This document shows, in pieces, positions 1-4,410 of a stretch of 4,410 nt of DNA. The number at the start of each line of letters is the position of its first letter. Within the stretch, counting starts at the first letter, position 1. The position numbers and the translations under genes were made by a program. The stretch is from a virus (lineage: Duplodnaviria; Heunggongvirae; Uroviricota; Caudoviricetes), in the IMG/VR virus record IMGVR_UViG_2228664000_000050, positions 1-4,410 of that record; one strand, given 5' to 3'. The notes below the pieces were generated by a model, which worked only from the letters and a program-made list of their open reading frames with translations, was not told the DNA's origin and ran no database searches.

Positions 1-59
1 GATCGGGTGCCTTCGTTGACTTCAACAACGCGCACCCCGTGGTGGTAATCCTGAGCCAT
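1..59 (-). CDS. Tail sheath protein (P2 FI-like), N-terminal 19 codons only; gene continues beyond the window start
   Basis: Reverse complement of 1..59 translates MAQDYHHGVRVVEVNEGTR, matching my recollection of the conserved sheath N-terminus (MSDYHHGV...NEGTR). A strong Shine-Dalgarno AGGAGG lies about 9 nt upstream of the ATG (minus-strand coordinates 74..69). Confidence 0.6.
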   Translation of the reverse strand, partial: MAQDYHHGVRVVEVNEGTR

Positions 60-135
60 AGTGGCGAACCTCCTGATTGGATTAGGCTTCGCCCTATGTT
101 GAAGTGATTGTGCCTGACAAACAGCTAAGCGCAGT

Positions 136-153
136 TGTGTCGTTATTCACACA
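136..153 (-). promoter_or_regulatory. Candidate P2-type late-promoter activator site (TGT-N12-ACA dyad) upstream of the sheath gene
   Basis: The sequence TGTGTCGTTATTCACACA at 136..153 is an exact TGT-N12-ACA element with extended TGTG/CACA arms. It sits in the 142-bp gap between the invertase stop (202) and the sheath ATG (59), about 85 bp upstream of that ATG. No convincing -35 is present, which is typical of activator-dependent late promoters. The exact transcription start and -10 are not resolved. Confidence 0.4.
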
Positions 154-201
154 AAATAACGGTATTTGTCTGCTTGCAGGGATAATCAACATAATGCTGA
201 T

Positions 202-768
202 TCAGGGGGATTCATTGATCTTATTTGCCGGAAATTTTCTATAAATGGTAGAAACGCCTACATCAAAAATCAGTGCAATACGCTGTCTTGATTCTCCGGC
301 CTCGAGTAAACGCCCAATCTGTGCCCACTGTTCGGTAGTCAACTTAGGACGGCGTCCACCTACTCTGCCTTTGGCACGAGCTACAGCCAGCCCTGCCCTG
401 GTACGTTCAACTATCAGTTCGCGTTCCATTTCAGCCAGGGCACCCATGACATGAAAAAAGAAACGGCCCATTGGGGTACTGGTATCAATACTGTCAGTCA
501 GGCTTCTGAAATTCACACCACGCTGGCGCAACTCTTCTATCAGCGTAACAAGATGCCGCATACTGCGCCCCAACCTGTCCAGCTTCCAGACAACCAGCGT
601 GTCTCCTGCCGATAGTGTCCTGAGTAGTTTTTTCAGCCCCGGTCTGTCGGACTTAGTGCCACTGATTTTGTCCTCAAAAATCTGCTCACATCCCGCGCAG
701 TTCAGTGCATTACGTTGCAAATCGGTGTTCTGGTCATTTGTTGACACGCGTACATAGCCAATAAGCAT
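202..768 (-). CDS. Serine-recombinase DNA invertase (Pin/Gin/Cin/Hin family)
   Basis: The translation MLIGYVRVSTNDQNTDLQRNALNCAGCEQIFEDK...DRPGL...GDTLVVWKLDRLGRS...GRFFFHVMGALAEMERELIVERT has the catalytic-serine motif YVRVSTNDQ and a C-terminal helix-turn-helix (RIALIFDVGVSTIYRKF). The ORF opens at 774 (MIM...), but AGGGGG directly abuts that first ATG and lies 6 nt before the ATG at 768, which also reproduces the canonical MLIGYVRVS start. Confidence 0.93.
   Translation of the reverse strand: MLIGYVRVSTNDQNTDLQRNALNCAGCEQIFEDKISGTKSDRPGLKKLLRTLSAGDTLVVWKLDRLGRSMRHLVTLIEELRQRGVNFRSLTDSIDTSTPMGRFFFHVMGALAEMERELIVERTRAGLAVARAKGRVGGRRPKLTTEQWAQIGRLLEAGESRQRIALIFDVGVSTIYRKFPANKINESP
665..747. 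promoter_or_regulatory. Putative Fis-dependent recombinational enhancer inside the 5' part of the invertase gene
   Basis: In Hin, Gin and Cin the enhancer lies within the first ~100-150 bp of the invertase coding region. The matching region here (codons ~10-36, STNDQNTDLQRNALNCAGCEQIFED) contains a Fis-like G-N13-C 15-mer, GTGTCAACAAATGAC, on the minus strand at 733..747. The second Fis site is not clearly identifiable. Placement is by positional homology only. Confidence 0.3.
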
Positions 769-795
769 GATCATCCCCCTGAATAAAAACCGGAG

Positions 796-1302
796 ATGAT
801 GCCAGTTAGCTGTTACCTCTGCATTTTCTTAAACGTTGGTTTAGGAGAAGGTTCGGCATTACCCGTTGGTGTGCCTGTTCCGTGGCCTTCAGCTACACCA
901 CCGACAGGCTGGTTGAAATGCAATGGTGCAGCTTTTTCTGCTGAAGAATACCCGGAGCTGGCAAAGGCTTACCCGACAAATAAATTGCCTGATTTACGTG
1001 GTGAGTTTATTCGTGGCTGGGATGATGGGCGTGGAGTGGACAGTGGGCGAGCGTTATTGAGTGCTCAGAGCGATACGCTGCAAAATATTACAGGTAGCTT
1101 TTTGGATATGACCACGGGGCCAAATAATAATACTGTCGGCGCATTTACCTCTTCAACATTGACACCAAATCTCGCATCAATTGCGACAGGTGGTACATAT
1201 AAACAGGCGAATTATTATTTTGATGCATCACGTGTTGCCAGAACATCAACGGAAACACGTGCGCGAAATATTGCATTTAACTTTATCGTGAGGGCTGCAT
1301 AA
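796..1302 (+). CDS. Alternative tail-fibre C-terminal cassette (S'v-like, collar-type receptor-binding domain), promoterless and silent in this orientation; functional part begins at the crossover core near 837
   Basis: The frame opens just after a TAA at 784..786 and covers site 1. It encodes GLGEGSALPVGVPVPWPSATPPTGWLKCNGAAFSAEEYPELAKAY...LPDLRGEFIRGWDDGRGVDSGR, the pattern of the phage tail collar domain (CNG...YP.L...LPDLRG.F.RG). The only ribosome-binding candidate is a GGAG 0-3 nt from the ATGs, too close to be convincing. Its stop overlaps the downstream tfa start (TAATG at 1300..1304). Confidence 0.8.
   Translation: MMPVSCYLCIFLNVGLGEGSALPVGVPVPWPSATPPTGWLKCNGAAFSAEEYPELAKAYPTNKLPDLRGEFIRGWDDGRGVDSGRALLSAQSDTLQNITGSFLDMTTGPNNNTVGAFTSSTLTPNLASIATGGTYKQANYYFDASRVARTSTETRARNIAFNFIVRAA
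824..849. repeat. Invertase crossover site 1 (hix/gix/cix/pix-like 26-bp imperfect dyad) at the invertase-proximal border of the invertible segment
   Basis: TTTTCTTAAACG-TT-GGTTTAGGAGAA. Its reverse complement, TTCTCCTAAACCAACGTTTAAGAAAA, matches site 2 at 15 of the first 17 positions and fits the family pattern TTCTnnnAAACC-AA-GGTTTnnGAnAA. The central dinucleotide is TT at 836..837. Confidence 0.8.
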
Positions 1303-1904
1303 TGGATAACGCTGTATTAAATAGCGAGCTTATTGCCACGAAGGCGGGGAATATTACCGTCTATAGCTATGATGGTGAAACTCGGGAATATATTTCCACT
1401 TCAAATGAATATCTTGCCGTTGGTGTTGGTATCCCGGCATATTCCTGTCTGGATGAACCTGGTATACATAAGGCTGGTTATGCAATCTGCCGTTCGGCAG
1501 ATTTAAACTCATGGGAATATGTGCCAGACCATCGCGGTGAAATCGTCTATAACACCGAAACGGGAGACGCCAAAGAAATCACAGCTCCGGGTGATTACCC
1601 CGAAAATACAACCACTATCGCCCCGTTAACGCCATACGATAAATGGGATGGTGAGAAATGGGTGACGGATACCGAGGCACAGCATAGCGCCGCAGTAGAT
1701 GCAGCAGAAGCACAGCGCCAGTCGCTGATGGATACAGCAATGGCTTCCATTAGTCTGATTCAGTTGAAATTACAGGCCGGACGGAAGTTGACGCAGGCAG
1801 AAACAACCCGACTTAACGCCGTGCTGGATTACATTGACGCGGTGACGGCAACAGATACCAGCACAGCGCCGGACGTCATCTGGCCTGGACTGCCGGAGGC
1901 GTAG
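1302..1904 (+). CDS. Tail fibre assembly chaperone (Tfa/U'-like), cognate to the silent alternative cassette
   Basis: This 200-aa ORF is coupled to the upstream cassette by a TAATG overlap. Its C-terminus, TATDTSTAPDVIWPGLPEA, carries the conserved Tfa C-terminal motif that is also present in the other chaperone. Confidence 0.8.
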   Translation: MDNAVLNSELIATKAGNITVYSYDGETREYISTSNEYLAVGVGIPAYSCLDEPGIHKAGYAICRSADLNSWEYVPDHRGEIVYNTETGDAKEITAPGDYPENTTTIAPLTPYDKWDGEKWVTDTEAQHSAAVDAAEAQRQSLMDTAMASISLIQLKLQAGRKLTQAETTRLNAVLDYIDAVTATDTSTAPDVIWPGLPEA

Positions 1905-2319
1905 GCCATTCAATATCGGGTGCTGTTGAAGTATCAACACGCATCAGCAGCACACGGTATTTCTTCCATTGGGTGAGAGTTGAAGTTTCTTCATCAGTTG
2001 CAATGCCCGCATCAACAGCATCCTGACGCCAGGATATTTCACTGTCAGCTTTTGCACGAAATGTGGCTTTCATGTTTTCTGCATCTGATATTTTCTGTTC
2101 TGGTGAAAGCGGCGGCTCATCAACCCATGCAAGGGCCCCTGAAACCATTCTCAGCATTTTTCCTGTTGGCTTATTTCCCCCATTAAATCTGACAGCATCC
2201 TCATCGCTGATTTCAATACCATCCTGCGGCCATGTCCCCTCCTTGATATAACTTTCGTATAGCGCTGCGTTGTAGATTGCATTTTCGGAAGGGCTGTAAA
2301 CACTTTTAACTTTATTCAT
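1876..2319 (-). CDS. Tail fibre assembly chaperone (P2 G / Mu U-like), cognate to the currently expressed fibre
   Basis: This 147-aa ORF starts 4 bp after the tail-fibre stop, with GGGAGA about 6 nt upstream of its ATG. Its C-terminus, LLMRVDTSTAPDIEWPTPPAVQAR, resembles the P2 G C-terminus (RVDPANPEWP). Its 3' end overlaps the convergent tfa' by 29 bp (1876..1904). Confidence 0.85.
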   Translation of the reverse strand: MNKVKSVYSPSENAIYNAALYESYIKEGTWPQDGIEISDEDAVRFNGGNKPTGKMLRMVSGALAWVDEPPLSPEQKISDAENMKATFRAKADSEISWRQDAVDAGIATDEETSTLTQWKKYRVLLMRVDTSTAPDIEWPTPPAVQAR

Positions 2320-2323
2320 TCTG

Positions 2324-3763
2324 TTATCTCCCTTTCGCTATATAGCAAAGATTAAACCCACCGCTACCTGACATACGGGCTGTAAAACCCGTTCTTGAAG
2401 TACCAGTTGAGTTAACTCCATAAGCAGGCATGGTTGTTGGAGAAAGCAGAGACTCCTGGATATCTGCCATTGTCAGTGTAATTGATTCGACCCGCGCGGG
2501 GAAAGGTAGCGGGAAAACAACATTCGTCCCTGTCTGTCCAACGGGGAAACCGAAAATACCCCATTGTGTAATTACCCCATCCGGCCCCTTACTCCATCCA
2601 GATTTAGGATTCGGCCAGTCTGCTGCTCCAGAGTGCCCCGTTGTAAAACTACTCATATCTGGTACTTGCCCGGTATCCGTTCCGACGTTCCTCGTTGCCG
2701 CTTCTCCCAAACCAAGGTATGTGAGAAGACCAGCTACATCCTTTCCACTCAAATTGGTAAGCGTATTGTCCAGCGGTTGTTTACCTGACAGCGCATTAAG
2801 CATTGTCGTGGCAAAGTTCGGATCATTCCCCAGTGCCGCCGCCAGTTCGTTCAGTGTATCCAGTGCAGCAGGTGCAGAACCCACCATTCCTGCAATCGCC
2901 GATTTCACAAAAGCCGTAGTGGCAATCTGTGTATTGTTGACCGACTGCGCCGCAGTAGGTGCTGTTGGCGTTCCGGTGAGTGCCGGACTCGACAGCGGCG
3001 CTTTTAGTGCCAGCGCATTGTTAATGGTGGTACTGAATTTCGGGTCATTGTTAATGGCTGCGGCAATTTCTTTCAGTGTGTCCAGCGTGGCTGGCGCACC
3101 GTTAATCAGAGCAGTAATAGCGGCCTGAACAAACTCAGTGGTCGCAATCCGCGTGGTGTTATTTCCTGCTGCAGGCGTCGGCGCTTTTGGTTCTCCGGTA
3201 AATGTCGGATTATGTTTCTGCGCATACTGGGTATGAGGATCTTGTGCGGCAATGTGGTTTCTCATCTGGTCATCCACATACAGCTTTAATTCCAGGACTT
3301 CATCATCCACGTATTTACGGGTTGCCAGCACTACAGCAGGGTCGATTTTCAGGGTGATATTGTCCGTACTGCTGGTAATCAGCACCATGCGCACGGTCTG
3401 GGTGCGCCCGCTGCCTTCAGCCAGTTGCGGCTTATAGCTTTCCGGGCAGTTGCCCACGGCAATCAATGCCCCGGACTCATCAAACAGGCCCACTTCACGT
3501 ATCCACCAACCGCCCTCGTTTTCAGGGATCACCTGTTCAGCAATAATCTGGCTACTGTTCTGCGGGTCGATATAAAGCATATTCAGCGCAGCCCGGCGTT
3601 TCTCATTTACCAGTGCCGTCTGCTTTGCGTCCGGCGTTGGCAATACTCCGCCGCCATCGCCCACCGCCATATGGGTAATTTTTAGCGGCACACCGAGCGC
3701 GGCGGCGCTGGCAAGTTTCGCCGCGCCAATATCCGTCAGCAGGGTATAAAATTTTGTGCTCAT
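2324..3763 (-). CDS. Tail fibre protein (P2 H-like), 479 aa: constant N-terminal shaft (aa 1-350) fused to the currently expressed variable C-terminal cassette (aa 351-479)
   Basis: The N-terminus MSTKFYTLLTDIGAAKLA...MAVGDGGG...GGWWIREVGLFDESGALIAVGN...ESYKPQLAEGSGR and the block LNELAAALGNDPNFATTMLNALSGKQP closely match P2 H-type fibres. The start overlaps the gpI-like stop (ATGA). Crossover site 2 lies at codons 346-354. Confidence 0.95.
   Translation of the reverse strand: MSTKFYTLLTDIGAAKLASAAALGVPLKITHMAVGDGGGVLPTPDAKQTALVNEKRRAALNMLYIDPQNSSQIIAEQVIPENEGGWWIREVGLFDESGALIAVGNCPESYKPQLAEGSGRTQTVRMVLITSSTDNITLKIDPAVVLATRKYVDDEVLELKLYVDDQMRNHIAAQDPHTQYAQKHNPTFTGEPKAPTPAAGNNTTRIATTEFVQAAITALINGAPATLDTLKEIAAAINNDPKFSTTINNALALKAPLSSPALTGTPTAPTAAQSVNNTQIATTAFVKSAIAGMVGSAPAALDTLNELAAALGNDPNFATTMLNALSGKQPLDNTLTNLSGKDVAGLLTYLGLGEAATRNVGTDTGQVPDMSSFTTGHSGAADWPNPKSGWSKGPDGVITQWGIFGFPVGQTGTNVVFPLPFPARVESITLTMADIQESLLSPTTMPAYGVNSTGTSRTGFTARMSGSGGFNLCYIAKGR
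2702..2727. repeat. Invertase crossover site 2 (hix/gix/cix/pix-like) embedded in the tail-fibre coding sequence at the constant/variable junction
   Basis: TTCTCCCAAACC-AA-GGTATGTGAGAA. The left half and core match the family pattern, while the right half is degenerate, as expected for a site constrained by coding sequence. It lies over codons LLTYLGLGE; the core AA at 2714..2715 is codon positions 2-3 of Leu350 on the minus strand. Confidence 0.8.
2774..3178 (-). repeat. Diverged tandem duplication (~190 bp / ~60 aa unit, two copies) within the tail-fibre shaft (phage tail fibre repeat)
   Basis: Protein copy 1 (aa ~196-256) is TPAAGNNTTRIATTEFVQAAITALINGAPATLDTLKEIAAAINNDPKFSTTINNALALKAP. 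Copy 2 (aa ~266-330) is TPTAPTAAQSVNNTQIATTAFVKSAIAGMVGSAPAALDTLNELAAALGNDPNFATTMLNALSGKQP. DNA similarity is still visible, for example ttcagtgtgtccagcg at 3072..3087 versus ttcagtgtatccagtg at 2851..2866. Confidence 0.7.
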
Positions 3764-4365
3764 GGATTCACTCTCATTGTGTCAATAACATGGACCGCCC
3801 CGCCTTCATGCGCGGTGCCGCCGGAAATAATTGTTTCGTTGATATACGGATAGATCGTGATTTCTTCGCCAAGATAGCTGGCGGCTCCCACCCAATGCGG
3901 GCCGCTGGTCTGCAGGTTGATGGACATGCCGATCATGTGACGGCTACATGGTTTGGCATCGCTTATCAGTCGCTCAAGTTCCAGATAGGTATCTTCAGTG
4001 ATGCCCTGGTCCTGCACGCCGATATCCAGACGAAACGTGCCCGGTGCCTCTCCGATCTGCCACCACTCAATAATGCGGATCAGAAAGCCGAACGGCTCCA
4101 CCACCCGCCGCACGGCACTGGTGGTCCCTTTATGCTGATGAATATAAAAAGCATCCTTCACCACCTGGCGCTTGACGCTTTCTGTCCAGCCCTCGTCCCA
4201 GCGATCCACAGAGAACGCCCAGGCGAGATAAGGCAGGAAACTGATCGGACAGGTTGCCGGATTCCACAAGTCACGCAGCGGCACCTGCAGATCAGAAATC
4301 CCGCTACAGGTCTGCGCCAGTCGGCGCTCCAGTGAAGTTGAACCCGGTGGCAGCAGACTATTCAT
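3760..4365 (-). CDS. Baseplate/tail protein, P2 gpI-like (201 aa)
   Basis: The translation contains LWNPATCP...LPYLAWAFSVDRWDEGW...HKGT...RRVVEPFGFL...WW...PGTFRLDIGV...GITE...ERLISDAKPCSRH, matching my recollection of P2 gpI. It is coupled at both ends by ATGA overlaps and sits immediately upstream of the tail fibre gene, as in P2 (J-I-H-G). Confidence 0.85.
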   Translation of the reverse strand: MNSLLPPGSTSLERRLAQTCSGISDLQVPLRDLWNPATCPISFLPYLAWAFSVDRWDEGWTESVKRQVVKDAFYIHQHKGTTSAVRRVVEPFGFLIRIIEWWQIGEAPGTFRLDIGVQDQGITEDTYLELERLISDAKPCSRHMIGMSINLQTSGPHWVGAASYLGEEITIYPYINETIISGGTAHEGGAVHVIDTMRVNP

Positions 4366-4410
4366 CCGTTCCTCCGTTGGTTACGCTCCACTGCGTACAT
4401 GATGCCGCCT
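4362..4410 (-). CDS. 3' end of the upstream gene, probably the baseplate J-like protein (C-terminal 15 codons plus stop)
   Basis: An open frame enters from the window edge on the minus strand (GGIMYAVERNQRRNG-stop), and its TGA overlaps the ATG of the gpI-like gene. Identity is inferred from P2-type gene order only; 15 residues are too few to assign by sequence. Confidence 0.45.
   Translation of the reverse strand, partial: GGIMYAVERNQRRNG

Follow-up and report, generated by a model that had tools for sequence, protein, structure and literature searches.

Organisation of the locus

The window, by which we mean the whole stretch of DNA analysed here (4,410 nucleotides), has all of its tail genes on the minus strand, and the coordinates below are given on the plus strand. 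Read along the minus strand, it presents the end of a gpJ-like gene, a gpI-like gene, an H-like fibre gene and a tail fibre assembly (Tfa) chaperone gene, followed by a silent cassette carried on the plus strand, a serine invertase gene, a predicted late-promoter region and the start of the sheath gene. The edges of the window fall within the J and FI genes, so that only 19 codons of the sheath gene are covered. The features are as follows.

1-59, minus strand: tail sheath gene (FI-like), first 19 codons, MAQDYHHGVRVVEVNEGTR
60-201, minus strand: predicted late-promoter region of the sheath operon, 142 bp, with a TGT-N12-ACA dyad at 136-153 and AGGAGG before the ATG
202-768, minus strand: Gin/Fin-type serine DNA invertase, 188 aa (Resolvase PF00239, E 8.8e-53, and HTH_7 PF02796)
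769-823, minus strand: spacer from the left crossover site to the invertase start, aligning with the Mu gixR-gin and Fels-2 spacers
824-849, minus strand: left crossover site, 26 bp, reading TTCTCCTAAACC AA CGTTTAAGAAAA on the minus strand, core at 836-837
837-1302, plus strand: silent alternative fibre tip, 154 codons past the core, with a Collar domain (PF07484, E 1.6e-15)
1302-1904, plus strand: silent alternative chaperone, 200 aa (PF02413, E 3.8e-32)
1876-2319, minus strand: expressed tail fibre assembly chaperone (Tfa), 147 aa (PF02413, E 8.4e-33)
2324-3763, minus strand: H-like fibre gene, 479 aa (PF12571, E 5.9e-65)
2324-2701, minus strand: expressed variable fibre tip, residues ~351-479, with a Gp53-like C-terminal domain (PF21882, E 1.8e-9, residues 394-478)
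2702-2727, plus strand: right crossover site, 26 bp, inside the fibre gene, reading TTCTCCCAAACC AA GGTATGTGAGAA, core dinucleotide at 2714-2715
2728-3763, minus strand: constant part of the H-like fibre, about 345-350 residues, comprising the baseplate-attachment domain (PF12571, residues 1-150) and the shaft
3760-4365, minus strand: gpI-like tail/baseplate protein, 201 aa (PF09684, E 1.5e-53)
4358-4410, minus strand: 3' end of a gpJ-like baseplate gene, whose last 16 aa are 50% identical to the P2 J C-terminus

The P2-family tail module

The open reading frames and their domains, set against the P2, Fels-2 and 186 records, reveal the J-I-H-G-FI order on one strand that is found in the P2 family (Peduoviridae). 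The earlier note had recognised the P2 late-gene order here, in the setting of a P2-like prophage, and had proposed a comparison of the structural proteins with those of P2. All the elements of that order are indeed present, and the P2-family identity is borne out both by the families assigned in Pfam and NCBIfam and by BLAST, which matches the proteins to P2 I, H, G, J and FI. The gpI-like protein belongs to the tail_P2_I family, scoring 188 bits against a cutoff of 30 for the equivalog TIGR01634, and its gene overlaps that of the J-like protein by 8 nt at the gpI start, as in P2. The J-like stretch is annotated as a baseplate assembly protein in a relative that is 96.8% identical to the window, and a protein identical to gpI is indexed in 1,376 blocks of an assembly collection; an exact look-up of the 479-aa fibre protein returned no contig. 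At the other edge, the sheath start matches Fels-2 FI at 18 of 19 residues and P2 FI at 13 of 16, and the corresponding stretch is annotated as a phage tail sheath protein in relatives.

With regard to the fibre, its N-terminal domain is of the P2 H type, residues 1-353 being 52% identical to P2 H 1-363 (E 7e-101), while the constant part is 82% identical to Fels-2 H. Judged by sequence identity, the module is nearer to Fels-2 than to P2, since the gpI-like protein shares 92% of its residues with Fels-2 I but only 56-57% with P2 I and 56% with its counterpart in 186.

The window contains tail genes only, a content that would also be expected of a defective prophage or an R-type tailocin cluster, in which a switch would diversify the killing spectrum and not the host range. 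Tail clusters of the P2 type in which fibre cassettes are inverted are frequent among Photorhabdus and Xenorhabdus loci, and tailocins with fibre inversion figure in the literature (reference list of PMC4272514; title of PMC13280938). However, the nearest relatives of the window are complete P2/186-like prophages and Peduoviridae phages, and the closest of them are full-length prophages that carry capsid, terminase, lysis, replication and immunity genes and are 96.8% identical over the whole window and 99.5% over its flanks, which makes a tailocin or defective cluster very unlikely. We regard the window, with a high degree of confidence, as the baseplate-fibre-sheath junction of a Fels-2-type P2-family prophage that carries a host-range switch resembling the G segment of Mu.

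The crossover sites and the two fibre cassettes

A consensus pattern search recovered two sites of the Gin/Hin type in inverted orientation, both with the core AA, where 0.01 would be expected by chance. Too short and too imperfect, these crossover sites escaped a generic repeat finder run on the window. The right site encodes the residues LTYLGLGE within the fibre and has homologues in Fels-2 H, E. coli 22-245 and phage 500465-1, the Mu gix site being comparable; the left site lines up collinearly with gixR of Mu and with the site that lies upstream of fin in Fels-2. The base beside the core is C in the left site and G in the right, and the outer half-site is weaker on the left, features that are also present in relatives known in both orientations.

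The two sites bound an invertible segment of 1,878 bp (837-2714), which contains two cassettes facing each other. The expressed one holds the variable tip and the 147-aa chaperone, the C-terminal part of which is 36-40% identical to P2 G and 43% identical to Mu U. The silent one holds the collar-domain tip and the 200-aa chaperone, named tfaE by PGAP in a relative, which runs convergently into the active chaperone gene, with an overlap of 29 bp at its 3' end. PADLOC, NCBIfam and PHROGs searches added nothing for the cassettes of the window.

A simulated inversion yields an in-frame fibre of 504 aa with the 200-aa chaperone gene directly downstream, so that the flip exchanges in-frame fibre C-termini together with their cognate chaperones. 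The same exchange is seen in the naturally flipped states of loci L002 and L084, the latter of which, like phage 500465-1, carries the same cassettes as the window in the flipped state. Among relatives, the homology breakpoints fall exactly at the two crossover sites, where the homology of the constant part of the fibre also ends, and flanks that are nearly identical are found around either orientation. What is demonstrated is the anatomy, the compatibility of the reading frames, the homologies and the existence of both orientations in natural relatives. The silent tip lacks a relevant start and is read only once the segment has been inverted; the plus-strand open reading frame at 796-1302, annotated as a phage tail protein, is a promoterless fibre tip and not an independent gene.

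The DNA invertase and its putative regulatory region

The invertase gene lies outside the invertible segment. Its product has the resolvase domain and C-terminal helix-turn-helix of a small serine recombinase, retains the catalytic-serine motif YVRVSTNDQ and matches the Mu Gin structures 3uj3/4m6f over its full length (E 1e-92). It is 86% identical to Fels-2 Fin, reportedly the subject of a 2006 paper by Kutsukake, and 75% identical to Mu Gin. An alternative upstream ATG is found at 774. The spacer between the left crossover site and the gene (769-823) contains a terminator-like hairpin at 788-807 and presumably holds a putative invertase promoter and ribosome-binding site.

In Gin/Hin systems, the Fis-bound recombinational enhancer is located in the 5' part of the invertase gene. 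In the window, this part is 82% identical to gin over the first 60 coding nucleotides and 60-67% identical over nucleotides 61-180. A simple Fis-motif scan of the invertase gene returned conserved Fis-like 15-mers at comparable positions, with a spacing unlike that expected. By analogy with these systems, inversion in the window copy would depend on Fis and on an enhancer of this kind.

A probable two-state tail fibre switch

These elements suggest a mechanism in which the Gin/Fin-type invertase (202-768) would pair the two 26-bp inverted crossover sites that share the core AA and invert the 1,878-bp segment between them, swapping the fibre tip together with its chaperone. In the present orientation, the constant part of about 350 residues would be fused to the Gp53-like tip, with the 147-aa chaperone following, and in the flipped orientation the same constant part would be fused in frame to the collar-domain tip, giving the 504-aa fibre, with the 200-aa chaperone downstream. 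Since there are two alternative tip/chaperone states, a prophage population would make virions with two receptor specificities, and the switch would thus affect host range. Inversion has been detected experimentally, with read-level evidence, in P2-like prophages of E. coli E2348/69 (PMC4272514), and the window copy is probably active as well.

A frozen relic, in which the cassettes and the invertase have been kept, inversion has ceased and the silent cassette is a pseudogene remnant, would have several counterparts in the family. In phage 186, a "Mu-like inversion crossover site" is annotated in K with no invertase to go with it, P2 H has a degenerate site at 13857-13882, and both of these relic sites occupy a position in the fibre equivalent to that of the window's site. 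Furthermore, locus L004 combines a truncated invertase with a single crossover site, and the Fels-2 record itself annotates the silent fibre part as a probable pseudogene. In the window, the invertase is of full length and keeps its catalytic motif, neither crossover site is damaged and their cores agree, and the reading frames of the two cassettes are open and give an in-frame fusion; together with the two orientations found between near-identical flanks in other genomes, this makes a relic quite unlikely. The correct annotation is that of a two-state invertible tail-fibre locus, with a constant fibre part, two tip/chaperone cassettes and a Fin/Gin-type invertase, and beyond this correct annotation its importance is small.

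Relation to Fels-2, Mu and other invertible segments

The arrangement has already been described, for Fels-2, and the window is an ordinary P2-family prophage tail region. In Salmonella phage Fels-2 (NC_010463, STM2701-STM2708), the order is likewise J, I, H, G, silent G'/H' on the opposite strand, invertase and FI, and the lengths of I (606 nt), J (909 nt) and FI (1173 nt) are those of the window's closest relative. The crossover sites are homologous, and the one in Fels-2 H encodes the same LTYLGLGE; however, the variable cassettes differ and the core dinucleotide is GA in Fels-2 and AA in the window. The fibre shaft of the window matches one stretch of Fels-2 H twice, suggesting an extra repeat unit.

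The G segment/Gin system of Mu shares the same plan, with a constant fibre part, a site, a tip and chaperone, an inverted second chaperone and tip, a second site and, outside the segment, an invertase on the fibre strand. In the Mu record, the genes run S-U / U'-S' / gin and the boundaries of the G segment lie inside S, a layout that is also that of the window. The 26-bp sites share a consensus and the stretch from site through spacer to invertase is collinear. Conversely, the segment is about 3 kb in Mu and 1.9 kb in the window, the core is TC/GA in Mu and AA in the window, and the host element here is not Mu but one of the P2 family with a P2 H-like constant fibre part. The P1 C segment/Cin and the e14 P segment/Pin are grouped with the Mu G segment/Gin as comparable systems.

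The slot between the chaperone and sheath genes

The interval between the chaperone stop and the sheath ATG spans 1,816 bp (60-1875). The P2 G-fun(Z)-FI and 186 orf-pJ intervals have the same flanking genes and, before the sheath gene, the same TGT-N12-ACA dyad, which in the window marks a putative late promoter, and differ in their content, with a 1.6-kb fun(Z) in P2, only a terminator and promoter (128 bp) in 186, and the silent cassette and invertase in the window. The earlier note had placed Z/fun in this interval in P2, as the P2 record does, and had called it a variable cargo hotspot, in agreement with two publications that describe the G-FI slot as an accessory or defence hotspot (PMC13586616; bioRxiv 10.1101/2024.10.15.618418), the second of which adds that a DNA invertase is often found there. 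Rousset 2022 (PMC9122126) describes the gpA-gpQ hotspot and mentions two known variable loci of P2-like phages that carry anti-phage genes, without naming Z/fun. The claim that the switch fills the gap between the chaperone and sheath genes holds for the silent cassette and the invertase, which do lie there, but the switch is not confined to it, since one crossover site falls within the fibre gene, and the active chaperone is part of the flipped segment, as are the last 129 codons of the fibre.

Of the interval, 1,625 bp are assigned, and the 191 bp left over, found only at 60-201 and 775-823, leave no room for another gene. The list of open reading frames of the window shows no accessory gene beyond the known ones between the chaperone gene and the sheath promoter, and no protein of the window was matched in PADLOC as a defence gene. 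With so little of the interval unassigned and no PADLOC match, there is no hidden cargo, and the absence of cryptic defence genes noticed at first reading is borne out. In the slot that P2 devotes to fun(Z), the window encodes no further gene. For defence-gene mining of P2-like prophages this copy can be dismissed because its Z/fun slot is without cargo.

The comparison of the G-FI interval across related prophages that the earlier note had suggested gives a picture of what alternates with the switch. The sheath type of the window is present in 984 of 5,426 complete E. coli genomes, and the junction between invertase and sheath gene in 697 of these (about 70% of related prophages). In genomes with this sheath type and no such junction, the slot is empty or carries other cargo, namely an acyltransferase, a toxin-antitoxin-like pair or a Tad2-like protein. 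It is conceivable, if doubtful, that these few kilobases are contested between the host-range switch on one side and accessory or defence cargo on the other, so that losing one accompanies gaining the other. L004 would be an example of such competition, in that a low-GC gene of 290 aa has taken the place of the silent cassette and of half the invertase. If this were true, the window would be one more copy in the "switch" state, with nothing new in itself.

The predicted late-promoter region of the sheath operon

Small plus-strand open reading frames (41-69 aa) at 104-454 and a sub-threshold Rfam match to IS009 at 1925-2114 could point to a small accessory element, a small protein or an sRNA, in the 142 bp upstream of the sheath gene or antisense to the invertase. 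The open reading frames, however, are antisense to the conserved invertase gene, PADLOC is without a match, and the 142 bp have aligned counterparts in the late-promoter regions of 186 and Fels-2, so that an element of this kind is extremely improbable. The IS009 match, obtained at a permissive threshold, was rejected, since it reaches 50 bits where the gathering score is 117 and falls within the chaperone coding sequence.

The 142 bp are better read as a late-promoter region. When the sequences are aligned, the dyad at 136-153 coincides in register with the site annotated for B-protein binding at the phage 186 promoter pJ (14091-14110) and with its Fels-2 equivalent, and the spacing from the dyad to the ATG matches that of P2 pF. 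In Ogr/B-dependent late promoters of the P2 family, the TGT-N12-ACA element is centred at about -55. From these alignments, the sheath operon probably keeps its own putative Ogr/B-activated late promoter between the invertase and sheath genes.

Organisation of the tail-gene block

The element is confirmed as a standard Fels-2-type invertible tail-fibre locus, which is already known and common, and is without hidden cargo. ORF and domain annotation identified the minus strand of the window as one tail-gene block, accompanied by a plus-strand ("silent") cassette and two crossover sites:

4358-4410, minus: gpJ-like gene, last 17 codons, with an 8-nt overlap with the gpI-like gene
3760-4365, minus: gpI-like gene, 201 aa (PF09684, E 1.5e-53; TIGR01634, 188 bits against a cutoff of 30), with a 4-nt overlap with the fibre gene
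2324-3763, minus: fibre gene, 479 aa; its N-terminal domain is of the P2 H type (PF12571, E 5.9e-65), its C-terminal tip Gp53-like
2702-2727, plus: right crossover site, TTCTCCCAAACC-AA-GGTATGTGAGAA
1876-2319, minus: active tail fibre assembly chaperone, 147 aa (PF02413), next after the fibre gene
1302-1904, plus: silent chaperone, 200 aa (PF02413)
ending at 1302, plus: silent fibre tip, Collar domain
824-849, minus: left crossover site, TTCTCCTAAACC-AA-CGTTTAAGAAAA
202-768, minus: serine recombinase (invertase), 188 aa, Resolvase and HTH_7 domains
between invertase and sheath start: non-coding DNA, 142 bp
1-59, minus: sheath gene, first 19 codons

Together with the P2 record, where the order is J-I-H-G-fun(Z)-FI, these ORFs and domains bear out the P2 late-gene order (J, I, H, G, sheath start) that an earlier note had read from the sequence. 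The structural proteins are also P2-like, as that note had proposed: the gpI-like protein is 57% identical to P2 gpI (E 3e-75), fibre residues 1-353 are 52% identical to P2 H 1-363 (E 7e-101), and the C-terminus of the active chaperone is 36% identical to P2 G. Among reference phages the nearest proteins are those of Fels-2 (gpI 92%, constant part of H 82%, sheath N-terminus 18/19 residues), whose record has the same gene order as the window, including the invertase adjoining FI. The internal layout also agrees with the Mu record, which has S, U, inverted U' and S', then gin on the S strand, and the G boundaries within S. The U and U' genes of Mu lie 28 bp apart, whereas the 3' ends of the convergent chaperone genes share 29 bp in the window (1876-1904), an overlap also found in the relatives L001 and L084-L088.

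With regard to the fibre shaft (window about 2740-3200, fibre residues ~185-350), it seems to carry one repeat unit (..APATLDTL.E.AAA.NNDP.F..) more than Fels-2 H, since there is a second alignment, at 78%, between residues 259-350 and Fels-2 H 185-276.

The inversion switch

A consensus search found two 26-bp Gin/Hin-type crossover sites in the window (0.01 matches expected by chance), which are mutually inverted and have the AA core in common. When the sequence was cut in silico at the cores and 837-2714 inverted, the constant 350 fibre residues joined the collar tip in frame; the resulting fibre has 504 aa, and its stop overlaps with the start of the 200-aa chaperone. The switch had been placed in the chaperone-sheath gap, and the silent cassette, left crossover site and invertase do lie there, with the putative sheath promoter; the right site, however, falls within the fibre gene, so that inversion takes in the active chaperone together with the final 129 codons of the fibre. 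The earlier interpretation is supported, with this geometry corrected.

Degenerate or annotated sites are also present in other phages. P2 H contains a gix-like site, TTATCGAATATCTCGGTTTACAGGAA (L003, 13857-13882), which encodes ..IEYLGLQET.. and sits where homology to the window fibre stops, and the 186 record (L092, 12962-12987) has a 'Mu-like inversion crossover site' marked within fibre gene K.

Residues 1-184 of the invertase match the Mu Gin crystal-structure sequences (3uj3, 4m6f; E 1e-92), the active-site motif YVRVSTNDQ is intact, and identity is 75% to Gin and 86% to Fels-2 Fin. Its start was assigned to 768, and an alternative at 774 set aside, because crossover site, spacer and invertase start align collinearly with Mu gixR-gin and with Fels-2. 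A Fis-dependent enhancer is expected in the 5' part of the invertase gene, as for Gin and Hin. Fis-like 15-mers occur at similar positions in the three invertase genes compared, with a spacing that is not convincing as an enhancer.

The 142-bp interval contains a TGT-N12-ACA dyad at 136-153 and AGGAGG ahead of the sheath ATG. In alignment, the dyad coincides with the B-protein binding site annotated for 186 pJ (14091-14110) and with the equivalent Fels-2 sequence, and its distance to the start codon is similar to that of P2 pF. From sequence, we infer that this interval functions as the sheath promoter region.

Closest relatives and both orientations

The window has no identical counterpart among complete E. 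coli genomes. Strain 22-245 comes closest (96.8% across all 4,410 bp), and its copy sits in a complete 186/Fels-2-like prophage that adjoins ybjL, extends from ogr to cI and includes genes for capsid, terminase, lysis and replication. The index of the assembly collection lists the exact gpI protein in 1,376 blocks, and all six gpI places among the matches listed have I, H and Tfa (the assembly chaperone), then Tfa' and tip' in inverted orientation, then resolvase and sheath, with differing cassette combinations. When loci of these relatives were queried by BLAST with the window and its simulated flipped form, identity in the flanks was 99.3-99.6% and extended precisely to the crossover sites (about 2701 and 850 on the plus strand), and one relative, L084, was contiguous with the flipped form over the right junction. 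Furthermore, both of the window's cassettes occur in opposite orientation in phage 500465-1 (Peduoviridae, Wadgaonvirus). Goldberg et al. have shown by sequencing that orientations coexist in P2-like prophages of E. coli E2348/69 (PMC4272514).

The phage 500465-1 deposit (NC_049342.1) appears to be an unpolished prophage excerpt; positions 1-9700 of this locus (L002) hold the host flank genes ffh-like, grpE, nadK, recN, bamE and smpB, annotated as phage genes, and IS fragments.

Content of the chaperone-sheath interval

The Z/fun locus of P2, which occupies this slot, has been named as an accessory/defence site (PMC13586616). The earlier note saw no cryptic defence cargo in this copy, and this holds: 1,625 of the 1,816 bp from chaperone stop to sheath ATG are assigned, the rest being 142 bp of putative promoter region and a spacer of 49 bp ahead of the invertase, and further slot ORFs of at least 40 aa are short and lie within or antisense to assigned genes. 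PADLOC matched none of the six window proteins. Rfam returned nothing on the window but a sub-threshold IS009 match (1925-2114, minus; 50 bits against a gathering score of 117, E 1.3e-9). This match lies entirely within the active chaperone coding sequence and probably reflects sequence homology to a prophage tfa remnant and not an RNA gene.

Alternative occupants of the slot

An iLund4u preprint describes the Z/fun hotspot as swapping tail fibre and assembly genes, and as often encoding a DNA invertase along with inversion of adjacent genes (10.1101/2024.10.15.618418). This sheath type is present in 984 of 5,426 complete E. coli genomes, and the invertase-promoter-sheath junction, counted at coverage of at least 80%, in 697, about 70% of the carriers. 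Among the genomes without the junction, for example, RM10466 and A37 have compact loci in which the promoter follows straight after the chaperone, and CFT073 has an acyltransferase. In other Enterobacterales species, 80 loci were found with the sheath protein, and in 55 of these gpI and the sheath gene lay on a single stretch.

Rough classification of slot content among the 55 loci
Compact: 15
Gin-like invertase with paired sites: 3
Decayed invertase module (L004): 1
Inverted fibre/chaperone cassettes, no invertase match adjoining the sheath (mostly Photorhabdus, Xenorhabdus): 11
Other cargo: 13
Not classed by the probes used: 12

The other cargo comprises Acyl_transf_3, YhgA-like, a Gp49 + HTH_37 pair with extra HTH proteins, Tad2-like + DUF7823, and unannotated hydrophobic proteins. 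Since cargo and classes differ among the surveyed loci, with compact, invertase and other-cargo states, slot content is indeed variable, as the first reading had it.

Several individual loci deserve description. In L004 (Escherichia sp. MOD1-EC7003), a close relative with a 98% identical sheath, a 290-aa ORF (8556-9428, minus; GC 0.36 against 0.55-0.57 in the flanks) stands in place of the silent cassette, left crossover site and 5' half of the invertase, leaving just a single crossover site and the final ~91 codons of the invertase. This ORF has no Pfam, PADLOC or NCBIfam match, and only weak matches to PHROG families without known function. In eight Photorhabdus and Xenorhabdus P2-type tail loci (L051, L056, L064, L067, L068, L070, L072, L077), the region upstream of the sheath at about 10004 combines fibre-tip/chaperone cassettes in inverted orientation with pairs of crossover-like sites, and tblastn found no invertase adjoining the sheath; their invertase may be located elsewhere. 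Silent tips in several of them start with ..NLGL.ETV.., the motif encoded by the crossover site. In Xenorhabdus L065 (8428-9210) and L074 (8947-9768), the slot protein has a Tad2-like (Thoeris anti-defence) domain and DUF7823. The slot of Photorhabdus L055 (9069-9763; also L057, L063 and L079) holds two HTH_3 proteins and a Gp49 (DUF891) + HTH_37 gene pair similar to a toxin-antitoxin module. Finally, E. coli RM10466 (L094, 11884-12690) has a DUF6216 family gene, oppositely oriented and flanked by the V-like baseplate and S-like tail completion genes; P2 has orf30 in this place, which makes it another variable slot of this prophage lineage.

Follow-up and report, generated by a model that had tools for sequence, protein, structure and literature searches.

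The 142-nt gap between a serine DNA invertase gene and a tail-sheath gene in the 4,410-nucleotide stretch of phage DNA analysed here (the window) is very probably, at about 0.88, the orthologue of promoter PF of phage P2 and promoter pJ of phage 186. These are activator-dependent sigma-70 late promoters, and the orthologue would start the sheath operon. The element itself is an unannotated, uncharacterized orthologue of a textbook promoter class, and is real but ordinary. The evidence obtained in this work consists of a TGT-N12-ACA dyad, its conservation, its fixed spacing to the -10 hexamer, synteny with P2 and 186, and an activator gene in phages that carry the same gap. The proposed mechanism has five parts. 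(i) The phage's own zinc-finger activator of the Ogr/B family would bind the 18-bp dyad (153..136, minus strand). (ii) Bound at approximately -57.5, it would recruit RNA polymerase to a promoter with a usable -10 hexamer (CAACAT, 101..96) and a poor -35 region (CTGTTT, 124..119). (iii) Transcription would start at approximately 86-88, giving a leader of about 28 nt that carries AGGAGG. (iv) The transcript would open the sheath/tube/tape-measure operon (FI FII E T U D; in P2, FI FII E E' T U D). (v) The invertase would be an optional insertion upstream of the promoter module and would play no part in its working. According to published work on P2, recruitment proceeds via the alpha subunit of RNA polymerase; promoters of this class depend on their activator and, via the activator, on phage replication and on that subunit. 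For the window, we infer the start point, the binding of the activator and the dependence on it from the arrangement described below.

Genetic context and distribution

The features of the window are collected in table 1. Escherichia phage 500465-1 (Peduoviridae, Wadgaonvirus) shares 99.5% identity with the region, and likewise with the gap; for several P2-like phages of Klebsiella and Escherichia the identity to the region is 96-98%. The best full-length E. coli match to the window has 96.8% identity. The 5' end of the sheath gene, as far as it lies in the window, aligns with the N-terminus of P2 FI, and the Pfam family Phage_sheath_1 matches the full-length sheath gene of the 99.5% identical phage 500465-1. 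The promoter module is present, unannotated, in 840 of 5426 complete E. coli genomes (approx. 15%). The main value of the result is one of annotation: in a P2-like prophage group that is very common, it indicates where the late operon for sheath, tube and tape measure begins. It opens no new biological question.

Table 1. Features of the window relevant to the sheath promoter. Offsets marked with a plus sign count from the first T of the dyad.
Feature	Position	Strand	Remarks
gpI	4365..3760	minus	
Tail fibre H	3763..2324	minus	
Tail-fibre assembly gene	2319..1876	minus	
Inverted alternative fibre tip and assembly gene	796..1904	plus	
Serine DNA invertase gene	774..202	minus	Pfam Resolvase (9e-53) and HTH_7 (1e-15); upstream neighbour, outside the promoter
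Invertase-to-sheath gap, 142 nt	60..201		Between invertase ORF and sheath ATG
Predicted activator-binding dyad	136..153	minus	Reads TGTGTGAATAACGACACA; longer form TTGT...ACAA at 154..135
Weak -35 region CTGTTT	119..124	minus	+30..+35; 2/6 match to TTGACA
-10 hexamer CAACAT	96..101	minus	+53..+58
Projected transcription start	86..88	minus	Transferred from P2 PF (+66..68) and 186 pJ (+67) by ungapped, dyad-anchored alignment
Shine-Dalgarno AGGAGG	69..74	minus	Read from the sequence; 9 nt before ATG
Tail-sheath gene, 5' end (FI/J orthologue)	1..59	minus	Start MAQDYHHGVRVVEVNEGTR; continues beyond the window

A conserved dyad upstream of the sheath gene

A first-pass annotation of this DNA had reported an exact TGT-N12-ACA dyad at 136..153. 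The string TGTGTCGTTATTCACACA lies exactly there, and it is the sole match on either strand of the 4410-base window. Its arms lengthen to TGTGT/ACACA, and it stands 94 nt upstream of the sheath ATG, which is at 59..57 on the minus strand. Another inverted repeat, with the arms CGTTATT (141-147) and AATAACG (155-161), partly coincides with the dyad, overlapping one of its halves; the commonest relatives have it in the form ACCGTCATT / AATAACGGT (8/9), and its left arm is missing in one locus (L034), where homology starts 5 nt before the dyad.

The count for the whole window is at chance level: 1.34 matches are expected, and at least one occurs in 146 of 200 shuffles. For the 142-nt gap the expectation is 0.037. 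One match per 4.4 kb being what chance predicts, the dyad could be an accidental palindrome. The sheath operon would then be read through from the invertase promoter or the tail-fibre operon, or would use an unrecognized constitutive promoter; in keeping with read-through, the stretch from the invertase to the sheath gene yielded no intrinsic terminator. Position speaks against this reading, which is very improbable. When 80 IMG/VR loci with sheath homologues (89-100% amino-acid identity) were compared together with their upstream DNA, TGT-N12-ACA was found to start 87-94 nt before the sheath ATG in every one of them. The dyad thus falls inside a 10-nt position window in 80/80 loci, compared with a background density of 0.29 per kb over these 471 kb, and it recurs in 22/22 diverged clusters. 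Its geometry relative to the promoter is identical to that of two mapped promoters, P2 PF and 186 pJ. In 186 and in relatives that have no invertase, moreover, the module comes after a strong terminator (t45 in 186), so it must initiate transcription by itself there. Conservation in homologous prophages had been set as a check on the original proposal, and the dyad passes it at a fixed distance from the sheath gene while its flanks diverge.

The 80 loci, P2, 186 and two Yersinia phages were grouped into 22 upstream-sequence clusters less than 80% identical to one another, and the clusters were aligned ungapped, anchored on the dyad. High information is restricted to T0 T1 G2 T3, A7, A16 C17 A18, T31 G32 C33 and nAnCAT at +53..+58. 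Positions T0 T1 G2 T3 A7 A16 C17 A18 are invariant or almost so. In the -35 region, G is found at +32 in 22/22 clusters and T at +31 in 18/22. The sequence nAnCAT or nAnnAT occurs at +53 in 21 of the 22 and at +54 in P2; within the hexamer A54, A57 and T58 hardly ever change. Between the dyad and the -10 hexamer, 34 nt are otherwise variable in sequence and fixed in length, as is the N12 interior. Such a pattern is typical of a site that a protein binds and that is kept in register with a core promoter, not of an RNA hairpin or a chance palindrome, and 136..153 is predicted to be the site for a late activator of the Ogr/B zinc-finger type. The comparative set also refines the description of the element: conservation is stronger in the left half (TTGTGYCA), one G of the -35 region never varies, and the -10 hexamer stands at a strictly constant distance.

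The recognition element is asymmetric. Its left half, TTGTG(C/T)CA, is far better conserved than its right half, (A/C)CA plus a variable base. Among the 22 cluster representatives the T that precedes TGT is invariant and the mirror-image A after ACA is variable (154..135 in the window). When the gap was aligned directly with P2 PF by MAFFT, the result was poor, and the P2 dyad fell against another part of the window (CTG-CGCTTAGC). Anchoring on the dyad without gaps was preferred because it reproduces, in every cluster, the spacing to both the -10 hexamer and the ATG. Comparing the window ungapped with the IMG/VR flanks was uninformative, owing to indels and to the way in which the invertible segment is oriented.

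More distant P2-like phages depart from this form. Ralstonia phage RSY1 (L086) and Pseudomonas phage Dobby (L088) have TGT-N13-ACA (TGTAGCGCGCGCCGCCACA and TGTAGAGGGCCGGGCCACA, respectively) approximately 95-105 nt before the sheath ATG. TGT-N12-ACA was not found upstream of the sheath gene in Burkholderia phage phiE52237 or Aeromonas phage LPM4. The element may be spaced differently from genus to genus.

Predicted core promoter, projected start and ribosome-binding site

The -35 region and the -10 hexamer of the window are separated by a 17-bp spacer, and CAACAT matches TATAAT at only three of six positions. A constant distance from dyad to -10, combined with a poor -35, marks the P2-family late promoter class, and both were found in the window. 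A generic sigma-70 scan of the gap returned no minus-strand promoter; its sole match, on the plus strand at 166..195, is at chance level. An activator-dependent promoter whose -35 is poor would be expected to escape such a scan.

Dyad-anchored projection suggests that transcription starts at 86-88 and that the resulting leader, about 28 nt long, carries the Shine-Dalgarno sequence. Projected from the annotated P2 and 186 starts, the centre of the dyad lies at -56.5 to -58.5; promoters of the class have it at about -55 to -58. The first-pass annotation had described the dyad as suitably upstream of the sheath ATG, which stands, and as centred near -55, which is better given as approximately -57.5. 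The AGGAGG that it had noted before the ATG at 59 is present at 74..69, 9 nt upstream.

Comparison with promoters of P2, 186 and satellite phages

The four late promoters of P2 (PP, PO, PV and PF) share a common TGT-N12-ACA and depend on Ogr (PMC3931495). Curated GenBank records of P2 and 186 were used as the source of activator sites, promoters and start points. For P2, the site of activator binding is annotated at 17555-17583; transcription of the F operon starts at 17626-17628, and FI is placed at 17652. For 186, the annotated features are a site for the B protein, promoter pJ with its initiation point, and J, the sheath gene. Alignment with the late promoters of both phages had been named as a way to examine the dyad, and the outcome is clear: the dyad, -35, -10 and ATG of the window overlay those of P2 PF and 186 pJ without gaps. 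Counted from the first T of the dyad, the ATG lies at +95 in the window, +92 in P2 and +91 in 186. The window element was found at the head of a late operon, syntenic with PF and pJ.

P2 PF occupies the same syntenic place, directly upstream of the sheath gene. Its dyad starts 91 nt before the ATG (94 nt in the window), its -10 hexamer, GAAAAT, is at +54 (CAACAT at +53 in the window), and its -35 region has the conserved G at +32. P2, like the phages that bear this gap, has an Ogr-family gene after gene D. The two promoters differ in several respects. The right arm in P2 is CCA, whereas the window dyad is perfect and extends to TGTGT/ACACA; the intervening sequence is essentially unrelated; and the gene upstream of PF is fun(Z), on the opposite strand, whereas the window has a co-directional invertase gene. 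The activator homologue of this phage group, as represented by 500465-1, is only 56% identical to P2 Ogr.

The likeness to 186 pJ extends to the annotated B-protein site, promoter and initiation point, which are found at equal offsets from the dyad: the annotated promoter begins at +30, the -10 hexamer GACAAT is at +53 and the start is at +67. In 186, terminator t45 abuts the B site and there is no invertase, whereas the window has no terminator at that place. The right arm of pJ is also CCA. The window dyad is thus closer to the consensus than either of the experimentally studied orthologues, with their imperfect right arms. For the same reason, an exact match to the consensus does not by itself define function.

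The Delta-activated late promoters of P4 and phiR73 (Psid and PLL) also have TGT-N12-ACA as their recognition element, and their activators likewise belong to the Ogr/Delta zinc-finger family. The Pfam family PF04606 is named Ogr_Delta. Unlike that of the window, these promoters belong to satellite genomes and do not precede a sheath gene.

The activator gene and dyads at the places of other late promoters

The window contains no activator gene, and it ends before the end of the operon. In phage 500465-1 a 72-aa gene follows D; its product is 56% identical to P2 Ogr and matches Pfam PF04606 (Ogr_Delta, 9e-21). A prophage of E. coli 503440, whose gap is 100% identical to that of the window, has an annotated ogr/Delta-like gene after D, next to ssrA. 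The downstream order is sheath-tube-E-T-U-D-ogr in both. Promoter module and Ogr homologue occur together on at least 14 IMG/VR contigs.

Further dyads are found at the places of other P2 late promoters in both 500465-1 and E. coli 503440. In the gap between S and V lies TGTATCAGCACTGATACA, with its centre 55.5 nt upstream of the V ATG, the geometry of P2 PV. The P/O gap has TGTGTGGTTGTCGGTACA, with AACCAT at +54. The late-promoter proposal of the first-pass annotation gains support from the conserved dyad, the PF/pJ layout, the Ogr/Delta gene in a prophage with an identical gap and the dyads at pV and pO, activator dependence being predicted from these together.

The start of pV, as annotated in the P2 record or projected in the relatives, falls on the first base of the V start codon (L001, 16160..16226; L170, 2998..3064; P2, 10239..10308). 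Either the V mRNA is leaderless or the start codon has been mis-set. An additional TGT-N12-ACA in phage 500465-1, TGTGGTGTTCATGGCACA (L001, 10194..10211), is 58 nt away from the P/O dyad and overlaps the start codon annotated for the large terminase gene. Chance may account for it, or it may be related to the divergent pP promoter.

The invertase, read-through and other readings of the gap

A full-length invertase gene lies directly upstream of the sheath promoter in 34/80 loci, ending 96-161 nt before the sheath ATG. The remaining 46 have none there, and mostly have a tail-fibre assembly gene in that place. In several loci, L050 and L074 among them, the invertase match ends 96-126 nt before the sheath ATG, almost at the dyad (which starts at -91..-94). 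A strong terminator abuts the dyad in 186 (t45) and in the invertase-less relatives inspected. Since the promoter occurs with or without the invertase, and terminators abut it elsewhere, it is an autonomous module of approximately 95 bp, with the invertase as optional cargo at an operon boundary. The promoter travels as this compact module, its upstream edge being a mosaic junction beyond which lies a terminator, an invertase or other cargo.

A terminator scan of the minus strand over 60..201 found no intrinsic terminator, so that the stretch 154..201, from the dyad back to the stop codon of the invertase gene (204..202), has none. Invertase transcripts might therefore run into the sheath operon. 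The suggestion that the invertase gene separates two late transcription units fits the operon map of P2, and to that extent holds; the separation may be incomplete, as no intrinsic terminator stands between the units and read-through is possible. Expression of the sheath operon might accordingly not be purely Ogr-gated: constitutive read-through from the invertase could contribute, or CRP (cAMP receptor protein) could compete or cooperate with the activator at the dyad. The basis for such mixed control is that the usual abutting terminator is missing in the invertase-bearing lineage, and that the window's subtype has gained a CRP-like core matching at 9/10 positions. Mixed control of this kind is a long shot.

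The CRP consensus of E. coli is TGTGA-N6-TCACA, with class I and class II sites at -41.5, -61.5 and -71.5. The minus strand at 151..136 reads TGTGA-ATAACG-ACACA, the 9/10 match mentioned above, so that the dyad could be taken for a CRP site that places the sheath operon under catabolite control. This core is not conserved, however. Most close relatives have TGTGA-N6-GTACA or TATGA-N6-GTACA, and other clusters (e.g. TGTGCCATTTTTCATACA) lack the offset TGTGA, yet the outer TGT-N12-ACA is kept in all. The CRP-like 16-mer is centred at approximately -56.5 relative to the projected start, off the class I and class II positions. A CRP site as the function of the dyad is highly improbable, and was rejected on the ground that its core is present only in the window's subtype and gone in most relatives.

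Least credible is a role of the inverted repeats in RNA, as a terminator or attenuator of the invertase transcript: the repeats concerned (TGTGT/ACACA, CGTTATT/AATAACG and a hairpin at the invertase stop codon) do give hairpins when 230..100 is folded as RNA, but no stem is followed by a U-tract, the folding energy is ordinary (z = -1.15; 25 of 200 shuffles fold equally well), the N12 interior and flanks of other clusters are not self-complementary although TGT and ACA are kept, and the left arm of the second repeat is missing in L034. An intrinsic terminator, which takes a G+C-rich hairpin with a U-tract after it, was rejected for the gap on the hairpins without U-tract, the z-score and the empty minus-strand scan. 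An Rfam search of the gap returned no family match. The preferred reading remains that of a late promoter orthologous to PF and pJ.

A probable invertible tail-fibre segment

Upstream of the gap, a weak terminator-like hairpin (minus strand, 807..788; AACTGG...CCGGTT followed by TTTATT) separates a putative crossover site from the ATG of the invertase gene (774). Its effect could be to restrict transcription running on from the fibre operon into that gene, or it could be due to chance (two such sites, against 0.8 expected). The stretches 825..850 and 2701..2726 are apparently the two crossover sites of an invertible tail-fibre segment. When CTTCTCCCAAACCAAGGTATGTGAGAAG is set against the reverse complement of 825..850 (CTTCTCCTAAACCAACGTTTAAGAAAAT), approximately 20 of 28 positions match. 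The putative sites are inverted relative to each other; one is inside the H gene and one where the alternative tip ORF (796..1302) starts, and the segment of approximately 1.9 kb between them holds two fibre tips and two assembly genes. The arrangement looks like a typical host-range switch of the Gin/Cin/Pin type.

Follow-up and report, generated by a model that had tools for sequence, protein, structure and literature searches.

A Pin/Gin/Cin-type invertible segment with two unrelated fibre tips in the tail-fibre region of a P2-like prophage

A stretch of 4,410 nucleotides (IMG/VR record IMGVR_UViG_2228664000_000050, positions 1 to 4,410; hereafter the window), which represents the tail-fibre end of a P2-like prophage, is very probably to be explained as a host-range switch of the Pin/Gin/Cin type by which two unrelated tips are exchanged on one tail fibre. 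Domain assignments, crossover sites, the in-frame fusion of constant part and alternative tip and the natural occurrence of both orientations have been directly established. In the proposed mechanism, the serine invertase (202-774, minus strand) would recombine two inverted 26-bp sites and flip the segment of about 1.9 kb (1.88 kb) between them, with the first 350 codons of the fibre gene, which is located on the minus strand, remaining fixed outside the segment. In the present orientation, these 350 codons would continue into a 129-aa jellyroll tip of the gp53-like family, followed by its chaperone gene; after inversion, the same 350 codons would continue in frame via ...TYL/GLGE... (the stroke marks the junction here and below) into a 154-aa collar-type tip, followed by a TfaE-like chaperone gene. 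The exchange would thus be between the collar type of T4 gp37/gp12 and the lectin type of AP22 gp53 and the R-pyocin 'foot', and a lysogen population would release particles with two different adhesins. Inversion has been experimentally shown in the e14 element and in P2-like Escherichia coli prophages (PMC4272514; PMC12529663) and is presumably active also in this strain.

In the gene order of the window (Table 1), the two plus-strand genes, the ORF with the collar-type cassette and the second chaperone gene, are situated between the invertase gene and the minus-strand chaperone gene. Each tip cassette is followed by its own chaperone gene, with both products assigned to Caudo_TAP (PF02413) in the Pfam search. 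The chaperone encoded on the plus strand (1302-1904) is 89.5% identical to TfaE of E. coli K-12 and the chaperone encoded on the minus strand (1876-2319) is 41% identical to K-12 TfaP over its C-terminal half. The convergent chaperone genes overlap tail to tail with 29 nt of their 3' ends (1876-1904), and both proteins finish with a similar ...DTSTAPD(V/I).WP... motif, the codons of which differ between the strands. Across the whole window, a prophage of E. coli strain 22-245 is 96.8% identical, while partial matches occur to phages, among them Escherichia phage 500465-1, Cartapus and pro483.

Table 1. Features of the window, with positions counted from its first nucleotide.
Feature	Position	Strand	Basis or remark
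Tail sheath gene, 5' end, running off the window	1-59	-	Context; sheath CDS of the 96.8%-identical E. coli locus L001 ends at window position 59
Serine DNA invertase, Pin/Gin/Cin family	202-774	-	Resolvase PF00239, E=8.8e-53; HTH_7, E=1.4e-15
Presumed recombinational enhancer, 5' part of invertase gene	679-750	-	Aligns with annotated P1 Cin enhancer
ORF of 168 aa (mechanical call); codons 15-168 are the collar-type alternative tip cassette	796-1302	+	PF07484
Left 26-bp crossover site	824-849		TTTTCTTAAACG TT GGTTTAGGAGAA; core TT at 836-837
TfaE-like fibre assembly chaperone (200 aa) belonging to the collar cassette	1302-1904	+	Caudo_TAP PF02413, E=3.8e-32
Fibre assembly chaperone (147 aa) for the gp53-like tip now expressed	1876-2319	-	Caudo_TAP, E=8.4e-33
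gpH-like tail fibre, whole gene, 479 aa	2324-3763	-	PF12571 and PF21882
Variable tip (129 aa) expressed at present, of the gp53-like jellyroll 'foot' family	2324-2713	-	PF21882, E=1.8e-9
Right 26-bp crossover site	2702-2727		TTCTCCCAAACC AA GGTATGTGAGAA; core AA at 2714-2715 (TT on the other strand)
Constant part of gpH-like tail fibre, 350 aa, ending ...LLTYL before GLGE	2714-3763	-	PF12571
P2 gpI-like baseplate protein (context)	3760-4365	-	Tail_P2_I PF09684, E=1.5e-53

The segment is an invertible tail-fibre segment of the Pin/Gin/Cin type. Its crossover sites are imperfect palindromes in inverted orientation with the same core dinucleotide TT, which were first spotted by eye from their cix-like pattern and subsequently confirmed by the breakpoints against E. 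coli LF4-1 (see below). The right site reads TTCTCACATACC TT GGTTTGGGAGAA as reverse complement and in this form equals the left site at 20 of 26 positions, with agreement at 13 of the 14 positions of inner half and core. Both sites fit the pattern AAACC TT GGTTT..GAGAA of the P1 cix sites (cixL and cixR) and of the repeats of e14, with the e14 repeat sequence being TTGGTTTGGGAGAAGG (PMC12529663). Due to their imperfect arms, the crossover sites went unreported in a generic inverted-repeat search that used a seed of 9 nt.

Codons 1-14 of the ORF next to the invertase (796-837) are located outside the segment, with the ORF crossing the left site, and the cassette proper consists of positions 838-1302, equivalent to 154 codons and a stop. 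Upon in-silico inversion, the 350 constant codons (3763 down to 2714) and 838-1302 form an open frame of 504 codons with the junction ...LLTYL/GLGEGSALPVG..., compared to ...LLTYL/GLGEAATRNVG... in the present gene; the fibre is accordingly 479 aa long as found and 504 aa long when inverted, with the 350-aa N-terminus common to both. The junction peptide GLGE is coded by the crossover site itself. In a 50%-cluster library, the opening stretch GLG(E/T/D)AAKR.VGTG..QIPDMS.F is seen in many distant gp53-like tips. As distant tips begin with the same stretch, the crossover-site peptide and the linker that follows are conserved far beyond this prophage, and a conserved junction linker would, as expected, fit with what an exchangeable cassette junction predicts.

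The invertase gene adjoins the segment and encodes a protein with a resolvase catalytic domain and a C-terminal HTH domain (PF02796, E=1.4e-15), which is 86.7% identical to K-12 PinE, 77.3% identical to P1 Cin and 74.6% identical to Mu Gin and likely starts with the ATG at 768 (MLIGYVRVS...). By analogy with P1, positions 679-750 are presumed to be the recombinational enhancer, which is Fis-dependent in segments of this type, with their conservation not being independent evidence for this role as the stretch is equally conserved coding sequence. A perfect 12-nt inverted repeat that flanks the invertase ORF (200-211, ATTCAGGGGGAT; 773-784, ATCCCCCTGAAT) was considered as a functional element and rejected; it has probably arisen by chance, because approximately 0.6 such pairs are expected in 4.4 kb by our own estimate and because the region in common with the e14-like relative begins only at position 230. 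On the minus strand (788-807), a weak terminator-like hairpin followed by a T run separates the segment from the start of the invertase gene, in a scan that retrieved 11 terminator-like sites versus 4.4 expected from shuffles; transcription running on from the fibre operon into that gene might be restricted by this hairpin. Outside the window, an E. coli protein of 214 aa (P0205) consists of the first approximately 95 residues of a Pin-type recombinase joined directly to the gp53-like tip (...RGV/GLGEAATRN...). The join may be due to a deletion from a pseudo-site in the invertase gene to a crossover site, or else to faulty assembly of the sequence.

The inverted state is realized in nature. 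E. coli LF4-1 harbours the same prophage in the other orientation, with a 504-aa fibre followed by tfaE, with the same two chaperone proteins and with the gp53-like cassette and its chaperone parked beside the recombinase. Compared to LF4-1, window positions 833-2718 are found in one orientation and positions 1-850 and 2701-4410 in the other; the orientation breaks, at 833-850 and 2701-2718, are inside the two sites. A synthetic inverted junction of 915 nt, composed of constant part and collar cassette, is found end to end in one alignment in six complete E. coli genomes with 91-97% identity. At the level of at least 80% coverage, nine E. coli records contain the window as found and nine contain the inverted junction, the six genomes with an end-to-end match being among the latter nine.

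The cassette beside the invertase encodes a collar-type tip, with Pfam Collar (PF07484) recognized at residues 25-72 of the ORF 796-1302 with 57.2 bits versus a cut-off of 24 (E=1.6e-15) over profile positions 1-57 of 57; both motif stretches on which the sequence-only reading had based its collar assignment are present in this plus-strand ORF. Among solved structures in the PDB, the collar-tip profile matches the short tail fibre 9cuy (6.6e-31), which was traced to phage phiTE (PMC11972413), the T4 gp37 tip 2xgf (9.2e-21) and T4 gp12 (1ocy with 9.4e-6; 1ocy, 1pdi and 5iv5 ranging from 9.4e-6 to 1.4e-3). The similarity to gp37 comprises both ends of the tip including the final ...NIAFN(Y/F)IVR strand, with ...NIAFNFIVRAA aligned to ...NIAFNYIVRLA in a second gp37 stretch and with the last strand of the tip matching the last strand of gp37. 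When relatives are compared, the collar tip hardly varies at residues 11-73 and 129-154, while residues 78-128 are variable; presumably, the tip has a gp37-like layout in which the conserved ends would be the collar and the variable middle the binding part. Compared to the T4 gp37 tip, however, the collar tip of the window is far shorter, has no His-x-His repeats and possesses a middle of 50 unrelated residues.

On the other hand, the expressed 479-aa fibre (2324-3763, minus strand) shows Phage_tail_fib (PF12571) at residues 1-150 (E=5.9e-65) and Gp53-like_C (PF21882) at residues 394-478, with 38.5 bits versus a cut-off of 24.9 (E=1.8e-9) and profile positions 3-83 of 84 covered. No Collar match was obtained for this fibre in the Pfam search, in agreement with the earlier observation that the expressed tip is devoid of collar motifs; PF21882 is found instead of PF07484. 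A gp53-like profile built from 23 diverse tips of the 50%-cluster library matches AP22 gp53 (4mtm, 7.1e-11), the R1 and R2 pyocin fibres (6cxb, 4.8e-9; 6cl5, 6cl6 and 6ct8, about 1e-7 with a maximum of 1.7e-7) and the short fibre gp92 (9zd7, 8.9e-8) in the PDB, with all these matches at the extreme C-terminus of the chain.

That the two tips represent unrelated domain families with different folds is well supported at the level of sequence comparison, with the statement on folds resting on homology to solved structures and their published description (PMC6363177). The view that the tips are not variants of one domain, already put forward from the sequence, has been borne out by the domain search of both C-terminal cassettes, which assigned one to PF07484 and the other to PF21882 and thus not to one family, by separate structure matches and by an alignment restricted to GLGE. 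AlphaFold2 models of both tips were discarded due to poor confidence (mean pLDDT of 50.6 in the collar and 33.7 in the gp53-like case), with shallow alignments of near-identical homologues as input and a native state that is a trimer.

Very distant homology of the tips, with a common fold and a switch that alters specificity within one adhesin type only, might be considered as both tips use Caudo_TAP chaperones and have the GLGE junction peptide in common, the latter, however, coded by the crossover site itself. BLASTP between the two tips gave no match; hhalign aligned GLGE only, with a probability of 0.2% for profiles of close relatives and 0.8% for the diverse gp53-like profile; the PDB match lists of the two tip profiles do not overlap; and a published comparison of 2XGF (T4 gp37), built of collar, needle and head, with 4MTM (AP22 gp53), a lectin foot of jellyroll, discoidin-like type, found no sequence or tertiary similarity (Salazar et al., PMC6363177), all of which makes a single fold very improbable. 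Equally, the collar cassette can be suspected to be a decaying remnant of a switch out of use, considering that K-12 annotates its own stfE as a pseudogene and that the recombinase is frameshifted in at least one close relative (L006). This reading, hardly conceivable among those weighed here, is already contradicted by a frame open over all 154 codons, by 99.4% identity of the cassette to residues 350-504 of the intact 504-aa LF4-1 fibre, by 100% identity to the tips of 251-aa fibres on dozens of contigs, by an intact chaperone gene and an intact invertase and by the occurrence of both orientations among near-identical prophages. The inverted state of LF4-1 with its 99.4% identical tip indicates that the collar cassette is intact and used, and the degenerate remnant that the sequence-only reading had named as a refuting finding was not encountered. 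Two unrelated tips are the preferred reading.

A further question is whether the ORF beside the invertase is silent, as had been proposed from the sequence together with the statements that it has no credible start of its own and should be expressed only after inversion. The ORF is likely silent, because any product would be without the constant 350 aa, to which the N-terminal Phage_tail_fib domain (PF12571) belongs; the proposal of a silent cassette therefore stands as likely. The statement on the start was inexact, as two consecutive ATG codons, at 796 and 799, follow a GGAG at 792-795; with a gap of 0-3 nt, this makes a poor ribosome-binding site. Translation from its own ATG would yield a free 168-aa collar-domain protein of use to the lysogen, which might mask a surface receptor as proposed for the product of the corresponding ORF position in e14, a reading which is unlikely but can refer, besides the two ATG codons directly after the GGAG, to the annotation of the equivalent ORF in relatives as a 167-aa CDS by RefSeq and to the finding that StfE2 of inverted e14, located at the same ORF position, blocks T2 adsorption when overproduced from a plasmid (Kirigo et al., PMC12529663). 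In that study, however, collar-type StfE itself was 'not effective and sometimes deleterious', while qRT-PCR data are given for pinQ only (PMC12529663). Furthermore, a distance between GGAG and ATG below the normal ribosome-binding-site spacing, an upstream region that is the antisense strand of the invertase gene and free variation of the N-terminal 14 residues among relatives argue against such a free protein. A consensus scan of the plus strand upstream of the ORF equally shows no promoter-like site, with promoter-like sites in total being no more numerous than in shuffled sequence so that the scan says little either way. More specifically, low-level production of a free tip domain from the ORF beside the invertase, of the collar type or, after inversion, of the gp53-like type, with coating or masking of a surface receptor of the lysogen as consequence, is quite unlikely; if true, one inversion would switch both the host range of the released phage and the protection of the lysogen against other phages, and such a role would extend from the cryptic e14 to a P2-like prophage that is intact. 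Within the preferred reading of a host-range switch, the cassette next to the invertase presumably makes no functional product.

A switch between receptor classes, which had been deduced from the different folds of the tips, is not supported as stated. T4 gp12 binds the LPS core and gp37 binds OmpC or LPS. The feet of R pyocins have been proposed to bind LPS core sugars (PMC6363177). As both tip families include LPS-core binders, a receptor of another class does not follow from another fold, and the sequence itself points to no particular receptor. The two tips might still bind different receptors.

The arrangement is long known and ordinary, a classical invertible tail-fibre system, and the same domain pairing is present in the e14 element of K-12. 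The P segment of e14 (pinE, stfP-tfaP / tfaE-stfE) has the same gene order as the window, starting with an invertase gene that points away from the segment and continuing with the parked cassette, a pair of chaperone genes arranged tail to tail and the expressed tip; besides the identities of PinE and TfaE reported above, the crossover sequence is nearly the same. Equally, StfP is a Gp53-like_C protein (8.4e-16) and StfE a Collar protein (1.4e-15); in the MG1655 reference, it is the Gp53-like_C tip that is expressed and the Collar tip that is parked. At the level of individual tips, the K-12 StfE tip and the collar tip of the window are 55.7% identical overall with a different middle, while BLAST detects no similarity between the gp53-like tip of the window and the tip of K-12 StfP. 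The constant part of the e14 type, however, comprises only 97 aa and is located in a tail module with YmfQ and baseplate J/gp47-type genes, unlike the 350-aa N-terminus of the P2 gpH type in the P2-like tail module of the window.

Like the window, the G segment of Mu (Gin) and the C segment of P1 (Cin) combine a serine invertase and 26-bp inverted sites with a constant fibre N-terminus and alternative C-termini, each with its own Caudo_TAP chaperone, at 75-77% identity of the invertases to the one of the window. In contrast, the variable parts of Mu and P1 are much longer (about 320-530 aa) and belong to other Pfam families, and cin of P1 reads towards the segment. At the Mu locus (L004, 1959-3473 and 4568-5554), full-length S displays Gp34_trimer and Phage_fiber_2 as opposed to gp37_C in the parked S' ORF, such that S and S' belong to different Pfam families, while both chaperones are Caudo_TAP. 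Invertible tail-fibre loci that combine, as in the window, an invertase with alternative C-termini of the fibre are present in P2-like prophages of E. coli such as those of EPEC E2348/69, with one EPEC locus carrying three repeats and three alternative C-termini, compared to the two sites and two tips of the window. In P2-like E. coli prophages, coexisting orientations have been demonstrated by sequencing and PCR (PMC4272514), and programmed inversions in tail fibre genes are the subject of a survey across bacteria (PMC9881135). With respect to the tips themselves, T4 gp37/gp12 and AP22 gp53 with the R-type pyocin foot are sequence relatives of the two tips of the window.

An e14-like prophage at dusA in strain 47-1826 (L006, 3395-5889) corresponds to window positions 230-2726 with 93.7% identity, the segment alone with 99.2%, and the similarity stops at 2726, the outer edge of the right crossover site. 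The 97-aa constant part of the e14 type bears the same two tips, 100% identical at the protein level, in fibres of 251 aa and 226 aa (P0004, P0125). An interpretation of these 226-aa and 251-aa homologues as mis-called internal starts of the long fibre was rejected, as they have a distinct 97-aa N-terminus identical to the one of e14 StfP. Judged from these sequences, invertase and segment appear to constitute a portable module that moves between unrelated tail modules.

The significance beyond a correct annotation is small. What many E. coli genomes list next to the recombinase as a 'phage tail protein' CDS of 167 or 168 aa is not a gene in its own right but half of a fibre gene in its parked state. 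For phage engineering, the segment is a natural example of a single fibre shaft on which adhesins of the collar and of the lectin type, together with their respective chaperones, are interchangeable at the junction ...L/GLGE. With respect to the biology of these prophages, one portable module of invertase and segment would serve two unrelated types of tail.

Follow-up and report, generated by a model that had tools for sequence, protein, structure and literature searches.

A probable DNA inversion switch of the Pin/Gin type at the tail fibre of a P2-like prophage

The closest described systems fall into four groups. In the e14 element of E. coli K-12, the P segment (stfP-tfaP-tfaE-stfE-pinE) is served by the invertase PinE, and inversion at the repeats TTGGTTTGGGAGAAGG and CCTTCTCCCAAACCAA has been measured by qPCR and sequencing (PMC12529663). 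In the G segment of phage Mu and the C segment of phage P1, which are served by Gin and Cin, respectively, a constant fibre N-terminus is combined with two C-terminal cassettes, named Sv and Sv', each with its own chaperone, U or U'. In P2-like prophages of EPEC E2348/69, inversion was detected by whole-genome sequencing, and at a locus with three repeats the coexisting variants were validated by PCR (PMC4272514). Finally, in the Hin/hix system of Salmonella flagellar phase variation, a 65-bp enhancer is located about 100 bp from hixL, and the equivalents of the Hin residues 47, 48 and 51 and of 151, 154 and 155 are conserved uniquely in Fis-dependent invertases (PMC3798978).

Here, we analyzed a stretch of 4,410 nucleotides (the window), for which a sequence-only reading had proposed a complete tail-fibre switch of this kind. 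All elements described in that reading were recovered at the coordinates given below, and all six open reading frames are intact and carry the expected Pfam domains. The fibre in its present form comprises 479 aa (3763..2324, minus strand). Its constant N-terminal part of the P2 gpH type (2714..3763, minus; 350 codons; Phage_tail_fib at residues 1-150) continues in frame and uninterrupted into the C-terminal cassette of the current orientation (2324..2713, minus; 129 codons and the stop; Gp53-like_C at fibre residues 394-478), and 5 nt past the fibre stop codon begins the gene for a tail fibre assembly chaperone of 147 aa (1876..2319, minus; Caudo_TAP, E 8.4e-33). The opposite strand holds the alternative pair, as had been proposed: a silent fibre C-terminal cassette of 154 codons (838..1302, plus; Pfam Collar, E 1.6e-15), which in the present orientation is without a promoter or an N-terminal fibre part, and its cognate, likewise silent, TfaE-like chaperone of 200 aa (1302..1904, plus; Caudo_TAP, E 3.8e-32). 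The two chaperone genes are convergent and overlap by 29 nt at their 3' ends. Compared with K-12, the collar cassette shows 55% identity to stfE, and the 200-aa chaperone shows 89.5% identity to TfaE. Flipping 836..2715 in silico kept the frame and yielded the predicted fibre of 504 aa, in which 154 residues replace 129 behind the 350 constant ones; the constant part lies outside the invertible segment and is identical in both in-silico isoforms. As both cassettes begin with the same four residues, GLGE, which are coded by the inner half-sites, 354 residues are common to the two fibres, and the parts that differ comprise 125 residues in the present form and 150 in the inverted one. Fusion of the collar cassette to the fibre was found in E. 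coli LF4-1 and phage 500465-1, and the annotation of LF4-1 lists a 504-aa fibre followed by tfaE. The exact 504-aa product of the window was absent from the protein collection searched, which is weak evidence, since the exact 479-aa fibre is itself known from this one contig only.

The collar cassette bears on a different reading, namely that the inversion mainly serves the host. An ATG at 796/799, located outside the segment, opens a short stand-alone frame into whichever cassette is 'silent' (here 796..1302, plus; 168 aa), which might release a free receptor-binding fragment together with the chaperone, masking a surface receptor and blocking other phages. For e14, StfE2 has been reported to arise by inversion of the homologous P segment and to inhibit adsorption of T2 (PMC12529663), and the analogous frame of the window has a GGAG just upstream; moreover, an equivalent of 143 aa is an annotated CDS in the flipped relative LF4-1, and the similarities to stfE and TfaE point in the same direction. 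Yet our scan found no promoter for this frame, the GGAG is poorly spaced from the start codons (0 or 3 nt), and the StfP-type cassette that formed StfE2 in e14 differs from the cassette in the window. As the switch resides in an apparently complete P2-like phage, fibre switching explains it sufficiently, and we regard a mainly host-directed function as improbable, even if it is the best of the alternatives.

The recombinase of the proposed switch is encoded at 202..768 on the minus strand. The product of 188 aa belongs to the small serine recombinases, subclass Pin/Gin/Cin/Hin, and has the catalytic Ser9 (Pfam Resolvase, E 8.8e-53; HTH_7, E 1.4e-15). Translation likely starts at the ATG at 768, as indicated by a GGGGGA 6 nt upstream on the coding strand and by homologues beginning with MLIGY, and the longer frame from 774 is probably an artefact. 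The assignment to the Pin/Gin/Cin type, which had awaited comparison with known invertases, is borne out by 87% identity to PinE of E. coli K-12; the corresponding values are 85.6% for the Fels-2 invertase, 78.6% for P1 Cin, 74.6% for Mu Gin and 99.5% for the invertase of phage 500465-1. The exact protein is present in NCBI (WP_160191139.1), and the best match among solved structures is Gin (3UJ3, E 1e-92). The basic residues K46, K47 and R50, corresponding to Hin 47, 48 and 51, as well as the Q-x-x-R-L motif in helix 1 of the DNA-binding domain, corresponding to Hin 151, 154 and 155, agree with Gin in the alignment. A convincing sigma-70 promoter for the invertase was not recognized, the scan performing at chance level (5 promoters found, 4.7 expected).

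Two hix/gix-like sites of 26 bp had been predicted in inverted orientation, and both are present: the left site at 824..849 (plus; TTTTCTTAAACGTTGGTTTAGGAGAA) and the right site at 2702..2727 (plus; TTCTCCCAAACCAAGGTATGTGAGAA, reverse complement TTCTCACATACCTTGGTTTGGGAGAA), the latter lying within the fibre gene. In inverted orientation they are identical at 20 of 26 positions, with matching central dinucleotides, TT (836-837) on the left and AA (2714-2715) on the right, at which exchange is predicted. The outer half of the left site is directed towards the invertase; its inner half codes for the GLGE of the silent cassette. A search with the degenerate consensus TTNTCNNAAACCWWGGTTTNNGANAA, allowing up to 3 mismatches, returned exactly these two sites, where 200 shuffles gave an expected number of 0.00, a test that is not fully independent since the sites of the window as well as of Mu, P1 and e14 had been viewed before the consensus was composed. 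Even when up to 7 mismatches to one or the other site were tolerated, the window yielded no third site. Both sites align without gaps and in register with those of e14, P1 cix and Mu gix. Identity amounts to 24/26 and 22/26 for K-12 e14, the former between the left site and the e14 site adjoining pinE, up to 21/26 for P1 cix, and 17-18/26 for Mu gix; in addition, the e14 repeats are 15/16 identical to window positions 836..851 and to 2700..2715. Homology of the window to relatives with other cassettes ends at the right site (H92-H94 stop at about 2718). The sites had further been described as resolved to the base. For the central 2 bp this holds by homology, the site centre falling on the crossover point that the P1 record annotates, whereas the natural isoforms considered below narrow the exchange only to a 15-bp interval containing the central TT; thus, the exact 2-bp position of cleavage is a prediction.

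To these four parts our analysis likely adds a fifth, absent from the sequence-only reading, a putative Fis-dependent recombinational enhancer at about 684..747 (minus), inside the invertase gene at its 5' end (CDS nt 22-85). It contains two Fis-like 15-mers of the form G-N13-C, at 747..733 and 698..684, which together cover 64 bp. Between the midpoint of the left site and that of the 15-mer closer to it lie about 97 bp, and both span and distance agree with the enhancer described for Hin. In the P1 record, the Cin enhancer is annotated at cin CDS nt 19-90, and the window is identical to this stretch at 56 of 72 positions without gaps. A test for additional conservation of synonymous sites across the enhancer was not significant. 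By these similarities, inversion is expected to depend on Fis.

Support for real inversion comes from public genomes, in which both orientations occur with the junctions that had been predicted. When the window was inverted in silico, the region 500..3100 matched E. coli LF4-1 in one piece (100% coverage, 98.0% identity), while the native form matches E. coli strain 22-245 equally well. After flipping at the site centres, LF4-1 and 22-245 are identical at 1903 of 1905 positions in the segment and 2871 of 2872 in the right flank; essentially, a flip at these sites is all that distinguishes the prophage tail module common to both strains. In the isolate assembly JACCOQ010000033.1 (GCA_013424725.1), 768 of 768 nt are identical to window 1..768, and over the 192 nt that precede the invertase gene, agreement is 192/192 with the window inverted in silico and 112/192 with the native one. 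Three contigs from independent assemblies with the identical invertase stop at the equivalent of 849/850, where the left site has its inner edge, and another one stops inside the site, at 842, as expected if the sequenced populations hold both orientations. Could the copy in the window nevertheless be locked, its parts inherited but inverting negligibly or never, for instance since the left site has changed by one base, the invertase is not expressed or the prophage is defective? It lies on a single JGI metagenome contig of 4410 bp that spans both sites in one orientation, no invertase promoter was recognized, and position 20 of the left site holds a private A (GGTTTAGGAGAA) where all close relatives have G. 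Assembly across both sites suggests that one orientation prevailed in the source population. The A is synonymous and is the base that P1 cix and Mu gix, which are functional, have at this position, every reading frame is intact, isolates with a 100% identical invertase have contigs breaking at the site, and one isolate with this invertase carries the flipped form in 960 nt that are otherwise identical. We therefore consider a locked switch unlikely, slightly more so than a host-directed function, and the switch is genuine and, judged from its sequence, probably active.

The surroundings of the module indicate what kind of element it belongs to. Downstream of the invertase, the next gene is the 5' end of a P2-type tail sheath gene (FI homologue; 1..58, minus), as judged from E. 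coli 22-245 and phage 500465-1, where the annotation of the collinear region reads tail sheath protein; correspondingly, Phage_sheath_1 adjoins the invertase in contigs carrying the identical invertase. The late-operon gene directly preceding that of the fibre encodes a P2 gpI-type baseplate protein (3760..4365, minus; Tail_P2_I, E 1.5e-53). With tail genes only in its 4.4 kb, the window might also derive from a P2-type tailocin (R-type bacteriocin) whose inversion switches the killing spectrum, for which carotovoricin Er, with DNA inversion in its fibre gene, is a precedent (cited as reference 46 in PMC4272514). Against this, the closest relative (96.8% identical) resides in a complete P2/186-like prophage with genes for capsid, scaffold, portal, terminase, lysis, replication, immunity, CI/CII and Ogr, and the module also occurs in sequenced phages, among them 500465-1 and Cartapus, which makes a tailocin very unlikely. 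Hence, the window very likely represents the tail-fibre end of the late operon of a P2-like (Peduoviridae) prophage, equipped with a Pin/Gin-type switch. A chance inverted repeat beside an unrelated resolvase, for which it could be said that a generic repeat finder (9-nt seed) did not report the sites, is ruled out by the two consensus matches against 0.00 expected, the in-register alignment with four characterised systems and the natural isoforms flipped exactly at the sites.

For the fibre switch, we propose that invertase dimers bind both 26-bp sites and synapse them with the Fis-bound enhancer in the invertase gene itself. Cleavage at the central 2 bp of each site and rotation of one pair of half-sites by 180 degrees would flip the 1.88-kb segment between them. 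Since the right site lies in frame within the fibre gene, inversion would exchange the receptor-binding tip, 129 Gp53-like codons being replaced by 154 codons of the Collar type, and the downstream chaperone gene would be exchanged as well, from the 147-aa to the 200-aa protein. Cultures of a lysogen would come to contain both orientations, and an induced lysate would contain two types of virions with different fibre tips. By the precedent of Mu and P1, the two forms may differ in receptor specificity and host range.

Among the known systems, the e14 P segment is similar in that transcription of the invertase gene runs away from the site next to it and two convergent chaperone genes overlap by 29 nt. 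DNA identity is 84-89% across the invertase, the left site and the collar/TfaE half, and the segments measure 1797 bp in e14 and 1878 bp in the window, centre to centre. In contrast to e14, a defective lambdoid element, the module described here has a P2 gpH-type fibre placed between the gpI gene and the tail sheath gene. The constant fibre part differs, as do the Gp53-like_C cassette and the 147-aa chaperone from StfP and TfaP: comparison of the cassettes gave no match, and that of the chaperones 41% over 76 aa only. With Mu and P1 the window shares the organization of fibre, cassettes and chaperones, an enhancer within the 5' end of the invertase gene and sites of 26 bp that have a 2-bp core, but the cassette families and, given the P2-like tail, the virion type differ, and the segment (1.9 kb) is smaller than that of Mu (about 3 kb) or P1 (4.2 kb). 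In P1, cin faces the segment and cixL overlaps its 3' end, whereas the invertase genes of the window, Mu and e14 have their 5' ends turned towards the site. Hin/hix has the same recombinase subclass, 26-bp sites, Fis/enhancer architecture and spacing of about 100 bp between site and enhancer, with conserved Fis-contact and helix-B residues; unlike the window, where the invertase lies outside the segment and coding cassettes are exchanged, Hin flips a promoter and sits inside its own segment. The fibre loci of other P2-like elements (EPEC E2348/69, Fels-2 and phages 500465-1, Cartapus and pro483) occupy the same position in the tail module, the window representing only another cassette combination. 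Phage 500465-1 has the same collar/TfaE half together with another cassette that is unrelated at the DNA level, and one of the EPEC loci comprises three repeats, with four variants, as opposed to two sites and two variants here. The locus is, thus, an ordinary switch of the e14/Mu/P1 type in a P2-like tail module, of a kind that has already been described.

The window, 4,410 bp in length, comprises an entire metagenome contig from JGI/IMG. Its minus strand holds the terminal part of a late tail operon of the P2 type, in which gpI (4365..3760; Pfam Tail_P2_I) is followed by a gpH-type tail fibre of 479 aa (3763..2324; Phage_tail_fib at residues 1-150, Gp53-like_C at residues 394-478) and a chaperone of 147 aa (2319..1876). 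The same strand encodes a recombinase of 188 aa (768..202; Resolvase and HTH_7) and, beyond it at the end of the window, the first 58 nt of a tail sheath gene, which was recognized from a collinear relative. The order of gpI, gpH-type fibre, chaperone and tail sheath, together with the Tail_P2_I and Phage_tail_fib domains, is that of the P2-family tail module; in NCBIfam, no family scored above its cut-off for any of the five window proteins. Between the chaperone and the recombinase, the plus strand harbors a Collar-domain ORF (796..1302) and a second chaperone gene (200 aa, 1302..1904). The sequence-only reading had described two alternative C-terminal fibre cassettes on opposite strands, each with its own chaperone, and this anatomy is borne out by the presence of a Caudo_TAP domain in both chaperones. 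The two convergent chaperone genes overlap by 29 nt (1876..1904), both strands encoding the conserved C-terminal TSTAPD(V/I)xWP, and the overlap of tfaP and tfaE in K-12 is identical in length.

The two 26-bp crossover sites are present in inverted orientation as initially proposed, the left one at 824..849 (TTTTCTTAAACGTTGGTTTAGGAGAA) and the right one at 2702..2727 (reverse complement TTCTCACATACCTTGGTTTGGGAGAA). Aligned in this orientation they are identical at 20 of 26 positions, and their central dinucleotides on the plus strand, TT and AA, become the same when inverted. A generic repeat finder with a 9-nt seed missed the pair, which was found by direct comparison and by a consensus search. 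With up to three mismatches allowed, the degenerate consensus yielded exactly two hits in the window versus 0.00 expected from 200 shuffles, a test that is not fully independent, because the consensus was composed after the sites of the window, Mu, P1 and e14 had been seen. Both sites align without gaps to those of the e14 element of K-12 (24/26 and 22/26), to cixL and cixR of P1 and to gix of Mu, and the crossover point that the P1 record annotates falls at the site centre. For e14, inversion has been measured experimentally at 16-nt repeats, TTGGTTTGGGAGAAGG and its complement (PMC12529663); these are identical at 15 of 16 positions to 836..851 and to 2700..2715 of the window.

In-silico inversion of the segment between the site centres (836..2715) leaves the fibre in frame, so that both orientations encode a continuous protein: behind the 350 constant codons, the 129 codons of the present cassette are replaced by the 154 of the collar cassette, resulting in the predicted 504-aa fibre, and the gene for the 200-aa chaperone is located directly downstream. 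Both cassettes start with GLGE, which is encoded by the inner half-sites, and the two fibres share 354 residues. A 504-aa fibre with 95.4% identity is annotated in E. coli LF4-1, a strain carrying a related prophage tail module. An exact look-up of the predicted 504-aa sequence in the protein collection returned no entry, a result that is uninformative since the exact 479-aa fibre is also unique to the window's contig. The in-silico inverted window (500..3100) aligned to LF4-1 in one piece with 100% coverage and 98.0% identity, and the native form matched the related modules of E. coli 22-245 and 22-250 equally well. In LF4-1, the 504-aa fibre is followed by tfaE, and the Gp53-like cassette and the 147-aa chaperone adjoin the invertase. 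When LF4-1 was flipped between the site centres, 1903 of 1905 positions in the segment were identical to 22-245; the fibre and baseplate flank of the two strains was identical at 2871 of 2872 positions. A contig that encodes an identical invertase, JACCOQ010000033.1 (GCA_013424725.1), matches window 1..768 at all 768 positions, and its 192 nt upstream of the invertase are identical to the in-silico inverted window at 192/192 positions versus 112/192 for the native form. Comparison of these assemblies demonstrates that both orientations exist naturally with the predicted junctions, and indicates that the segment inverts with the exchange occurring inside the sites. As the outer flanks and outer half-sites stay in place while the inner flanks are swapped, the exchange maps to a 15-bp interval containing the central TT. 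The proposal that the crossover is resolved to the base draws on homology to the crossover annotated in P1; the natural isoforms narrow it only to these 15 bp.

Further indications come from the ends of contigs. Those from three other independent assemblies with an identical invertase (L010, L011 and L012) end where the left site has its inner edge (window equivalent 849/850), and a metagenome scaffold (L013), also encoding an identical invertase, ends at the equivalent of 842, inside the left site. These contigs of 20-35 kb terminate exactly at the point from which the orientations diverge. Their ends suggest an assembly of reads from both orientations. Since contigs break at the crossover site, such switches will often be split across contigs, and the tendency of short-read contigs to break exactly there can serve in practice to recognize a sequenced population of mixed orientation.

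The invertase itself belongs to the Pin/Gin/Cin type, as had been proposed. Its identity is 87% to PinE of e14 in K-12, 85.6% to the invertase of Fels-2, 78.6% to Cin of P1 and 74.6% to Gin of Mu. Members of the subclass are about 190 aa in length and combine an N-terminal serine-recombinase domain, containing the equivalent of Gin S9 or Hin S10, with a C-terminal helix-turn-helix domain; here, Pfam Resolvase covers residues 5-137 and HTH_7 residues 140-183. The best match among solved structures is Gin (3UJ3, E 1e-92), well above the resolvases (312 bits versus 120 bits for gamma-delta resolvase). The catalytic serine is present in YVRVSTNDQ, as aligned to Gin, 3UJ3 being an S9A mutant at that position. 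In addition, the protein carries K46, K47 and R50 as well as Q-I-G-R-L-L, which align to K-R-x-x-K and Q-A-G-R-L-L of Gin; the Hin numbering we take to be that of the window invertase plus one. Basic residues at Hin positions 47, 48 and 51 along with Q151, R154 and L155, the latter three in helix 1 of the DNA-binding domain, are reported to be uniquely conserved in Fis/enhancer-dependent invertases, where they make the contacts to Fis and the enhancer (PMC3798978).

In the P1 record, the Cin enhancer is annotated at nt 19-90 of cin. The same interval of the window invertase gene (750..679) is identical to P1 at 56 of 72 positions without gaps and contains two Fis-like G-N13-C 15-mers (747..733 and 698..684), which together span 64 bp, with about 97 bp between the centre of the nearer one and that of the left site. 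The predicted enhancer thereby reproduces the size and site spacing of that of Hin, which comprises 65 bp and is located about 100 bp from hixL (PMC3798978). Comparing identical with synonymously different codons inside and outside nt 19-90 of the coding sequence, we obtained no significant extra conservation of synonymous sites over the enhancer (p = 0.12, 0.64 and 0.31 versus pinE, gin and cin, respectively), and we therefore infer a Fis-dependent enhancer within the invertase gene from positional homology only. Following the Hin/Gin paradigm, invertase dimers would bind to both sites and assemble with the Fis-bound enhancer into a synaptic complex at a supercoiled branch; cleavage of all four strands at the central 2 bp would proceed via phosphoserine links, and one pair of subunits would rotate by 180 degrees prior to religation of the strands (PMC3798978). 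By the precedent of Mu and P1, the two fibres would be expected to recognise different receptors, in which case an induced lysate would be heterogeneous in host range. Predictions of host range for such prophages should weigh both the 479-aa and the 504-aa fibre.

Annotation pipelines call the alternative cassette as a stand-alone CDS, termed 'phage tail protein' or 'gp53-like domain-containing protein', with an ATG outside the segment (796..1302 in the window, 3799..4302 and 2798..3229 in the related records L001 and L005). Its short leader, MMPVSCYLCIFLNV, does not differ between the orientations, and the CDS is the counterpart of the K-12 stfE pseudogene. It might be speculated that this supposedly silent cassette is expressed in lysogens together with the adjacent chaperone, and that the free receptor-binding fragment masks a surface receptor of the host and excludes other phages, a role for the benefit of the host that has recently been claimed for StfE2 of e14 (PMC12529663). 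The switch would then act at the same time as a phase-variable defence. From its start at ATG 796/799, outside the segment, the ORF does run across the left site and into the cassette next to the invertase, whichever that is, with a length of 168 aa in the window and 143 aa in LF4-1. However, our promoter scan of the window remained at chance level (five found versus 4.7 expected), with no promoter placed for this ORF, and the spacing of its ribosome-binding site is poor. We thus consider a protective role in this element, drawn by analogy to e14, improbable and regard the 'phage tail protein' CDS at 796/799..1302 as a promoterless alternative fibre tip.

A further possibility is that this individual contig represents a locked or fossil copy. 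One orientation has evidently dominated in it, and the left site carries a private substitution at position 20 (window 843), an A in place of the G shared by all close relatives examined (GGTTTAGGAGAA versus GGTTTGGGAGAA); the change is synonymous (TTA versus TTG, Leu). However, functional cix and gix sites also carry A at this position, and the otherwise identical element exists in flipped form in JACCOQ010000033.1, and a locked copy is improbable. As A843 distinguishes the inner half-sites, the interval for the crossover would shrink to the 7 bp TTGGTTT if both junctions were known from a flipped copy of this exact element. Turning to the alternatives to a functional two-site switch as such, no third site was found in the window at up to three mismatches to the consensus or up to seven to either site, which points to a two-state system rather than a shufflon; with two sites only, a multiple-inversion system such as Min of p15B or the three-repeat P2-like locus of EPEC is ruled out. 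A chance inverted repeat is rejected by the consensus count, the alignment to known sites and the natural isoforms that are flipped there.

Several features were observed around the invertase gene. The promoter scan revealed none positioned to drive it. A weak terminator-like hairpin with a T-run is located on the minus strand at 788..807, between the left site and the start of the invertase, and may reduce the transcription that runs on from the late fibre operon into the invertase gene; across the window, 11 terminator-like hits were obtained versus a mean of 4.4 in shuffled sequences. The invertase ORF is exactly bracketed by a perfect 12-nt inverted repeat, ATTCAGGGGGAT and ATCCCCCTGAAT (200..211 and 773..784), whose arms overlap the stop codon and the ribosome-binding site, but which may mean nothing, as we estimate that chance alone would give roughly 0.6 pairs of this kind in 4.4 kb. 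The invertase stop and the start of the sheath gene are separated by 143 bp, and this interval contains the sole TGT-N12-ACA element in the window (TGTGTCGTTATTCACACA at 136..153), about 86 nt ahead of the sheath ATG. This dyad is a hallmark of Ogr-activated P2 late promoters. In the window it probably serves the sheath operon as a PF-type promoter, an arrangement that would position the invertase between two late operons.

The closest full-length relative, 96.8% identical over the whole window, belongs to a complete P2/186-like prophage that has genes for capsid, scaffold, portal, terminase, lysis and replication as well as for CI/CII and Ogr, and the same module occurs in the sequenced phages Escherichia phage 500465-1 (Peduoviridae) and Cartapus. 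A tailocin is therefore unlikely, and we rejected this reading. The same invertible segment and invertase are also found joined to other constant fibre parts, beside genes annotated as pinE, and in these records the homology to the window stops at about 2718, at the right site. At about 95% identity, the tail module and invertase further occur in records named after Klebsiella phages, including OM835953.1 (L003), and the module thus crosses genera. One record, 'Klebsiella phage KP12 clone KP12_3', is classed as Vequintavirinae although the piece is P2-like, with the fibre split into two CDS; the entry appears to be mislabelled or to stem from a co-assembled prophage.

Taken together, the initial observation is confirmed, its numbers were right, and its interpretation is supported overall: the locus is a Pin-family fibre switch of the e14/Mu/P1 type in a P2-like prophage, ordinary and already known. 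Fibre switches of the Pin/Gin/Cin type have been textbook material since the 1980s, and public E. coli assemblies already hold sequences 98-100% identical to the window in both orientations. The finding thus carries little weight as a discovery, and its practical value lies in annotation. Judged from sequence comparison, the module is a mosaic. At the DNA level, 84-89% identity to e14 extends over the invertase, the left site, the TfaE-like chaperone and part of the collar cassette, with homology to e14 pinE stopping at the 3' end of the invertase gene (202..320); neither the Gp53-like cassette nor the 147-aa chaperone is of the e14 kind. Inversion has been shown experimentally for e14 (PMC12529663, PMC4272514) and demonstrated in the P2-like prophages of EPEC E2348/69 by sequencing, with PCR validation for one locus (PMC4272514).

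Follow-up and report, generated by a model that had tools for sequence, protein, structure and literature searches.

The closest described counterpart of the locus analysed here is the P segment of the e14 element of E. coli K-12 (stfP/tfaP/tfaE/stfE/pinE), in which the genes follow the same order. The e14 repeats TTGGTTTGGGAGAAGG flank the 1797-bp P segment, the inversion of which was shown experimentally, and these repeats are inverted by PinE, PinQ and PinR (PMC12529663). The invertase of Fels-2, a P2-like prophage of Salmonella LT2, is named Fin in the same work (PMC12529663), and inversion in the P2-like prophages of EPEC (E2348/69) was shown by sequencing and PCR (PMC4272514). The 26-bp sites and the Fis enhancer of the Din family are established (through references given in PMC3798978). 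The C segment of phage P1 with its invertase Cin (cixL/cixR) and the G segment of phage Mu with Gin (gixL/gixR) also have 26-bp sites with a 2-bp core, TT in P1, and in both phages the fibre-gene site marks the boundary between the constant and the variable part, as it does in the locus described below. A crossover site that encodes a motif in frame was reportedly discussed by Haggård-Ljungquist et al. in 1992 and by Sandmeier et al. in the early 1990s.

The DNA analysed, called the window throughout, is a stretch of 4,410 nucleotides. It was identified with high confidence as a tail-fibre host-range switch of a P2-like prophage, in which a serine DNA invertase recombines two inverted 26-bp sites. 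The features of the window are as follows.

202..774, minus strand: serine DNA invertase of the Pin/Fin/Cin/Gin type, 188-190 aa (Pfam Resolvase 8.8e-53 and HTH_7 1.4e-15)
824..849, plus strand: crossover site 1, adjoining the invertase gene (outer half 824-835, core TT 836-837, inner half 838-849)
838..2713, no strand: invertible segment of 1876 bp, holding two tip cassettes in opposite orientations, each with its own assembly gene
838..1302, plus strand: alternative tip cassette of 154 codons, Collar domain, homologue of e14 stfE (Pfam Collar 1.6e-15)
1302..1904, plus strand: assembly gene partnering the alternative cassette, tfaE-like (Pfam Caudo_TAP 3.8e-32)
1876..2319, minus strand: tail-fibre assembly gene partnering the expressed cassette (Pfam Caudo_TAP 8.4e-33)
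2324..2713, minus strand: tip cassette expressed at present, residues 351-479 of the fibre (Pfam Gp53-like_C 1.8e-09)
2324-3763, minus strand: expressed tail fibre of 479 aa, its N-terminal domain of the P2 gpH type and its C-terminal tip gp53-like
2702..2727, minus strand: crossover site 2, within the expressed fibre gene (outer half 2716-2727, core AA/TT 2714-2715, inner half 2702-2713)
2714..3763, minus strand: constant part of the fibre, residues 1-350, homologue of P2 gpH (Pfam Phage_tail_fib N-terminal 5.9e-65)
3760..4365, minus strand: P2 gpI-type baseplate protein, upstream of the fibre gene (Pfam Tail_P2_I 1.5e-53)

The gpI-type gene places the switch in a P2-like tail module, and in the related records (among them that of E. 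coli LF4-1, L001) it is flanked at one end by gpJ, gpW and gpV and at the opposite end by the tail sheath. Each tip cassette is followed within the segment by its own tail-fibre assembly (U/Tfa) gene, so that two convergent Caudo_TAP genes are present; the counterpart of the gene at 1302..1904 is annotated as tfaE in L001 and in the record of E. coli 22-245 (L003). The locus is of the e14 P-segment type, that is, a Din-family switch in a P2-like prophage; this type is already known and nothing in it is novel in kind.

The reading frame at the two crossover sites was analysed by direct translation. Site 2 as given (2702-2727) is TTCTCCCAAACC-AA-GGTATGTGAGAA, which on the coding (minus) strand reads TTCTCACATACC-TT-GGTTTGGGAGAA; its outer half belongs to the constant part and encodes (L)LTY, while its inner half lies in the invertible segment and encodes GLGE. 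Site 1 (824-849) is TTTTCTTAAACG-TT-GGTTTAGGAGAA, and its inner half GGTTTAGGAGAA, the start of the unexpressed cassette, also encodes GLGE. The sequence-only reading had claimed this tetrapeptide for both sites and had put the core dinucleotide at codon positions 2-3 of Leu350 in the expressed fibre and of a Val codon in the silent cassette. All of these points were confirmed, with CTT at 2714-2716 and YLGLGE starting from residue 349, and with GTT at 835-837 in frame with GGT TTA GGA GAA (V-GLGE). The two sites are inverted, their cores being TT and AA and identical on the same relative strand, and the two inner halves differ at a single base (A against G at 843). The site pair is the top-ranked inverted repeat of the window (I1), and the 14-mer TTGGTTTRGGAGAA occurs in exactly two copies, inverted to each other, where 0 were expected in 200 shuffles, which shows that the repeat is beyond chance.

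Inversion was then carried out in silico. Reverse-complementing 838..2713 gave an ORF of 504 codons from 3763 with neither a stop nor a frameshift, and the same sequence resulted when one or both core bases were included in the inverted stretch; the crossover is thus in frame in both orientations, as had been proposed. The constant part reads in frame into either cassette, and two fibre forms of 479 aa and 504 aa are obtained depending on the orientation. The further proposal that the recombination site doubles as the junction peptide between the constant part and the tips also stood, the boundary of the two coinciding with the site.

The comparison of the junction with those of Mu and P1, which had been suggested as a check, revealed the same arrangement, with the core at Leu positions 2-3 followed by G-L-x-E. 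The junction is IQN-L-GLQE in Mu S and IQY-L-GLRE in P1 S, and in-silico inversion yields a full-length S' in both phages. The motif (Y/N)-L-G-L-x-E is found in the same frame in Mu S, P1 S, Fels-2 H, e14 StfP and the non-invertible H of P2. The reading of the site as dual-coding is therefore supported, but as an inherited trait of the family and not a new one. The phage backbones of Mu and P1 differ from that of the window; Mu further differs in its core TC and a segment of about 3.06 kb, and P1 in a segment of about 4.26 kb (annotated boundaries in both) and in the orientation of cin, which is transcribed towards the segment with its 3' end abutting cixL. Gene H of P2 belongs to the same fibre family and carries EY-L-GLQE on a site-like TTATCGAATATC-TC-GGTTTACAGGAA in the same frame, but P2 is without an invertase and without a second site, and its site-like sequence is a fossil or a module boundary and not an active switch.

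The likeness to e14 is closest at the sites themselves. The core and inner half-site of e14, TTGGTTTGGGAGAAG, are the same as those of the window, and the published e14 repeat equals the core and inner half of site 2 except for its last base (PMC12529663). The site adjoining pinE reads TTTTCATAAACG-TT-GGTTTGGGAGAA, and its outer arm TTTTC(T/A)TAAACG is shared with site 1. In StfP the junction is ENLGLGE (EN-L-GLGE) with the core at Leu positions 2-3, as in the window. The stfE gene is homologous to the alternative cassette at 838..1302 with 55% identity, the first 66 residues being nearly identical. The e14 segment, of 1797 bp, is similar in size to that of the window, of 1876 bp. As an element, however, e14 has decayed: its constant part is truncated (StfP of 209 aa) and its expressed tip is another one, whereas the window has the full 350-residue P2 gpH-type constant part in an apparently complete P2-like tail module. 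Fels-2 shows the same order of gpI, fibre, invertible segment, invertase and sheath, and its H junction LLTY-L-GLGE has an outer arm identical to TTCTCACATACC. It differs in its tip cassettes and in its core, which is TC and not TT, so the sites of the two systems would not be productively recombinable with each other.

The quality of the half-sites did not bear out one argument of the sequence-only reading, which had explained a more palindromic site 1 and a degenerate right arm of site 2 by the dual constraint on the latter. Complementary positions number 9/12 in site 1 and 10/12 in site 2, and the outer arms of both sites are equal, each matching the family majority half-site at 9/12; over all half-sites of the window, agreement with the majority half-site derived from Mu, P1, Fels-2 and e14 ranges over 9-12 of 12 positions. 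The palindrome ranking and the arm degeneracy were therefore dropped, and the argument holds for one base only, an A-to-T change in the outer arm of site 2 (ATACC). This base falls in the Tyr codon TAC, and it is common to P1 cixR and Fels-2, which makes it plausible that coding constraint acts there; it is the sole detail of the palindrome argument that survived. Variability at synonymous positions was also compared between the 26-bp site and 50 upstream codons in 41 unique relatives. Third positions varied at 2/9 in the site and at 24/50 in the upstream codons, a difference to be read with the close relatedness of these sequences and their pre-filtering for an intact inner half-site in mind.

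The two orientations of the segment were found in nature. E. coli 22-245 (L003) has the orientation of the window and aligns with it as given at 96.8%, and E. coli LF4-1 (L001) has the opposite one, being colinear with the inverted window over 4410 nt at 96.7%. Between the two strains the right flank is 100% identical over 2210 nt and the segment is 99.84% identical and inverted; when L003 was inverted at the core, it gave a gap-free alignment with L001 over 5410 nt at 99.4%. The 504-aa protein annotated in L001 carries the alternative cassette and is identical to the predicted fusion at 482/505 positions, the same cassette is fused to the constant part in four further records (L012, L021, L023 and L024), and 124 E. 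coli records contain the predicted fused junction as one contiguous sequence. Among IMG/VR contigs, seven stop within the fibre gene with the final base of the 26-bp site as their own last base (L032, L033, L035, L037, L093, L099 and L102), and two more stop inside the site (L044 and L046). These contig ends look like assembly breaks caused by mixed orientations in the reads; the assembly of such prophages tends to be interrupted at the site or to fix a single orientation. The segment inverts at the population level, as is evident from both orientations in two strains, the 124 fused junctions and the contig ends.

The position of the crossover was examined with the same isomers. When the window was aligned with L001 by BLAST, the resulting pieces overlapped at 836-850 and 2701-2718 and nowhere else, which places the exchange within the common 15 bp TTGGTTTGGGAGAAG starting with the core, and the breakpoints of the two-strain isomers are confined to the same 15 bp. 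The possibility that the real crossover lies elsewhere, which would have undone the in-frame claim, was thereby removed; in the P1 record, too, the crossover of cixL and cixR, which are homologous to the sites of the window, is annotated in their central dinucleotide. The isomer comparison resolves the crossover to 15 bp only, and strand exchange exactly at the central dinucleotide would be expected from the homologous systems. A narrowing to about 7 bp would follow if the A/G difference at 843 were linked to its cassette. The A variant accompanies the collar cassette in both positions (in the window, and in L012, L021, L023 and L024), but other copies of the collar cassette carry G, so the linkage is suggestive only.

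Two other explanations of these data were weighed. YLGLGE may have been conserved as protein only, as a structural joint of the fibre, in which case the DNA repeat would be a by-product and the orientations would come from general homologous recombination or from choices made in assembly. The persistence of residues Y-L-G in relatives with as well as without an invertase within 5 kb, and in the non-invertible H of P2 (EYLGLQE), agrees with such a history, as does the shortness of the common repeat (15 bp). The same 15 bp, however, is far below what efficient RecA recombination needs, which speaks against the general-recombination part. A full-length Pin/Fin-type invertase lies 50 bp from site 1, and the outer arm of site 1 is non-coding for the fibre and yet forms part of a 26-bp site, with the 9/12 match given above. 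The intact inner half-site also tracks the invertase, being present in 25/27 loci with the enzyme and in 4/11 without it (Fisher p = 7e-4, not corrected for relatedness), and this association supports a DNA-level function of the inner half-site. With the matching e14 repeats being substrates of PinE, PinQ and PinR (PMC12529663), conservation as protein only is considered extremely unlikely.

The other explanation is a frozen relic, in which the sites and the invertase are still present, recombination has ceased and the in-frame property is merely historical. Many prophage copies are defective, the inner halves differ at 843, and the outer arm of site 1 has G in place of C beside the core (AAACG), all of which would fit a decaying switch. 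The AAACG arm, however, is shared by e14, whose segment inverts experimentally (PMC12529663). Near-identical prophages in both orientations and contigs that break at the site are also at odds with a halted system; the core dinucleotides are identical, which is a requirement for ligation, and the invertase ORF is intact with its catalytic Ser9 and HTH domain. A relic is accordingly rated as very improbable, and an invertase-driven switch is the reading followed below.

The invertase was analysed for the features of its family. Its likely start is ATG 768, and the catalytic Ser9 lies in MLIGYVRVST and is invariant in the alignment of the window invertase with Cin, Gin and the Fels-2 invertase. 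Identity is 87% to e14 PinE, 84% to the Fels-2 invertase, 77% to Cin and 74% to Gin, and the architecture is that of a small serine recombinase, with an N-terminal resolvase catalytic domain, Ser9 and a C-terminal HTH. The copy in the window is presumably active. In the Din family the Fis-dependent recombinational enhancer is located in the 5' part of the invertase gene, and the window has a region homologous to the annotated enhancer of P1, the mean column identity being 81% when four sequences are aligned; this region is also coding, and its conservation therefore does not prove an enhancer function. By analogy with the Din family, inversion would probably depend on Fis and the enhancer. A perfect 12-bp inverted repeat frames the invertase ORF at 200-211 and 773-784 (ATTCAGGGGGAT and ATCCCCCTGAAT); both arms are missing from L001 and one of the two from each of L002 and L003, and because the repeat is not kept in these three relatives it is most likely due to chance.

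The mechanism proposed by homology with Hin, Gin and Cin is as follows. A dimer of the invertase would bind each site (824-849 and 2702-2727), and 2-bp staggered cuts at the central TT/AA, rotation and strand exchange would flip 838..2713. The 350-residue constant part would thereby be joined in frame to either tip, giving the fibre of 479 aa or of 504 aa, since the core forms positions 2-3 of Leu350 and the inner halves start at a codon boundary (GGT TTR GGA GAA). Together with each tip, its own chaperone gene for assembly would come to lie in the direction of transcription, and the 26-bp site would serve both for protein binding and as the coding sequence of the peptide (L)LTY-L-GLGE. A change of host range upon inversion would be expected by analogy with the known switches.

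The junction was also followed among related loci picked by a 20-nt junction pattern. In these loci YLGLGE links at least three different, unrelated upstream contexts to at least six tips. Three loci (L106, L108 and L109) have a cassette start identical over 28 nt to that of the alternative cassette of the window; in L108 and L109 it stands behind a P1-type cixL outer arm (CAATCCTAAACC and CAATCTTAAACC, respectively) and in L106 behind an e14-type constant part (…ALEN-L-GLGE). The same 28-nt start behind P1-type and e14-type sequence indicates that tips are exchanged between phage types at the site. The known role of the (Y/N)LGLxE-coding site as a common tip-exchange junction among P1-, P2-, Mu- and e14-type elements is thus restated.

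Decay of the inner half-site was seen in L038, L054, L060, L075, L079, L081, L084, L085, L098 and L103, and the junction peptides of such decayed sites include YLGLGK, YLGLGT, YLQLGE, YLGVKE, YLGLGH, YLNLGN, YLGIKN and YLGLRT. In most of these relatives the downstream sequence covered contained no full-length invertase match. L054 and L103 keep the full invertase alongside a deviant site, which may represent a frozen switch or a tolerated variant.

The upstream side of site 1 is open in the fibre frame. An in-frame ATG (796/799) and a leader of 14 codons, MMPVSCYLCIFLNV, at 796-837 continue through the site, so that the tip located there, in either orientation, makes up a complete ORF (about 140-170 codons). 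Every relative examined, as well as e14 (MPFACYFFIFINV) and Fels-2, retains the ATG and the open frame, while the substitutions in the leader reveal no bias towards synonymous changes. The equivalent product formed after inversion in e14, StfE2, is reported to block adsorption of phage T2 (PMC12529663). On this basis the cassette next to the invertase might not be silent, and the switch would then toggle both a fibre tip and a free receptor-binding domain for superinfection exclusion or defence. This extension is judged unlikely; if true, the frame constraint at the Val codon of site 1 would be functional and not incidental. A weak terminator-like hairpin with a T-run after it was noted at 788-807 on the minus strand (consensus match only), in the interval from site 1 to the invertase start; it could shield the invertase gene from transcription that reads through from the fibre operon.

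For annotation, the analysis identifies the locus as an active-looking host-range switch and has little import beyond that. The ORF at 796-1302, given as a separate "phage tail protein" in the records of the relatives, is to be read as the alternative C-terminus of the fibre. Some minor features of the encoded proteins were also observed. The convergent assembly genes share 29 nt at their 3' ends (1876-1904), and the C-terminal motif of the two assembly proteins is similar, DTSTAPD-(V/I)-x-WP. In the translated constant part of the fibre, a repeat of about 60 residues occurs twice in tandem at residues ~210-300 (window 2860-3130; …TTEFVQAAITALINGAPATLDTLKEIAAAINNDP… and …TTAFVKSAIAGMVGSAPAALDTLNELAAALGNDP…).
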